In this document: positions 1 through 64,000 of the stretch, piece by piece
How the letters are laid out: each line of letters starts with the position of its first letter
Position numbering within the stretch: position 1 is the first letter of the stretch
NCBI GenBank assembly: GCA_051313645.2
Contig: JBNRSN020000354.1
Coordinates: 310,001-374,000 of the forward strand
Length of the DNA: 64,000 nt
Direction: 5' to 3'
DNA from: Centroscyllium fabricii
Taxonomy: Eukaryota
Translations under genes and position numbers: made by a program
Notes under the pieces: generated by a model
Databases searched by the model: none
What the model was told of the DNA's origin: nothing
What the model saw: the letters and a program-made list of their open reading frames with translations, nothing else

Positions 1-664
1 TTTCATCTGTCAAACATTTTTGACAGATGAATTGTCACCATTTGACAGCTTTGAGAAGCTGTCAAACACTGACATTCTCGGTTGTTTGGTGAGTTCTTGT
101 ACTCGAGGCGCACCAAACCTATTTCCAGAGCAGAAATCAGATGGCAGTTGCATCGGATAATGTAGCAGCCATTCTGTCATCTCTGCTGTGGAGATGAGGA
201 TCTTTCTGATCCCCAACGATTGAAGCCTGCAGGAAGAAACAAAGGTAAGGAAACTTTTTCTAAGACTTTTCACTCACCTCACATACTTACCTCTCCACAC
301 TTGCACCCATCTCTTACTTCCACAGCGCACTCTTGGACCCCTCCGGCCTCCGCGGACCCACTGCTCGGCTCGGTGACCCCCGTGGGGTTTTCTGACGTCG
401 GGAAGCCCGCGCCTCTGCTGAAAAATGGGGATAATCCTCCTAACCGCCTGTTAACAGGAAGTTAAGTGGCTGTAATCCCCTTCCCGCCTCCAGGAGACGG
501 GAGTTGGCGCAGGTTGTCTACCCGCCTCCCGGGAAGATGGCACGGAGGCGGGTTGGGGGCGGGCCGGGTACCCGCCCCCAGATTCTGCTATTTTCCTGCC
601 AGTCCCGCCTCCAAATCCATCTCCCAGGGCTGGCAAAATCAGTCCCCTGGTTTCCACTGGCAGG

Positions 665-1263
665 AGCGTCGGTAACCAGAGGACACAGATTTAAGATAAT
701 TGGCAAAAGAACCAAAGGGGAGACAAAGAAAACATTTTGTATGTAGGGAGTTGTTGTGATCTGGAATGCACTGTCTGACAGGTCGGTGGAATCAGATTCA
801 ATAGTAACTTTCAAAAGGGAATTGGATACATACTGGAAAAGGAAAAATTTGCAGGGCTACAGGTTAATCCGGTAACTCCAGTCATCTGGAACGAATCCAG
901 CCGACTGGTCTGCACATGCGCAAAATGGCCGCGTTTGATGCTTCAGCGCGCGCATGCGCAGACCATTCAAAATGGCCGCCGGCCTTCGCGGTGGCCATTT
1001 TGAATGGTCCCGAACGATTGATGCTTCGGCGAACGCATGTGCAGACCATTCAAAATGGCCGCCGGCCTTCGCATGCGCTCGCCGAAGCTTCAATCGTTCG
1101 GAGTTTTCACTTGTCCGGCACCGGCCTGGTCCCAAGGGTGTCGGATTAACGGTGCTCAACCTGCATAGGGAAAGGACATGGGAGTGGGACTAATTGGATA
1201 ACTCTACCAAAAAGCCATGAGCACGATGGGCCAATTGGCCTCCTTCTGTGCTGTATGATTCTA
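665..1263 (+). mobile_element. CR1-type LINE 3' fragment, interrupted by a MITE
   Basis: Encodes a decayed TRGHRFKI-type CR1 ORF2 end and the ...GGCCTCCTTCTGTGCTGTATGATTCTA tail shared with other CR1 copies in the window. Split at 860-1163. Confidence 0.75.
860..1163. mobile_element. Tc1/mariner(pogo)-type MITE with internal palindromes
   Basis: TA|CAGGTT...AACCTG ends. Internal repeats GCGCATGCGC and CAAAATGGCCGCC/GGCCATTTTG. Same family as 8531-8710, 18596-18979 and 26973-27045. Confidence 0.7.
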
Positions 1264-1505
1264 AGTTGGTAATTTGTGCAGTTCAATTTTATTTCTGAAA
1301 TCTCCATTGCCAAAGGAAATAAATAAAATCGGGTTGCACAAACTCAACTAACTTTCTTTCTTTTAACACTGGAGAGTGAGGCAGCCTGTAAATTGCGAAA
1401 GGTTTCAATCAGGTAAAGCAGCTTCTGAAACTGGGAAATATTGGCAGGCCAGCCCAGGTAAACGGTGCAAACTCCAGAAACAGAGTATCATGGAATCATA
1501 GGGTT

Positions 1506-2293
1506 CCGGTTCCGGCTGGAGCGGCCCCCTCGAGGCGAAGTTAATTTGCTCGAATCGGCCGCCATCCGCCATCAGCAGTGCCGGGAGAGAGCCCGGTAAG
1601 GCGCCAAGATGCGGGGCGCCGATCGGCCGACGGGAGTGAGAGCGGGGAGCTTGGAGGACTCGGGGAGATCCGGGATGGCGCCGGGCTGAGTGCTAGGCCC
1701 CAGGTTTCGGGGGAGCCGGAGAGTGCTGGCTAGGCCCCAGGCCCCAGGTTCGGAGCTCGGGGGAGCCGCAGGGTGCTGGCTCGGCCCCGGGCCCCAGGCC
1801 TCAGGTTCGGTGCTCGGGGGAGCCGGAGGGTGCTGGCTAGGCCCCAGGCCCCAGGTTCGGAGCTCGGGGGAGCCGGAGGGTGCTGGCTAGGCCCCAGGCC
1901 TCAGGACCGGAGTTTGGAGCTCGGGAGAGCCGGGATGGCGCCTGGACGAGAGCCAGGCCCCAGGACGCTGTTCCTGAAGTTCGGAGATCCGTGGATTCGG
2001 GGGAGCCGGCATGGTGTCGGGCCGTAAGGAGTCAAGTCAAGAGTAACATCAGAAGGAACAGCGGCAGAGCAAGTTAACAGAGCGGTAGAGGGAAATTAAC
2101 ATCGTACTGAGAGGCCGGAGCAGGAACGGGACCCACGATGATGGCGCCGGAAAATGGCTGACGTCTTGCGGGCTCGTGCGTGCCGGGCAGCTTAATGTCC
2201 AAGTTGCGCGGTTGTTGCGCGGTGCGTTCGGATACCAGTAAGCATTTCACTGTCTAGATTGTATTTAGTACATGTGACAATAAACTTGAACTT
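1506..2293 (+). mobile_element. GC-rich non-autonomous retroelement with LINE-type tail
   Basis: Ends in GCATTTCACTGTC...CATGTGACAATAAACTTGAACTT. The tail is homologous to 13460-13548. It interrupts a CR1 tail and has no credible ORF. Confidence 0.55.
1690..1925. repeat. ~50-bp GC-rich tandem repeat (about 4 copies)
   Basis: Repeated GTGCTGGCTAGGCCCCAGGCCCCAGGTTCGGAGCTCGGGGGAGCCGGAGG unit. Confidence 0.8.
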
Positions 2294-2852
2294 GGTTAAA
2301 GCACAGAAGGAGGCCATTTGGTCTGTCGCGACCTTATCAGGTAGATAAGGTGGTTAAAAAGGCATATGGGATACTTGCCTTCATTAGCCGAGGCATAGAA
2401 TATAAGAGCAGGGATGTTATGATGGAGCTGTACAAAACGCTGGTAAGGCCACAGCTGGAATATTGTGTGCAGTTCTGGTCGCCACACTATAGGAAGGATG
2501 TGATTGCTTTGGAGAGGGTGCAGAGGAGATTCACTAGGATGTTACCTGGGCTGGAGCGCTTCAGCTATGAAGAAAGACTGGACAGGCTGGGGTTGTTTTC
2601 CTTGGAGCAGAGAAGGCTGAGGGGGGACCTGATTGAGGTGTACAAAATTATGAGGGGCATAGATAGGGTAGATAGAAAGGAACTTTTTCCCTTAGTAGAG
2701 GGGTCAATAACCAGGGGGTATAGTTTCAAGATAAGGGGCAGGAGGTTTAGAGGGGATTTGAGGAGGAACTTTTTCACCCAGAGGGTGGTTGGAATCTGGA
2801 ACTCACTGCCTGAAAGGGTGGTAGAGGCAGGAACCCTCACAACATTCAATAA

Positions 2853-3054
2853 ATGCAAAAAGTCACACAACACCAGGTTTAAAGTCCAACGTTTTATTTT
2901 AAATCACAAGCTTTCGGAGCTTTTGCCCCTTCGTCAGGTGAAAGAGAAACTAAAGTCAAAGATCACACACATGGGGGAGGGGAGAAATTTGATCCCATAC
3001 ATCCAACCCTAGAGCACACAAGCATATTAGCATACCTTAACACCTCAGTCTGCG
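2853..3054 (-). mobile_element. Short Penelope-like (PLE) terminal-repeat insertion
   Basis: Flanked by the 12-bp duplication AACATTCAATAA (2841-2852, 3055-3066). Carries the same hammerhead-containing terminal repeat as the copies at 14531-17707. Confidence 0.75.
2904..2941 (-). ncRNA. Minimal type I hammerhead ribozyme motif
   Basis: Minus strand reads UCAC-CUGACGA-A-GGGGC-aaaa-GCUCC-GAA-AGCU-U-GUGA: CUGANGA and GAAA cores, stem II, stem I UCAC/GUGA and palindromic AGCU stem III. Confidence 0.75.
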
Positions 3055-3218
3055 AACATTCAATAAGCATTTGGATGAGCACTTGAAACGCCATAGCATA
3101 CAAGGCTAGGGACCAAATGCAGGAGAATGGGATTAGAATAGACAGGGCTTGATGGCTGGTGCAGACACGATGGGCCGAAGGGCCTCTTTCTGTGCTGTAT
3201 AACTCTATGACTCTTTGA

Positions 3219-3889
3219 CTCTGCAAGAGCACCTCAGCTAGTACCACTCCCCTGCCCTTTAAATATTTTTCCTTCAGGTACTTATCCAGTTCCCTTTTGA
3301 AAGCTGTGATTGAATCTGCCTCCACCACCCTCTCAGGCCGTGTATTCCAGATCATAACCACTCGCTGAGTAAAAAAGTTTTTCTTATGTCGCCTTTGGTT
3401 CTTTTGCCAATCACCTTCAATCTGTGTCCTCTGGTTCTTGACCCTTTTGCCAATGGGAACAGTTTCTCTATCTACTCTGTCCAGACCCCTCATGATTTTG
3501 AACACCTCTCTCAAATCTCCTCTCAATCTTCTCTGCTCCAAGGAGAACAACCCCAGCTTCTTCAGTCTATCTGAATTCCCTCATTCCTGGAATCATTCTC
3601 ATAAATCTTTTCTGCACCCTCTCTAAGGCCTTCACATCCTTCCTAAAGTGTATTACCCAAAATTGAACACAATACTCCAGTCGAGGCTGAACCAGTGTTT
3701 TATGAAGGTTCATCATAACTTCCTTGCTTTTGTTCTCTCTGCCTCTATTCATGAAGCCCAGGATCCCGTAAGCTTTTTTAACCGCTTTCTCAACCTGCCC
3801 TGCCACCTTCAACGATTTGTGCGCATATACCCCCAGGTCTCCCTGTTCCTGCACCCACTTTAGGATCGTACCTTTTAGTTTATATTGCC
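3219..3889 (-). mobile_element. CR1 LINE fragment (continues at 8418-8530), host of the Gypsy insertion
   Basis: Minus-strand ORFs 2963-3550 and 3567-3854 give CR1 ORF2 motifs (LEYCVQFW, RRLRGDL, FFTQRVV). The sequence resumes after the Gypsy TSD. Confidence 0.88.
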
Positions 3890-4108
3890 TGTGATAATAC
3901 AGAACAGCTTCTATCTGCTTACATCACTTCCGGGGACCTATGAACTTTTGTATGATGTCACTTCCTGTAACTAGCCCAGTATAAATACTGGGCTACTCAC
4001 TATGATTTAGTAAGAGGCATAGTGAAGACCTCTTTTGTATGTAGCACCTTTATAAGTTGATTAAAGCTTACCTTAAGTTCCTATCGTGTAAGTTTCATTC
4101 TTACAACA
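3890..4108 (+). repeat. 5' LTR of Gypsy element 1
   Basis: TGTGATAATAC...TTACAACA. Contains ETS-like ACTTCC motifs, TATAAA inside the hairpin TAGCCCAGTAT/ATACTGGGCTA, and ATTAAA. Confidence 0.95.
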
Positions 4109-4191
4109 ATTTAATCAACTTTGCAAAACCTCTCACTCAACTCGAACTTTTGGACAAAACTCGGAGCTGAGGATCCAGGGAAGCCACCAGC

Positions 4192-7100
4192 ATGGAGAAC
4201 CTCCTTAGACCGACTCGTCTCGATTTGGACCCAAACACCTCAGCAGCTGATAAAGTCTGGAAACACTGGTATCACGCTTTTGAAAATTTTCTTGTATATT
4301 GTGAAGCTGATGATGACATGAAGCTCAAGTTACTAATCAACTATGTCACCCCAAGGGTATATGAATGTGTGGATCATTGGACTAATTTTGATGAGGCAAT
4401 TCGGACACTTCAGAGACTATATACTAAGACACCTAATGAGGTCTATGCTAGACATCTACTAGCTACAGCCCGACAAGGGCCAGAGGTATCAATTGATAAA
4501 TTCCTTCATGAGCTTCGCAGGCTTAGCATGAATTGTAACTTTCAGGCGGCTTCAGCTGAGCTGTACCGTGAAGAAATGATTCGTGATGCCTTCATCTGCG
4601 GGCTTGCCTCCCCATTTATTCGCCAGCGTCTACTCGAAAGTAAGACACTGGAACTACAAAAAGCTTATGACTTGGCTTGTTCTCTGGATTTGGCAAAAAG
4701 AAATGCAGACCTTTATGAAGTACCTAGACCTCGAACTGCTGCTTTAACCACAACCAGACAATTTAAGCGGCCACAGGTGAACTCTATTAGGGAGGACTGT
4801 TATCCTGATGATCAATCTGAGGACTTCACTGATGAAGAAGATAATGACCCCACTCTGGCAGCCTCTTGGCGATCTAAGAAATGCTTCTTTTGTGGTGATG
4901 AGTTTCATCCTAGGAAATTCTGCCCTGCTCGCAATGCGATTTGCAGTCATTGTGACAAAAAGGGTCATTTTGCGAAGGTTTGCTTATCACGAGCCTCTAC
5001 GAGGGCTTATCAAGCTCAGTCCTATCGAACTGCCCCAATTAGGGCCTATCAAAATATTCCGGCTAAATCTTATCATGCTTCCTCTCGGGGTTTTTCCCGA
5101 AGAAGCACACCGAGAGTTTCTGCCACTCTTTGTGCAACAACATCAATTACAGCTGCTTGTCCTCCAAATCTATTCTATGCTGCTGTGAAGGCATCAATTG
5201 CTGGACATACTTTAGATGCCTTAATTGACTCTGGCAGCTCTGATAGTTTTATTAGGGAACAAGTTGTTACAAAGTTAAAGCTACATGTTTTCCCATCCAA
5301 CCAGGCAATTGCGATGGCTCAGTCGTCGCTCAACACCAGAACCTCCGGCTTTTGTATTGTTGAAATATCACTTAATGGCCACAGGTATCCCTCTACCCGG
5401 CTTTCGGTGCTCAAGGACCTGTGTAGTGACCTTCTCTTAGGGCTGGACTTCCAAAAGCCGCATAAGACGCTCACTATTGAGTTCGGCGGATCCAAACCCG
5501 GACTCACTGTTTCTAATATCCTGCCTCAATTACCGTTCTGTGCGTTGTCAGCGGCTTCGCTGGATGAACCCTCACTATTTACCAGTATTCCTCCTCGATG
5601 CAAGCCAATTATAACAAAATCACGACGTTTCACTCAGGAAGACCAGTCCTTTATTGCGACTGAAATTTCTCGGCTTTTGGCAGAGGATATCATCGAGCCT
5701 TGTTCATCGCCATGGCGGGCCCAAGTTGTTATTGTTAAAAATCCTCTGCAGCCTCACAAGAAACGGCTGTGCATTGACTATTCACAGACCATCAATCAAT
5801 ATACGGACTTGGACGCCTACCCATTGCCGCGCATAGATGATATGGTTAATAAATTGGCTGAGTACACGGTGTTCTCAACATATGATCTGAAAAGCGCCTA
5901 TCATCAAGTACCTTTGAAAGTCTCAGACAAGCAGTATACGGCCTTTGAGGCCAATGGACGGCTGTACCAGTTCCGTCGCCTCCCGTTTGGGGTCACTAAT
6001 GGAGTGGCTGTCTTCCAGCGGGCAATGGATGACTTCGTCAAGCAGGAAAACTTAAAGGATACTTTTCCTTATCTAGATAATATTACTGTTGCAGGTCGTG
6101 ATCAACAGGAACACGACGCCAATCTCCAACGATTTCAGGATGCACTCCAGCACCGTAATTTAACATTGAATGCGTCTAAATCTATTGAGTCACAACCAAC
6201 CATCAACATCCTTGGCTATTGTGTGGGCAATGGCATAATTAAACCGGACCCTGAAAGGCTTCGTCCGCTCCAAGAGCTCCCGCCACCTAAGAATCCAGCC
6301 TCCTTGCGTCGGGCCCTCGGCCTCTTTGCGTATTATGCTAAATGGATTCCAAACTTCTCGGACAGAATCCAACCCCTACTGAAGGCCGGAACATTTCCAT
6401 TAGACACAGCGGCTGTTACAGCCTTTAATCTTCTAAAACAACTGTTGGAGAAAGCGGCCCTTCACTCTATTGATGAGAATCTGCCCTTCGTCGTTGAATG
6501 TGATGCCTCAGAAGTGGCGATCTCGGCTACTCTGAATCAGGAAGGTCGTCCGGTGGCATTTTTATCCAGGACCTTTCAAGGTGCCGAAATACATTATCCT
6601 CCAGTGGAGAAAGAAGCTACAGCCATTATCGAGGCAGTACGGAAATGGAACCATTTCCTAGCTCGGCAACACTTTACGTTAATAACAGACCAGCGATCGG
6701 TCGCTTTTATGCTTGATAATCGGAAACGAACCAAAATTAAAAATAATAAGATCCAGCTTTGGCGGATGGAGTTGGCCTCTTTCGGTTACACCATCCACTA
6801 CCGACCTGGCAAGGACAATGTGGCCCCGGATACCCTCACACGAGCATTCTGCTCCGCCGTGTCACCCTCTACTCTCGTGGACGTCCATGATGGATTGTGT
6901 CATCCTGGCGTTACCCGCATGTTACACTTCGTGCGATCACGGAATCTCCCTTTTTCTACCGGGGATGTCAAGAAGATGTGCTCGGACTGCAGAGTCTGTG
7001 CAGAATTAAAGCCTCAGTTTTTCCGCCCCTCGGGTGGTACGCTCATACATGCGACCCAGCCGATGCAACGGCTTAGCATTGATTTTAAGGGCCCGTTGCC

Positions 7101-8175
7101 CTCTTCAACTCGAAACACTTATTTACTGACCATGGTCGACGAATATTCCCGTTTTCCGTTTGCCTTTCCCTGCCCCAATATGCTGTCATCCACCGTTATC
7201 AGCTGCCTTGAACAGGTATTTTCTTTCTGTGGCATGCCGTCTTACGTTCACTCGGATCGGGGTCCTTCCTTCATGTCAGGAGAACTCAAGGCTTATCTCT
7301 CGGATCGGGGCGTTGCTACCAGTAAAACGACGCCTTATCATCCTGTCGGGAATGGGCAAATCGAACGGTATAATGGCATCATTTGGAATTCTGTACGTCT
7401 AGCTTTGAAATCTCGGGGCTTGCCCATCCAGCAATGGGAAGCAGTACTCCCAGACGCATTGCATTCTACACGGTCCCTTCTTTCGACCGCCACAAATATG
7501 ACTCCCCATGAACGATTCTTTCAATTCCAGCGTCGCTCATCCTCCGGGATCTCTCTTCCATCGTGGCTGACTACACCAGGACCGGTGTTACTCCGGAGAC
7601 ATGTCCGGGCATCCAAGAATGACCCCCTTGTAGATGAGGTGGAACTGACTGATATCAACCCGACCTATGCATATATCCGATATCCTGACGGTCGGGAATC
7701 CACTGTGTCGTTACGGGATCTGGCTCCCTGCCCGCCGAAACTTACTGGGACACCTGGGGATGGTGATTTGCCAGGCGCATCTCTGTGCTCGCCAGGTACC
7801 CCTCACCAGGATCTGGATCTGACGCCGGCTGGCACTTCACTCCAGGATACAAACCGGAGGCAGACCGACTATGAGCCCATTGGGGCTCGCACACGCAGCC
7901 ACGATCCACCACGTTCTACACGCCCAGAAACGAATCTACCACAGACCTACTCAACACCCGTTCGGGCTCAAACGCAAAGCCATGCTCTCCCAGACCCTTC
8001 ACAGGGCGGGCCAGACCACACGGATTCTGATCAATGGCCCACGGCACGTAAACGGGCTAGAGACCCTCTATCACCATGTGAACCCAAACGGGTGCGACTC
8101 TCCCTCATTCGACGGATACGTAATGAAGGGAGGATTCCGGCCTCCTACTCTTTTGGGAGGGAGGCGGCCTCCTAA
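4192..8175 (+). CDS. Gag-Pol polyprotein (Gag with two zinc knuckles, protease, RT, RNase H, integrase), 1327 aa
   Basis: CFFCGDEFH...C and CSHCDKKGHFAKVC knuckles, LIDSGS protease, RT (DLKSAYHQ, LPFG, YLDN), RNase H (CDAS, EKE, TDQ) and integrase (HHCC, IDF, HSDRG, IER), in Gypsy order. Confidence 0.96.
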   Translation: MENLLRPTRLDLDPNTSAADKVWKHWYHAFENFLVYCEADDDMKLKLLINYVTPRVYECVDHWTNFDEAIRTLQRLYTKTPNEVYARHLLATARQGPEVSIDKFLHELRRLSMNCNFQAASAELYREEMIRDAFICGLASPFIRQRLLESKTLELQKAYDLACSLDLAKRNADLYEVPRPRTAALTTTRQFKRPQVNSIREDCYPDDQSEDFTDEEDNDPTLAASWRSKKCFFCGDEFHPRKFCPARNAICSHCDKKGHFAKVCLSRASTRAYQAQSYRTAPIRAYQNIPAKSYHASSRGFSRRSTPRVSATLCATTSITAACPPNLFYAAVKASIAGHTLDALIDSGSSDSFIREQVVTKLKLHVFPSNQAIAMAQSSLNTRTSGFCIVEISLNGHRYPSTRLSVLKDLCSDLLLGLDFQKPHKTLTIEFGGSKPGLTVSNILPQLPFCALSAASLDEPSLFTSIPPRCKPIITKSRRFTQEDQSFIATEISRLLAEDIIEPCSSPWRAQVVIVKNPLQPHKKRLCIDYSQTINQYTDLDAYPLPRIDDMVNKLAEYTVFSTYDLKSAYHQVPLKVSDKQYTAFEANGRLYQFRRLPFGVTNGVAVFQRAMDDFVKQENLKDTFPYLDNITVAGRDQQEHDANLQRFQDALQHRNLTLNASKSIESQPTINILGYCVGNGIIKPDPERLRPLQELPPPKNPASLRRALGLFAYYAKWIPNFSDRIQPLLKAGTFPLDTAAVTAFNLLKQLLEKAALHSIDENLPFVVECDASEVAISATLNQEGRPVAFLSRTFQGAEIHYPPVEKEATAIIEAVRKWNHFLARQHFTLITDQRSVAFMLDNRKRTKIKNNKIQLWRMELASFGYTIHYRPGKDNVAPDTLTRAFCSAVSPSTLVDVHDGLCHPGVTRMLHFVRSRNLPFSTGDVKKMCSDCRVCAELKPQFFRPSGGTLIHATQPMQRLSIDFKGPLPSSTRNTYLLTMVDEYSRFPFAFPCPNMLSSTVISCLEQVFSFCGMPSYVHSDRGPSFMSGELKAYLSDRGVATSKTTPYHPVGNGQIERYNGIIWNSVRLALKSRGLPIQQWEAVLPDALHSTRSLLSTATNMTPHERFFQFQRRSSSGISLPSWLTTPGPVLLRRHVRASKNDPLVDEVELTDINPTYAYIRYPDGRESTVSLRDLAPCPPKLTGTPGDGDLPGASLCSPGTPHQDLDLTPAGTSLQDTNRRQTDYEPIGARTRSHDPPRSTRPETNLPQTYSTPVRAQTQSHALPDPSQGGPDHTDSDQWPTARKRARDPLSPCEPKRVRLSLIRRIRNEGRIPASYSFGREAAS

Positions 8176-8193
8176 TCTTTTGGGAGGGAAGAA

Positions 8194-8412
8194 TGTGATA
8201 ATACAGAACAGCTTCTATCTGCTTACATCACTTCCGGGGACCTATGAACTTTTGTATGATGTCACTTCCTGTAACTAGCCCAGTATAAATACTGGGCTAC
8301 TCACTATGATTTAGTAAGAGGCATAGTGAAGACCTCTTTTGTATGTAGCACCTTTATAAGTTGATTAAAGCTTACCTTAAGTTCCTATCGTGTAAGTTTC
8401 ATTCTTACAACA
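8194..8412 (+). repeat. 3' LTR of Gypsy element 1
   Basis: Identical by eye to 3890-4108. Confidence 0.95.
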
Positions 8413-8530
8413 TTGCCTCTCCTCATTCTTTCTACCAAATGTATCACTTTGCATTTTTCTGCATAAAATTTCATCTGCCACGTGTCCGCCCTTTGCACCA
8501 GCCTGTCTATGTCCTTTTGAAGTCTATCAC

Positions 8531-8710
8531 TTTCGGGCCTTACCGAACGATAAGCGCATGCGCAGACCACTCAAAATGGCCACCAGCCTTTCGCGGCGGC
8601 CATTTTCAATGGTCTGCGCATGCGCTCGCCAAAGCTTCAATCATTCGGGATTTTCACTTTCCTGGCACGGGCCTGGTCCCGCCTGTGCCGGATTAACAGT
8701 GCTCAACCTA
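8531..8710. mobile_element. Partial copy (right end) of the NRF1/YY1-motif MITE
   Basis: GCGCATGCGCAGACCA...AAAATGGCC palindromes and the CCGGATTAACAGTGCTCAACCT end match 860-1163. Confidence 0.65.
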
Positions 8711-8841
8711 TGCTATGATCACTGTTCCCTAAATGTTCACCTACTGACACTTGACCCGCCTCATTCCCCAGAACCAGATCCAGCAATGCCTCCTTCCTTG
8801 TTGGGCCGGAAACATACTGATCAAGAAAGTTCTCCTGAAGT

Positions 8842-9242
8842 GGGCGGCACGGTGGCGCAGTGGTTAGCACTGTTGCTTCACAGCACTAGAGACCCGAGTT
8901 CAAATCCAGCCTCGGGTACTATCTGTGTGGAGTTTGCACATTCTCCCCGTGTCTGCGTGGGTTTCCTCCGGGTGCTCCGGTTTCCTCCCACAGTCCAAAG
9001 ATGTGCGGGTTAGATTGATTGGCCAGGATAAATTGACCCTTAGTGTTAGGGGGATTAAATATGTGGGGTTACGGGGATAGGGTGGGATATGTGTCAGTGC
9101 AGGCTCGATAGGAGATCGAGGGATATGGGGACAAGGCAGGGACAGGGTGCTGGGTTTGGATGATCAGCCATGATCTCATTAAATGGTGGAGCAGGCTCGA
9201 AGGGCCGAATGGCCTACTCCTGCTCCTATCTTCTATGTTTCT
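8842..9242 (+). mobile_element. tRNA-derived V-SINE (HE1-like) with CR1 tail
   Basis: A box TGGCGCAGTGG, B box GTTCAAATCC, V-domain TGTGGAGTTTGCACATTCTCCCCGTGTCTGCGTGGGTTTCC, and a 3' tail shared with CR1 copies (GGCCTACTCCTGCTCCTATCTTCTATGTTTCT). Confidence 0.85.
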
Positions 9243-9640
9243 TGAACACACTTCAGAAATTCTTCCCCCTTCCTGCCCTTTATATTACTATCCCAGTCTA
9301 TATTAGGATAGTTGAAGTCCCCCATTATCACTACTCTATAGTTCTTGCATCTCTCTGCACATTTGCTCCTCCATATTTTCCCACTAGTTGGTAGCCTATA
9401 GAATACACCGAGTAGTATAACGGCACCTCGATTGTTTCTGAACTCTAACCATATAGATTCTGTCCTTGACCCCTCCAGGACATCCTCTCTGTTCAGCACT
9501 GTAACATTCTCCTTGACCAATACTGCCACACCACCTCCTATCTTTCCTTCCCTATCTTTCCTGAACACCCTATATCCAGGAATATTTAATACCCAATCCT
9601 GCCCTTTTTGAACCAGGTCTCCGTCATTGCCATGAGTAGA
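9243..9640 (-). mobile_element. CR1 LINE endonuclease-domain fragment
   Basis: ORF 9233-9646 reads IPGYRVFRKDR..GGGVAVLVK...MGDFNYPNIDW, an APE endonuclease. Further CR1 sequence lies at ~8710-8840. Confidence 0.85.
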
Positions 9641-10409
9641 AGTCAACTCTCAGACCCTAGAGAAAGGAGCCGAGCAAAGTTAGTTCAGGGATTTCTTAAA
9701 TCTAAAATAGCTAGATTTATGGCTAAGTTTAGTGATTTCTTTAAGGATTATTTCATATGTTTATGATGTTATAAACTTAACTTTTAGTCAGTGGCTAGAA
9801 AACCATCATGGGTGCTGAAAAGTGGTGGGCAAAATATTTTGAGAATGCTATTGATTGGTTGGTTATGTAGAGGCTCCTGGTTGTTTGTGGATCAACCTGT
9901 TTAGACATATTTGAACAATCAGCACTGTTCAGTTAACAATGATTTTTGTATATTCGAAGGGTAGATTTTCTTCTCAGACCCCTATGGCAGTGTAGGTTTG
10001 GCTGGGTGGTCCTGCCACCTGCCTCAGCCCTGCACCCAAGCCCTGGAGGACATCCTAGGGTCAGAGCTTTGATGGGTTCCTGGCAGTGTTCCTGCCCCCA
10101 AGAGCTGGGTTGGGGGGTGGGGGGATGAAAGGACGTAATGTGGTGCCAAAGGCAACATGGTGTCACCTGCTGCCCTGACAGAAGAGAAACGTTTATTTTG
10201 AAGAAAATGTCAACTCCTTGCCTTGTTTGGAGCACCTGCTGCACTGGGGCAGATGTTGGACGATTAAATCCCCTTCCACCACCTCAGAAACCCAGAGACG
10301 CCAGAAACGCGTTCCTCTCAGCCAGTGTTGCCATGGTGCAAACAGGAAATCCATGGCCTGACAAGACGCCCCATCGGTTGAGTCCCACCACAACACGGCT
10401 GCTCACAGC

Positions 10410-10989
10410 CAGGGCCGGCCTTAGGCCCAATGGGGCACCGCACCCATTACTTGAAAGTCCATGCTCAAAACCCGAACACCTTCAAACCAAACCTGTGTCT
10501 TATTCTTTTGAGCTGCAAAAAGGCACCAATGAATAATGAGTCTAGGGCTAGAAATGCAGGCACGGAGCAGTCATGCACAACATGGCTAATTATAGCAACC
10601 TTGAAGGAGATCTGGATCACTTTACTTTCACATTGATGCTAAGGTATCATACTGGGCGCTGACTTGAGTTTAGCCAGCCCTGTGTGATGTGTGATTCATA
10701 TTGCTCAGGTTCCACCCTGGTCCAAATTGGGCCCCTCAATTGCTAAGGCCAGTCCTGCTTGCAGCCAGTGAAAGAAAATGGCAGCGAGTCGCACCAGGAG
10801 CCGATTGCTATAATTAGCCATGTTGTGCATGACTGCGCCGTGCCTGCATTTCTAGCCCTCGACTAATTATTCATTGGTGCCTTTTTGCCTTTGGTTTGAA
10901 GGTGTTAGGGTTTTGAGTATGGACTTTCAAGTAATGGGTGCGGGGCCCCATTGGGTCAAATAGGTTCAATTGGCCTAAGGCCGGCCCTG
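10410..10989. mobile_element. hAT-like fold-back MITE with ~190-bp inverted arms
   Basis: Ends CAGGGCCGGCCTTAGGCC / GGCCTAAGGCCGGCCCTG. 10410-10598 is the reverse complement of ~10806-10989 with indels. No clean 8-bp TSD. Confidence 0.7.
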
Positions 10990-11169
10990 GCGACAGAGGC
11001 CCGATTTTCCTCCCTTGCCAGCGGCCGTTAAGACCGCTGAGGGGGGGCGCATGACGGCTGAGGAAAATCAGGCTGATGAAACAGCGGGAGGGATGGTGGG
11101 GAAACGTTTATTTTGTGCATGTGGTGGGGGCTCTGGGGACACTTTTTTTGAAAGCGCGACGGAACACTT

Positions 11170-12335
11170 GTGCTAGCGGGAGACTAACAAGTCAAGGGAA
11201 TACACAATGAATGGTAAGACCCTAAGAAAGACAGAGGATCAGAGGGACCTTGGTGTGCATGTACATAGATTCCTGAAGGCAGCAAGACAGGTAGATAAGG
11301 TGGTTAAAAAGGAATATGGGATACTTGCCTTCATTACATAGAAACATAGAAAGATAGAAGATAGGAGCAGGAGTAGGCCATTCGGCCCTTCGAGCCTGCT
11401 CCGCCATTCAATGAGATCATGGCTGATCATCCAAACCCAGTACCCCGCCCCTGCCCTCTCCCCATATCCCTTGATCCCTATCGAGCCTGCACCGACACAT
11501 ATCCCACCCTATCCCCATAACCCCACACATTCAATCCCCCTAACACTAAGGGTCAATTTATCCTGGCCAATCAACCTAACCCGCACATCTTTGGACTGTG
11601 GGAGGAAACCCACGCAGACACGGGGAGAATGTGCAAACTCCACACAGTTAGTACCCGAGGCTGGATTTGAACCCGGGTCTCCAGTGCTGTGAGGCAACAG
11701 TGCTAACCACTATGCCACCGTGCCGAGGCATAGAATATAAGAGCAGGGAGGTTATGATGGAGCTGTACAAAGCGCTAGTAAGGCCACAGTTGGAGTACTG
11801 TGTGCAGTTCTGGTCGCCACACGATAGGAAAGATGTGATTGCCCTGGAGAGGGTGCAGAGGAGATTCACCAGGATGTTACCTGGGCTGGAGCGCTTCAGC
11901 TATGAAGAAAGACTGGACAGGCTAGGGTTGTTTTCCTTGGAGCAGAGAAGGCTGAGGGGGGACCTGATTGAGGTGTACAAAATTATGAGGGACATAGATA
12001 GGGTAGATAGAAAGGAACTTTTTCCCCTTAGTAGAGGGGTCAATAACCAGGGGCATAGTTTCAAGGTAAGGGGCAGGAGGTTTAATGGGGATTTGGGGAG
12101 GAACTTTTTCACCCAGAGGGTGGTTGGAATCTGGAACTCTCTGCCTGAAAGGGTGGTAGAGGCAGAAACCCTCACAACATTCAAGAAGCATTTAGATGAG
12201 CACTTGAAATGCCATAGCACACAAGGCTACGGACCAAGTGCTGGAAAATGAGATTAGAACAGACTGGGCTTGATGTACGGCGCGGACACGATGGGCCGAA
12301 GGGCCTCTTTCTGTGCTGTATGATTCTATGACTCG
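11170..12335 (+). mobile_element. CR1 LINE 3' fragment interrupted by a SINE
   Basis: ORF 11667-12251 is the CR1 C-terminus, nearly the same as the copy at 2338-3218, followed by the 3' UTR. Confidence 0.9.
11337..11725 (-). mobile_element. tRNA-derived V-SINE (HE1-like), second copy
   Basis: Reverse-complement homologue of 8842-9242. Confidence 0.85.
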
Positions 12336-12498
12336 AACAATAGGACACATCATTGTAACCAGTTCCTTTGACTTAAGGCAAACAAAAGTTCATATTTGAA
12401 AGGAATTCCCCTCTCCCCAAATCACCTTTCTGGCTTCCTACTGGTAATCTTTCTGCTCTGTCAACAGTCTCTTCACAGTTGCTATTTCCCACATCTAT

Positions 12499-12640
12499 CA
12501 GAGAGAGAGCGCAAAGAGAGAAAGGAAAGAGAAATAGAAAAGAGAGTTTGAAAAAAGGAGAAAATAAAGGAGACAAGTAAGAGAGAAAAAGAGAATGCAA
12601 GATAAGAGAGGGGGTAAAGAAAAAGAAAAAGAAAAAAAAA
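12499..12640. repeat. GA-rich low-complexity tract
   Basis: Almost pure A/G run. Confidence 0.8.
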
Positions 12641-12753
12641 TATGGATGATAGGGTGGTAGAGGCAGGAACCCTCACAACATTCAAGAAGCATTTAGATGA
12701 GCACTACAAGGCTACGGACCAAATGCTGGAAAATGGGATGAGAATAGACTGGG

Positions 12754-13098
12754 GCTCCTGATCTACGACCATCCGGTGCGGAGGGGAGCGGGCAGGTCGG
12801 AGGACCTCCTCGTAAGTCTGCTCCTGGGCCTGGCCAAAAAAGCCATCGATTGGTCCAGGCATCGGGCGGTCAAGGGGGTCGTCCGGCCGGATTGCCTGCC
12901 TCTCTTCCGCGGCCATTTTCGCGCCCGGGTGGCCCTGGAGATGGAGCACGCGGTGTCCGCCGGTACGCTCGAGGCTTTCCGCGACCGGTGGGCGCCGCGG
13001 GGACTGGCGTGCATCATCAACCCGGCAAATCAAATTTTAAGTTAAGTTGTTAAAGTTTTATTTAAAGTTAGTCAATTTGTTTAAGAACCTATCAAAAA
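12754..13098 (+). mobile_element. Tx1/L1-like LINE ORF2 C-terminal fragment
   Basis: ORF 12776-13045 reads LLLGLAKKAI..SR...FR...RARVALE.......LEAFRDRW, resembling Tx1-clade C-termini. An AT-rich tail follows. Confidence 0.7.
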
Positions 13099-13099
13099 G

Positions 13100-13548
13100 A
13101 GGCAAGGGACCAGGGCCTCGAACTTGGCCCCTGGAGCCCAGGTTCCGAGAGGTTTCGGGGGGGAGCCCGTGAGGTAGGTCACAGGCCTCGGGGCGCTTCG
13201 GAGCTCGGGGGGGGGGGGGCGTCGGACCAAGGGGCAGGCCCAGGGTCTTCGAATGCGGCCCCCGGAGCCCAGGCTTTTTCGAGAGGATGCAGGGTGAAAC
13301 AATGGAAGGTCGGCGAGTGAAACAGCAGAAAGAACTTAAAGAACGTTGCGTGCAGGAGAGGTCGGAGCGGTGCGAGAACGGGACTTGCGACTGACGGCGC
13401 TGGCGAGGTGGCTGCCGTCTCACAGGCTCCGGGGGCGTGTCGGGCAGGTTAGTGTGCTTTGTTGCGCGGTGCGTTCGAACCGTGAAGAAAGCATTTCACT
13501 GTCCAGATTGCACTTGTTGTATTTTAGTACATGTGACAAATAAAAGTA
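13100..13548 (+). mobile_element. Second copy of the GC-rich non-autonomous retroelement
   Basis: GTTGCGCGGTGCGTTCG...GCATTTCACTGTC...TTAGTACATGTGACAAATAAA is homologous to 2213-2285. Confidence 0.55.
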
Positions 13549-13624
13549 ACTGGGCTCGATGGCCGGCGCACACACGATGGGCCGAAGGGCCTCTTTCTGT
13601 GCTGTAAATGTCGAACTGCGACAC

Positions 13625-13859
13625 TTTGCGATGCAGGCATTGAAATTAATAATTGTTAATGATGCGGCTAGGTAACAATGGCGGGCTTGTTTATTGTCTA
13701 TACGTATATGTGTGTGTGTGTGTGAGACAATGAGGAGCTGTCAGTCGGACTGTGCCTGGAGCTCTGGTATTGGGAGGTGTGTGAGGGGCTCGGTCTGTGG
13801 AAAGTTGCTGAGCGGTCTGTTCCTCAGCAGCCTCTCGCCGCATTGTGACTCACAGCGTC
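13625..13859 (+). promoter_or_regulatory. Probable promoter/5' UTR of the SPAK/OSR1-family gene
   Basis: Non-repetitive sequence directly upstream of the ATG, with a (TG)n tract and an AP-1-like TGACTCA at ~13846. The TSS cannot be determined from sequence. Confidence 0.4.
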
Positions 13860-13932
13860 ATGGCGGAGGAGCTGCTCGCCGGGTCCCAGTGGCCAAATTC
13901 AAGAGATGCCTACGAGCTGCAGGAGATCATCG
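13860..13932 (+). CDS. STK39: First coding exon of a STE20-family SPAK/OSR1 (GCK-VI) kinase
   Basis: Strong Kozak context gtcATGG. Translates MAEELLAGSQWPNSRDAYELQEII-G, matching STK39 WPICRDAYELQEVIG and OXSR1 WSINRDDYELQEVIG. Phase-1 donor G|GTCAGT falls in the Gly codon where exon 1 of these genes ends. The paralogue call (STK39 vs OXSR1-like) is tentative. Confidence 0.85.
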
Positions 13933-14650
13933 GTCAGTCTCTTCTTCACTTTTTTTTGTGTCAGGAACGGCGCGTCTAAACAAATGTAACCGTCGCCACA
14001 ACAAAGGAGGGCGGGGAGGAGGAGGGGGGAGAAGCCACCCTCCCCTCAATTCTTTTCTGTTGTTGGTCTTTTAGTTCGATCTCAGTCTGTTGGGCGGCAT
14101 TATTCGTTTCTGAGCGAGCTCAATCCTTGGGTGCAGGGAGACTGCGTCTTTTTGATGAAACTGGCGCTGCGTTTGAGGAGAAAGAGGGAGGGTGGGAAGG
14201 ACCACAGCTTTTCGTTCTGATTTATCAGCTTCTTCGGGGGTAGGTCCCTGCTGCAAGTGGCTGTTCTGATGATAAATGCGTGTTTTTGGGGCCAGGATGT
14301 CGTAGCTTCGGATGTTTTGCGTTGCTGTTATTCGCCCCTCTCCTCTCCTCTCCTCTCCTCTCTGACTGGGTTGATCCGGGTTCAGTGGCAATGAATGAAA
14401 GGAGTGAGTTGAACATGTTGGAAGTGACTGTGCTTCCAGACTGGCTGTCAGCCTCTCTCTTGACATATTTGCAGAACTGCGACATTGGCTCTTGATGTCA
14501 AATGGGACCCCCCCTCCCTATAACAAGCTATGATGTGGAGGTGCCGGTGTTGGACTGGGGTGGACAAATGTAAGAAGTCACACAACACCAGGTTATAGTC
14601 CAACAGTTTTATTAGACATGATGTGGAGGTGCCGGTGTTGGACTGGGGTG

Positions 14651-16986
14651 TGTTACCGAATTAACGACCTCGGAGACGAGTTATAACGAGGTGAAACAAT
14701 CGGCTATTATTAGCTAAAAGGTGGGCATGCACCAGCTAGTCGACCGTCCTCAGAATGGCTGGGGGAAGGGAGACGGCCGCTTATGTACCTGGTCCTGGGA
14801 AGGAGGAGTCACAGGCGGCGCCAGCATGGGCATGCCCAGGTAGCAATACACAAAGAACTATGTACAGTACAGTTACACACAGATATATATACAACATGGT
14901 TTACCACATTCACCCACCCCTTGTTTAAAAACAAAAGTCCGGCGGGGCGAATGCGACACAGTTCTTATAAGTCAAGCCTGTCGGGCGGCCTGGTCTGTCT
15001 GGTCGATCGGCGCACCGCTGGTGGTGGAGTCGACGGGCGCACCGTTGGCAGTGGAGTCGGTAACAGCGAGGTCGGCGTGGGCGTTCGGTCCATCGTTGGT
15101 GCCCTTGCGGTAACGACCAGAGGCGCGCTCTCCCATTCGTCATCCGACTCTGGGGTGCGTGCACTAGGGGGCCATGCTGTGCTGCCTGCAGGTGCTGGGT
15201 GGGCGTACCGTGGCGCTGGAGCCTCGTGGTGAGCGACGTACCGTGGTGCTGGTGGCCCGGAGGTGGTGGCAGGCAGGCGAGGGGGTGCGGGCTGATGGGC
15301 AGAGCTGGTCTCGGGGGCACCCGCGGGTGCCAGGTCCTTGATGGACACCGTATCCTCCCTCCCGTCGGGGTACGCCACGTAGGCGTACTGGGGGTTGGCG
15401 TGCAGGAGGTGGACCCGTTCGACCAGGGGGTCCGACTTATGGCCCCTCACATGCTTCCGGAGCAGGACTGGTCCTGGGGGCGATAGCCATGACGGCAGCG
15501 AGGTCCCGGAAGCCGACTTCCTAGGGAAGGCAAAAAGTCGCTCGTGAGGGGTGGCGTTAGTGGCCGTACAAAGAAGTGACCGGATGGAGTGGAGCGCTTC
15601 GGGGAGGACGTCCTGCCAGCGGGAGACTGGGAGGCCTTTAGACCGTAGGGCTAACAGGATGGCCTTCCAGACGGTGGCGTTCTCCCTCTCTACCTGTCCG
15701 TTCCCCCGGGGGTTGTAGTTGGTAGTCCTGCTAGTAGCGATGCCTTTGGCTAGCAGGAACTGACGCAGCTCGTCGCTCATAAAGGAGGCCCCCCGGTCGC
15801 TGTGGATGTAGCTCGCCGTGCTCCCGCTGTCAAAAAGGCACTCTGTACTCCGCCCGTTCACCTCCACTGTCATCATCGATCTGCTGAGTGGCTGATTCTT
15901 GTTCTGATCCAGTGTGATGGAGGCCAGTATCGGGTCGGTCGAGTCGGTTGAGAGGTATGGGGCCTGGTCCCAAGATGGCTGCCGCCATGTGGTGTACTGT
16001 GATGGAGGTGGCTGAGACCAAGATGGCGTCTGCTGCCACGCGGCGGGTTCTGGTGAAGATGGCTGTGTCCAAGATGGCTGCCCCCATGGCCCACACGCGA
16101 CGCTGCCTGGTTTGGAGTGCGGTATTGCCGCTGCTCTGCAGACTTTTGCGTAATGTCCCTTCTTACCGCATTTCGAGCAGGCCGCGTCTTTCGCCGGGCA
16201 ATTTCGCCTGGGATGTTGGGCCTGACCGCAGAAGTAGCATTTAGGCCCTCTCAAGTGCGTAGCCACAGTCATCTCTTCCGCCGGTCGCAGCGTGGCCGGC
16301 TGTGCCCAAGATGTCGCTGATGGGGCCGCGTGGTTGCCCGAGTAAGACGACAAGTTAAGAGACGCCAAGTCCAGAGCGTTTCCCAGGTCAGCTGTCGCCT
16401 GCAGGTCCATACCGTTTTGCTCCAAGAGTCTTTGGCGGATATAGTCGGACCTGAGGCCAGTCACGTAAGCGTCCCTGATGAGACTGTCCGCGTGTACCTG
16501 GGCTGACTGTGCCTTACAGTTGCAGGCCCGGCAGAGGACTCTCAGCGCTCGTAGGAACTCCACGCTCAATTCCCCGGGTTGCTGCTTTCTGGTGGCCAGG
16601 AGGTGTCTGGCGTGGACGAGGTTCGGTGCCCGGTTATATTCGGCTTTTAGAATCCGGATCGCATCTAGGTAAGACGGTGCATCCAAGATCATCGAGTAGA
16701 CTTGGGGGCCCACCCGGGCGTTGAGAAGGCGCCGTTTGTCCTCCTCTGTCCTGACGACCACCGCGTTTGCTTTGAGGAACGCGTCAAAACAGTCGAACCA
16801 GTGCGTGAAGGTATTGGAGGCGCCTGGCGTTTGGGGATCCAGTTCGAACGTCGCTGGTTTGAGCATGGACTCCATAGTTAAATTTAGCTAATAAAATTGT
16901 TACCAAATTAACGACCTCGGAGACGAGTTATAACGAGGTGAAACAATAGGCTTTTATTAGCTAAAAGGTGGGCATGCACCAGCTAG
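14651..16986 (-). mobile_element. Internally deleted Gypsy LTR retrotransposon (element 2)
   Basis: Complete 258-bp 3' LTR 14651-14908 preceded on the minus strand by PPT GGGGTGGGTGAA. The 5' LTR remnant 16898-16986 is nearly identical to 14651-14739. Confidence 0.9.
14965..16875 (-). CDS. Gag fused in frame to protease start and integrase C-terminal half, 636 aa (RT/RNase H deleted)
   Basis: Gag is homologous to element 1 (two knuckles). LFDSGST is joined directly to ASYIHSDRGASF...VERE...LLCTATNATPHER. Confidence 0.85.
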   Translation of the reverse strand: MESMLKPATFELDPQTPGASNTFTHWFDCFDAFLKANAVVVRTEEDKRRLLNARVGPQVYSMILDAPSYLDAIRILKAEYNRAPNLVHARHLLATRKQQPGELSVEFLRALRVLCRACNCKAQSAQVHADSLIRDAYVTGLRSDYIRQRLLEQNGMDLQATADLGNALDLASLNLSSYSGNHAAPSATSWAQPATLRPAEEMTVATHLRGPKCYFCGQAQHPRRNCPAKDAACSKCGKKGHYAKVCRAAAIPHSKPGSVACGPWGQPSWTQPSSPEPAAWQQTPSWSQPPPSQYTTWRQPSWDQAPYLSTDSTDPILASITLDQNKNQPLSRSMMTVEVNGRSTECLFDSGSTASYIHSDRGASFMSDELRQFLLAKGIATSRTTNYNPRGNGQVERENATVWKAILLALRSKGLPVSRWQDVLPEALHSIRSLLCTATNATPHERLFAFPRKSASGTSLPSWLSPPGPVLLRKHVRGHKSDPLVERVHLLHANPQYAYVAYPDGREDTVSIKDLAPAGAPETSSAHQPAPPRLPATTSGPPAPRYVAHHEAPAPRYAHPAPAGSTAWPPSARTPESDDEWESAPLVVTARAPTMDRTPTPTSLLPTPLPTVRPSTPPPAVRRSTRQTRPPDRLDL

Positions 16987-16999
16987 ACTGGTCTCTCTT

Positions 17000-17037
17000 T
17001 CACCTGACGAAGGGGCAGAAGCTCCGAAAGCTTATGA
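17000..17037 (+). ncRNA. Minimal hammerhead ribozyme motif
   Basis: TCAC-CTGACGA-A-GGGGC-agaa-GCTCC-GAA-AGCT-T-ATGA, with one stem I mismatch. Confidence 0.65.
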
Positions 17038-17100
17038 TTTAAAATAAAACTGTTGGACTATAATCTGGTGTTGTGTGACTTCTTGCAGTTTTATTAGAAA

Positions 17101-17137
17101 TCACAAGCTTTCGGAGCGTTGCTCCTTCGTCAGGTGA
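17101..17137 (-). ncRNA. Minimal hammerhead ribozyme motif
   Basis: Minus strand TCAC-CTGACGA-A-GGAGC-aac-GCTCC-GAA-AGCT-T-GTGA, all stems intact. Confidence 0.78.
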
Positions 17138-17282
17138 AGTGAAGAGATGCATATAGGCACAGCATATCTAGTCAGGGAACACTGCCAGATGATTACAGGT
17201 AATCTTTCCAACTGCCCTTACCTGTGATCATCTAGCATTGTTCTCTGACTATATCTGCTGTGCCTATATGCATCTCTTCACT

Positions 17283-17319
17283 TCACCTGATGAAGGAGCA
17301 GCGCCCTGAAAGCTTGTGA
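17283..17319 (+). ncRNA. Minimal hammerhead ribozyme motif (weakened stem II)
   Basis: TCAC-CTGATGA-A-GGAGC-agc-GCCCT-GAA-AGCT-T-GTGA. Confidence 0.6.
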
Positions 17320-17449
17320 TTTCAAATAAAACTGTTGGACTCTAACCTGGTGTTGTGTGACTTATTACATTTATAACAAGCTAGATGTAGGAAGGATGTT
17401 CCCGATGGCCAGGCAGTCCAGAAGCAGGGGTCACAGTCTAAGGATAAGG

Positions 17450-17707
17450 CTGACTGATATGTTAGAACACCTTTGATTGCTTTGATGTCTCTCTGCTGAG
17501 GTGTGATGTTGAACAGTTGGAGAGACTACATTGTTCTCTCCCTCAATATATATATATGCTGTGTTTAAATGAATCTCTTTACATGCACCTGAGGAAGGAG
17601 CTGCGCTCCGAAAGCTTGTGATTTCAAATAAAACTGTTGGACTATAACCTGGTGTTGTGTGACTTCTTACAATTGTCCACCCTAGTCCAATACCGGCACC
17701 TCCACAT
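17450..17707 (+). mobile_element. Short Penelope-like insertion
   Basis: 11-bp TSD TAAGGATAAGG (17439-17449, 17708-17718). Carries the terminal repeat from the hammerhead to ...CCGGCACCTCCACAT. Confidence 0.75.
17587..17621 (+). ncRNA. Minimal hammerhead ribozyme motif
   Basis: CAC-CTGAGGA-A-GGAGC-tgc-GCTCC-GAA-AGCT-T-GTG. Confidence 0.68.
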
Positions 17708-18595
17708 TAAGGATAAGGGGTAAGCCATTTAGGACAGAGATGAGGAGGGATTTGTTCACGCAGAGAGTGGTGAACCTGTGAAATTCTCTACCACAGAGGG
17801 CGGCTGAGGCCAATTCATTAAATATATTAAAGAAGGAGTTAGATATATTTCTTACAGCTACAGGGATCAAGGGATATGGGGAGAAGGCAGGGACAGGGTA
17901 CTGAGTTTGGATGACCAGCCATGATCGCATTGAATGGCGGAGCAGGCTCGAGGGGCCGAATGGCCTACTCCTGCTCCTATCTTCTATGTTTCTATGTTTA
18001 CACTTGAGGGTTGGTGTGCGTGTGTGCGAAGTGTCAGCTGATGCCTGGCACCACATCAAGCATAATGAAAATGTTTATACAAATCACAGACTATTTTATT
18101 ATTGTTATTGGGAGAGGGGACAGGTGGTCCTAAGGCTAACTCGCTGCATATTTGCAGAAGGCAAAAAGACTTTGAGAGAGTATATAGTGAGATTGTTTCT
18201 GTTGGTGAATCAGTGAAGAGGGCACAGACCTGCCAAAAAATGAAGAGGAAAGTTAGACAATTTCTTTTCAGAGAGAGAGTTGTCAGAACATGGAATTCTT
18301 TACCACGAGTGGCTACTGTGGCAGAGATGTTTGAAAGGGGAGAATATAAAAGGATGTCAGGAAAGAACAAGGAAATGCGATTAGAGTGGACAGTTTCAAT
18401 TGAGGAACCAGCAGCGGCACTTCTGGACTGATTGACCTCCTTCTGTGCTATACGTTCACTGATTCCATGACTCAAGCATGATACTGGATTGAATCTGTAA
18501 ACATGGAAGAACATGTAATCTAACCTCCCCCTCTTGCTCCCTCCCAAAACAATATTCACTTAATTCAGTACCGACACACTTTCTGTGTTCAGGTA

Positions 18596-18979
18596 CAGGG
18601 CCGACACCGTTAATCCGGCACAGGCGGGACCAGGCCGGTGCTGAATTAGTGAAAAATCCAAATGATTGAAGCTTCGGCGAGCGCATGCGCAGACCATTCA
18701 AAATGGCTGCCGCGAAGGCCGGTGGCCATTTTGAATGGTCTGCGCATGCGCTCGTCGAAGCATCAATCGTTCGGGGAGGCCCAGGCATGCGCAGCCAAGC
18801 GCCGCGGCCATTTTGCGCATGTGCAGCCAAGCGCGGCGGCCATTTTGCGCATGAGCAGACCAGTCGGGGAGAGGCCCGGGAATGCGCAGCCAAGCGCGAC
18901 TGCCATTTTGCGCATGCGCAGACCAGTCGGCCGGATTTGTTCCGGATTACCGGTGTCCGGATTAACGGTGCCGGACCTG
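18596..18979. mobile_element. Complete Tc1/mariner(pogo)-type MITE
   Basis: TA on both sides. 23-bp TIR CAGG(G/T)CCG(A/G)CACCGTTAATCCGG. Internal GCGCATGCGC and GCCATTTTG repeats. Confidence 0.8.
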
Positions 18980-19419
18980 TATCTTTTTGTTGTGTTAGCT
19001 ATTTTCTGTGTATTTTTGACAGCAAATGTCTAGACCTGGCAGAGAACTGTGTGTAAAACATTTCTTCCAGGGGCACTGTTAATTTCACTGATAGCTCTGT
19101 TGCCAAAAATGTCGACTTACAGATCGAGAGGTCCCAGTTTCTAAACCTGGTTTGCGTTGAGTTGGCTGATCGCGGGTGTGCTACGGCTTGGAAGCTACAA
19201 CTGACCTTAGCGACAGGGGTTTCTGATCGCCATGCGGTGACCCCCTTTGGATGATGACACAATTGGGCGTGGCTGCGATGCTCCCCATGACGGAATAGCC
19301 GGCTGACACTCGCTGTCCAGGCGCACATGAATACCCGCCAGTTGGGTGAGGTATCGGAGAAGAGCAGAGAAAAGGGGAGAGAGTTGCGCAGGAAGTCGGG
19401 TGAAGTGTCACCCCACTAT

Positions 19420-20828
19420 TCAAAAAAGGTGGTAGTGAGAAAACGGGGAATTACAGACTGGTAAGCCCGACATCAGTAGTGGGGAAAATGCTAGAGTCCA
19501 TTATAAAAGTTGTAATAGCAGCGCACTTGGAAAACAGATCGGACAAAGTCAACATGGATTTACAAAAGGTAAATCGTGCTTGACCAATCTACTGGAATTT
19601 TTTGGGATGTAACTGGTAAAATAGATAAGGGATAACCACTGGATGTGGTTTATTTGGACTTTCAGAAGGCTTTCGATAAGGTCCCGCATAAGAGATTAGC
19701 GTGTAAAGTTAAAGCACATGGGATTGGGGGCAAGGTACTGACTTGGATGGAGAACTGGTTGGCAGACAGGAAGCAAAGAGTTGGAATAAACGGGTCTTTT
19801 TCCGAGTAGGGTACCGCAGGGATCGGTCCTTGGACCCCAGCTATTCACAATATATATTAATGATCTGGACGAGGGAACTAAATGTAATATCTCCAAGTTT
19901 ACAGATGACACAAAGCTGGGTGAGCGTGTGTGCTGTGAGGAGGATGCCGAGAAACTCCAGTATGATTTGGACAGGTTGGGTGATTGGGCAGAAGCATGGC
20001 AGATGCAATATAACGTGGATAAATGCAAGGTTATCCACTTTGGTGTCAAAAACAGGAAGGCAGATTATTATCTGAATGGCAATACATTGGGAGAAGGGGA
20101 AGTGCAATGAGACCTGGGTGTCCTCGTGCACCAGTCGCTGAAGGTAAGCATGCAGGTGCAGCAGGCGGTTAAGAAGACAAATGGTATGTTGGCCTTCGTA
20201 GCGAGAGGGTTTGAGTACAGGAACAAGGACGTCATGCTGCAGTTGTACAGGGCCTTGGTGAAACCACATCTTGAGTATTGTGTGCAGCTTTGGTCGCCTT
20301 ATCTGAGGAAGGATGTTCTTGCCATGGAGGGAGTGCAGCGAAGATTCACCAGGCCGACACCTGGGATGGCAGGAATGACGTATGAGGAGAGATTGGGTTG
20401 ATTGGGCTTATACTCGCTGGAGTTTAGAAGAATGAGAGGGGATCTCATTGAAACTTATAAAATTCTAACAGCACTAGACAGACTAGATGCAGGAAGGATG
20501 TTCCCGATGGTTGGGAGTCCAGAACCAGGTCTCACAGTCTAAGGATAAGGGGTAAGCCATTTAGGACTGAGATGATGAGGAATTTCTTCACCCAGAGAGT
20601 GGTGAACCTGTGAAATTCTCTACCACAGAATGTAGTAGAGGCCAATTTATTAAATATATTCAAGATGGAGTTAGATATATTTCTTAAGGCTAAAGGGATC
20701 AAGGGATATGGGAAGAAAGCAGGGACAGGGTACTGAATTTGGATGATCAGCCATGATCTCATTGAATGGCGGAGCAGGCTCGAGGGGCCGAATGGCCTAC
20801 TCCTGCTCCTATCTTCTATGTTTCTATG
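19420..20828 (+). mobile_element. Decayed CR1 LINE (RT region to 3' tail)
   Basis: Frameshifted fragments give DFQKAFDKV, F.DDTKL and LYRALVKPHLEYCVQLW, followed by the CTATGTTT tail. Confidence 0.9.
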
Positions 20829-21300
20829 CTGTCTCAGGCTTAAAACTGTAAGAATAGGCAGTGATTTGGCTGGTGGCATCGTTGCATTGCTGACTCGGTC
20901 TGTCTTGACACATATTTGTAAACCTCTGTCTGTGAGAAACCTTTAAAAAAAAACACATTATGGAAGCATGAGCAGGTTACTCCGGGCTCTTGCAGAAGCT
21001 GAATCTGCCTAAACGGTCCTATCTTCAAAGTGTACTGTGTCAGCATGATTTCGCAGAGTGCCGGATAATGCCTCATATCCTTAGTGGGCCAAGGATCAAA
21101 ATCAATACTTAGCCAATTTTCTTTTCCTTTCTCCAGTTCTCATTTGAAGCTGCTGACCCACGCTGGGGTTTGGTTCCATGGGTGCTAGGCACTCTCTTGT
21201 AGCTCCTCCAACTATTCATTTGTGAGCCTAGAAGGGCTGTTTGACCACGGGGAGGGGGGAAATCACAACCAAATTACAACCAAGTCCTGGGCTAATTTTT

Positions 21301-21637
21301 TTTTATTCGTTGATGGGATGTGGGCGTCGCTGGCTGGCTAGGGCATTAAGAGTCAACCACACTGCTGTGGGTCTTGAGTCACATGTAGGCCAGACCAGGT
21401 AAGGACGGCAGATTTCCTTCCCTAAAGGACATTAGTGAACCAGATGGGTTTTTGCAACAATCGACACTGGTATCATGGTCGCCATTACTAAGACGAACAT
21501 TTAATTCCAGAATTAAATTGAATTGAATTTAAATTCCACCAGCTGCCGTGGTGGGATTTGAACCCATATCCTCAGAGCATTTGACTGAGCCTCTGGCTTA
21601 CTAGTCTAGTGACATAACCACTACGCCACCGCCTCCC
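21301..21637 (-). mobile_element. tRNA-derived SINE (SacSINE/DeuSINE-like)
   Basis: Minus-strand head GGGAGGCGGTGGCGTAGTGG...GGTTCAAATCCC. The body is nearly identical to 26160-26370. Confidence 0.7.
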
Positions 21638-22355
21638 CCTAATGTCCACATAGACATATTTTCCAGCTGGTAATCACTGGATGCCAATCAGGATTGGGAG
21701 CAGGGGCTGACTTCCCTCTCTGTAGCCCGGGGGGTGGGGGAGGTGCTGATACCAATTGGTCGATTGGGCTTACACTCACTGGAGTTCAGAAGAATGAGAG
21801 GGGATCTCATTGAAACTTATAAAATTCTGACAGGTCTGGACAGACGAGATGCAGGAAGGATGTTCCCGACGGTCGGAGAGTCCAGAACCAGGGGTCACAG
21901 TCTAAGGATAAGGGGGAAGCCATTTAGGACAGAGATGAGGAAGAATTTCTTCACCCAGAGAGTGGTGAACCTATGGAATTCTCCAACACAGAATCGATTT
22001 ACAAAATGTAAATCGTGCTTGACTAATCTACTGGAATCTTTTGAGGATGTAACTGGTAAAATAGATAAGGGAGAACCAGGGGATGTCCTGTTAGAATTTT
22101 ATAAGTTTCAATGAGATCCCCTCTCATTCTTCTAAACTCCAGTGAGTATAAGCCCAATCGACCCAATCTTCTCCTCATACGTCATTCCTGCCATCCCAGG
22201 TATCAGTCTGGTGAATCTTTGCTGCACTCCCTCCATGGCAAGAACATCCTTCCTCAGATAGGGTGACCAAAACTGCACACAGTACTCAAGGTGTGGTCTC
22301 ACCAAGGCCCTGTACAACTGCAGCAAGACATCCTTGAACCCTCTCGCTACGAAGG

Positions 22356-24515
22356 GGAAATTACGACAGAGTTAGGCACGATTTAGCTAACACCAATTGG
22401 GAACGGGAACTTGCTGGGAGAGGAACGGAAGAAAAATGGAGAGTGTTCAGGGAGCAAATTATGAAAGCCCTGGATAAGCATGTCCCGAGTAGGCTGGGAA
22501 GCAAGGGTAAGAGGAGAGAACCATGGATCACGAAAGAGGTAGAACAATTAGTAAAAAAGAAGAAGAAGCATATGATAGAATGAGAAAACAGAGTACAGAA
22601 GGGGCGGGAAGGGAGTACAAAGAAGCAAGGAAAAATCTGAAGAATGGGCTAAGGAAGGCAAAGGGAGGGCATGAGAAGGCATTAGCGGGAAGGATAAAGG
22701 AGAACCCTAAGGCTTTCTATGCTTACGTGAGAAATAAAAGGATGACTAGGGTAAGAGTAGGGCCGATCAAAGACAGCAAGGGAGAAATGTGCACGGAGCC
22801 AGAGGAAATTGGGGAAGCACTAAATGAATATTTTGCGTCCGTGTTCACAAGGGAGAGGGAACTAAAAGTAGAGGGGGAGTTCAAGATACAAGGGGAAAGG
22901 ATGGGGGAAGTAAATATTCAGAGGGGGGAGGTATTAGATATTTTGGAGAAACTGAAGGTAGACAAATCTCCTGGGCCGGACGGGATATATCCAAGGATTC
23001 TCTGGGAGGCGAGGAACGAAATCGCAGAGCCACTGACCTCTATCTTTAGATCATCGCTATCCTCGGGGATAGTCCCTAAGGACTGGAGAGAGGCGAATGT
23101 GGCTCCCGTATTTAAAAAGGGGAGCAGGGACGTGCCAGGGAACTACAGACCAGTCAGCCTCACCTCAGTGGTCGGAAAGGTGATGGAAAGGGTCCTGAGG
23201 GACAGGATCTCCGACCATCTAGAAAGGGGCGAATTAATCAGAAGCAGTCAGCACGGATTCGTTAAGGGCAAATCGTGCCTGACCAACCTGATTGAATTCT
23301 TTGAAGAGGTGACCAAGAGTGTGGACGAGGGAAAGGCGGTTGATGTCATATATATGGACTTCAGCAAGGCGTTCGACAAGGTCCCGCACGGTCGGCTCAT
23401 GAGGAAAGTAAGGAGTTGTGGGGTAACCAACAAAGTGGTGGGATGGATTGAGAACTGGCTGGCTCAGAGGAAGCAGAGGGTAGTGGTAGAAGGCCAATAC
23501 TCGGGCTGGAGACCGGTCACCAGTGGGGTACCACAGGGGTCGGTGTTGGGGCCACTATTGTTTGTAATCTTCATCAATGACTTGGAGGAGGGGACTGAGG
23601 GGTGGGTCAGCAAATTTGCGGATGACACAAAGATTGGGGGAGAAGTGGATGAGGAGGAAGGAAGTAGAAAGATTCAGAGGGATATAGATAGGATGCAGAG
23701 CTGGGCTGAAGAATGGCAAATGGAGTTCAACACAGGGAAATGCGAGGTGATGCACTTCGGTAGGGCAAATAGGAAGAGGGAATATAGGGTCAACGGCAGG
23801 GTCCTGAGTGAAGCAGAGGAGCAAAGGGATCTGGGAGTATATGTACACAGATCACTGAAGGCTGCCACCCAGGTGGACAAGGCAGTAAAAAATGCCTATG
23901 GTGTATTGGCCTTCATCAACAGGGGAATAGAGTTTAAGAACCGGGAGGTCATGCTGCAGCTGTACAGGTCACTGGTGAGACCACACGTGGAGTACTGTGT
24001 GCAGTTCTGGGCACCGTACTACAGGAGGGATGTGGAGGCGCTGGAGAGAGTGCAGAGGAGATTCACCAGGATGCTGCCGGGAATGGGGGGAAAGTCATAC
24101 GAGGAACGGTTAAGGGAACTGGGACTCTTCTCCCTGGAACGGAGAAGGAAGAGGGGGGACTTGATAGAGATGTTTAAAATGATGAAGGGGATCGATAGAG
24201 TAAACGTGCAAAGACTGTTTCCCCGGGCGGGAAGAACGACAACAAGAGGACACGAGCACAAGATTCAAGGAGGAAGATTCAGAAGGGATGGCAGGGGCAA
24301 GTTCTTTACACAGAGAGTGGTCGGGGAATGGAATAGGCTACCATCTGAAATAGTGGATGCGGACAGTCTGGGTGCTTTTAAAAGGATGATAGACAGGTAC
24401 ATGGAGGGGAAGGAACAGTAGGGGGGACAGGAAAAATCAGAGACGGACTAAGGGCGGCACTACATTGAGGGCCCAAGGGCCTGTAAAGTGCTGTATGTTC
24501 TATGTTCTATGTTCT
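22356..24515 (+). mobile_element. Young 5'-truncated CR1 LINE of a distinct subfamily
   Basis: Inserted into an antisense CR1. Short 3' UTR with a (TATGTTC)3 tail. Confidence 0.9.
22523..24421 (+). CDS. CR1 ORF2 remnant with complete RT domain, 632 aa
   Basis: KSPGPDG, NYRPVSLTS, DFSKAFDKV, GVPQGSVLGPLLF and FADD motifs. No endonuclease domain, and a frameshift near the start. Confidence 0.85.
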   Translation: MDHERGRTISKKEEEAYDRMRKQSTEGAGREYKEARKNLKNGLRKAKGGHEKALAGRIKENPKAFYAYVRNKRMTRVRVGPIKDSKGEMCTEPEEIGEALNEYFASVFTRERELKVEGEFKIQGERMGEVNIQRGEVLDILEKLKVDKSPGPDGIYPRILWEARNEIAEPLTSIFRSSLSSGIVPKDWREANVAPVFKKGSRDVPGNYRPVSLTSVVGKVMERVLRDRISDHLERGELIRSSQHGFVKGKSCLTNLIEFFEEVTKSVDEGKAVDVIYMDFSKAFDKVPHGRLMRKVRSCGVTNKVVGWIENWLAQRKQRVVVEGQYSGWRPVTSGVPQGSVLGPLLFVIFINDLEEGTEGWVSKFADDTKIGGEVDEEEGSRKIQRDIDRMQSWAEEWQMEFNTGKCEVMHFGRANRKREYRVNGRVLSEAEEQRDLGVYVHRSLKAATQVDKAVKNAYGVLAFINRGIEFKNREVMLQLYRSLVRPHVEYCVQFWAPYYRRDVEALERVQRRFTRMLPGMGGKSYEERLRELGLFSLERRRKRGDLIEMFKMMKGIDRVNVQRLFPRAGRTTTRGHEHKIQGGRFRRDGRGKFFTQRVVGEWNRLPSEIVDADSLGAFKRMIDRYMEGKEQ

Positions 24516-25221
24516 ATACCATTTGCCTTCTTAACCGCCTGCTGCACCTGCATGCTTACCTTCAGCGACTGGTGCACAAGGACACCCAGGTCTCATTGCA
24601 CTTCCCCTTCTCCCAATCTATTGCCATTCAGATAATTTTCTGCCTTTCTGTTTTTGACACCAAAGTGGATAACCTCGCATTTATCCACGTTATATTGCAT
24701 CTGCCACTCACCCAACCTGTCCAAATCATCTTGGAGTTTCTTGGTATCCTCCTCGCAGTACACACGCCCACCTAGCTTTGTGTCGTCTGGGAGGCGCTGA
24801 TACCAATTGGTACGCCCCATTTGCGGCCCCGGCTGATATCAGCTAACTCGGCATAGGCCAAGGATCGGTCCTGGTACTTCTGATTCGCGTGGCTTAGGAC
24901 TTCACCGTGAAGTGTCTTTGCTCATTGGACAAGTGGGAGTGGGAAGGGAAGGGGCTACAGCAAGCTATTCCAACAGTGAAGGGCATCACAAGCCAAGCCC
25001 AATACTGTCTTTGTGTAACATCCACAAAATGGACTGTCCAGCAGGATCAGCTCACGATCAGGAACAGGATGCCTGGCTGGATTTCCCCCCCTCGCCGGCC
25101 CTTAGCCGTGGGGCACTAACGCCAATTGTCGACCATTACTATCATTCCAGCTGAGATCAGTTAACTCAGCACCGATCAATGCCAGAACCCTCCGAATCTC
25201 TGTATTTCAGTACGACACCAT

Positions 25222-25959
25222 GGGGGACAGATTCGGTGGCTTGCGCCAGCTGTTAGCGCCCTAAGAGGGCTGCTAATTGGGCGCAAGCCTGGCCTGGCGC
25301 CTCCCATGATATTCAGTGGGGCGCTGGTGGGGGTGGTAGCCGATAGCGCCCCGCGGCTCCACGCCGCCGGGGATGACGTCATCGGAGTGCGCAGTGCCCA
25401 GGCCGCGAACCTCAGTCGCGCCCGCTGCTGTACCGCCTGACGCTGCCCACGACAGCTTCAGGCTGTCGTACTTGCAGCAAAGGAGCGATATTTAAAGTGA
25501 AGGGTGCCGGGCGGCCATTTTTCTTGCTGGCCGACTGCCAGCACCTTCCCCCTCTGCCGTCCCCGGCCTTCCCCGATGCCCCCCCCCCTCGGTGTGCTGC
25601 CTTTGCTCCGTCAGCCCGGCACTTCCCTCGAGTGCCGGGCTCCTTCGGCGGCATCGCGTCCCACGGCGGCCCAACGGAGCTCCGGCCGGAACCGCGCTAG
25701 GCCACTCCCCTTTAATCAGGGGAGGAAGGCCTGCAGTACCGCGGCGCGACGCTCTGCATAGCGTGGCGCTTCAGCCCACAGCGCCGGATATTCAGTTGTA
25801 ACACCTAAAGAACGAGGTCGGGTGCCTGCAGTAGCGCCCGACCTCTTACTTTGGGCGCTGCAACCAAATTTCCTGAGGTATGGCGCGTTAGCCGGGCGCT
25901 AAAAGTAGCGCACCGCCGAGGTTGGCGCCCAAAAATGGGTGCCACCAAATTTTTCCCCC
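25222..25959. mobile_element. PIF/Harbinger-like MITE
   Basis: 19-bp TIR GGGGGACAGATTCGGTGGC vs GGGGGAAAAATTTGGTGGC (3 mismatches), 3-bp TSD CAT (25219-25221, 25960-25962), and a CpG-rich interior with repeated GCGCC. Confidence 0.65.
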
Positions 25960-25969
25960 CATGTGCTGC

Positions 25970-26370
25970 ATTTTATTCGTTGATGGGATGTGGGCGTTGC
26001 TGGCTGGCTAGGCCTGCATTTAGTGCCCATCCCTAATTGCCCATGAGAAGATGGTGGTGAGCCGCCTTCTTGAACCGCTGCAGTCCATATGGTGTAGGTA
26101 CACCCACAATGTTGCGTAGTGGTTGTTTACAACTGAGTGGCTTTCTGGGCCATTTCAGAGGGCATTAAGAGTCAACCACATTGCTGTGGGTCTGGAGTCA
26201 CATGTAGGCCAGACCAGGTAAGGACGGCAGATTTCCTTCCCTAAAGGACATTAGTGAACCAGATGGGTTTTTGCAACAATCGACACTGGTATCATGGCCG
26301 CCATTACTAAGACGAACATTTAATTCCAGAATTAAATTGAATTGAATTTAAATTCCACCAGCTGCCGTGG
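25970..26370 (-). mobile_element. SacSINE/DeuSINE-like SINE, second copy lacking the head
   Basis: Homologous to 21301-21550 but retains a segment that is deleted in that copy. Confidence 0.7.
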
Positions 26371-26972
26371 TACTAGGGGAGAGCTATTTTGATTGTAAGT
26401 GCACTTACAATGGCTGCCACTTACTACCTGTATATGCAGACTGGAGCAGAATAAAACATAGAAATGAATCCATTACCCCTTTTCCTTCAGTACAAGTGGG
26501 TTTTGTGTTGTACGTAGGGAACTGCTGTTACTGAACTGTAATTGGATATATAAACCGATGTACAAGGCCACAGTCATGTTGCACTGTACCAGTAATAGTG
26601 TAGATGTAAAGATGATAAAGCTAGAGATGTAAAGTTCTTATGCACCAATGTACCAACCTCCCGACCTCTCTAGCAAGTTTTAAATCACTTTGGGATATTG
26701 TCACTACGAAGTGACTCGAGAGGTTCAAACTGGGAGGTGTTGGGCGCTGTATCACATTGGTGGCATATGGTGTTCGGGCATGGATTCATGCCCGTAATTC
26801 CAACATGGTAAGTTCCAGATCTTTGCCATGCCATGGGAAAGGCAATGATCACCGTAGAATGATACAACACAGAAACAGGCCATTCAGCCCATTATATATG
26901 TTCCGATGTTTTTTCCTCATGAGCCACCTAATCTAATCCCAATCTCCCGCTCACTCCCCATGCCCGTTAATA

Positions 26973-27045
26973 CAGGTTGAGCACCGGTAATCCGGCACCC
27001 TCGGGACCAACCCGGTGCCGGACCACTGAACATTCCGAACCACTG
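26973..27045. mobile_element. Left end of the pogo-type MITE family
   Basis: TA|CAGGTTGAGCACCGGTAATCCGGCAC is the reverse complement of the end at 1140-1163. Confidence 0.55.
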
Positions 27046-27299
27046 AAGGTTGAAGAAGGGGTCGAAAACTGACTGATTAGCAGAGCTACCTTGAGTGAGG
27101 GAATGGCAGAGATAATTGATGGGGCTGAATTTATGGTCAGAGGCTTCCCGCGGGGAAATGCCACCGATCCACAAATAAACTGCCCGCCTACCTGGTGGTC
27201 CGGGAGGTACGTAGATTCGCGGTCCTGGCACTCTCCGGTGCTGGCGGGTAAAGGCCCGCGTATCCCGGGGTGCTGGCGGCTAGAGGCCCGCTTATTGCA

Positions 27300-30200
27300 G
27301 GGTGCTGGCGAACTGCCTGACCAGAACGCGCAAACCGCGGCCGCCCCGGGTCCAGCTGCCGAACCGCTGTGGAACTTCAGCCTCCCCGCCTTCTGGGAAC
27401 ACCAAGCGGCCGCTTGGTTCCTCCAGGCGGAGGCCCAATTCGAGCTCCGGCGACTCAACAACGATGCCGACCGCTACCTCCTCGTCGTGGCAGCCCTGCC
27501 CAGCCACGTCACTGCGGACATTGTTGATCTACTGCGGCTACCGCCATGCGATAACAGGTACGGGGCCTTGAAAGAACGCCTGCTATAGGCCCACGACCTG
27601 CCTGAGGATGTGCGGGTCCGGCAGCTCCTCGAACTTTCGGGACTGGGTGACTCTACCCCCACGCGCCTTATAAATCGTATGCTGGCCCTCCTCGGCGACC
27701 ACAGAAACTGCCCCTTATTTCGGGCGCTGTTCATTAGCATGTTGCCACAGCCGGTGCAAACAGCCTTGGCTAACTCAGAAGGCCTAACCTACGCAGAGTT
27801 GGCCATTGCGGCAGACCGCATCCAACTCTGTGCGACTGCGGATTGCGCAGCCACGAGGCTCTCTCCACCCACGTGCAGGCCTACACCACAACCGCAGACG
27901 GGCCTCTGCTACTACCATGCCCGGTTTGGCCCGCAGGCCCAGCGCTGCAGACCGCCTTGCTCCTTCGTGCCCAAACAAGCTGCTGCAGCACCATGCCGCC
28001 AACAAGGCCTAGCCGCTGCCAACGCCGTCGGCGCAGCAGGAAAGCTGCTTTTCATCACGGACTCTCCGGGCGCAGATTCCTCTGCGACACTGGAGCCCAA
28101 TGCAGCATCCTCCCGGCCACACAACTCGACCGACAGGCCGGCCACACCGGTCTACCCCTCGTCGCGGTCAACGGCACTGCCATCACCACCTTTGGTAAAC
28201 GCCAGAGATATGCCTCGGCGGCCAGAGGTTCAATGGGACTTTGTCACAGCCGCAGTGGAACAACCACTGCTCGGTGCCGATTTTTTGTGTGCCCACGGCC
28301 TACTCGTGGACGTCTGAGGTAGGCGCCTCATGGACGCTTCAACTTTCGCCTCCCTGCCCTGCCAACGGAGCAACAGCCAGACCCTCGTGAGCTCCTGCTC
28401 TTCTCCGCCCTGCGACAAATATGCAAGGCTACTGGGTGAGTGCCCCGGCATCACGCAACCGACGTTTTCGGCAGTGGCGGCCAAGCACGGCGTCCAGCAC
28501 CACATCAGCACTACGGGCCCGCCGGTTTTCGCCCGAGCCAGGCGCCTGGACCCACCAAAATGGCGGTGGCCAAGGAGGAGTTCTCAGCGATGGAGAAGCT
28601 GGGAATCATCCGCCCCTCCAACAGCCCATGGTCGTCCCCGCTCCACATCGTCCACAAACCCGGTGGCGGATGGCGCCCATGCGGCGACTACAGACGCCAC
28701 TACGCCGGACAGGTACCCGGTACCACATATTCAAGACTTTTCGGCGCACCTGGTGGGCAAGTCGATCTTTTCCAAGGTCGACGTCATCAGGGGATACCAC
28801 CAGGTTCCGGTCCATCCAGACGACATCCTGAAGACGACGGTTATCACCCCTTTCGGAATCTTTGAATTTCTCCGCATGCCCTTCGCGTTAAAAAATGCGC
28901 GCAGGTTTTCCAACGCCTAATGGACTCTGTCCTTCGGGACTTGGACTTTTTGTATGTGTATCTGGATGATATATTGGTTGCGAGCGCGAACGAGTCGGAA
29001 ATGTCGTGCATTTGCGTTCCCTCTTTCAGAGATTGGCCCATCATGGCCTAATTATTAATCCGGTGAAGTGCCAATTCGGCCGAGCCGAGATCGATTTTTT
29101 AGGGCACCACATCTCCACCGCCGGAGCCGTTCCGTTGCCGGCTACGGTGCAAGCGGTCACGGATTTTCCCCGGCCCAACTCGGTTAAGGCGCTCCAGGAA
29201 TTTCTGGGGATGATAAATTTCTACCACCGTTTCCTCCCCAACGCCGCCGCCATCATGCGCCCCATTGTACGGGGCCACCAGGGGCAAGACCGGCAAGGAC
29301 AATTTGTCCTGGACGGCCGACATGGCCAAGGCCTTTAGCCTAGCCAAGGCAGCCTTGGCGGAAGCCACCCTTTTGGCCCATCCCATCCCAGGCGCTCCCC
29401 TGGCACTCACCACCGACGCCTCGGACCACGCCATAGGCGCCGTGCAGCAACAATGGGTGGACGGTGCCTGGCAGCCCCTCGCATTTTTTAGCCGCCAACT
29501 GCGGAAAAACGAGCTCGCCTACAACACCTTCGATCGGGAGCTGCTGGCTCTTTTTCTCGCGGTGCGACATTTTCGTTTCCTGCTGGAGGGCCGCCCGTTC
29601 ACCGCCTAACGTGGACTATAAACCCCTCATTTTCGCCATGGCCAAGGTCACGGAACCATGGTCTGGGCGCCAACAGCGCCACCTAAATTTCATTTCGGAA
29701 TTTGCCACCGACATCCGCCACGCGTCCGGCAAGGACAATGTCGTAGCCGACTGCCTCTCCCGGCCTTCCCTCCACACTGTCCAGGTCGGTGTCGACTACG
29801 CGGACATGGCGCAGGCTCAGCGGGCAGACGCTGAACTGCAGTCTCTTTGTTCTGCGCCCATCGGCCTGACCCTGGCAGACATTCATTTCCAGGCAGCCGG
29901 CACGACACTCTTATGTGCCACTTCCGTGGCCCACCCCAGGCCGTTAGTCCCCACCTCGTGGCGCAGGCGTATTTTCGATCTGGTCCATGGTCTTTCCCAT
30001 CCGGGCATGCGAGCTTCCCAGAAGCTGATGTACTCCAAATTTGTGTGGCCCGGCCTGCACAAGGACGTGAGGGACTGGACCAACACCTGTCCCGATTGCC
30101 AGCGCGCCAAGGTGCACCAACACACCAAGGCCCCCCTGCAACAAGTCCTGGTCCCCGAGCGCAGGTTTGACCACGTCCACGTAGATTTGGTCGGCCCCTT

Positions 30201-30950
30201 ACCCCCCTCGCAGGGATTCACGCACCTCCTCACCATCGTCGACCGCACCACCAGGTGGCCGGAGGTCGTATCCCTGTCCTTCACTACCACGGCCGATGTG
30301 GCACGCGCCTTCATCTTTGCCTGGGTAGCCCGGTTCGGGGTCCCATTGGACATAACCTCCGACAGGGGCCCGCAGTTCACCTTCCAACTGTGGGGCGCCA
30401 TCGCCGCAGGCCTGGGGACTTAGTTGCACCGCACTACGGCCTACCACCCCCAGGCCAACGGTTTATGCGAACGCTTCCACCGCGCCCTCAAGGCCTCGTT
30501 CCGCGCCAGCTTGGCCGACGCCAACTGGCTCGACAGACTCCCTTGGGTCCTGCTCGGATTGCGATCGGCACCTAAAGACGACCTCGGCGTGTCTTCGGCC
30601 GAACTCGTCCTAGGACAGCCCCTGCGCATCCTCGGGGAGTACCTTCCCTCTGTCAATGAGGGTTGGTCAGCAGCCGAACAGCTGGCTCGACACAACAACA
30701 CCGTCCATCGTTTTCTCCCCATGCCCACCGTGTTACACGGGGTACGGTCTTCCCACATGCCCATCGAGCTCCGCCAGGCCCAGTTCATGTTCGTTCACCG
30801 CGACGCACACAGGCCACCCTTACAGGCGCCGTACACAGGCCCCTTCCGCGTCCTGGAAGCGGGTGACAAGGCTTTCCTCCTCGCGGTCGGTGGTAGAGGG
30901 GACCTCGTTTCCATTGACAGGCTCAAAGCGGCCCACTTGGATCCCACTTG
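27300..30950 (+). pseudogene. Decayed Gypsy internal region (gag-pol, CsRn1-like), no LTRs seen
   Basis: Gag LPAFW...AWFLQAEAQF, CYYHARFG..A.RC..PC, DTGA protease, [13 protein letters not shown], RNase H TTDAS and integrase HVDLVGP/SDRG/CERFH, spread across several frames with stops. Confidence 0.9.
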
Positions 30951-33900
30951 GCCAGAGAGGGAAATAGTCAGGCGCCTGATCAGAGAGGGATATAGTCAGG
31001 GGCCTGGTCAGAGTAATAGTCAGGGGCCTGGTCAGAGAGGGATATAGTCAAGGCCCTGGTCACAGAGGGATATAGTCAGGGGATGGTCAGAGACGGATAT
31101 CGTCAGGGGATGGTTAGAAAGGGATATAGTCAGGGGATGGTCAGAGAGGGATATAGTCAGGCGATGGTCAGAAAGGGATATAGTCAGGGGATGGTCAGAG
31201 AGCGATATCGTCAGGGGCCTGGTCAGAGAGGGATATCGTCAGGGGATGGTCAGAGAGGGATATAGTCAGGGGATGGTCAGAGAGGGATATAGTCAGGGGC
31301 CTAGTCAGAGAGGGATATCGTCAGGGGATGGTCAGAGAGGGATATCGTCAGGGGATGGTCAGAGAGGGATATCGTCAGGGGATGGTCAGAGAGGGATATC
31401 GTCACAGGAGGGTCAGAGAGGGATATCATCAGGGGATGGTCAGAGAGGGATATAGTCAGGGGATGCTCAGAGAGGGATATCATCAGGGGATGGTTTGAAA
31501 GGAATATAGTCAGGGGATGGTCAGAGAGGGATATCGTCAGGGGATGGTCAGAGAGGGATATAGTCAGGGGATGGTCAGAGAGGGATATCGTCAGGGGATG
31601 GTCAGAGAGGGATATCGTCAGGGGCCTGGTCAGAGAGGGATATAGTCAGGGGATGGTCAGAGAGGGATATAGTCAGGGGCCTGGTCAGAGAGGGATATCG
31701 GCAGGAGATGGTCAGAGAGGGATATCGTCAGGGAATGGTCAGAAAGAGACATAGTCAGGGGATGGTCAGAGAGGGATATCGTCAGGGGATGGTCAGAGAG
31801 GGATATCGTCAGGGGATGGTCAGAGAGGGATATCGTCAGGGGCCTGTCAGAGAGGGATCTAGTCAGGGGATGGTCAGAGGAATAGTCAGGGGATGGTCAG
31901 AGAGGGATATCGTCAGGGGATGGTTAGAGAGGGATATAGTCAGGGGATGGTCAGAGAGGGATATCGTCAGGGGATGGACAGAGAGGGATATCGTCGGGCC
32001 TGGTCAGAGAGGAATATAGTCAGGGGATCGTCAGAGAGGGATATCGTCAGGGGATGGTCAGAGAGGGATATCGTCAGGGGATGGTCAGAGAGGGATATCG
32101 TCAGGGGATTGTCAGAGAGGGATATCGTCAGGGGATGGTCAGAGAGGGATATCGTCAGGGGATGGTCAGAGAGGGATATAGTCAGGGGATGGTCAGAGAG
32201 GGATATCGTCAGGGGATGGTCAGAGAGGGATATAGTCAGGGGCCTGGTCAGAGAGGGATATAGTCAGGGGATGGTCAGAGAGGGATATAGTCGGGATGGT
32301 CAGAGAGGGATATCATCAGGGGATGGTCAGAGAGGGATATCGTCAGGGGATGGTCAGAGAGGGATATAGTCAGGGGCCTGGTCAGAGAGGGATATAGTCA
32401 GCGGATGGTCAGAGAGGGATAAAGTCAGGGGATGGTCAGAGAGGGATATCGTCAGGGGATGGTCAGAGAGGGATATTGTCGGGATGGTCAGTGAGGGATA
32501 TAGTCAGGGGATGGTCAGAGAGGGATATCATCAGGGGATGGTCAGAGAGCGATATCGTCAGGGGATGGTCAGAGAGGGATATCGTTAGGGGATGGTCAGA
32601 GAGAGATATAGTCAGGGGATGACCAGAGAGGGATATCGCCAGGGGATGATCAGAGAGGGATATAGTTAGGGGATGGTCAGAGAGGGATATCGTCAGGGGC
32701 TGGTCAGAGAGGGATATAGTTAGAGGATGGTCAGAGAGGGATATCGTCAGGGGATGGTCAGAGAGGGGTATAGTCGGGATGGTCAGAGAGGGCTGTAGTC
32801 AGCGGCCTGGTCAGAGAGGGATATCGTCAGGGGATGGTCAGAAAGGGATATAGTCAGGGGATGGGCAGAGAGGGATATCGTCAGGGGCCTGGTCAGAGAT
32901 AGATATTGTCAGGGGATGGTCAGAGAGGGATATAGTCAGGGGATGGTCAGAGGGGGATATAGTCAGGGGCCTGGTCAGAGAGGGATATCGTCAGGGGATG
33001 GTCAGAGAGGGATATCATCAGGGGATGGTCAGAAAGGGATACAGTCAGGGGATGGTCAGAGAGGGATATCATCAGGGGATGGTCAGAGAGGGATATCGTC
33101 AGGGGATGGTCAGACAGGGATATCGTCAGGGGCCTGGTCAGAGAGGGATATCATCAGGGGATGGGCAAAGAGGGATATAGTCAGCTGATGGTCAGAGAGT
33201 GATATCGTCAGGGGATGGTCTGAAAGGAATATAGTCAGGGGATGGTCAGAGAGGGATATCGTTAGGGGATGGTCAGAGAGGGATATAGTCAGGGGATGGT
33301 CAGAGAGGGATATAGTCAGGGGATGGTCAGAGAGGGATATCGTCAGGGGATGGTCAGAGAGGGATATCGTCAGGGGCCTGGTCAGAGAGGGATATCGTCA
33401 GGGGATGGTCAGAGAGGGATATCGTCAGGGGCCTGGTCAGAGAGGGATATAGTCAGCGGATGGTCAGAGAGGGATAAAGTCAGGGGATGGTCAGAGAGGG
33501 ATATCGTTAGGGGATGGTCAGAGGAATAGTCAGGGGATGGTCAGAGAGGGATATCGTCAGGGGATGGTCAGAGAGGGATATCGTCAGGGGCCTGGTCAGA
33601 GAGGGATATCATCAGGAGATGGTCAGAGAGGGATATAGTCAGGGGATGGTCAGAGAGCGATATCGTCAGGGGATGGTCAGAGAGGGATATCGTGAGGGGC
33701 CTGGTCAGAGAGGGATATAGTCAGGGGATGGTCAGAGAGGGATATAGTCAGGGGCCTGGTCAGAGAGGGATATCGGCAGGAGATGGTCAGAGAGGGATAT
33801 CGTCAGGGGATGGTCAGAAAGAGACATAGTCAGGGGATGGTCAGATAGGGATATCGTCAGGAGATGGTCAGAGAGGGATATCGTCAGGGGATGGTCAGAG

Positions 33901-36900
33901 AGGGATATCGTCAGGGGCCTGTCAGAGAGGGATATAGTCAGGCGATGGTCAGAGGAATAGTCAGGGGATGGTCAGAGAGGGATATCGTCAGGGGATGGTC
34001 AGAGAGTGATATCGTCAGGGGATGGTCAGAGAGGGATATCGTCAGGGGATGGTCAGAGAGAGATATCGTCAGGGGATGGTCAGAGAGGGATATCGTCAGG
34101 GGATGGTCAGAGAGGGATATCGTCAGGGGATGGTCAGAGAGGGATATCATCAGGGGATGGTCAGAGAGGGATATCATCAGGGGATGGTCAGAGAGGGATA
34201 TCGTCAGGGGATGGTCAGACAGGGATATCGTCAGGGGCCTGGTCAGAGAGGGATATCGTCAGGGGATGGGCAAAGAGGGATATAGTCAGCTGATGGTCAG
34301 AGAGTGATATCGTCAGGGGATGGTCTGAAAGGAATATAGTCAGGGGATGGTCAGAGAGGAATATCGTTAGGGGATGGTCAGAGAGGGATATAGTCAGGGG
34401 ATGGTCAGAGAGGAATATAGTCAGGGGATGGTCAGAGAGGGATATCGTCAGGGGATGGTCAGAGAGGGATATCGTCAGGGGCCTGGTCAGAGAGGGATAT
34501 CGTCAGGGGATGGTCAGAGAGGGATATCGTCAGGGGATGGTCAGAGAGGGATATCGTCAGGGGCCTGGTCAGAGAGGGATATAGTCAGCGGATGGTCAGA
34601 GAGGGATATAGTCAGGGGATGGTCAGAGAGGGATATCGTTAGGGGATGGTCAGAGGAATAGTCAGGGGATGGTCAGAGAGGGATATCGTCAGGGGATGGT
34701 CAGAGAGGGATATCGTCAGGGGCCTGGTCAGAGAGGGATATCATCAGGAGATGGTCAGAGAGGGATATAGTCAGGGGATGGTCAGAGAGCGATATCGTCA
34801 GGGGATGGTCAGAGAGGGATATCGTCAGGGGCCTGGTCAGAGAGGGATATAGTCAGGGGATGGTCAGAGAGGGATATAGTCAGGGGCCTGGTCAGAGAGG
34901 GATATCGGCAGGAGATGGTCAGAGAGCGATATCGTCAGGGGATGGTCAGACAGGGATATAGTCAGGGGCCTGGTCAGAGAGGGATATCGTCAGGGGATGG
35001 TCAGATAGGGATATCGTCCGGGGATGGTCAGAGAGGGATATCGTCAGGGGATGGTCAGAGAGGGATATCGTCAGGGGCCTGTCAGAGAGGGATACAGTCA
35101 GGGGATGGTCAGAGGAATAGTCAGGGGATGGTCAGAGAGGGATATCGTCAGGGGATGGTTAGAGAGGGATATCGTCAGGGGATGGTCAGAGAGTGATATC
35201 GTCAGGGGATGGTCAGAGAGGGATATCGTCAGGGGCCTGGTCAGAGAGGGATATAGTCAGGGGATGGTCAGAGAGGGATAGCGTCAGGGGATGGTCAGAG
35301 AGGGATATCGTCAGGGGATGGTCAGAGAGAGATATCGTCAGGGGTTGGTCAGAGAGGGATATCGTCAGGGGATGGTCAGAGAGGCATATAGTCAGGGGGT
35401 GGTCAGAGAGGGATATAGTCAGGGGATGGTCAGAGAGGGATATCGTCAGGGGATGGTCAGAGAGGGATATAGTCAGGGGCCTGGTCAGAGAGGGATATCG
35501 TCAGGGGATGATCAGAGAGCGATATCGTCAGGGGATGGTCAGAAAGGGATATAGTCAGGGGATGGTCAGAGAGGGATATCGTCGGGATGGTCAGAGAGGG
35601 ATATCGTCGGGGATGGTCAGAGAGGGATATCGTCAGGGGATGGTCAGAGAGTGATATCGTCAGGGGATGGTCAGAGAGGGATATCGTCAGGGGATGGTCA
35701 GAGAGGGATATCGTCAGGGGATGGTCAGAGAGGGATATAGTCAGGGGATGGTCAGAGAGGGATATCGTCAGGGGATGGTCTGAAAGGAATATAGTCAGGG
35801 GATGGTCAGAGAGGGATATCGTCAGGGGATGGTAAGAGAGGGATATCGTCAGGGGATGGTCAGAGAGGGATATCATCAGGGGCCTGGTCAGAGAGGGATA
35901 TCGTCAGGGGATGGTCAGAGAGGGATATCGTCAGGGGCCTGGTCAGAGAGGGATATAGTCAGAGAGGGATATCGTCAGGGACCAGGTCAGAGAGGGATAA
36001 CGTCAGGGGATGGTCAGAGAGGGATATCGTCAGGAGATGGTCAGAAAGGGATATAGTCAGGGGCCTGGTCAGAGAGGGATATCGTCAGGGGATGGTCAGA
36101 GAGGGATATCGTCAGGGGATGGTTAGAAAGGGATATCGTCAGGGGATTGTCAGAGAGGGATATCGTCAGGGGATGGTCAGAGAGGGATATCGTCAGGGGA
36201 TGGTCAGAGAGGGATATAGTCAGCGGATGGTCAGAGAGGGATATCGTCAGGGGATGGTCTGAAAGGAATACAGTCGGGATGGTCAGAGAGGGATATCGTC
36301 GGGATGGTCAGAGAGGGATATAGTCAGGGAATGGTCAGAGAGGGATATCGTCAGGGGATGGTCAGAGAGGGATATAGTCAGGGGCCTGGTCAGAGAGGGA
36401 TATCGGCAGGAGATGGTCAGAGAGGGATATTGTCAGGGGATGGTCAGAAAGAGACATAGTCAGGGGATGGTCAGAGAGGGATATCATCAGGGGATGGTCA
36501 GAGAGGGATATCGTCAGGGGCCTGGTCAGAGAGGGATATAGTCAGGGGATGGTCAGAGAGGGATATAGTCAGGGTCCTGGTCAGAGAGGGATATCGGCAG
36601 GAGATGGTCAGAGAGGGATATCGTCAGGGGATGGTCAGAAAGAGACATAGTCAGGGGATGGGCAGATAGGGATATCGTCAGGGGATGGTCAGAGAGGGAT
36701 ATCGTCAGGGGATGGTCAGAGAGGGATATCGTCAGGGGCCTGTCAGAGAGGGATACAGTCAGGGGATGGTCAGAGGAATAGTCAGGGGATGGTCAGAGAC
36801 GGATATCGTCAGGGGATGGTTAGAGAGGGATATCGTCAGGGGATGGTCAGAGAGTGATATCGTCAGGGGATGGTCAGAGAGGGATATCGTCAGGGGCCTG

Positions 36901-39900
36901 GTCAGAGAGGGATATAGTCAGGGGATGGTCAGAGAGGGATAGCGTCAGGGGATGGTCAGAGAGGGATATCGTCAGGGGATGGTCAGAGAGAGATATCGTC
37001 AGGGGTTGGTCAGAGAGGGATATCGTCAGGGGATGGTCAGAGAGGGATATCGTCAGGGGATGTTCAGAGAGGGATATCGTCAGGGGATGGTCAGAGAGGG
37101 ATATAGTCAGGGGCCTGGTCAGAGAGGGATATCGCCAGGGGATGGTCAGAGAGGGATATAGTCTGGGGCCTGGTCACAGAGGGATATCGTCAGGGGATGG
37201 TCAGAGAGGGATATCGTCAGGGGATGGTCAGAGAGGGATATCGTCTGGGGATGGTCAGAGAGGGATATAGTCAGGGGGTGGTCAGAGAGGGATATCGTCA
37301 GGGGATGGTCAGAGAGGGATATCGTCAGGGGATGGTCAGAGAGGGATATCGTCAGGGGATGGTCAGAGAGGGATCGAGTCGGGATGGTCAGAGAGGGATA
37401 TAGTCAGGGGATGGTCAGAGAGGGATATAGTCAGGGGCCTGGTCAGAGAGGGATATAGTCAGGGGATGGTCAGAGAGGGATATAGTCGGGAAGGTCAGAG
37501 AGGGATATCATCAGGGGATGGTCAGAGAGGGATATCGTCAGGGGATGGTCAGAGAGGGATATAGTCAGGGGATGGTCAGAGAGGGATATCGTCAGGGGAT
37601 GGTCAGAGAGGGATATCGTCAGGGGATGGTCAGAGAGGGATACCGTTAGGGGATGGTCAGAGAGAGATATAGTCAGGGGATGACCAGAGAGGGATATCGC
37701 CAGGGGATGGTCAGAGAGGGATATAGTTAGGGGATGGTCAGAGAGGGATATCGTCAGGGGATGGTCAGAGAGGGATATAGTTAGGGGATGGTCAGAGGGA
37801 TATCGTCAGAGAGGGATATAGTCAGGGGATGGTCAGAGAGGGCTGTAGTCAGGGGCCTGGTCAGAGTTAGATATCGTCAGGGGATGGTCAGAGAGGGATA
37901 TAGTCAGGGGATGGTCAGAGAGGGATATAGTCAGGGGCCTGGTCAGAGAGGGATATCGTCAGGGGATGGTCAGAGAGGGATATAGTCAGGGGATGGTCAG
38001 AGAGGGATATAGTCAGGGGCCTGGTCAGAGAGGGATATCGTCAGGGGATGATCAGAGAGCGATATCGTCAGGGGATGGTCAGAAAGGGATATAGTCAGGG
38101 GATGGTCAGAGAGGGATATCGTCAGGGGATGGTCAGAGAGGGATATCGTCGGGATGGTCAGAGAGTGATATCGTCAGGGGATGGTCAGAGAGGGATATCG
38201 TCGGGATGGTCAGAGAGGGATATAGTCAGGGGATGGTCAGAGAGGAATATCGTCAGGGAATGGTCTGAAAGGAATATAGTCAGGGGATGGTCAGAGAGGG
38301 ATATCGTCAGGCGATGGTCAGAGAGGGATATCGTCAGGGGATGGTCAGAGAGGGATATCGTCAGGGGATGGTCTGAAAGGAATATAGTCAGGCGATGGTC
38401 AGAGAGGGATATCGTCAGGGGATGGTCAGAGAGGGATATCGTCAGGGGATGGTCAGAGAGGGATATCATCAGGGGCCTGGTCAGAGAGGGATATCGTCAG
38501 GGGATGGTCAGAGAGGGATATCGTCAGGGGCCTGGTCAGAGAGGGATATAGTCAGAGAGGGATATCGTCAGGGACCAGGTCAGAGAGCGATATCGTCAGG
38601 GGCCTGGTCAGAGAGGGATATCGTCAGGGGATGGTCAGAGAGGGATATAGTCAAGGGATGGTCAGAGCGGGATATAGTTAGGGGCCTGGTCAGAGAGGGA
38701 TATCGTCAGGGGATGGTCAGAGAGCGATATCGTCAGGGGATGGTCAGAAAGGGATATAGTCAGGAGATGGTCAGAGAGGGATATCGTCAGGGGATGGTCA
38801 GTGAGGGATATCGTCAGGGGATGGTCAGAGAGGGATATAGTCAGCGGATGGTCAGAGAGGGATATCGTCAGGGGCCTGGTCACAGAGGGATATAGTCAGG
38901 GGATGGTCAGAGAGGGATATCGTCAGGGGATGGTCAGAGAGGCATATAGTCAGGGGGTGGTCAGAGAGGGATATAGTCAGGGGATGGTCAGAGAGGGATA
39001 TCGTCAGGGGATGGTCAGAGAGGGATATCGTCAGGGGATGGTCAGAGAGGGATATCGTCAGGGGATGGTCAGAGAGGGATATAGTCAGGGGATGGTCAGA
39101 GAGGGATATCGTCAGGGGATGGTCTGAAAGGAATATAGTCAGGGGATGGTCAGAGAGGGATATCGTCAGGGGATGGTAAGAGAGGGATATCGTCAGGGGA
39201 TGGTCAGAGAGGGATATCATCAGGGGCCTGGTCAGAGAGGGATATCGTCAGGGGATGGTCAGAGAGGGATATCGTCAGGGGCCTGGTCAGAGAGGGATAT
39301 AGTCAGAGAGGGATATCGTCAGGGACCAGGTCAGAGAGGGATAACGTCAGGGGATGGTCAGAGAGGGATATCGTCAGGAGATGGTCAGAAAGGGATATAG
39401 TCAGTGGCCTGGTCAGAGAGGGATATCGTCAGGGGATGGTCAGAGAGGGATATCGTCAGGGGATGGTTAGAAAGGGATATAGTCAGGGGATGGTCAGAGA
39501 GGGATATAGTCAGGCGATGGTCAAAAAGGGATAAAGTCAGGGGATGGTTAGAGAGCGATATCGTCAGGGGCCTGGTCAGAGAGGGATATCGTCAGGGGAT
39601 GGTCAGAGAGGGATATAGTCAGGGGATGGTCAGAGAGGGATATAGTTAGGGGCCTGGTCAGAGAGGGATATCGTCAGGGGATGGTCAGAGAGCGATATCG
39701 TCAGGGGATGGTCAGGAAGGGATATTGTCAGGGGATGGTCAGAGAGGGATATCGTCAGGGGATGGTCAGAGAGGGATATCGTCAGGGGATTGTCAGAGAG
39801 GGATATCGTCAGGGGATGGTCAGAGAGGGATATCGTCAGGGGATGGTCAGAGAGGGATATAGTCAGCGGATGGTCAGAGAGGGATATCGTCAGGGGATGG

Positions 39901-42900
39901 TCTGAAAGGAATACAGTCAGGGGATGGTCAGAGAGGGATATCGTCGTGATGGTCAGAGAGGGATATAGTCAGGGGATGGTCAGAGAGGGATATCGTCAGG
40001 GGATGGTCAGAGAGGGATATCGTCAGGGGCCTGGTCAGAGAGGGATATCGTCAGGGGATGGTCAGAGAGGGATATAGTCAGGGGCCTGGTCAGAGTTAGA
40101 TATCGTCAGGGGATGGTCAGAGAGGGATATAGTCAGGGGATGGTCAGAGAGGGATATAGTCAGGGGCCTGGTCAGAGAGGGATATCGTCAGGGGATGGTC
40201 AGAGAGGGATATAGTCAGGGGATGGTCAGAGAGGGATATAGTCAGGGGCCTGGTCAGAGAGGGATATCGTCAGGGGATGATCAGAGAGCGATATCGTCAG
40301 GGGATGGTCAGAAAGGGAAAAAGTCAGGGGATGGTCAGAGAGGGATATCGTCAGGGGATGGTCAGAGAGGGATATCGTCGGGATGGTCAGAGAGGGATAT
40401 CGTTGGGATGGTCAGAGAGTGATATCGTCTGGGGATGGTCAGAGAGGGATATCGTCGGGATGGTCAGAGAGGGATATAGTCGGGATGGTCAGAGAGGGAT
40501 ATCGTCAGGGGATGGTCTGAAAGGAATATAGTCAGGGGATGGTCAGAGAGGGATATCGTCAGGGGATGGTCAGAGAGGGATATCGTCAGGGGATGGTCAG
40601 AGAGGAATTTCGTCAGGGGATGGTCAGAGAGGGATATCGTCAGGGGATGGTCAGAGAGGGATATCGTCAGGGGATGGTCAGAGAGGTATATCGTCAGGGG
40701 CCTGGTCACAGAGGGATATCGTCAGGGGATGGTCAGAGAGGGATATCGTCAGGGGCCTGGTCAGAGAGGGATATAGTCAGGGGATGGTCAGAGAGGGATA
40801 ACGTCAGGGGATGGTCAGAGAGGGATATCGTCAGGAGATGGTCAGAAAGGGATATAGTCAGGGGCCTGGTCAGAGAGGGATATCGTCAGGGGATGGTCAG
40901 AGAGGGATATTGTCAGGGGATGGTTAGAAAGGGATATAGTCAGGGGATGGTCAGAGAGGGATATAGTCAGGCGATGGTCAAAAAGGGATATAGTCAGGGG
41001 ATGGTTAGAGAGCGATATCGTCAGGGGCCTGGTCAGAGAGGGATATCGTCAGGGGATGGTCAGAGAGGGATACAGTCAGGGGATGGTCAGAGAGGGATAT
41101 AGTTAGGGGCCTGGTCAGAGAGGGATATCGTCAGGGGATGGTCAGAGAGCGATATCGTCAGGGGATGGTCAGAAAGGGATATAGTCAGGGGATGGTCAGA
41201 GAGCGATATCGTCAGGGGATGGTCAGAGAGGGATATCGTCAGGGGATTGTCAGAGAGGGATATCGTCAGGGGATTGTCAGAGAGGGATATCGTCAGGGGA
41301 TGGTCAGAGAGGGATATCGTCAGGGGATGGTCAGAGAGGGATATAGTCAGCAGATGGTCAGAGAGGGACATCGTCAGGGGATGGTTTGAAAGGAATATAG
41401 TCAGGGGATGGTCAGAGAGGGATATCGTCAGGGGATGGTCAGAGAGGGATATAGTCAGGGGATGGTCAGAGAGGGATATCGTCAGGGGATGGTCAGAGAG
41501 GGATATAGTCAGGGGATGGTCAGAGAGGGATATCGTCAGGGGATGGTCAGAGAGCGATATCGTCAGGGGCCTGTCAGAGAGGGATATAGTCAGGGGATGG
41601 TCAGAGGAATAGTCAGGGGATGGTCAGAGAGGGATATAGTCAGGGGCCTGGTCAGAGAGGGATATCGGCAGGAGATGGTCAGAGAGGGATATCGTCAGAG
41701 GATGGTCAGAAAGAGACATAGTCAGGGGATGGTCAGAGAGGGATATCATCAGGGGATGGTCAGAGAGGGATATCGTCAGGGGATGGTCAGAGAGCGATAT
41801 CGTCAGGGGCCTGTCAGAGAGGGATATAGTCAGGGGATGGTCAGAGGAATAGTCAGGGGATGGTCAGAGAGGGATATCGTCAGGGGCCTGGTCACAGAGG
41901 GATATAGTCAGGGGATGGTCAGAGAGGGATATCGTCAGGGGATGGTCAGAGAGGGATATAGTCAGGGGATGGTCAGAGAGGGATATAGTTAGGGGCCTGG
42001 TCAGAGAGGGATATCGTCAGGGGATGGTCAGAGAGCGATATCGTCAGGGGATGGTCAGGAAGGGATATTGTCAGGGGATGGTCAGAGAGGGATATCGTCA
42101 GGGGATGGTCAGAGAGGGATATCGTCAGGGGATTGTCAGAGAGGGATATCGTCAGGGGATGGTCAGAGAGGGATATCGTCAGGGGATGGTCAGAGAGGGA
42201 TATAGTCAGCGGATGGTCAGAGAGGGATATCGTCAGGGGATGGTCTGAAAGGAATACAGTCAGGGGATGGTCAGAGAGGGATATCGTCGTGATGGTCAGA
42301 GAGGGATATAGTCAGGGGATGGTCAGAGAGGGATATCGTCAGGGGATGGTCAGAGAGGGATATCGTCAGGGGCCTGGTCAGAGAGGGATATCGTCAGGGG
42401 ATGGTCAGAGAGGGATATAGTCAGGGGCCTGGTCAGAGTTAGATATCGTCAGGGGATGGTCAGAGAGGGATATAGTCAGGGGATGGTCAGAGAGGGATAT
42501 AGTCAGGGGCCTGGTCAGAGAGGGATATCGTCAGGGGATGGTCAGAGAGGGATATAGTCAGGGGATGGTCAGAGAGGGATATAGTCAGGGGCCTGGTCAG
42601 AGAGGGATATCGTCAGGGGATGATCAGAGAGCGATATCGTCAGGGGATGGTCAGAAAGGGAAAAAGTCAGGGGATGGTCAGAGAGGGATATCGTCAGGGG
42701 ATGGTCAGAGAGGGATATCGTCGGGATGGTCAGAGAGGGATATCGTTGGGATGGTCAGAGAGTGATATCGTCTGGGGATGGTCAGAGAGGGATATCGTCG
42801 GGATGGTCAGAGAGGGATATAGTCGGGATGGTCAGAGAGGGATATCGTCAGGGGATGGTCTGAAAGGAATATAGTCAGGGGATGGTCAGAGAGGGATATC

Positions 42901-45900
42901 GTCAGGGGATGGTCAGAGAGGGATATCGTCAGGGGATGGTCAGAGAGGAATTTCGTCAGGGGATGGTCAGAGAGGGATATCGTCAGGGGATGGTCAGAGA
43001 GGGATATCGTCAGGGGATGGTCAGAGAGGTATATCGTCAGGGGCCTGGTCACAGAGGGATATCGTCAGGGGATGGTCAGAGAGGGATATCGTCAGGGGCC
43101 TGGTCAGAGAGGGATATAGTCAGGGGATGGTCAGAGAGGGATAACGTCAGGGGATGGTCAGAGAGGGATATCGTCAGGAGATGGTCAGAAAGGGATATAG
43201 TCAGGGGCCTGGTCAGAGAGGGATATCGTCAGGGGATGGTCAGAGAGGGATATTGTCAGGGGATGGTTAGAAAGGGATATAGTCAGGGGATGGTCAGAGA
43301 GGGATATAGTCAGGCGATGGTCAAAAAGGGATATAGTCAGGGGATGGTTAGAGAGCGATATCGTCAGGGGCCTGGTCAGAGAGGGATATCGTCAGGGGAT
43401 GGTCAGAGAGGGATACAGTCAGGGGATGGTCAGAGAGGGATATAGTTAGGGGCCTGGTCAGAGAGGGATATCGTCAGGGGATGGTCAGAGAGCGATATCG
43501 TCAGGGGATGGTCAGAAAGGGATATAGTCAGGGGATGGTCAGAGAGCGATATCGTCAGGGGATGGTCAGAGAGGGATATCGTCAGGGGATTGTCAGAGAG
43601 GGATATCGTCAGGGGATTGTCAGAGAGGGATATCGTCAGGGGATGGTCAGAGAGGGATATCGTCAGGGGATGGTCAGAGAGGGATATAGTCAGCAGATGG
43701 TCAGAGAGGGACATCGTCAGGGGATGGTTTGAAAGGAATATAGTCAGGGGATGGTCAGAGAGGGATATCGTCAGGGGATGGTCAGAGAGGGATATAGTCA
43801 GGGGATGGTCAGAGAGGGATATCGTCAGGGGATGGTCAGAGAGGGATATAGTCAGGGGATGGTCAGAGAGGGATATCGTCAGGGGATGGTCAGAGAGCGA
43901 TATCGTCAGGGGCCTGTCAGAGAGGGATATAGTCAGGGGATGGTCAGAGGAATAGTCAGGGGATGGTCAGAGAGGGATATAGTCAGGGGCCTGGTCAGAG
44001 AGGGATATCGGCAGGAGATGGTCAGAGAGGGATATCGTCAGAGGATGGTCAGAAAGAGACATAGTCAGGGGATGGTCAGAGAGGGATATCATCAGGGGAT
44101 GGTCAGAGAGGGATATCGTCAGGGGATGGTCAGAGAGCGATATCGTCAGGGGCCTGTCAGAGAGGGATATAGTCAGGGGATGGTCAGAGGAATAGTCAGG
44201 GGATGGTCAGAGAGGGATATCGTCAGGGGCCTGGTCACAGAGGGATATAGTCAGGGGATGGTCAGAGAGGGATATCGTCAGGGGATGGTCAGAGAGGGAT
44301 ATCGTCAGGGGATGGTCAGAGAGGGATATCGTCAGGGGATGGTCAGAGAGGGATATGGTCCGGGGCCTGGTCAGAGAGGGATATCGCCAGGGGATGGTCA
44401 GAGAGGGATATAGTCTGGGGCCTGGTCAGAGCGGGATATAGTCAGGGGATGGTCAGAGAGGGATATAGTCAGGGGATGGTCAGAGAGGGATATCGTCAGG
44501 GGCCTGGTCACAGAGGGATATAGTGAGGGAATGGTCAGAGAGGGATATCGTCAGGGGATGGTCAGAGAGGGATATAGTCAGGGGGTGGTCAGAGAGGGAT
44601 ATAGTCAGGGGATGGTCAGAGAGGGATATAGTCAGGGGATGGTCAGAGAGGGATATCGTCAGGGGATGGTCAGAGAGGGATGTAGTCAGGGGCCTGGTCA
44701 GAGAGGGATATCGTCAGGGGATGATCATTGAGCGATATCGTCAGGGGATGGTCAGAGAGGGATATCGTCAGGGGATGGTCAGAGAGGGATATAGTCAGGG
44801 GATCGTCAGAGAGGGATATCGTCAGGGGATGGTCTGAAAGGAATATAGTCAGGGGATGGTCAGAGAGGGATATCGTCAGGGGATGGTCAGAGAGGGATAT
44901 CGTCAGGGGATGGTCAGAGAGGGATTTCGTCAGGGGATGGTCTGAAAGGAATATAGTCAGGCGGTGGTCAGAGAGGGATATCGTCAGGGGATGGTCAGAG
45001 AGGGATATCGTCAGGGGATGGTCAGAGAGGGATATCGTCAGGGGCCTGGTCAGAGAGGGATATCGTCAGGGGATGGTCAGAGAGGGATATCGTCAGGGGC
45101 CTGGTCACAGAAGGATATAGTCAGGGGATGGTCAGAGAGGGATATCGTCAGGGGATGGTCAGAGAGGGATATAGTCAGGGGGTGGTCATAGAGGGATATA
45201 GTCAGGAGATGGTCAGAGTGGGATATCGTCAGGGGATGGTCAGAGAGGGATGTAGTCAGGGGCCTGGTCAGAGAGGGATATCGCCAGGGGATGGTCAGAG
45301 AGCGATATAGTCTGGGGCCTGGTCAGACCGGGATATAGTCAGGGGATGGTCAGAGAGGGATATAGTCAGGGGATGGTCAGAGAGGGATATCGTCAGGGGA
45401 TGGTCAGAGAGGGATATAGTCAGGGGGTGGTCAGAGAGGGATATAGTCAGGGGATGGTCAGAGAGGGTTATCGTCAGGGGATGGTTAGAGAGGGATATCG
45501 TCAGGGGATGGTCAGAGAGTGATATCGTCAGGGGCCTGGTCAGAGAGGGATATAGTCAGAGAGGGATATCGTCAGGGACCAGGTCAGAGAGGGATAACGT
45601 CAGGGGATGGTCAGAGAGGGATATCGTCAGGAGATGGTCAGAAAGGGATATAGTCGGGATGGTCAGAGAGGGATATAGTCAGGCGATGGTCAAAAAGGGA
45701 TATAGTCAGGGGATGGTTAGAGAGCGATATCGTCAGGGGCCTGGTCAGAAAGGGATATCGTCAGGGGATGGTCAGAGAGGAATATAGTCAGGGGATGGTC
45801 AGAGAGGGATATAGTTAGGGACCTGGTCAGAGAGGGATATCGTCAGGGGATGGTCAGAGATCGATATCGTCAGGGGATGGTCAGAAAGGGATATAGTCAG

Positions 45901-48900
45901 GCGATGGTCAGAGAGGGATATCGTCAGGGGATGGTCAGAGAGGAATATCCTCAGGGGATTGTCAGAGAGGGATATCGTCAGGGGCCTGTCAGAGAGGGAT
46001 ATAGTCAGAAGATGGTCAGAGGAATAGTCAGGGGATGGTCAGAGAGGGATATCGTCAGGCGATGGTTAGAGAGGGATATAGTCAGGGGATGGTCAGAGAG
46101 GGATATCGTCAGGGGATGGTCAGAAAGGGATATAGTCAGGGGCCTGGTCAGAGAGGGATATCGTCAGGGGATGGTCAGAGAGGGATATCATCAGGGGATG
46201 GTTAGAAAGGGATATAGTCAGGGGATGGTCAGAGAGGGATATAGTCAGGCGATGGTCAAAAAGGGATATTGTCAGGGGATGGTGAGAGAGCGATATCGTC
46301 AGGGGCCTGGTCAGAGAGGGATATCGTCAGGGGATGGTCAGAGAGGGATATAGTCAGGGGATGGTCAGAGAGGGATATAGTTAGGGGCCTGGTCAGAGAG
46401 GGATATCGTCAGCGGATGGTCAGAGAGCGATATCGTCAGGGGATGGTCAGAGAGGGATATCGTCAGGGGATGGTCAGAGAGGGATATCGTCAGGGGATTG
46501 TCAGAGAGGGATATCGTCAGGGGATGGTCAGAGAGGGATATCGTCAGGGGATGGTCAGAGAGGGATATAGTCAGGGGATGGTCAGAGAGGGATATCGTCA
46601 GGGGATGGTCAGAGAGGGATATCGTCAGGGGATGGTCAGAGAGGGATATCGTCAGGGGATGGTCAGAGAGCGATATAGTCTGTGGCCTGGTCAGAGCGGG
46701 ATATCGTCAGGGGATGGTCAGAGGGATATAGTCAGGGGATGGTCAGAGAGGGATATCGTCAGGGGCCTGGTCACAGAAGGATATAGTCAGGGGATGGTCA
46801 GAGAGGGATATCGTCAGGGGATGGTCAGAGAGGGATATAGTCAGGGGGTGGTCAGAGAGGGATATAGTCAGGGGCCTGGTCAGAGAGGGATATCGCCAGG
46901 GGATGGTCAGAGAGCGATATAGTCTGGGGCCTGGTCAGAGCGGGATACAGTCAGGGGATGGTCAGAGAGGGATATAGTCAGGGGATGGTCAGAGAGGGAT
47001 ATCATCAGGGGATGGTCAGAGAGGGATATAGTCAGGGGGTGGTCAGAGAGGGATATCGTCAGGGGATGGTCAGAGAGTGATATCGTCAGGGGATGGTTAG
47101 AGAGGGATATCGTCAGGGGCCTGGTCAGAGAGGGATATAGTCAGAGAGGGATATCGTCAGGGACCAGGTCAGAGAGGGATAACATCAGGGGATGGTCAGA
47201 GAGCGATATCGTCAGGAGATGGTCAGAAAGGGATATAGTCAGGGGCCTGGTCAGAGAGGGATATCGTCAGGGGATGGTCAGAGAGGGATATCGTCAGGGG
47301 ATGGTTAGAAAGGGATATAGTCAGGGGATGGTCAGAGAGGGATGTAGTCAGGCGATGGTCAAAAAGGGATATAGTCAGGGGATGGTTAGAGAGCGATATC
47401 GTCAGGGGCCTGGTCAGAGAGGGATATAGTCAGGGGCCTGGTCAGAGAGGGATATCGGCAGGAGATGGTCAGAGAGGGATATTGTCAGGGGATGGTCAGA
47501 AAGAGACATAGTCAGGGGATGGTCAGAGAGGGATATCATCAGGGGATGGTCAGAGAGGGATATCGTCAGGGGATGGTCAGAGAGGGATATCGTCAGGTGA
47601 TGGTCAGAGAGGGATATCGTCAGGGGCCTGTCAGAGAGGGATATAGTCAGGTGATGGTCAGAGGAAGAGTCAGGGGATGGTCAGAGAGGGATATCGTCAG
47701 GCGATGGTTAGAGAGGGATATAGTCAGGGGATGGTCAGAGAGGGATATCGTCAGGGGATGGTCAGAGAGGGATATCGTCAGGGGCCTGGTCAGAGAGGGA
47801 TATAGTCAAGGGATGGTCAGAGAGGGATATCGTCAGGGGATGGTCAGAGAGGGATATCGTCAGGGGATGGTCAGAGAGGGATATCGTCAGGGGATGGTCA
47901 GAGAGGGATATCGTCAGGGGATGGTTAGAAAGGGATATAGTCAGGGGATGGTCAGAGAGGGATATAGTCAGGCGATGGTCAAAAAGGGATATAGTCAGGG
48001 GATGGTTAGAGAGCGATATCGTCAGGGGCCTGGTCAGAGAGGGATATCGTCAGGAGATGGTCAGAGAGGGATATAGTCAGGGGATGGTCAGAGAGGGATA
48101 TAGTTAGGGCCCTGGTCAGAGAGGGATATCGTCAGGGGATGGTCAGAGAGCGATATCGTCAGGGGATGGTCAGAAAGGGATATAGTCAGGGGATGGTCAG
48201 AGAGGGATATCGTTAGGGGATGGTCAGAGAGGGATATCGTCAGGGGCCTGTCAGAGAGGGATATGGTCAGAGGAATAGTCAGAGGAATAGTCAGGGGATG
48301 GTCAGAGAGGGATATCGTCAGGCGATGGTTAGAGAGGGATATAGTCAGGGGATGGTCAGGGAGGGATATAGTCAGGCGATGGTCAAAAAGGGATATAGTC
48401 AGGGGATGGTCAGAGAGGGATATCGTCAGGGGATGGTCAGAAAGGGATATAGTCAGGGGCCTGGTCAGAGAGGGATATCGTCAGCGGATGGTCAGAGAGC
48501 GATATCGTCAGGGGATGGTCAGAGAGGGATATCGTCAGGGGATGGTCAGAGAGGGATATCGTCAGGGGCCTGTCAGAGAGGGATATAGTCAAGGGATGGT
48601 CAGAGAGGGATATCGTCAGGGGATGGTCAGAAAGGGATATAGTCAGGGGCCTGGTCAGAGAGGGATATTGTCAGGGGATGGTCAGAGAGGGATATCATCA
48701 GGGGATGGTTAGAAAGGGATATAGTCAGGGGATGGTCAGAGAGGGATATCGTCAGGGGATGGTCAGAGAGGGATATCGTCAGGGGATGGTTAGAGAGGGA
48801 TATCGTCAGGGGCCTGGTCAGAGAGGGATATAGTCAGAGAGGGACATCGTCAGGGACCAGGTCAGAGAGGGATAACGTCAGGGGATGGTCAGAGAGCGAT

Positions 48901-50870
48901 ATCGTCAGGAGATGGTCAGAAAGGGATATAGTCAGGGGCCTGGTCAGAGAGGGATATCGTCAGGGGATGGTCAGAGAGGGATATCGTCAGGGGATGGTTA
49001 GAAAGGGATATAGTCAGGGGATGGTCAGAGAGGGATGTAGTCAGGCGATGGTCAAAAAGGGATATAGTCAGGGGATGGTTAGAGAGCGATATCGTCAGGG
49101 GCCTGGTCAGAGAGGGATATAGTCAGGGGCCTGGTCAGAGAGGGATATCGGCAGGAGATGGTCAGAGAGGGATATTGTCAGGGGATGGTCAGAAAGAGAC
49201 ATAGTCAGGGGATGGTCAGAGAGGGATATCATCAGGGGATGGTCAGAGAGGGATATCGTCAGGGGATGGTCAGAGAGGGATATCGTCAGGTGATGGTCAG
49301 AGAGGGATATCGTCAGGGGCCTGTCAGAGAGGGATATAGTCAGGTGATGGTCAGAGGAAGAGTCAGGGGATGGTCAGAGAGGGATATCGTCAGGCGATGG
49401 TTAGAGAGGGATATAGTCAGGGGATGGTCAGAGAGGGATATCGTCAGGGGATGGTCAGAGAGGGATATCGTCAGGGGCCTGGTCAGAGAGGGATATAGTC
49501 AAGGGATGGTCAGAGAGGGATATCGTCAGGGGATGGTCAGAGAGGGATATCGTCAGGGGATGGTCAGAGAGGGATATCGTCAGGGGATGGTCAGAGAGGG
49601 ATATCGTCAGGGGATGGTTAGAAAGGGATATAGTCAGGGGATGGTCAGAGAGGGATATAGTCAGGCGATGGTCAAAAAGGGATATAGTCAGGGGATGGTT
49701 AGAGAGCGATATCGTCAGGGGCCTGGTCAGAGAGGGATATCGTCAGGAGATGGTCAGAGAGGGATATAGTCAGGGGATGGTCAGAGAGGGATATAGTTAG
49801 GGCCCTGGTCAGAGAGGGATATCGTCAGGGGATGGTCAGAGAGCGATATCGTCAGGGGATGGTCAGAAAGGGATATAGTCAGGGGATGGTCAGAGAGGGA
49901 TATCGTTAGGGGATGGTCAGAGAGGGATATCGTCAGGGGCCTGTCAGAGAGGGATATAGTCAGGGGATGGTCAGAGGAATAGTCAGAGGAATAGTCAGGG
50001 GATGGTCAGAGAGGGATATCGTCAGGCGATGGTTAGAGAGGGATATAGTCAGGGGATGGTCAGGGAGGGATATAGTCAGGCGATGGTCAAAAAGGGATAT
50101 AGTCAGGGGATGGTCAGAGAGGGATATCGTCAGGGGATGGTCAGAAAGGGATATAGTCAGGGGCCTGGTCAGAGAGGGATATCGTCAGGGGATGGTCAGA
50201 GAGGGATATCGTCAGGGGATGGTCAGAGAGGGATATCGTCAGGGGCCTGTCAGAGAGGGATATAGTCAGGGGATGGTCAGAGAGGGATATCGTCAGGGGA
50301 TGGTCAGAAAGGGATATAGTCAGGGGCCTGGTCAGAGAGGGATATTGTCAGGGGATGGTCAGAGAGGGATATCATCAGGGGATGGTTAGAAAGGGATATA
50401 GTCAGGGGATGGTCAGAGAGGGATATAGTCAGGCGATGGTCAAAAAGGGATATAGTCAGGGGATGGTTAGAGAGCGATATCGTCAGGGGCCTGGTCAGAG
50501 AGGGATATAGTCAGGGGATGGTCAGAGAGGGATATAGTTAGGGGCCTGGTCAGAGAAGGATATCGTCAGGGGATGGTCAGAGAGCGATATCGTCAGGCGA
50601 TGGTCAGAGAGGGATATCGTCAGGGGATGGTCAGAGAGGGATATCGTCAGGGGATTGTCAGAGAGGGATATCGTCAGGGGATGGTCAGAGAGGGATATAG
50701 TCAGGGGATGGTCAGAGAGGGATATAGTCAGGGGATGGTCAGAGAGGGATATAGTCAGCGGATGGTCAGAGAGGGATATAGTCAGGGGATGGTCTGAAAG
50801 GAATATAGTCAGGGGATGGTCAGAGAGGGATATCGTCAGGGGATGGTCAGAGAGGGATATAGTCAGGGGA
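30951..50870. repeat. 27-bp satellite array, left part
   Basis: Monomer GGGGATGGTCAGAGAGGGATAT(C/A)GTCA, with GGGGCCTGGTC and other recurrent variants. Roughly 740 units by length. Confidence 0.98.
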
Positions 50871-51902
50871 AAACCACAAACAATGCATGCAGGGCAGAGT
50901 TAGGCCAATACCCACTACTATTTAAAATCCAAAAAAGAGCAATCAAATTCTGGAAACACCTAAAACTGAGCAACCCTCACAGTTATCACTTCAAAGCCCT
51001 GAAATGCCAAGAAGCGAACATAAAAAGAAGTCCCATCAACCAACTAGTCCTAGGACTTAGCGAAGTTACTAATAACACTACTGTTAACAACCAACTTAGC
51101 GGAAAATCCACTAACACTACTGGTAACAACCAGCCCCTGGACAGTGACGCCCTAGCACTCAGAATCCGACCCAACACAATTATTACTCAACAAAAAGAAA
51201 AATACCTGAACTACTGGACAGAAACGACAAAAACCCAAAACAAACTAGATTGCTACTTGGCCCTAAACAGACAGTACGCCATGGCGGACTACCTGTCCAT
51301 GGTGAAAGATAGAAAACTGAGAAAAACGCTGACAATGTACAGACTTTGCGAGCACAGCCTAGCCATCGAAAAAGGCAGACACAGAAAGACTTGTCTGCCC
51401 AGAGAGGAAAGGCTGTGCTCCCACTGCAGTCAGGGAGTGGTGGAGACAGAGCTGCACTTCCTCACAACCTGCGGAAACTATCAGGGAATAAGGGGAAATT
51501 TCTTCCCAAAATTCGCAACAGCATGCCCTGAATTCAAAAATTTGACCGACCACCAGAAACTCCCATACCTACTAGGGGAACAGAAGGAATGTATAAAACT
51601 TGCGGCAAACTACGTCACAGCTTGCCATAAGCAGAGGGACAACCAGTGAACATTGACATTGAAGCTAGGATGAGCATACAAGCTCTATATGCGGGTATAA
51701 ACGTACATGTGTGCGTAACTAATGTACGGGTGTCAATAAGTCTACTAATGTATTATTCTATGTAGTACGTCTACGAATGTATTATTCTTATGTATGTTAA
51801 AATGTTCTAATGTAATATTATTATGTATGTTGCACAGCTTTGGCAACAACGGTTGATACCATTCATGCCAATAAAGCCCTTTGAATTGAATTGAATTGAA
51901 TT
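50871..51902 (+). mobile_element. 5'-truncated non-LTR retrotransposon (RTE-X-like C-terminus) inside the satellite
   Basis: About 259 stop-free codons to TGA at 51649: CRAELGQYPL...RL.EHSLAIEKGRH...RLCSHC...ETELHFL..C. TTGGCA/TGCCAA stem-loop, AATAAA and a (TTGAA)4 tail. The clade call is tentative. Confidence 0.85.
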
Positions 51903-54900
51903 GGATGGTCAGAGAGGGATATCGTCAGGGGATGGTCAGAGAGAGATATCGTCAGGGGCCTGGTCAGAGAGGGATATAGTCAGGGGATGGTCAGAGAGGG
52001 ATATAGTCAGGGGCCTGGTCAGAGAGGGATATCGGCAGGAGATGGTCAGAGAGGGATATCGTCAGGGGATGGTCAGAAAGAGACATAGTCAGGGGATGGT
52101 CAGAGAGGGATATCATCAGGGGATGGTCAGAGAGGGATATCGTCAGGGGCCTGTCAGAGAGGGATATAGTCAGGGGATGGTCAGAGGAAGAGTCAGGGGA
52201 TGATCAGAGAGGGATATCGTCAGGCGATGGTTAGAGAGGGATATAGTCAGGGGATGGTCAGAGAGGGATATCGTCAGGGGATGGTCAGAGAGGGATATCG
52301 TCAGGGGCCTGGTCAGAGAGGGATATAGTCAAGGGATGGTCAGAGAGGGATATCGTCAGGGGATGGTCAGAGAGGGATATCGTCAGGGTGTGGTCAGAGA
52401 GGGATATCGTCAGGGGATGGTCAGAGAGGGATATCGTCAGGGGATGGTCAGAGAGGGATATCGTCAGGGGATGGTCAGAGAGGGATATGGTCCGGGGCCT
52501 GGTCAGAGAGGGATATCGCCAGGGGATGGTCAGAGAGGGATATAGTCTGGGGCCTGGTCAGAGCGTGATATAGTCAGGGGATGGTCAGAGAGGGATATAG
52601 TCAGGGGATGGTCAGAGAGGGATATAGTCAGGGGATGGTCAGAGAGGGATATCGTCAGGGGCCTGGTCACAGAAGGATATAGTCAGGGGATGGTCAGAGA
52701 GGGATATCGTCAGGGGATGGTCAGAGAGGGATATAGTCAGGGGGTGGTCAGAGAGGGATATAGTCAGGGGATGGTAAGAGAGGGATATCGTCAGGGGATG
52801 GTCAGAGAGGGATATAGTCAGGGGCCTGGTCAGAGAGGGATATCGCCAGGGGATGGTCAGAGAGCGATATAGTCTGGGGCCTGGTCAGAGCGGGATATAG
52901 TCAGGGGATGGTCAGAGAGGGATATAGTCAGGGGATGGTCAGAGAGGGATATCGTCAGGGGATGGTCAGAGAGGGATATAGTCAGGGGGTGGTCAGAGAG
53001 GGATATAGTCAGGGGATGGTCAGAGAGGGATATAGTCAGGGGATGGTCAGAGAGGGATATCGTCAGGGGATGGTTAGAGAGGGATATCGTCAGGTGCCTG
53101 GTCAGAGAGGGATATAGTCAGAGAGGGATATCGTCAGGGACCAGGTCAGAGAGGGATAACGTCAGGGGATGGTCAGAGAGGGATATCGTCAGGAGATGGT
53201 CAGAAAGGGATATAGTCAGGGGCCTGGTCAGAGAGGGATATCGTCAGGGGATGGTCAGAGAGGGATATCGTCAGGGGATGGTTAGAAAGGGATATAGTCA
53301 GGGGATGGTCAGAGAGGGATATAGTCAGGCGATGGTCAAAAAGGGATATAGTCAGGGGATGGTTAGAGAGCGATATCGTCAGGGGCCTGGTCAGAGAGGG
53401 ATATCGTCAGGGGATGGTCAGAGAGGGATATAGTCAGGGGATGGTCAGAGAGGGATATAGTTAGGGGCCTGGTCAGAGAGGGATATCGTCAGGGGATGGT
53501 CAGAGAGCGATATCGTCAGGGGATGGTCAGAAAGGGATATAGTCAGGTGATGGTCAGAGAGGGATATCGTCAGGGGATGGTCAGAGAGGGATATCGTCAG
53601 GGGATTGTCAGAGAGGGATATCGTCAGGGGCCTGTCAGAGAGGGATATAGTCAGGGGATGGTCAGAGGAATAGTCAGGGGATGGTCAGAGAGGGATATCG
53701 TCAGGCGATGGTTAGAGAGGGATATAGTCAGGGGATGGTCAGAGAGGGATATCGTCAGGGGATGGTCAGAAAGGGATATAGTCAGGGGCCTGGTCAGAGA
53801 GGGATATCGTCAGGGGATGGTCAGAGAGGGATATCATCAGGGGATGGTTAGAAAGGGATATAGTCAGGGGATGGTCAGAGAGGGACATAGTCAGGCGATG
53901 GTCAAAAAGGGATATAGTCAGGGGATGGTTAGAGAGCGATATCGTCAGGGGCCTGGTCAGAGATGGATATAGTCAGGGGATGGTCAGAGAGGGATATAGT
54001 TAGGGGCCTGGTCAGAGAGGGATATCGTCAGGGGATGGTCAGAGAGGGATATCGTCAGGGGATTGTCAGAGAGGGATATCGTCAGGGGATGGTCAGAGAG
54101 GGATATAGTCAGGGGATGGTCAGAGAGGGATATAGTCAGCGGATGGTCAGAGAGGGATATCGTCAGGGGATGGTCTGAAAGGAATATAGTCAGGGGATGG
54201 TCAGAGAGGGATATCGTCAGGGGATGGTCAGAGAGGGATACAGTCAGGGGATGGTCAGAGAGGGATATCGTCAGGGGATGGTCAGAGAGAGATCTCGTCA
54301 GGGGCCTGGTCAGAGAGGGATATAGTCAGGGGATGGTCAGAGAGGGATATAGTCAGGGGCCTGGTCAGAGAGGGATATCGGCAGGAGATGGTCAGAGAGG
54401 GATATCGTCAGGGGATGGTCAGAAAGAGACATAGTCAGGGAACGGTCAGAGAGGGATATCATCAGGGGATGGTCAGAGAGCGATATCGTCAGGGGATGGT
54501 CAGAGAGGGATATCGTCAGGGGATGGTCAGAGAGGGATATCGTCAGGGGCCTGGTCAGAGAGGGATATAGTCAAGGGATGGTCAGAGAGGGATATCGTCA
54601 GGGGATGGTCAGAGAGGGATATCGTCAGGGGATGGTCAGAGAGGGATATCGTCAGGGGATGGTCAGAGAGGGATATCGTCAGGGGATGGTCAGAGAGGGA
54701 TATCGTCAGGGGATGGTCAGAGAGGGATATCGTCAGGGGATGGTCAGAGAGGGATATCGTCAGGGGATGGTCAGAGAGGGATATCGTCAGGGGATGGTCA
54801 GAGAGGGATATGGTCCGGGGCCTGGTCAGAGAGGGATATCGGCAGGGGATGGTCAGAGAGGGATATAGTCTGGGGCCTGGTCAGAGCGTGATATAGTCAG

Positions 54901-57900
54901 GGGATGGTCAGAGAGGGATATAGTCAGGGGATGGTCAGAGAGGGATACCGTCAGGGGCCTGGTCGCAGAGGGATATAGTCAGGGGATGGTCAGAGAGGGA
55001 TATCGTCAGGGGATGGTCAGAGAGGGATATAGTCAGGGGGTGGTCAGAGAGTGATATAGTCAGGGGATGGTCAGAGAGGGATATCGTCAGGGGATGGTCA
55101 GAGAGGGATATAGTCAGAGGCCTGGTCAGAGAGGGATATCGTCAGGGGATGATCAGAGAGCGATATCGTCAGGGGATGGTCAGAGAGGGATATCGTCAGG
55201 GGATGGTCAGAGAGGGATATCGTCAGGGGATGGTCAGAGAGGGATATCGTCAGGGGATGGTCAGAGAGGGATATCGTCAGGGGATGGTCAGAGAGTGATA
55301 TAGTCAGGCGATGGTCAGAGAGTGATATCGTCAGGGGATGGTCAGGGAGGGATATCGTCAAGGGATGGTCAGAGAGGGATATCATCAGGGGCCTGGTCAG
55401 AGCGGGATATCGTCAGTTGATGGTCAGAGAGGGATATCGTCAGGGGCCTGGTCAGAGAGGGATATAGTCAGAGAGGGATATCGTCAGGGACCAGGTCAGA
55501 GAGGGATAACGTCAGGGGATGGTCAGAGAGGGATATCGTCAGTAGATGGTCAGAAAGGGATATAGTCAGTGGTCTGGTCAGAGAGGGATATCGTCAGGGG
55601 ATGGTCAGAGAGGGATATCGTCAGGGGATGGTTAGAAAGGGATATAGTCAGGGGCCTGGTCAGAGAGGGATATCGTCAGGGGATGGTCAGAGAGGGATAT
55701 CGTCAGGGGATGGTCAGAGAGGGATATCGTCAGGGGATGGTCAGAGAGGGATATCGTCAGGGGATGGTCAGAGAGGGATATCGTCAGGGGATGGTCAGAG
55801 AGGGATATCGTCAGGGGATGGTCAGAGAGGGATATCGTCAGGGGATGGTCAGAGAGGGATATCGTCAGGGGATGGTCAGAGAAGGATATGGTCCGGGGCC
55901 TGGTCAGTGAGGGATATCGCCAGGGGATGGTCAGAGAGCGATATAGTCTGGGGCCTGGTCAGAGCGGGATATAGTCAGGGGATGGTCAGAGAGGGATATA
56001 GTCAGGGGATGGTCAGAGAGGGATATAGTCAGGGGGTGGTCAGAGAGGGATATAGTCAGGGGGTGGTCAGAGAGGGATATAGTCAGGGGATGGTCAGAGA
56101 GGGATATCGTCAGGGGATGGTCAGAGAGGGATATAGTCAGGGGCCTGCTCAGAGAGGGATATCGCCAGGGGATGGTCAGAGAGCGATATAGTCTGGGGCC
56201 TGGCCAGAGCGGGATATAGTCAGGGGATGGTCAGAGAGGGATATCGTCAGGGGATGGTCAGAGAGGGATATCGTCAGGGGCCTGGTCAGAGAGGGATATA
56301 GTCAGGGGATGGTCAGAGAGGGATATCGTCAGGGGATGGTCAGAGAGGGATATCGTCAGGGGATGGTCAGAGAGGGATATCGTCAGGTGATGGTCAGAGA
56401 GGGATATCGTCAGGGGATGGTCAGAGAGGGATATCGTCAGGGGATGGTCAGAGAGGGATATCGTCAGGGGATGGTCAGAGAGGGATATGGTCCGGGGCCT
56501 GGTCAGAGAGGGATATCGCCAGGGGATGGTCAGAGAGCGATATAGTCTGGGGCCTGGTCAGAGCGGGATATAGTCAGGGGATGGTCAGAGAGGGATATAG
56601 TCAGGGGATGGTCAGTGAGGGATATCGTCAGGGGCCTGGTCACAGAAGGATATAGTCAGGGGATAGTCAGAGAGGGATATCGTCAGGGGATGGTCAGAGA
56701 GGGATATAGTCAGGGGGTGGTCAGAGAGGGATATAGTCAGGGGATGGTCAGAGAGGGATATCGTCAGGAGATGGTCAGAGAGGGATATAGTCAGGGGCCT
56801 GGTCAGAGAGGGATATCGCCAGGGGATGGTCAGAGAGCGATATAATCTGGGGCCTGGTCAGAGCGGGATATAGTCAGGGGATGGTCAGAGAGGGATATAG
56901 TCAGGGGATGGTCAGAGAGGGATATAGTGAGGGGGTGGTCAGAGAGGGATATAGTCAGGGGATGGTCAGAGAGGGATATCGTCAGGGGATGGTCAGAGAG
57001 GGATATAGTCAGTGGCCTGGTCAGAGAGGGATATCGTCAGGAGATGATCAGAGAGGGATATCGTCAGGGGATGGTCAGAGAGGGATATCGTCAGGGGATG
57101 GTCAGAGAGGGATATCGTCAGGGGCCTGGTCAGAGAGGGATATAGTCAGGGGATGGTCAGAGAGGGATATAGTCAGGGGCCTGGTCAGAGAGGGATATCG
57201 GCAGGAGATGGTCAGAGAGGGATATCGTCAGGGGATGGTCAGAAAGAGACATAGTCAGGGGATGGTCAGAGAGGGATATATCGTCAGGGGATGGTCTGAA
57301 AGGAATATAGTCAGGGGATGGTCAGAGAGGGATATCGTCAGGGGATGGTCAAAGAGGGATACAGTCAGGGGATGGTCAGAGAGGGATATCGTCGGGATGG
57401 TCAGAGAGAGATATCGTCAGGGGCCTGGTCAGAGAGGGATATAGTCAGGGGATGGTCAGAGAGGGATATAGTCAGGGGCCTGGTCAGAGAGGGATATCGG
57501 CAGGAGATGGTCAGAGAGGGATATCATCAGGGGATGGTCAGAAAGAGACATAGTCAGGGGACGGTCAGAGAGGGATATCATCAGGGGATGGTCAGAGAGC
57601 GATATCGTCAGGGGATGGTCAGAGAGGGATATCGTCAGGGGCCTGTCAGAGAGGGATATAGTCAGGGGATGGTCAGAGGAAGAGTCAGGGGATGGTCAGA
57701 GAGGGATATCGTCAGGCGATGGTTAGAGAGGGATATAGTCAGGGGATGGTCAGAGAGGGATATCGTCAGGGGATGGTCAGAGAGGGATATCGTCAGGGGC
57801 CTGGTCAGAGAGGGATATAGTCAAGGGATGGTCAGAGAGGGATATCGTCAGGGGATGGTCAGAGAGGGATATCGTCAGGGGATGGTCAGAGAGGGATATC

Positions 57901-60900
57901 GTCAGGGGATGGTCAGAGAGGGATATCGTCAGGGGATGGTCAGAGAGGGATATCGTCAGGGGATGGTCAGAGAGGGATATGGTCCGGGGCCTGGTCAGAG
58001 AGGGATATCGCCAGGGGATGGTCAGAGAGGGATATAGTCTGGGGCCTGGTCAGAGCGTGATATAGTCAGGGGATGGTCAGAGAGGGATATAGTCAGGGGA
58101 TGGTCAGAGAGGGATATCGTCAGGGGCCTGGTCGCAGAGGGATATAGTCAGGGGATGGTCAGAGAGGGATATCGTCAGGGGATGGTCAGAGAGGGATATA
58201 GTCAGGGGGTGGTCAGAGAGTGATATAGTCAGGGGATGGTCAGAGAGGGATATCGTCAGGGGATGGTCAGAGAGGGATATAGTCAGAGGCCTGGTCAGAG
58301 AGGGATATCGTCAGGGGATGATCAGAGAGCGATATCGTCAGGGGATGGTCAGAGAGGGATATCGTCAGGGGATGGTCAGAGAGGGATATCGTCAGGGGAT
58401 GGTCAGAGAGGGATATCGTCAGGGGATGGTCAGAGAGGGATATCGTCAGGGGATGGTCAGAGAGTGATATAGTCAGGCGATGGTCAGAGAGGGATATCGT
58501 CAGGGGATGGTCAGGGAGGGATATCGTCAGGGGATGGTCAGAGAGGGATATCATCAGGGGCCTGGTCAGAGCGGGATATCGTCAGTTGATGGTCAGAGAG
58601 GGATATCGTCAGGGGCCTGGTCAGAGAGGGATATAGTCAGAGAGGGCTATCGTCAGGGACCAGGTCAGAGAGGGATAACGTCAGGGGATGGTCGGAGAGG
58701 GAGATGGTCAGAAAGGGATATAGTCAGTGGTCTGGTCAGAGAGGGATATCGTCAGGGGATGGTCAGAGAGGGATATCGTCAGGGGATGGTTAGAAAGGGA
58801 TATAGTCAGGGGCCTGGTCAGAGAGGGATATCGTCAGGGGATGGTCAGAGAGGGATATCGTCAGGGGATGGTCAGAGAGGGATATCGTCAGGGGATGGTC
58901 AGAGAGGGATATCGTCAGGGGATGGTCAGAGAGGGATATCGTCAGGGGATGGTCAGAGAGGGATATCGTCAGGGGATGGTCAGAGAGGGATATGGTCCGG
59001 GGCCTGGTCAGAGAGGGATATCGCCAGGGGATGGTCAGAGAGCGATATAGTCTGGGGCCTGGTCAGAGCGGGATATAGTCAGGGGATGGTCAGAGAGGGA
59101 TATAGTCAGGGGATGGTCAGAGAGGGATATAGTCAGGGGGTGGTCAGAGAGGGATATAGTCAGGGGGTGGTCAGAGAGGGATATAGTCAGGGGATGGTCA
59201 GAGAGGGATATCGTCAGGGGATGGTCAGAGAGGGATATAGTCAGGGGCCTGGTCAGAGAGGGATATCGCCAGGGGATGGTCAGAGAGCGATATAGTCTGG
59301 GGCCTGGTCAGAGCGGGATATAGTCAGGGGATGGTCAGAGAGGGATATCGTCAGGGGTTGGTCAGAGAGGGATATCGTCAGGGGCCTGGTCAGAGAGAGA
59401 TATAGTCAGGGGATGGTCAGAGAGGGATATCGTCAGGGGATGGTCAGAGAGGGATATCGTCAGGGGATGGTCAGAGAGGGATATCGTCAGGGGATGGTCA
59501 GAGAGGGATATCGTCAGGGGATGGTCAGAGAGGGATATCGTCAGGGGATGGTCAGAGAGGGATATGGTCCGGGGCCTGGTCAGAGAGGGATATCGCCAGG
59601 GGATGGTCAGAGAGCGATATAGTCTGGGGCCTGGTCAGAGCGGGATATAGTCAGGGGATGGTCAGAGAGGGATATAGTCAGGGGATGGTCAGAGAGGGAT
59701 ATAGTCAGGGGGTGGTCAGAGAGGGATATAGTCAGGGGGTGGTCAGAGAGGGATATAGTCAGGGGATGGTCAGAGAGGGATATCGTCAGGGGATGGTCAG
59801 AGAGGGATATAGTCAGGGGCCTGGTCAGAGAGGGATATCGCCAGGGGATGGTCAGAGAGCGATATAGTCTGGGGCCTGGTCAGAGCGGGATATAGTCAGG
59901 GGATGGTCAGAGAGGGATATCGTCAGGGGATGGTCAGAGAGGGATATCGTCAGGGGCCTGGTCAGAGAGGGATATAGTCAGGGGATGGTCAGAGAGGGAT
60001 ATCGTCAGGGGATGGTCAGAGAGGGATATCGTCAGGGGATGGTCAGAGAGGGATATCGTCAGGGGATGGTCAGAGAGGGATATCGTCAGGGGATGGTCAG
60101 AGAGGGATATCGTCAGGGGATGGTCAGAGAGGGATATCGTCAGGGGATGGTCAGAGAGGGATATGGTCCGGGGCCTGGTCAGAGAGGGATATCGCCAGGG
60201 GATGGTCAGAGAGCGATATAGTCTGGGGCCTGGTCAGAGCGGGATATAGTCAGGGGATGGTCAGAGAGGGATATAGTCAGGGGATGGTCAGAGAGGAATA
60301 TCGTCAGGGGCCTGGTCACAGAAGGATATAGTCAGGGGATAGTCAGAGAGGGATATCGTCAGGGGATGGTCAGAGAGGGATATAGTCAGGGGGTGGTCAG
60401 AGAGGGATATAGTCAGGGGATGGTCAGAGAGGGATATCGTCAGGAGATGGTCAGAGAGGGATATAGTCAGGGGCCTGGTCAGAGAGGGATATCGCCAGGG
60501 GATGGTCAGAGAGCGATATAGTCTGGGGCCTGGTCAGAGCGGGATATAGTCAGGTGATGGTCAGAGAGGGATATAGTCAGGGGATGGTCAGAGAGGGATA
60601 TAGTGAGGGGGTGGTCAGAGAGGGATATAGTCAGGGGATGGTCAGAGAGGGATATCGTCAGGGGATGGTCAGAGAGGGATATAGTCAGTGGCCTGGTCAG
60701 AGAGGGATATCGTCAGGAGATGATCAGAGAGGGATATAGTCAGGGGATGGTCAGAGAGGGATATAGTCAGGGGATGGTCAGAGAGGGATATAGTCAGGGG
60801 CCTGGTCAGAGAGGGATATCGGCAGGAGATGGTCAGAGAGGGATATCGTCAGGGGATGGTCAGAAAGAGACATAGTCAGGGGATGGTCAGAGAGGGATAT

Positions 60901-63900
60901 CATCAGGGGATGGTCAGAGAGGGATATCGTCAGGGGATGGTCAGAGAGGGATATCGTCAGTGGCCTGTCAGAGAGGGATATAGTCAGGGGATGGTCAGAG
61001 GAATAGTCAGGGGATGGTCAGAGAGGGATATCGTCAGGCGATGGTTAGAGAGGGATATAGTCAGGGGATGGTCAGAGAGGGATATCGTCAGGGGATGGTC
61101 AGAGAGGGATATCGTCAGGGGCCTGGTCAGAGAGGGATATAGTCAGGGGATGGTCAGAGAGGGATATCGTCAGGGGATGGTCAGAGAGGGATATCGTCAG
61201 GGGATGGTCAGAGAGGGATATCGTCAGGGGATGGTCAGAGAGGGATATCGTCAAGGGATGGTCAGAGAGGGATATCGTCAGGGGATGGTCAGAGAGGGAT
61301 ATGGTCCGGGGCCTAGTCAGAGAGGGATATCGCCAGGGGATGGTCAGAGAGCGATATAGTCTGGGACCTGGTCAGAGCGGGATATAGTCAGGGGATGGTC
61401 AGAGAGGGATATAGTCAGGGGATGGTCAGAGAGGGATATCGTCAGGGGCCTGGTCACAGAAGGATATAGTCAGGGGATGGTCAGAGAGGGATATCGTCAG
61501 GGGATGGTCAGAGAGGGATATAGTCAGGGGGTGGTCAGAGAGGGATATAGTCAGGGGATGGTCAGAGAGGGATATCGTCAGGGGATGGTCAGAGAGAGAT
61601 ATAGTCAGGGGCCTGGTCAGAGGGATATCGCCAGGGGATGGTCAGAGAGCGATATAGTCTGGGGCCTGGTCAGAGCGGGATATAGTCAGGGGATGGTCAG
61701 AGAGGGATATAGTCAGGGGACGGTCAGAGAGGGATATCGTCAGGGGATGGTCAGAGAGGGATATAGTCAGGGGGTGGTCAGAGAGGGATATAGTCAGGGG
61801 ATGGTCAGAGAGGGATATCGTCAGGGGATGGTCAGAGAGGGATATAGTCAGGGGATGGTCAGAGAGGGATATCGTCAGGGGATGGTCAGAGAGGGATATC
61901 GTCAGGGGCCTGGTCAGAGAGGGATATAGTCAGGGGATGGTCAGAGAGGGATATAGTCAGGGGCCTGATCAGAGAGGGATATCGTCAGGGGATGGTCAGA
62001 GAGGGATATAGTCAGGGGATGGTCAGAGAGGGATATCGTCAGGGGGTGGTCAGAGAGGGATATAGTCAGGGGATGGCCGGAGAGGGATATCGTCAGGGGA
62101 TGGTCAGAGAGCGATATAGTCAGGGGATGGTCAGAGAGGGATATCGTCAGGGGATGGTCAGAAAGGGATATAGTCAGGGGATGGTCAGAGAGGGATATCG
62201 TCAGGCGATGGTCAGAGAGCGATGTAGCCTGGGGCCTGGTCAGAGAGGGATATAGTCAGGGGATGGTCAGAGAGGGATATAGTCAGTCGATGGTCAGAGA
62301 GGGATATCGTCAGGTGCCTGGTCACAGGGGGATATAGTCAGAGGATGGTCAGAGAGGGATATCGTCAGGGGATGGTCAGAGAGGGATATAGTCAGGGGGT
62401 GGTCAGAGAGGGATATAGTCAGGAGATGGCCAGAGAGGGATATCGTCAGGGGATGGTCAGAGAGCGATATAGTCAGGGGATGGTCAGAGAGGGATATAGT
62501 CAGGGGCCTGGTCAGAGAGGGATATCGTCAGGGGATGGTCAGAGAGGGATATAGTCAGGGGCCTGATCAGAGAGCGATATAGTCAGGGGATGGTCAGGGA
62601 GCGATATCGTCAGGGGATGGTCAGAGAGGGATATAGTCAGGGGCCTGGTCAGAGAGGGATATAGTCAGGGGATGGTCAGAGAGGGATATCGTCAGGAGAT
62701 GGTCAGAGGGATATCGTCAGGGGATGGTCAGAGAGGGATATCGTCAGGGGATGGTCAGAGCAATAGTCAGCGGACTGGTCAGAGAGGGATATCGTCAGTG
62801 GCCTGGTCAGAGGAATAGTCAGTGGCCTGGTCAGAGAGGGATATCGTCAGCGGCCTGGTCAGAGAGGGATATAGTCAGGGGCCTGGTCAGGGGAATAGTC
62901 AGGTTATGGTCAGAGAGGGATATCGTCAGGGGGTGGTCAGAGAGGGACATCGTCAGGTGCCTGGTCAGAGTAATAGTCAGGATCTTGGTCAGAGAGGGAT
63001 ATAGTCAGCGGCCTGGTCAGAGAGGGATATAGTCAGGGGCCTGGTCAGAGAGGGATATAGTCAGGGGATCGTCAGAGAGGGATTTTGTCAGACGCCTGGT
63101 CAGAGAGGGATATCGTCAGGGGCCTGGTCAGAGAGGGATATCGTCAGGGGCCTGGTCAGAGAGGGATATCGTCAGGGGATGGTCAGAGAGGGATATCGTT
63201 AGGGGATGGTCAGAGAGGGATATAGTCAGGGGATGGTCAGAGAGGGATATAGTCAGGGGATGGTCAGAGAGGGATATCGTCGGGATGGTCAGAGAGGGAT
63301 ATCGTCAGGGGCCTGGTCAGAGAGGGATATCGTCAGGGGATGGTCAGAGAGGGATATCGTCAGGGGATGGTCAGAGAGGGATATCGTCAGGGGCCTGGTC
63401 AGAGAGGGATATAGTCAGGGGATGGTCAGAGAGGGATATAGTCAGGGGATGGTCAGAGAGGGATATCGTTAGGGGATGGTCAGAGGAATAGTCAGGCGAT
63501 GGTCAGAGAGGGATATCGTCAGGGGGTGGTCAGAGAGGGATATCGTCAGGGGGTGGTCAGAGAGGGATATCGTCAGGAGCCTGGTCAGAGAGGGATATCA
63601 TCAGGAGATGGTCAGAGAGGGATATAGTCAGGGGATGGTCAGAGAGGGATATAGTCAGGGGATGGTCAGAGAGGGATATAGTCAGGGGCCTGGTCAGAGA
63701 GGGATATAGTCATGGATTGGTCAGAGAGGGATATCGTCAGGGGATGGTCAGAGGAATAGTCAGGGGATGGTCATAGAGGGATATCGTCAGGGGATGGTCA
63801 GAGAGGGATATCGTCAGGGGCCTGGTCAGAGAGGGATATCGTCGGGATGGTCAGAGAGGGATATCGTCAGGGGATGGTCAGAGAGGGATATAGTCAGGGG

Positions 63901-64000
63901 ATGGTCAGAGAAATAGTCAGGGGATGGTCAGAGAGGGATATAGTCAGGGGATGGTCAGAGAGGGATATCGTCAGGGGCCTGGTCAGAGAGAGATTTCGTC
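51903..64000. repeat. 27-bp satellite array, right part (runs off the window)
   Basis: Same monomer and orientation as 30951-50870. Confidence 0.98.

Follow-up and report, generated by a model that had tools for sequence, protein, structure and literature searches.

A putative self-primer at the poly(A) signal in a Ty3/Gypsy retrotransposon clade without chromodomain

Self-priming of reverse transcription is already known to be proven in the fission-yeast element Tf1 and predicted for chromovirus relatives and a few plant lineages. In Tf1, pairing involves bases 1-11 and the RNase H cut falls between bases 11 and 12 (PMC7175516, PMC4600332), and Tf1-type elements are characterized by a chromodomain, a primer located at the 5′ end of the RNA, and a three-duplex pretzel (bioRxiv 10.1101/2022.12.06.519325). 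Tf1/Tf2 of Schizosaccharomyces pombe, Tj1, Tosmo1-3, and Tcry1 have no tRNA primer binding site (PBS) and carry after the LTR a sequence complementary to an LTR segment, a feature that they share with the elements reported here. Self-priming was also predicted from LTR–PBS complementarity in the plant chromovirus Tcn1 and in the Ty1/Copia elements TAR/Houba/Osr-1 (PMC6317226), which implies that it occurs outside one clade; these predictions concern plant hosts and lineages other than ours, and the accessible text of that paper makes no mention of an overlap with the poly(A) signal. For Dictyostelium Skipper, another form of self-priming has been proposed.

Retroviruses also resemble the elements studied here in that identical signals stand at both ends of the genome, a situation solved partly by RNA structure: the accessible part of PMC3694450 attributes the suppression of 5′ LTR polyadenylation to the R-region hairpin in HIV-1 and to U1 snRNP together with structure in foamy virus. 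They differ in their tRNA priming and in their reliance on U1, whereas in our elements masking would fall to the PBS, which is present at the 5′ end only. Mag-type Gypsy clades, compared here by description only, are alike in their short LTRs, conserved AATAAA, and absence of a fixed TATA, as given for Mag A in the available text of PMC3601003. In the portion of the literature that is openly accessible (including PMC13524379, PMC2774666, PMC5006619, PMC3587641, PMC10680173, PMC5443660, and PMC8556966, in part), we found no self-priming in an animal non-chromovirus clade, although subscription papers, Repbase, or other supplements may describe the clade; a full-text search of accessible papers returned no primer overlapping a poly(A) signal, no published clade name was found in the literature covered, and the motifs of the clade had no match in the supplement files searched.

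Here, we analyzed a window of 64,000 nt, that is, the whole stretch of Centroscyllium fabricii DNA under study, in which lies an intact Ty3/Gypsy element with a single ORF and LTRs of 219 nt that are 100% identical to each other. Its features, in window coordinates, are the following:

3885..3889, + strand: left copy of the 5-bp target-site duplication (right copy at 8413-8417)
3890..4108, + strand: 5′ LTR, 219 nt, TG...CA, identical in sequence to the 3′ LTR
3980..3987, + strand: predicted TATA box, a motif also present in two other families of the same genome
4009, + strand: predicted transcription start, an Inr-like A inferred from spacing calibrated on sushi-type control elements
4054..4065, + strand: LTR arm of the helix, the predicted self-primer, with ATTAAA as its 3′ end
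4066..4093, + strand: likely second stem, in which 4066-4071 can pair with 4088-4093
4109, + strand: single unpaired base (A) between LTR end and PBS
4110..4121, + strand: PBS position, exact complement of 4054-4065, without a tRNA-type TGG
4192..8175, + strand: single intact ORF of 1,327 aa with Gag, protease, RT (YLDN), RNase H, and integrase
8182..8193, + strand: polypurine tract, abutting the 3′ LTR
8194..8412, + strand: 3′ LTR, in which the same arm is present and the partner strand absent

The TG...CA LTRs, the target-site duplication, the polypurine tract, and the Gypsy order PR-RT-RH-IN of the Pfam domains (protease, RT, RNase H, and integrase) are those of a Ty3/Gypsy LTR retrotransposon, and the best solved-structure match of the protein is the RT of Ty3 (E 3e-48). 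Two CCHC-type knuckles can be read from the Gag sequence, the 1,327-aa protein has no Pfam match to a chromodomain, and no envelope ORF is found in the element. The double CCHC knuckle is a trait of Mag elements, which are tRNA-primed. Within the host genome of 7.2 Gb, both arms of the helix occur exactly at 1,695 places, and the window family is young, since all 150 scored Gag matches are 99-100% identical. The RT motif (window 5632-6200) reads YLDN and not YxDD in this intact, high-copy family; most RT rows of the clade are YLDN too, and some are YLDD. As for the surroundings, the element sits inside an older repeat of the opposite strand (inverted repeats I2 and I14, in the flanks of 3885-3889), contig loose ends at 3890 run on into this older repeat, and the right half of the window (30949-64000) is taken up by a 27-nt tandem array of ~1,200 copies that has 82% matches and is strongly GC-skewed.

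The first-pass annotation of this locus had proposed that the place of a tRNA PBS is taken by a segment pairing with the poly(A)-signal region of the element's own LTR, and the sequence bears this out: 4110-4121 is the exact reverse complement of 4054-4065, an arm that contains ATTAAA at its 3′ end, and no TGG directly follows the 5′ LTR, the first one lying 43 nt past its end. It was also right that the helix can form only at the 5′ LTR, because the partner strand is outside the LTR, and the TATA that it had placed ~70 nt upstream of the arm starts at 3980, 74 nt before it. A perfect match of at least 12 nt was obtained in 4 of 20,000 dinucleotide shuffles of the window LTR, and the fold of 4054-4121 has a z of -4.58, with none of 200 shuffles as stable. 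Both arms are kept in 29 of the 30 other copies examined.

Beyond the window family, a homologue search yielded at least 120 listed proteins with 47-64% identity, and the named sources among the proteins listed comprise crustaceans, a tunicate, cnidarians, a nematode, and a fluke; for the DNA of relatives, 66 metagenome loci and older families in the host's own genome were used. When the region upstream of gag was scanned, without anchoring, for its longest perfect inverted repeat, an LTR/PBS helix of at least 10 nt was retrieved in 51 of 71 elements, a de-duplicated set that includes decayed copies and in which two other inverted repeats were left uncounted. With relatives grouped into 26 clusters (one duplicate merged, the largest cluster split in two), each reduced to one representative hand-picked after the helices had been seen, in 22 of the 26, complementarity to the own LTR begins 1 nt past the CA and is perfect over 10 nt or more (mean 12.5), as compared with 30 of 650 cross-family pairs (mean 5.3). 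The four misses resemble decayed copies, and in L069 the 3′ LTR restores a match of 16 nt. Perfect arms are 10-18 nt long in the clade, and the register of one base after CA holds wherever both LTRs are in view (11/26 representatives, in which the second LTR fixes the LTR ends independently) as well as in 9/9 sushi-type controls. The start of the PBS is conserved, its first five bases being T-rich in all 26 families; in 15/26, the motif used to locate the LTR end already assumes the first T's.

In none of these 26 families does a TGG occur less than 18 nt past the LTR, and a control family of the same genome (L202/L207/L208) has its TGG within 5 nt of the LTR; together with L210, these controls represent a high-copy Gypsy family with a 1,964-aa ORF, LTRs of ~630-670 nt, and a TGG-type PBS. 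Moreover, at least seven different PBS sequences are found in the host's own genome, each matching its own LTR, a diversity that a single host RNA cannot explain. The window scan found no tRNA genes, the viral sequence collection no relative, and the Rfam search no match.

The pairing itself turned out to be conserved among relatives, as the covariation analysis recovered two-sided changes among members of the clade. We aligned 21 chosen copies, the weak rows L153 and L145 included: 267 of the 273 cells of 13 core pairs are standard pairs, and 10 of these 13 pairs have changed on both sides and none shows a one-sided change; when the partner is shifted by 1-3 columns, pairing falls from 89% to 27-48%. 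Among 25 representatives (L060 being left out as mis-anchored), pairs 1-13 comprise 313 Watson-Crick and 0 G·U pairs out of 325 cells, the anchoring of arms on Watson-Crick matches lowering the G·U count, and the neighboring second stem has G·U in 21 of 102 cells. Positions 14-17 are paired in 50 of 100 cells versus 36% expected (p 0.003), and pairing beyond them is at chance level (49/200); it tails off over positions 14-17 rather than stopping at a fixed length. Such two-sided changes across the clade argue against a fixed host primer and point to Tf1-like self-priming, and the strictly Watson-Crick pairing would be explained if the primer were copied into the PBS during plus-strand synthesis. 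On this evidence, the existence and conservation of a self-priming signature are well supported.

At the level of individual copies, compensation was not demonstrated in the window family or in the family B copies examined. The pair 4059/4116 shows three LTR-only and four PBS-only single changes and no double change, and one of the eight family B copies with an LTR change is compensated (L145, the 3′ LTR of which was not found); the apparent double change of L153 is probably CpG decay on both sides. In all eight uncompensated copies with a visible 3′ LTR (three from the window family and five from a sister family, two further copies having no 3′ LTR in view), the change is confined to the 5′ LTR and thus arose after insertion. 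Two common polymorphisms of the window family, at 4081 and 4086 and of high frequency among the 100 rows listed, fall in the loop of the second stem.

This second stem, 3′ of the arm, is moderately supported: a stem starting from the first base after the arm has a mean of 4.1 bp versus 2.9 bp by chance, and the first loop bases are predicted to be paired with a probability >0.5 in 21/25 families. For the window, the minimum-energy fold prefers a shorter alternative to the 4066-4071/4088-4093 stem. The duplexes that flank the PBS in the Tf1 pretzel were not detected, their signal lying above shuffles in only 10/25 and 11/25 families. Some own-genome families have a GTRAGT past the arm; we discarded the idea that it is a U1 site, because it is present in both LTRs, is absent from other families, and could form the second stem's 3′ side. 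We likewise did not retain the conserved AG of the arm as a splice acceptor, CAG never occurring.

From a comparative perspective, the same genome also harbors elements that we label "sushi-type" from their features (L169, L171, L172, L174, L178, L203, L205, L206, and L211), with chromodomain and SH3 shown for L203. They share with the clade a self-complementary PBS and a one-base spacer after CA, but differ by an arm of 11 nt, a loop of 122-223 nt, and the absence of a hexamer in the arm, and their RT is ~26-32% identical to that of the clade. Elements of the clade (L173, L175, L209, L212, and L183) are often nested in or beside sushi-type or same-clade elements. Neither Chromo nor SH3_Tf2-1 has a match in the window protein or in 9/9 homologues, and the positive control L203 matches both. 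In an RT tree of 63 rows, composed of 48 clade rows and 15 others with no named Tf1 or sushi sequence among them, the branch that splits the two sets measures 1.07 changes per site with a support of 100/100, a grouping that is partly circular since an identity to the window of at least 45% was the criterion for clade rows. Between the clade and 11 sushi-type rows come, with modest support, a tRNA-type family and three further rows, and a topology in which clade and sushi-type rows are forced together is not rejected (AU p 0.26).

Overall, the clade probably works like Tf1, but its chromodomain status, RT position, and lack of a pretzel signal place it outside the Tf1/sushi group. Unlike the Tf1 group, it has no chromodomain match in 10/10 proteins, two CCHC knuckles, and a YLDN-type RT; its arm of 10-18 nt ends mostly in a poly(A) hexamer, its loop spans 23-60 nt, it gives no pretzel signal, and its primer is probably internal. 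An independent origin of self-priming in the clade is no more than plausible.

The location of the primer within the transcript deserves attention in this regard. Among the clade families of the host's own genome, a TATA-like box lies 70-94 nt upstream of the arm in 7/10, with two more recognized by eye at 67-68 nt, and an Inr-like A is found at TATA +29 to +31 in 5/9, the window included: its A at 4009 lies 29 nt past the first T of the TATA box and 45 nt before the paired arm. In the sushi-type controls of the same genome, the arm, of 11 nt in 9/9, comes exactly 30 nt after the TATA box in 7/9, which is the geometry of Tf1 and calibrates promoter spacing in this host. The first-pass annotation had held that the paired segment is apparently not at the transcript 5′ end as in Tf1, and the TATA/Inr spacing supports this indirectly for the own-genome families; in the 15 metagenome families scanned, no consistent TATA position was found and the primer may therefore be 5′-terminal. 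The balance of promoter spacings leans toward an internal primer in the families of this genome. A fixed 11-nt primer at an AG initiator was also considered and is weakened by arms of 13-18 nt and by the upstream TATA boxes. As side observations, the TATA box at 3980 lies within the loop of a 10-bp inverted repeat (3970-3995) that in the 3′ LTR could fold as an RNA hairpin, and a longer predicted leader tends to go with a longer PBS-to-ATG spacer across families.

With regard to polyadenylation, ATTAAA at 4060-4065 is the only canonical hexamer of the window LTR. The 3′ end of an AATAAA or ATTAAA coincides with the final base of the arm, or with the one before it, in 21/26 families, 20 of which have no other canonical hexamer between arm and LTR end, and the distance from arm end to LTR end is 23-60 nt in the 26 families. 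ATTAAA, a weaker form of the poly(A) hexamer, accounts for 11 of these 21. The mean predicted probability that the hexamer is unpaired is 0.08 in the presence of the PBS versus 0.55 in the LTR alone. The suggestion that one helix does both jobs, priming and poly(A) suppression, thus receives support from a hexamer predicted to be buried at the 5′ LTR, but it does not hold throughout: the post-LTR pattern is kept without a canonical hexamer in the arm in 5/26 families, in two of which (L034 and L035) the hexamer is in the loop. Since the helix persists in families without an arm hexamer, priming would be the role common to all, to which masking is frequently added. That the helix masks the poly(A) signal at the 5′ end, with the 3′ copy remaining mostly accessible, is about as likely as not. 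No polyadenylated LTR retrocopy was found in the genome, a blank that is uninformative either way.

Taken together, these data make it very likely that reverse transcription has LTR arm sequence as its self-primer, in a Tf1-like manner. The fuller explanation that we favor, a non-chromodomain Ty3/Gypsy element primed by its own LTR stretch through an internal primer, appears reasonably probable as a whole. Transcription would start near 4009, and the arm would fold co-transcriptionally onto the PBS over a loop of 44 nt; RT/RNase H would then cut after the last A of the arm, beside the short second stem, and the new 3′-OH would be extended through one spacer base and U5. The primer would, by a modest preference, retain a capped leader of ~45 nt. 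The sole homology available for the first strand transfer would be the ~15-25 nt from the hexamer to the poly(A) site, the poly(A) signal would be hidden by the helix at the 5′ end and stay mostly accessible in the 3′ copy, and plus-strand synthesis would copy the primer into the PBS. In this scheme, the long 5′ leader carried by the primer constitutes an unsolved problem at the plus-strand transfer, which counts against it.

Several alternatives need to be weighed against this internal self-primer. The classical geometry of Tf1, in which the packaged RNA would begin at the helix from a second, TATA-less start near 4054 and its first 11-13 nt would serve as primer, the upstream TATA driving another transcript or being unused for the genome, strikes us as unlikely, even though it has several points in its favor: pairing is strongest over positions 1-13, an initiator-like AG stands at arm positions 11-10 in 22/26 families, alternative start sites are used by Tf2 according to the accessible part of PMC5341516, and the metagenome families have no consistent upstream TATA, L035 having a one-mismatch match at 29 nt. 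It is at odds with the absence of a TATA near -30 of the arm in the window and with the TATA and Inr of own-genome families located 38-65 nt further upstream; perfect arms of 10-18 nt also depart from the sushi-type stop at 11 in 9/9, and pairing between the predicted leader and the sequence that follows the PBS is possible in 2/9 families (p 0.002 in family B, L100, and p 0.034). The same primer sequence could otherwise act in trans, the arm being supplied by the 3′ LTR of the genomic RNA, by solo-LTR transcripts, or by early-terminated short transcripts. The arm is identical in both LTRs, so that covariation cannot tell the copies apart, and predictions make it more accessible when the LTR has no PBS beside it; however, a cis partner is available 23-60 nt away in 26/26 families, with a central cis pair predicted at a probability near 1.0 in 23/25, and should occupy the PBS first, making a trans source rather improbable.

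It is more improbable still that the helix regulates only polyadenylation or packaging, in the manner of the HIV-1 poly(A) hairpin, with priming taking place elsewhere by an unknown RNA or protein. Such a role would agree with the arm hexamer of 21/26 families, for which burial is predicted in the 5′ context alone, but masking needs neither a one-base register, nor the exclusion of G·U, nor a helix in families lacking the hexamer, and no TGG is seen within 17 nt of the LTR end in 26/26 families. As for a host tRNA or tRNA fragment priming at 4109-4126, the match to the LTR being secondary, it could account for the conservation of the PBS start in the clade (first five bases T-rich, 26/26) and is nonetheless hardly credible given the lack of TGG, the at least seven own-genome PBSs each complementary to their own LTR, and the scarcity of cross-family matches of at least 10 nt (30/650).

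Beyond the window, the self-priming signature, with strong covariation, now extends to a large non-chromodomain clade with members in crustaceans, a tunicate, cnidarians, a nematode, and a fluke, and includes a family of ~1,700 near-identical copies in one genome; it provides an annotation rule for elements now listed without a PBS. The novel part is the putative internal primer that overlaps the poly(A) signal. If the favored explanation is true in both these respects, a single structure would link the choice of the 3′ end to the initiation of reverse transcription, and one could test how often tRNA priming was lost and how short a repeat supports strand transfer. More tentatively, a widespread animal Gypsy clade may have independently dropped tRNA priming, its PBS having become complementary to the poly(A) signal of the same element, so that a helix silences the 5′ site and one cut yields a capped internal primer with a repeat of ~20 nt, which would amount to a second self-priming architecture, distinct from that of Tf1. 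Some members of the clade are compact: the LTR of L054 measures ~80 nt (L054:99-178), and in L031 only 23 nt separate the hexamer from the LTR end (junction near 3260).

Follow-up and report, generated by a model that had tools for sequence, protein, structure and literature searches.

A clade of animal Gypsy retrotransposons carries, directly downstream of the 5′ LTR, a short sequence that is complementary to a segment (arm) of 11-15 bases in the same LTR. Sequence comparison confirmed that the predicted helix of the two is real and conserved across a wide range of animals. It occupies the primer-binding-site (PBS) position and probably serves as a self-primer for reverse transcription, replacing the host tRNA. 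This is the best reading of the site, since a primer position devoid of TGG tracks the LTR of each family letter by letter.

Two Gypsy elements with an LTR-arm/PBS helix

The window, a stretch of 64,000 nucleotides of Centroscyllium fabricii DNA, contains two distantly related elements of this clade (Table 1). The features of Ty3/Gypsy elements (domain order, TG...CA LTRs, polypurine tract, target duplication) are found in element 1, whose target duplication is 5 bp, and in full copies of the family of element 2 (family 2), which are ~4.5 kb in length and have an RT, unlike the copy in the window, which is without RT-RH. The RT active site reads YxDN instead of YxDD in most members of the clade, including the young family 1 with its identical LTRs; a minority has YLDD.

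A first-pass annotation had noticed a perfect 14-bp inverted repeat one base from the LTR edge of element 2, and the PBS stretch (16883-16896) is indeed the exact reverse complement of the arm (16952-16965). The terminal CA of the 5′ LTR reaches 16898 on the minus strand, so that the loop of the helix consists of 54 nt of LTR plus the spacer. The AATAAA claimed for the arm on the strand of the element is also there. When the 89-nt LTR remnant was shuffled 3000 times, 14 bp was never reached, the longest being 9 bp, and the element 2 fold calculated with RNAfold has a z of −3.4, with 1 of 200 shuffles equally stable. The 11-nt core of the arm (16962-16952) starts with AG and is preceded by a pyrimidine run. 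In the predicted second stem, P2, GCCT (16951-16948) pairs with AGGT (16917-16914); an alternative partner is present at the LTR end.

Element 1 was said to share this geometry and does so: its paired site begins one base after the LTR, and the 12-bp helix, a length reached by 0 of 3000 shuffles, encloses a loop of 43+1 nt. The two elements had also been described as otherwise dissimilar in sequence. This holds for the LTRs, which give no blastn match, but only partly for the arms, which share 8 of 11 core letters. The three core pairs that differ are compensated, every one.

Table 1. Features of elements 1 and 2, in coordinates of the window
Feature	Position	Strand	Remarks
Element 1	3890-8412	plus	distant member of the same clade as element 2
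Element 1 LTRs	3890-4108, 8194-8412	plus	identical, 219 bp
Element 1 helix	4054-4121	plus	arm 4054-4065 (holds ATTAAA) pairs with 4110-4121
Element 1 frame	4192-8175	plus	single, intact, 1327-aa Gag-PR-RT-RH-IN
Element 2 3′ LTR	14651-14908	minus	258 bp, TG...CA ends
Element 2 polypurine tract	14909-14926	minus	ends AA before the TG of the 3′ LTR
Element 2 open frame	14965-16875	minus	ATG 22 nt after the LTR
Element 2 deletion junction	15803-15813	minus	11-nt overlap
Element 2 PBS position	16883-16896	minus	14 nt, no TGG, complementary to the LTR arm
Element 2 spacer	16897	minus	single A that separates the terminal CA of the LTR from the paired stretch
Element 2 5′ LTR remnant	16898-16986	minus	last 89 of 258 bp
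Element 2 predicted second stem P2	16914-16951	minus	begins at the first base past the arm
Element 2 LTR arm, predicted self-primer	16952-16965	minus	AATAAA at 16958-16953

Conservation and covariation of the helix

Relatives of the two elements were found in cnidarians, nematodes, flatworms, one mollusc, one butterfly, one shrimp and one spider, with Gag kin in many phyla. The viral contigs searched gave no relative, the ESM Atlas returned unnamed Gag clusters only, and the best match in the PDB was Ty3. Clade DNA was taken from 80 metagenome loci, 12 genome-contig loci and several families of this genome. The elements are 4.0-4.7 kb long, with LTRs of 150-260 bp and a frame of 1180-1330 aa, and 5-bp target duplications were recognized by eye in element 1, L064, L073, L077, L082, L115, L143 and L177. 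The clade elements L171-L182 lie within contigs of bacterial metagenome-assembled genomes, most likely as host contamination.

The following counts are based on 31 representatives, one copy per family (L113, L212 and L094 anchored by hand), and because these share ancestry, the counts overstate the number of independent events. L062, L100, L101 and L139, which have no LTR end upstream of gag, and other metagenome loci lacking the gag start are not included. The 11-bp core is Watson-Crick paired in 334 of 341 cells, with 2 G-U pairs and 5 mismatches, and each of the core positions 4-11 uses two to four pair types. With its own partner the core matches at 10.8/11 and with swapped partners at 7.6/11 (0/5000 permutations). 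At 23 loci from 13 families the LTR end could be set independently through the paired 3′ LTR; here the match was 11/11 in 16, 10/11 in 5 and 9/11 in 2, and an unbroken stretch of at least 10 bp was present in 17 of the 23, compared to 23 of 472 cross-family swaps. L077 and L075, which are 98.8% identical, are one compensated pair apart. Inspection by eye revealed pairing also in L089, L138 and L174, the last being just 38% identical to element 1.

The covariation of two elements had been put forward as support for a conserved RNA structure. The representatives and the paired-LTR loci strongly support a conserved LTR-arm/leader helix, well past two elements. It had also been asked whether relatives lack the helix or carry a normal tRNA site: they keep the helix, and a TGG within the first 8 nt after the LTR occurs in 0 of the 31 representatives.

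The helix is likewise the rule among copies in this genome. It is the longest inverted repeat in 42 of 51 distinct gag-anchored loci, and in the other nine the upstream DNA is disturbed, as judged by eye. Among the 30 best copies of each family, 28 of family 1 and 26 of family 2 have both arms exact.

That a host tRNA fragment or another small RNA primes, with the LTR match being incidental, is very improbable. Half-tRNA primers are described for some Copia lineages in the accessible part of PMC6317226, but in the present clade the site changes in step with the LTR arm of its own family, letter for letter. Moreover, a Gypsy family of TGG type in this genome, which served as negative control (L325-L329, L334, L335; young, frame of ~1960 aa, LTRs of ~660 bp, TGG five bases past the LTR), has merely 5-7 bp of self-complement. 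A primer built by splicing was rejected, since the complement runs uninterrupted in the unspliced LTR.

Anatomy of the helix and the poly(A) signal

The spacer is 1 nt long in 29 of 31 representatives, a count that includes L113, which was wrongly anchored and later reset by hand. Counted from the 3′ end of the arm, the 11th base is A in 25/31 and the 10th is G in 27/31, after a T-rich run; the arm ends with AAA, followed by RCY, in 25/31, and is 23-67 nt away from the LTR end across the clade. Its 3′ end is directed into U5, which is the orientation required for a primer. Beyond the core, family-specific pairing extends into positions 12-15 (own 2.9/4, swapped 1.8/4, 0/5000 permutations) and reaches up to 19 bp, with no overall extension at positions 16-19. 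P2 starts at the first base after the arm in 27/31, with a mean of 4.1 bp as opposed to 2.9 bp in shuffled sequences (0/300). G-U pairs make up 16 of 103 cells in P2, as against the two among the 341 cells of the main helix.

The emphasis that the first-pass annotation placed on the poly(A) signal is justified for part of the clade. The hexamer of the arm is AATAAA in 11 representatives and ATTAAA in 10, and the other 10 arms have neither; read from the PBS side, three of these last are canonical, giving 24/31, and the helix is present without a canonical hexamer on either side in 7/31, plus L089 and L174. In 13 of 24 LTRs the arm hexamer is the sole AATAAA/ATTAAA of the LTR.

One could suppose that masking of the 5′ poly(A) signal is all that the helix does, with the partner of the arm existing only after the 5′ LTR, and that another primer is used. 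The canonical hexamer in 21 of 31 arms and its uniqueness in many LTRs would be expected from this. However, the helix is also kept in families that lack a canonical hexamer, and there masking cannot explain it. In addition, the helix fills exactly the position of the primer site and leaves no room for another one, and G-U is almost absent from the main helix, unlike P2. The near-invariant 11-bp register, the 1-nt spacer and the AAA|RCY junction fit a primer better than a mask. Taken together, masking as the only function is improbable; it is plausible where the hexamer is canonical and, given the 21/31 arms with AATAAA or ATTAAA, at most a side role.

Sequence variation among family copies

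Family 2 is large: the 28 nt around the LTR end of element 2 have 984 exact matches. Of the copies with an altered PBS base, 0/50 carry the matching change in the 5′ arm. Within family 2 there is thus no support for the idea that the primer is copied into the PBS. The 8th paired base of the PBS is changed from A to C in 16 copies, from A to T in 7 and from A to G in none (L337-L359), versus 984 unchanged. With the A>C change the PBS is identical to that of a sister family; the copies carrying it are scattered over the tree (13 changes, shuffled mean 14.7). The reciprocal search, with the PBS of the sister family, returned C>T 13 times and C>A not once. In L065, both LTR arms have the same substitution and the PBS keeps the letter of the family, as expected if the arms are inherited from the 3′ R.

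These variants have to be considered together with a second form of self-priming, in which the arm copy of the 3′ R, or that of a second packaged RNA, is the primer; its 3′ end, cut or ending near the hexamer, would anneal after the 5′ LTR. The arm is indeed present in both LTRs and usually terminates with the hexamer, and the A>C excess in family 2, being equal to the sister PBS, could trace a primer that came from another RNA. Polyadenylation normally cuts 10-30 nt after the hexamer, so that an additional cut would still be required. Furthermore, the 5′ fold is local and stable, with a predicted pair probability of the main helix above 0.75 in 27/31, and the reciprocal search did not return the C>A expected from an exchange. 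We consider a primer from the 3′ copy unlikely.

On a larger scale, the data fit the notion that the PBS is re-copied from the primer in each cycle: a Watson-Crick main helix stands beside a wobbly P2, and a compensated pair is seen at 98.8% identity.

Proposed mechanism of self-priming

In the preferred reading, the arm at the 5′ end of the RNA is the primer. Transcription would start at the arm or a few bases before, and the RNase H of the element would cut between the last A of the arm and the next RCY; these steps, like the extension that follows, are modelled in part on Tf1. The cut would sit where the main helix meets P2. The RT would then carry the freed 3′ end past the spacer and through the terminal 23-67 nt of the LTR (54 in element 2) before jumping to the 3′ R. 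As a side role in families whose arm holds AATAAA or ATTAAA, the hexamer would be paired and near the cap in the 5′ copy but unpaired in the 3′ copy, and there it would serve a short R as poly(A) signal.

The transcript may begin with the arm, as suggested by the 11-bp register, by an arm start that resembles the initiator consensus and by three short LTRs of 80-124 bp, in which the distance from the LTR start to the arm is 35-45 nt; two of the three have a TATA at −24 to −28. Two observations speak against it: the pairing extends to 12-15 bp, so that the conserved A may lie downstream of the actual RNA start, and TATA-like boxes are placed 54 nt (L174) and 75 nt (element 1) upstream. Read from these boxes, the arm would be located well inside R, a view that is weakened by the short LTRs; 19 of 24 LTRs have no TATA-like box upstream of the arm. 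L068, L081, L174 and L177 have strong acceptor-like sites (pyrimidine tract and CAG) ~7-35 nt upstream of the arm, possibly of an LTR intron or a trans-splicing site.

It is tempting to speculate that a Gypsy clade reaching from cnidarians to vertebrates independently invented Tf1-like self-priming, and that the same 11 bases combine three signals, for the start of transcription, for the priming of reverse transcription and for polyadenylation. Pairing would turn off the 5′ poly(A) signal, cutting would make the primer, and freed primers could be swapped between co-packaged families. As a whole this scenario is possible, though rather doubtful.

Comparison with known systems

In the accessible portions of the literature, tRNA-free priming is regarded as characteristic of the Tf1/sushi chromoviruses and of a small number of plant lineages; self-priming is described there for Tf1/sushi, Tcn1 and TAR, and priming is unexplained in Skipper, GalEa and bivalve TRIMs (PMC3601003, PMC3286476, PMC6238403, PMC6934838, PMC6317226, PMC4600332, PMC3670739, PMC2582038, PMC4558846, PMC10085805, PMC11042837, PMC7175516, PMC5006619, PMC12471100). 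The primer of Tf1, an element of fission yeast, is given as the first 11 bases of its RNA, freed by RNase H (PMC7175516, accessible part). Tf1, Tf2, Tj1 and the Tf1/sushi elements resemble the present clade in having no tRNA site but an 11-nt core right past the 5′ LTR that is complementary to an LTR segment, with an adjoining stem, as far as described in the accessible parts of PMC7175516, PMC10085805 and PMC4600332. The central duplex is found throughout the clade, not only in the 334/341 Watson-Crick cells but also in 23/23 paired-LTR loci at 9-11/11. The third Tf1 duplex, between leader and LTR loop, was not found when the Tf1 structure was taken from its text description; such pairs occur in 4/31, all competing with the main helix.

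Judged from these features, the clade probably works like Tf1/sushi elements and is not a member of them, since it lacks a chromodomain and forms a branch separate from that of sushi-like elements. Tf1/sushi chromoviruses have a chromodomain after the integrase; a Chromo or SH3_Tf2-1 Pfam match was present in 0 of 28 relatives and not in element 1. The same genome has elements that we labelled sushi-like by an SH3_Tf2-1 match and a chromodomain start recognized by eye (L263-L274, L330-L332). They have their own LTR-complementary site of 7-11 bp, which is 125-274 nt from the LTR end, in contrast to 23-67 nt for the clade arm, and their RT-RH is 26-31% identical to that of the clade. The poly(A) hexamer is usually inside the clade arm, unlike in Tf1/sushi. 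In an RT-RH tree 33 clade rows and 9 sushi-like rows are apart, with SH-aLRT 100 each; being a quick, unrooted IQ-TREE calculation with 43 rows and without named references, the tree does not settle one origin versus two.

The same rule, a complement of at least 10 bp between the LTR and the first bases past it, applies to the predicted self-primers of plant Tcn1 (a Gypsy chromovirus) and TAR (Copia) in the accessible part of PMC6317226, but these belong to other lineages and hosts, whereas the present clade is animal non-chromovirus Gypsy. The flatworm Saci2/lennie clade also has a single Gag-Pol frame, and its PBS is said to vary among families (PMC12471100, accessible part). Lennie differs in its tRNA-Leu site, 4-bp target duplications and flatworm-only Gag (PMC4558846, accessible part); the present clade has no TGG, 5-bp duplications and Gag kin in many phyla. 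One Spirometra protein groups inside the present clade, and its accession is absent from Table S1 of PMC12471100. Membership in Saci2/lennie was rejected on PBS and duplication length. Cigr-1 of Ciona intestinalis, an element of ~4.2 kb with 245-bp LTRs and one frame of ~1210 aa, is a possible relative; these values are close to the size, LTR length and frame of the clade.

Our literature search did not find self-priming described for an animal non-chromovirus Gypsy clade in the accessible portions of the papers listed above; older Levin, Butler and Cigr-1 papers and Repbase reports, beyond this coverage, may note it. If a further Gypsy clade, widespread in animals and remote from chromoviruses in its RT, shares the 11-bp register, this would mean either convergence on the helix length or a trait older than supposed, and it bears on whether self-priming preceded tRNA priming. 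Such elements would presumably escape host control by tRNA fragments at the PBS, and self-priming would explain why annotation tools find no PBS. The arm, loop and PBS make up a short RNA of ~70-90 nt that lends itself to direct tests of start, cut and poly(A) use.

The copy of element 2 in the window

Element 2 in the window is a defective Gypsy copy on the minus strand. Its frame codes for Gag with two CCHC knuckles and the protease start, joined in frame to the second half of the integrase; ~2.0 kb with the rest of the protease, RT, RNase H and the integrase start are gone. This deletion is present in 0 of the 14 family-2 copies that span both sides (19 were retrieved). The 5′ LTR remnant is 96.6% identical to the 3′ LTR, whose arm copy (14718-14705) has one substitution, within the hexamer.

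A ribozyme at this site was rejected: by eye, P2 and the loop are unlike a hammerhead core, and Rfam gave no match at gathering level, with weak miRNA-like matches only, on the adjoining inverted repeat (16990-17148). From 16990 to 17340 a short repeat is present in inverted copies, fold-backs that lie exactly where the 5′ LTR of element 2 breaks off. Further downstream, from ~30900 to 64000, the window is taken up by a long array of a 27-bp satellite with hundreds of copies and a strong G skew.

Follow-up and report, generated by a model that had tools for sequence, protein, structure and literature searches.

Nested Penelope-like element insertions probably account for a cluster of minimal hammerhead motifs in intron 1 of an STK39-like gene of Centroscyllium fabricii

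Results

The present study analyzes a stretch of 64,000 nt of the Centroscyllium fabricii genome (the window; assembly GCA_051313645.2, contig JBNRSN020000354.1, 310,001–374,000), and all coordinates given here are positions within it. The first coding exon of an STK39/SPAK-like kinase lies at 13860–13932 on the + strand (MAEELL...YELQEII, phase 1); the frame opens with an ATG at 13860 and runs through 24 codons and one base to a GT donor at 13933. Intron 1 measures 98,784 nt and extends past the window to an exon 2 in matching phase, with further + strand kinase exons downstream on the contig. The best match of exon 2 was to SPAK (E 1.5e-16), followed by OSR1 (E 1.7e-15), while exon 1 gave two weak matches, both SPAK (E 0.19 and 0.37), the former aligning to the residues that immediately precede exon 2 in the same SPAK chain. 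Because exons 1 and 2 match consecutive SPAK residues, the original prediction, which placed the hammerhead motifs in the sense direction in intron 1 of a kinase gene, is correct, and the cluster belongs to the first intron of an STK39/SPAK-like gene on the + strand, about 3 kb from the start of that intron. A 1009-nt contig from an RNA-like run of a relative matched 13832–13933 only, which is the pattern expected of spliced mRNA. Three RNA-like contig sets from relatives and one DNA-like set covered exon 1 and the repeats, contigs being unable to show cut ends.

Exon 1 encodes approximately nine residues before the conserved kinase start. Mammalian SPAK has a long Pro/Ala-rich leader, and a leader of this type seems to be absent here unless the start lies further upstream. 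Elsewhere in the window, a 27-bp G-rich satellite extends from 30949 to 64000 and continues to approximately 64,800, making up one third of intron 1, and a stop-free LTR-retrotransposon polyprotein frame of 1334 codons occupies 4171–8172 (+), with Pfam matches to protease, RT, RNase H and integrase.

Four minimal hammerhead motifs (min-HHRs), three sense and one antisense, were read in the sequence at most 1 nt from where they had been predicted: copy 1 at 17000–17037 (+; stem II GGGGC-AGAA-GCUCC; predicted cut 17033), copy 2 at 17137–17101 (-; intact; predicted cut 17105 on the - strand), copy 3 at 17283–17319 (+; weakened stem II; predicted cut 17315) and copy 4 at 17586–17621 (+; predicted cut 17617). 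All four have the same order of stem I 5′ strand, CUGANGA, an extra A, stem II, GAAA, GCU, U and stem I 3′ strand, so that the core CUGANGA...GAAA and a UH cleavage site are present in each, and stem II consists of 5 bp with a loop of 3–4 nt. Since GCU-U directly follows GAAA in each copy, stem III is a loop-less AGCU palindrome with the predicted cut after CUU, as had been described, and in all four copies the palindrome lacks the loop with which a monomer could close it, again in agreement with the earlier claim. There were in addition two defects absent from that description. In copy 1, A replaces G at position 1.1, giving a C-A mismatch (1.1/2.1) beside the cut site, and in copy 3 stem II is closed by a G-U pair and contains an A-C mismatch, and the motif fails the structural descriptor defined below. 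The pair G10.1-C11.1 is G-C in copies 1, 2 and 4 and G-U in copy 3, and helix I beside the cut site has 4 bp in copies 2 and 3, 3 bp in copy 4 and the mismatch just mentioned in copy 1. An AATAAA signal lies 3′ of each sense motif. A fifth min-HHR, intact and of the copy-1 subfamily, was seen on the - strand at 2848–2950, upstream of the kinase gene.

A structural descriptor consisting of the core and a stem II of at least 4 bp, with stem I and the palindrome unconstrained, matched 55 times in 1.4 Mb of genome and 0 times in each of 5 shuffles, from which it follows that the motif is not a product of chance. The extra A between 9 and 10.1 was present in all 55 matches, 15.2/16.2 was GC or CG in 46, stem I had 3–4 bp in 45, and G10.1-C11.1 was found in 36; these are the features that excerpts of PMC4209133 list for the min-HHRs of Penelope-like elements (PLEs). 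Rfam searches at the gathering threshold returned 0 matches within the 64-kb window.

The motif belongs to an abundant dispersed repeat. Among 1,745 candidates for a 141-nt query around copy 4, 40 scored full-length copies had 95–100% identity and were distributed over many contigs. A strict 35-nt pattern matched the genome 58,460 times, and a pattern fitting all four copies matched 144,514 times (72,221 on the + and 72,293 on the - strand, about one per 50 kb), with 0 matches for a reversed-pattern control; the locus is thus not special by its motif. Copies of the repeat have a fixed 3′ end and a variable 5′ end. Directly downstream of the ends of GIY-YIG-type ORFs there were 7 motif matches in 6 of 30 loci, and in loci chosen by the N-terminal part of the ORF the 3′ end of the repeat lay just upstream and in the same direction in 9 of 25, running into the ORF ATG in 8. 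One locus (L048) holds the greater part of an ORF, in which RT motifs, a CX4CxxC linker, endonuclease motifs and two cysteines within the core can be recognized, and the repeat follows this ORF. A 660-aa piece of the ORF matched Pfam RVT_1 (36.5 bits; cut-off 29.6), while Pfam gave 0 matches for the PLE N-terminal, thumb or endonuclease pieces, the GIY-YIG assignment resting on motifs, and a PDB sequence search with the same 660-aa piece gave no match. Head-to-head pairs numbered 25 in 43 loci, and in every one of the 25 exactly one arm carried a tail of about 33 nt; loci L002–L030 had been chosen for a tailed end and the remaining pairs came from a hammerhead-only selection, and the one-tail rule held also in 11/11 pairs from loci not chosen for the tail. 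An inverted pseudo-LTR (pLTR) with a one-sided tail is a hallmark of PLEs (PMC3846280; PMC8557442, as excerpted). The positions flanking the ORF, the RVT_1 match and the one-sided tails together identify the repeat, at the level of sequence, as the pLTR of an endonuclease-bearing (EN+) PLE. A CX2-5CxxC linker before the endonuclease and a CCHH motif define Neptune/Nematis elements in excerpts of PMC8557442, and judged by its linker motif the present PLE appears to be of the Neptune/Nematis type.

Sequence comparison resolves the cluster into three separate insertions, A (copies 2 and 3), B (copy 1) and C (copy 4), nested and each with its own target-site duplication (TSD). Insertion A spans 14531–17371 between the halves of a 12-nt TSD (14519–14530 and 17372–17383) and comprises a tailed - strand arm with copy 2 and a tail-less + strand arm with copy 3. 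The tailed arm is now in two parts, its 3′ half (pLTR end and tail) at 14531–14616 (-) and its 5′ half, with the intact antisense copy 2, at 17099–17202 (-), and in uninterrupted copies (L054, L056 and L058) the two halves are directly adjacent. The tail-less inverted arm at 17218–17371 (+) can form a 117-bp, 91% hairpin with 17086–17202. Insertion B (14617–17085) sits within the - strand arm of A, flanked by a 13-nt TSD (14604–14616 and 17086–17098), and comprises a tailed-arm stub recognized by sequence comparison (14617–14650, -) and a tail-less arm with the mismatched copy 1 (16987–17085, +). It is interrupted by an internally deleted LTR element (14651–16986, -), the right LTR of which is cut short at 16986 and which is probably of Ty3/Gypsy type; its LTR pieces are identical at 86/89 positions, and its zf-CCHC and rve matches fall below the Pfam cut-off. 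Insertion C (17450–17707, +; 11-nt TSD at 17439–17449 and 17708–17718) is a single 5′-truncated tailed pLTR with copy 4, and splits the 3′-end fragment of a LINE (+; 17384–17449, resuming at 17719), presumably CR1-like, the flanks of which are directly adjacent in 33 of 36 pairings among other copies. Insertions A and B both obey the one-tailed-arm rule. The copies represent different subfamilies, differing in loop II and upstream sequence, and have 94.8–98.9% identity with their nearest fetched relatives. PMC11167929 (excerpted text) proposes A/T-rich DNA as the target of insertion, the pLTR of the element itself included.

Two other origins were considered. Local duplication of one hammerhead is ruled out by the different subfamilies and separate TSDs, and a non-LTR retrozyme, i.e. 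a head-to-tail tandem with a hammerhead per unit, is rejected in that Tandem Repeats Finder found no array, the spacers are unrelated and each insertion has its own TSD. Within the Ty3/Gypsy-type relic, 16883–16896 and 16952–16965 form a perfect 14-nt inverted repeat to the adjacent LTR at the primer-binding position, an arrangement that recalls Tf1-type self-priming.

Same-strand pairs separated by 250–280 nt occurred 125 times in the genome compared with at most 45 expected by chance, and the family therefore clumps. Four of 12 same-strand-pair loci had at least three motifs within 700 nt, one of them having four, and no third same-strand motif was present in any of these 12, which had been chosen for a same-strand pair; there was also no same-strand pair among the 38 motifs in the 1.4-Mb sample. 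By chance alone, about 3 triples of same-strand copies within 620 nt would be expected genome-wide, and allowing for clumping we estimate tens; the locus is thus uncommon, yet of a kind to be expected in this genome. That uncommonness, and a position 3 kb inside the first intron of a signalling kinase gene, could be taken to mean that the cluster was retained by the host as a switch turning STK39 pre-mRNA on and off, in which the antisense copy would serve as the brake, and intronic ribozymes that tune host expression do exist, CPEB3 being an example. We consider such exaptation extremely improbable, given that two of the three sense copies have changes that are damaging relative to the family, that the copies are 95–99% identical to dispersed relatives and therefore young and unremarkable, and that the mechanics of insertion account fully for the layout.

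Orientation inside genes was sampled in 14 other large gene spans (140 of 160 planned 10-kb stretches, 1.4 Mb), which were delimited by same-strand domain matches such that some stretches may fall between tandem paralogues. The motif occurred 35 times, 15 sense and 20 antisense (p = 0.5), at a density of one per 40 kb that is no rarer than the genome mean; sense copies are thus common in genes and there is no strong exclusion. BLAST over the hammerhead gave 20 sense and 28 antisense copies (p = 0.31), solo copies numbered 9 sense and 18 antisense (p = 0.12), and solo occurrences of any part of the pLTR 8 sense and 18 antisense (p = 0.076), with two LINE controls having no such lean (61:62 and 57:46 in one tally, 82:84 and 60:49 in another). 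As the antisense lean of solo copies is absent from the LINE controls, sense copies may be mildly harmful, and the counts leave room for a mild depletion of sense copies in genes, but the trend is not significant and could equally stem from the AATAAA in the repeat. For Xenopus retrozymes a mild intronic depletion has been described, with strand disregarded (10.64898/2026.07.22.740005, preprint, excerpted).

Folding of 16980–17720 predicted that copy 3 is paired over its full length with copy 2 (P about 1.0), with -190.7 kcal/mol for 17084–17336, the copy 2/3 hairpin, vs -81.6 kcal/mol for the copy 1–2 region. In folding snapshots copy 2 pairs with copy 1 first and shifts to copy 3 by approximately 17300–17340. 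When active dimers were forced, their costs relative to the free ensemble were +7.2 kcal/mol for core 1 on site 4, +12.5 for core 4 on the mismatched site 1, +21.8 for core 4 on site 3, +27.4 for core 1 on site 3, +31.1 for core 3 on site 4 and +73.5 for core 3 on site 1, values that serve as a ranking only since ViennaRNA energies omit stabilisation by the hammerhead core, stacking and tertiary contacts. Among the six combinations, only core 1 on site 4 would be near feasible. Its cost is at the favourable end of that of nine natural same-strand pairs, which ranged from +5.1 to +90.1 kcal/mol (3 of 12 loci were dropped for having fewer than two pattern matches). If the first hairpin were to persist, the cost of the two dimers between copies 3 and 4 would be +12.5 and +16.5 kcal/mol. 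According to the original prediction, pairing in cis among the three sense copies could lead to cleavage of the intron, which the analysis does not support: the copies arrived by separate insertions, copy 3 is predicted to be locked by copy 2, the copy 1 site is mismatched, and five of the six combinations cost 12.5–73.5 kcal/mol. Of its further idea that the antisense copy sequesters the sense copies, what survives is that copy 2 can sequester a sense copy, although only one at a time.

Discussion

Taking as established the repeat family and its association with the ORF, the three TSDs, the positions of B within A and of C within the LINE, and the host intron, the patterns detected are best explained by a neutral nest of three separate truncated PLE insertions in intron 1 of an STK39-like gene, in which the hammerheads are likely inactive passengers; we put the probability of this reading at roughly 85%. 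Each insertion would have brought a pLTR in which the min-HHR sits shortly before the start of the ORF. Insertion A would have arrived in the common head-to-head form, with copies 2 and 3, B would then have landed in the A/T-rich stretch of A (copy 1) and been interrupted later by the LTR element, and C would have landed in the neighbouring LINE fragment (copy 4). During transcription copy 2 would pair with copy 1 and then swap to copy 3, forming the long hairpin, and the remaining 4-bp dimer helices would be too weak to cut before splicing, at least without a protein from the element.

The Schistosoma min-HHR had no cleavage as a monomer and low cleavage as a dimer or trimer, and a stem III mimic cut mostly at non-physiological Mg2+ (PMC4209133, excerpts), while the anole motif cleaved only with its protein, the excerpted text reporting no RNA-seq ends at its site (PMC11167929). 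Canonical axolotl hammerheads cleave much better as dimers, but these have a loop 3 (PMC7229834, excerpted). The premise that PLE-associated min-HHRs cleave as dimers is therefore right as to the type of element and weaker than had been claimed as to activity, dimers being weak or else inactive without the element protein. Judged by titles and the opening lines of abstracts, no paper in the collection searched reports a PLE min-HHR cutting a host intron.

An alternative explanation could be accidental, low-level cleavage in cis at 17617, with the intact core of copy 1 acting on the intact site of copy 4 in a small fraction of pre-mRNAs and slightly lowering STK39 output without being selected. 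For this, the copy 2/3 hairpin would loop out about 250 nt and the AGCU palindromes would pair, perhaps only with a PLE protein as chaperone. The arrangement is nested and free of pseudoknots, this combination has a 4-bp stem I and the lowest cost of the six, the snapshots predict that the copy 1 core is freed while copy 3 is being made, and exon 2 is approximately 95 kb further on, which would allow time before splicing; the protein-assisted cutting in the anole and the low trend of solo sense copies in genes also point this way. Nevertheless, the predicted occupancy is about 1e-5, the weak engineered constructs and the anole RNA-seq data argue against it, and the sense trend carries the reservations given above, so that we consider such cleavage unlikely.

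It is somewhat less unlikely, though still improbable, that the transcript is affected by something other than catalysis, i.e. by A-to-I editing of the 117-bp hairpin or binding of the double-stranded RNA, or by premature polyadenylation at AATAAA, and this would be compatible with an origin of the locus as nested PLE debris. Long intronic hairpins undergo editing, the hairpin is the dominant predicted structure here, and the signal follows each sense motif. Fold-back pairs are, however, very common in this genome, as the 25 pairs in 43 loci indicate, and any effect of the hairpin would therefore be generic.

A further reading, to which we give little credence, is that the cluster would be an accidental, timed cis-dimer ribozyme, with copy 2 masking copy 1 and then swapping to copy 3 so that core 1 meets site 4, and with the PLE protein acting as chaperone such that STK39 intron 1 would be cut whenever the retrotransposon is expressed. 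If this were so, selection against such cuts would have left its trace across the genome in the antisense lean of solo copies in introns, and more than 100,000 PLE hammerheads would constitute a latent, transposon-triggered layer of pre-mRNA cleavage.

Read as nested insertions with inactive passengers, the locus has little consequence as found, being one unusually dense pile of a repeat that is present every 50 kb. It does, however, document clearly how PLEs insert into A/T-rich ends of their own kind, and it offers a natural construct for the question whether metazoan min-HHRs ever cut host RNA. Cleavage here, or a real depletion of sense copies in annotated introns, would be direct evidence of action outside the element's own cycle.

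The motifs resemble the PLE min-HHRs of PMC4209133 (excerpts) in having no loop 3, a palindromic 15.2-16.2, an extra nucleotide at 9/10.1, G10.1-C11.1 in most copies and a short helix I, and in occurring mostly as single dispersed copies with opposite-strand pairs 100–700 bp apart. Helix II is 7–8 bp in Schistosoma compared with 5 bp here, and the same source gives 4,000 copies for coelacanth and 9,000 for Xenopus vs 144,514 by one pattern here, the methods being different. As in EN+ PLE insertions described in excerpts of PMC3846280 and PMC8557442, there is an inverted 5′ pLTR, a tail of 30–40 bp at one end and 5′ truncation, but the TSDs are 11–13 nt here rather than 8–10 bp, and here three insertions are stacked within 3.2 kb. 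The Anolis Poseidon element PAc (PMC11167929, excerpts) likewise carries its hammerhead within the pLTR close to where the ORF begins, has a tail delimited by two 3′ end points, and prefers A/T-rich targets including its own pLTR. In PAc, however, the reading frame begins at stem II, with the cut site 26 nt past the start codon, whereas the ATG of the present element (L069–L091) closes the tailed pLTR and lies about 90 nt 3′ of the predicted cut site. Non-LTR retrozymes (PMC7229834; 10.64898/2026.07.22.740005, both as excerpted) share with this locus several type-I hammerheads a few hundred bases apart and a relationship to PLEs, and in vertebrates they require dimers; unlike them, the locus has no head-to-tail array, its spacers, a hairpin and part of a LINE, are unrelated sequence, and a separate TSD accompanies every copy.

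There was also a second min-HHR family, with an ACGU palindrome and an AGUU/AACU stem I, the parts of which covary. It has 25,322 exact pattern matches genome-wide, and one member lies antisense in the same kinase gene (G000:C883, approximately 426,700, - strand; L036). Finally, at approximately 468,600–500,600 of the same contig (L040–L043), downstream of the last located kinase exon, a spacerless head-to-head pLTR palindrome lies in a 33-bp satellite, together with which it has apparently been amplified, and this 32-kb region contains 8 sense and 10 antisense intact hammerheads.
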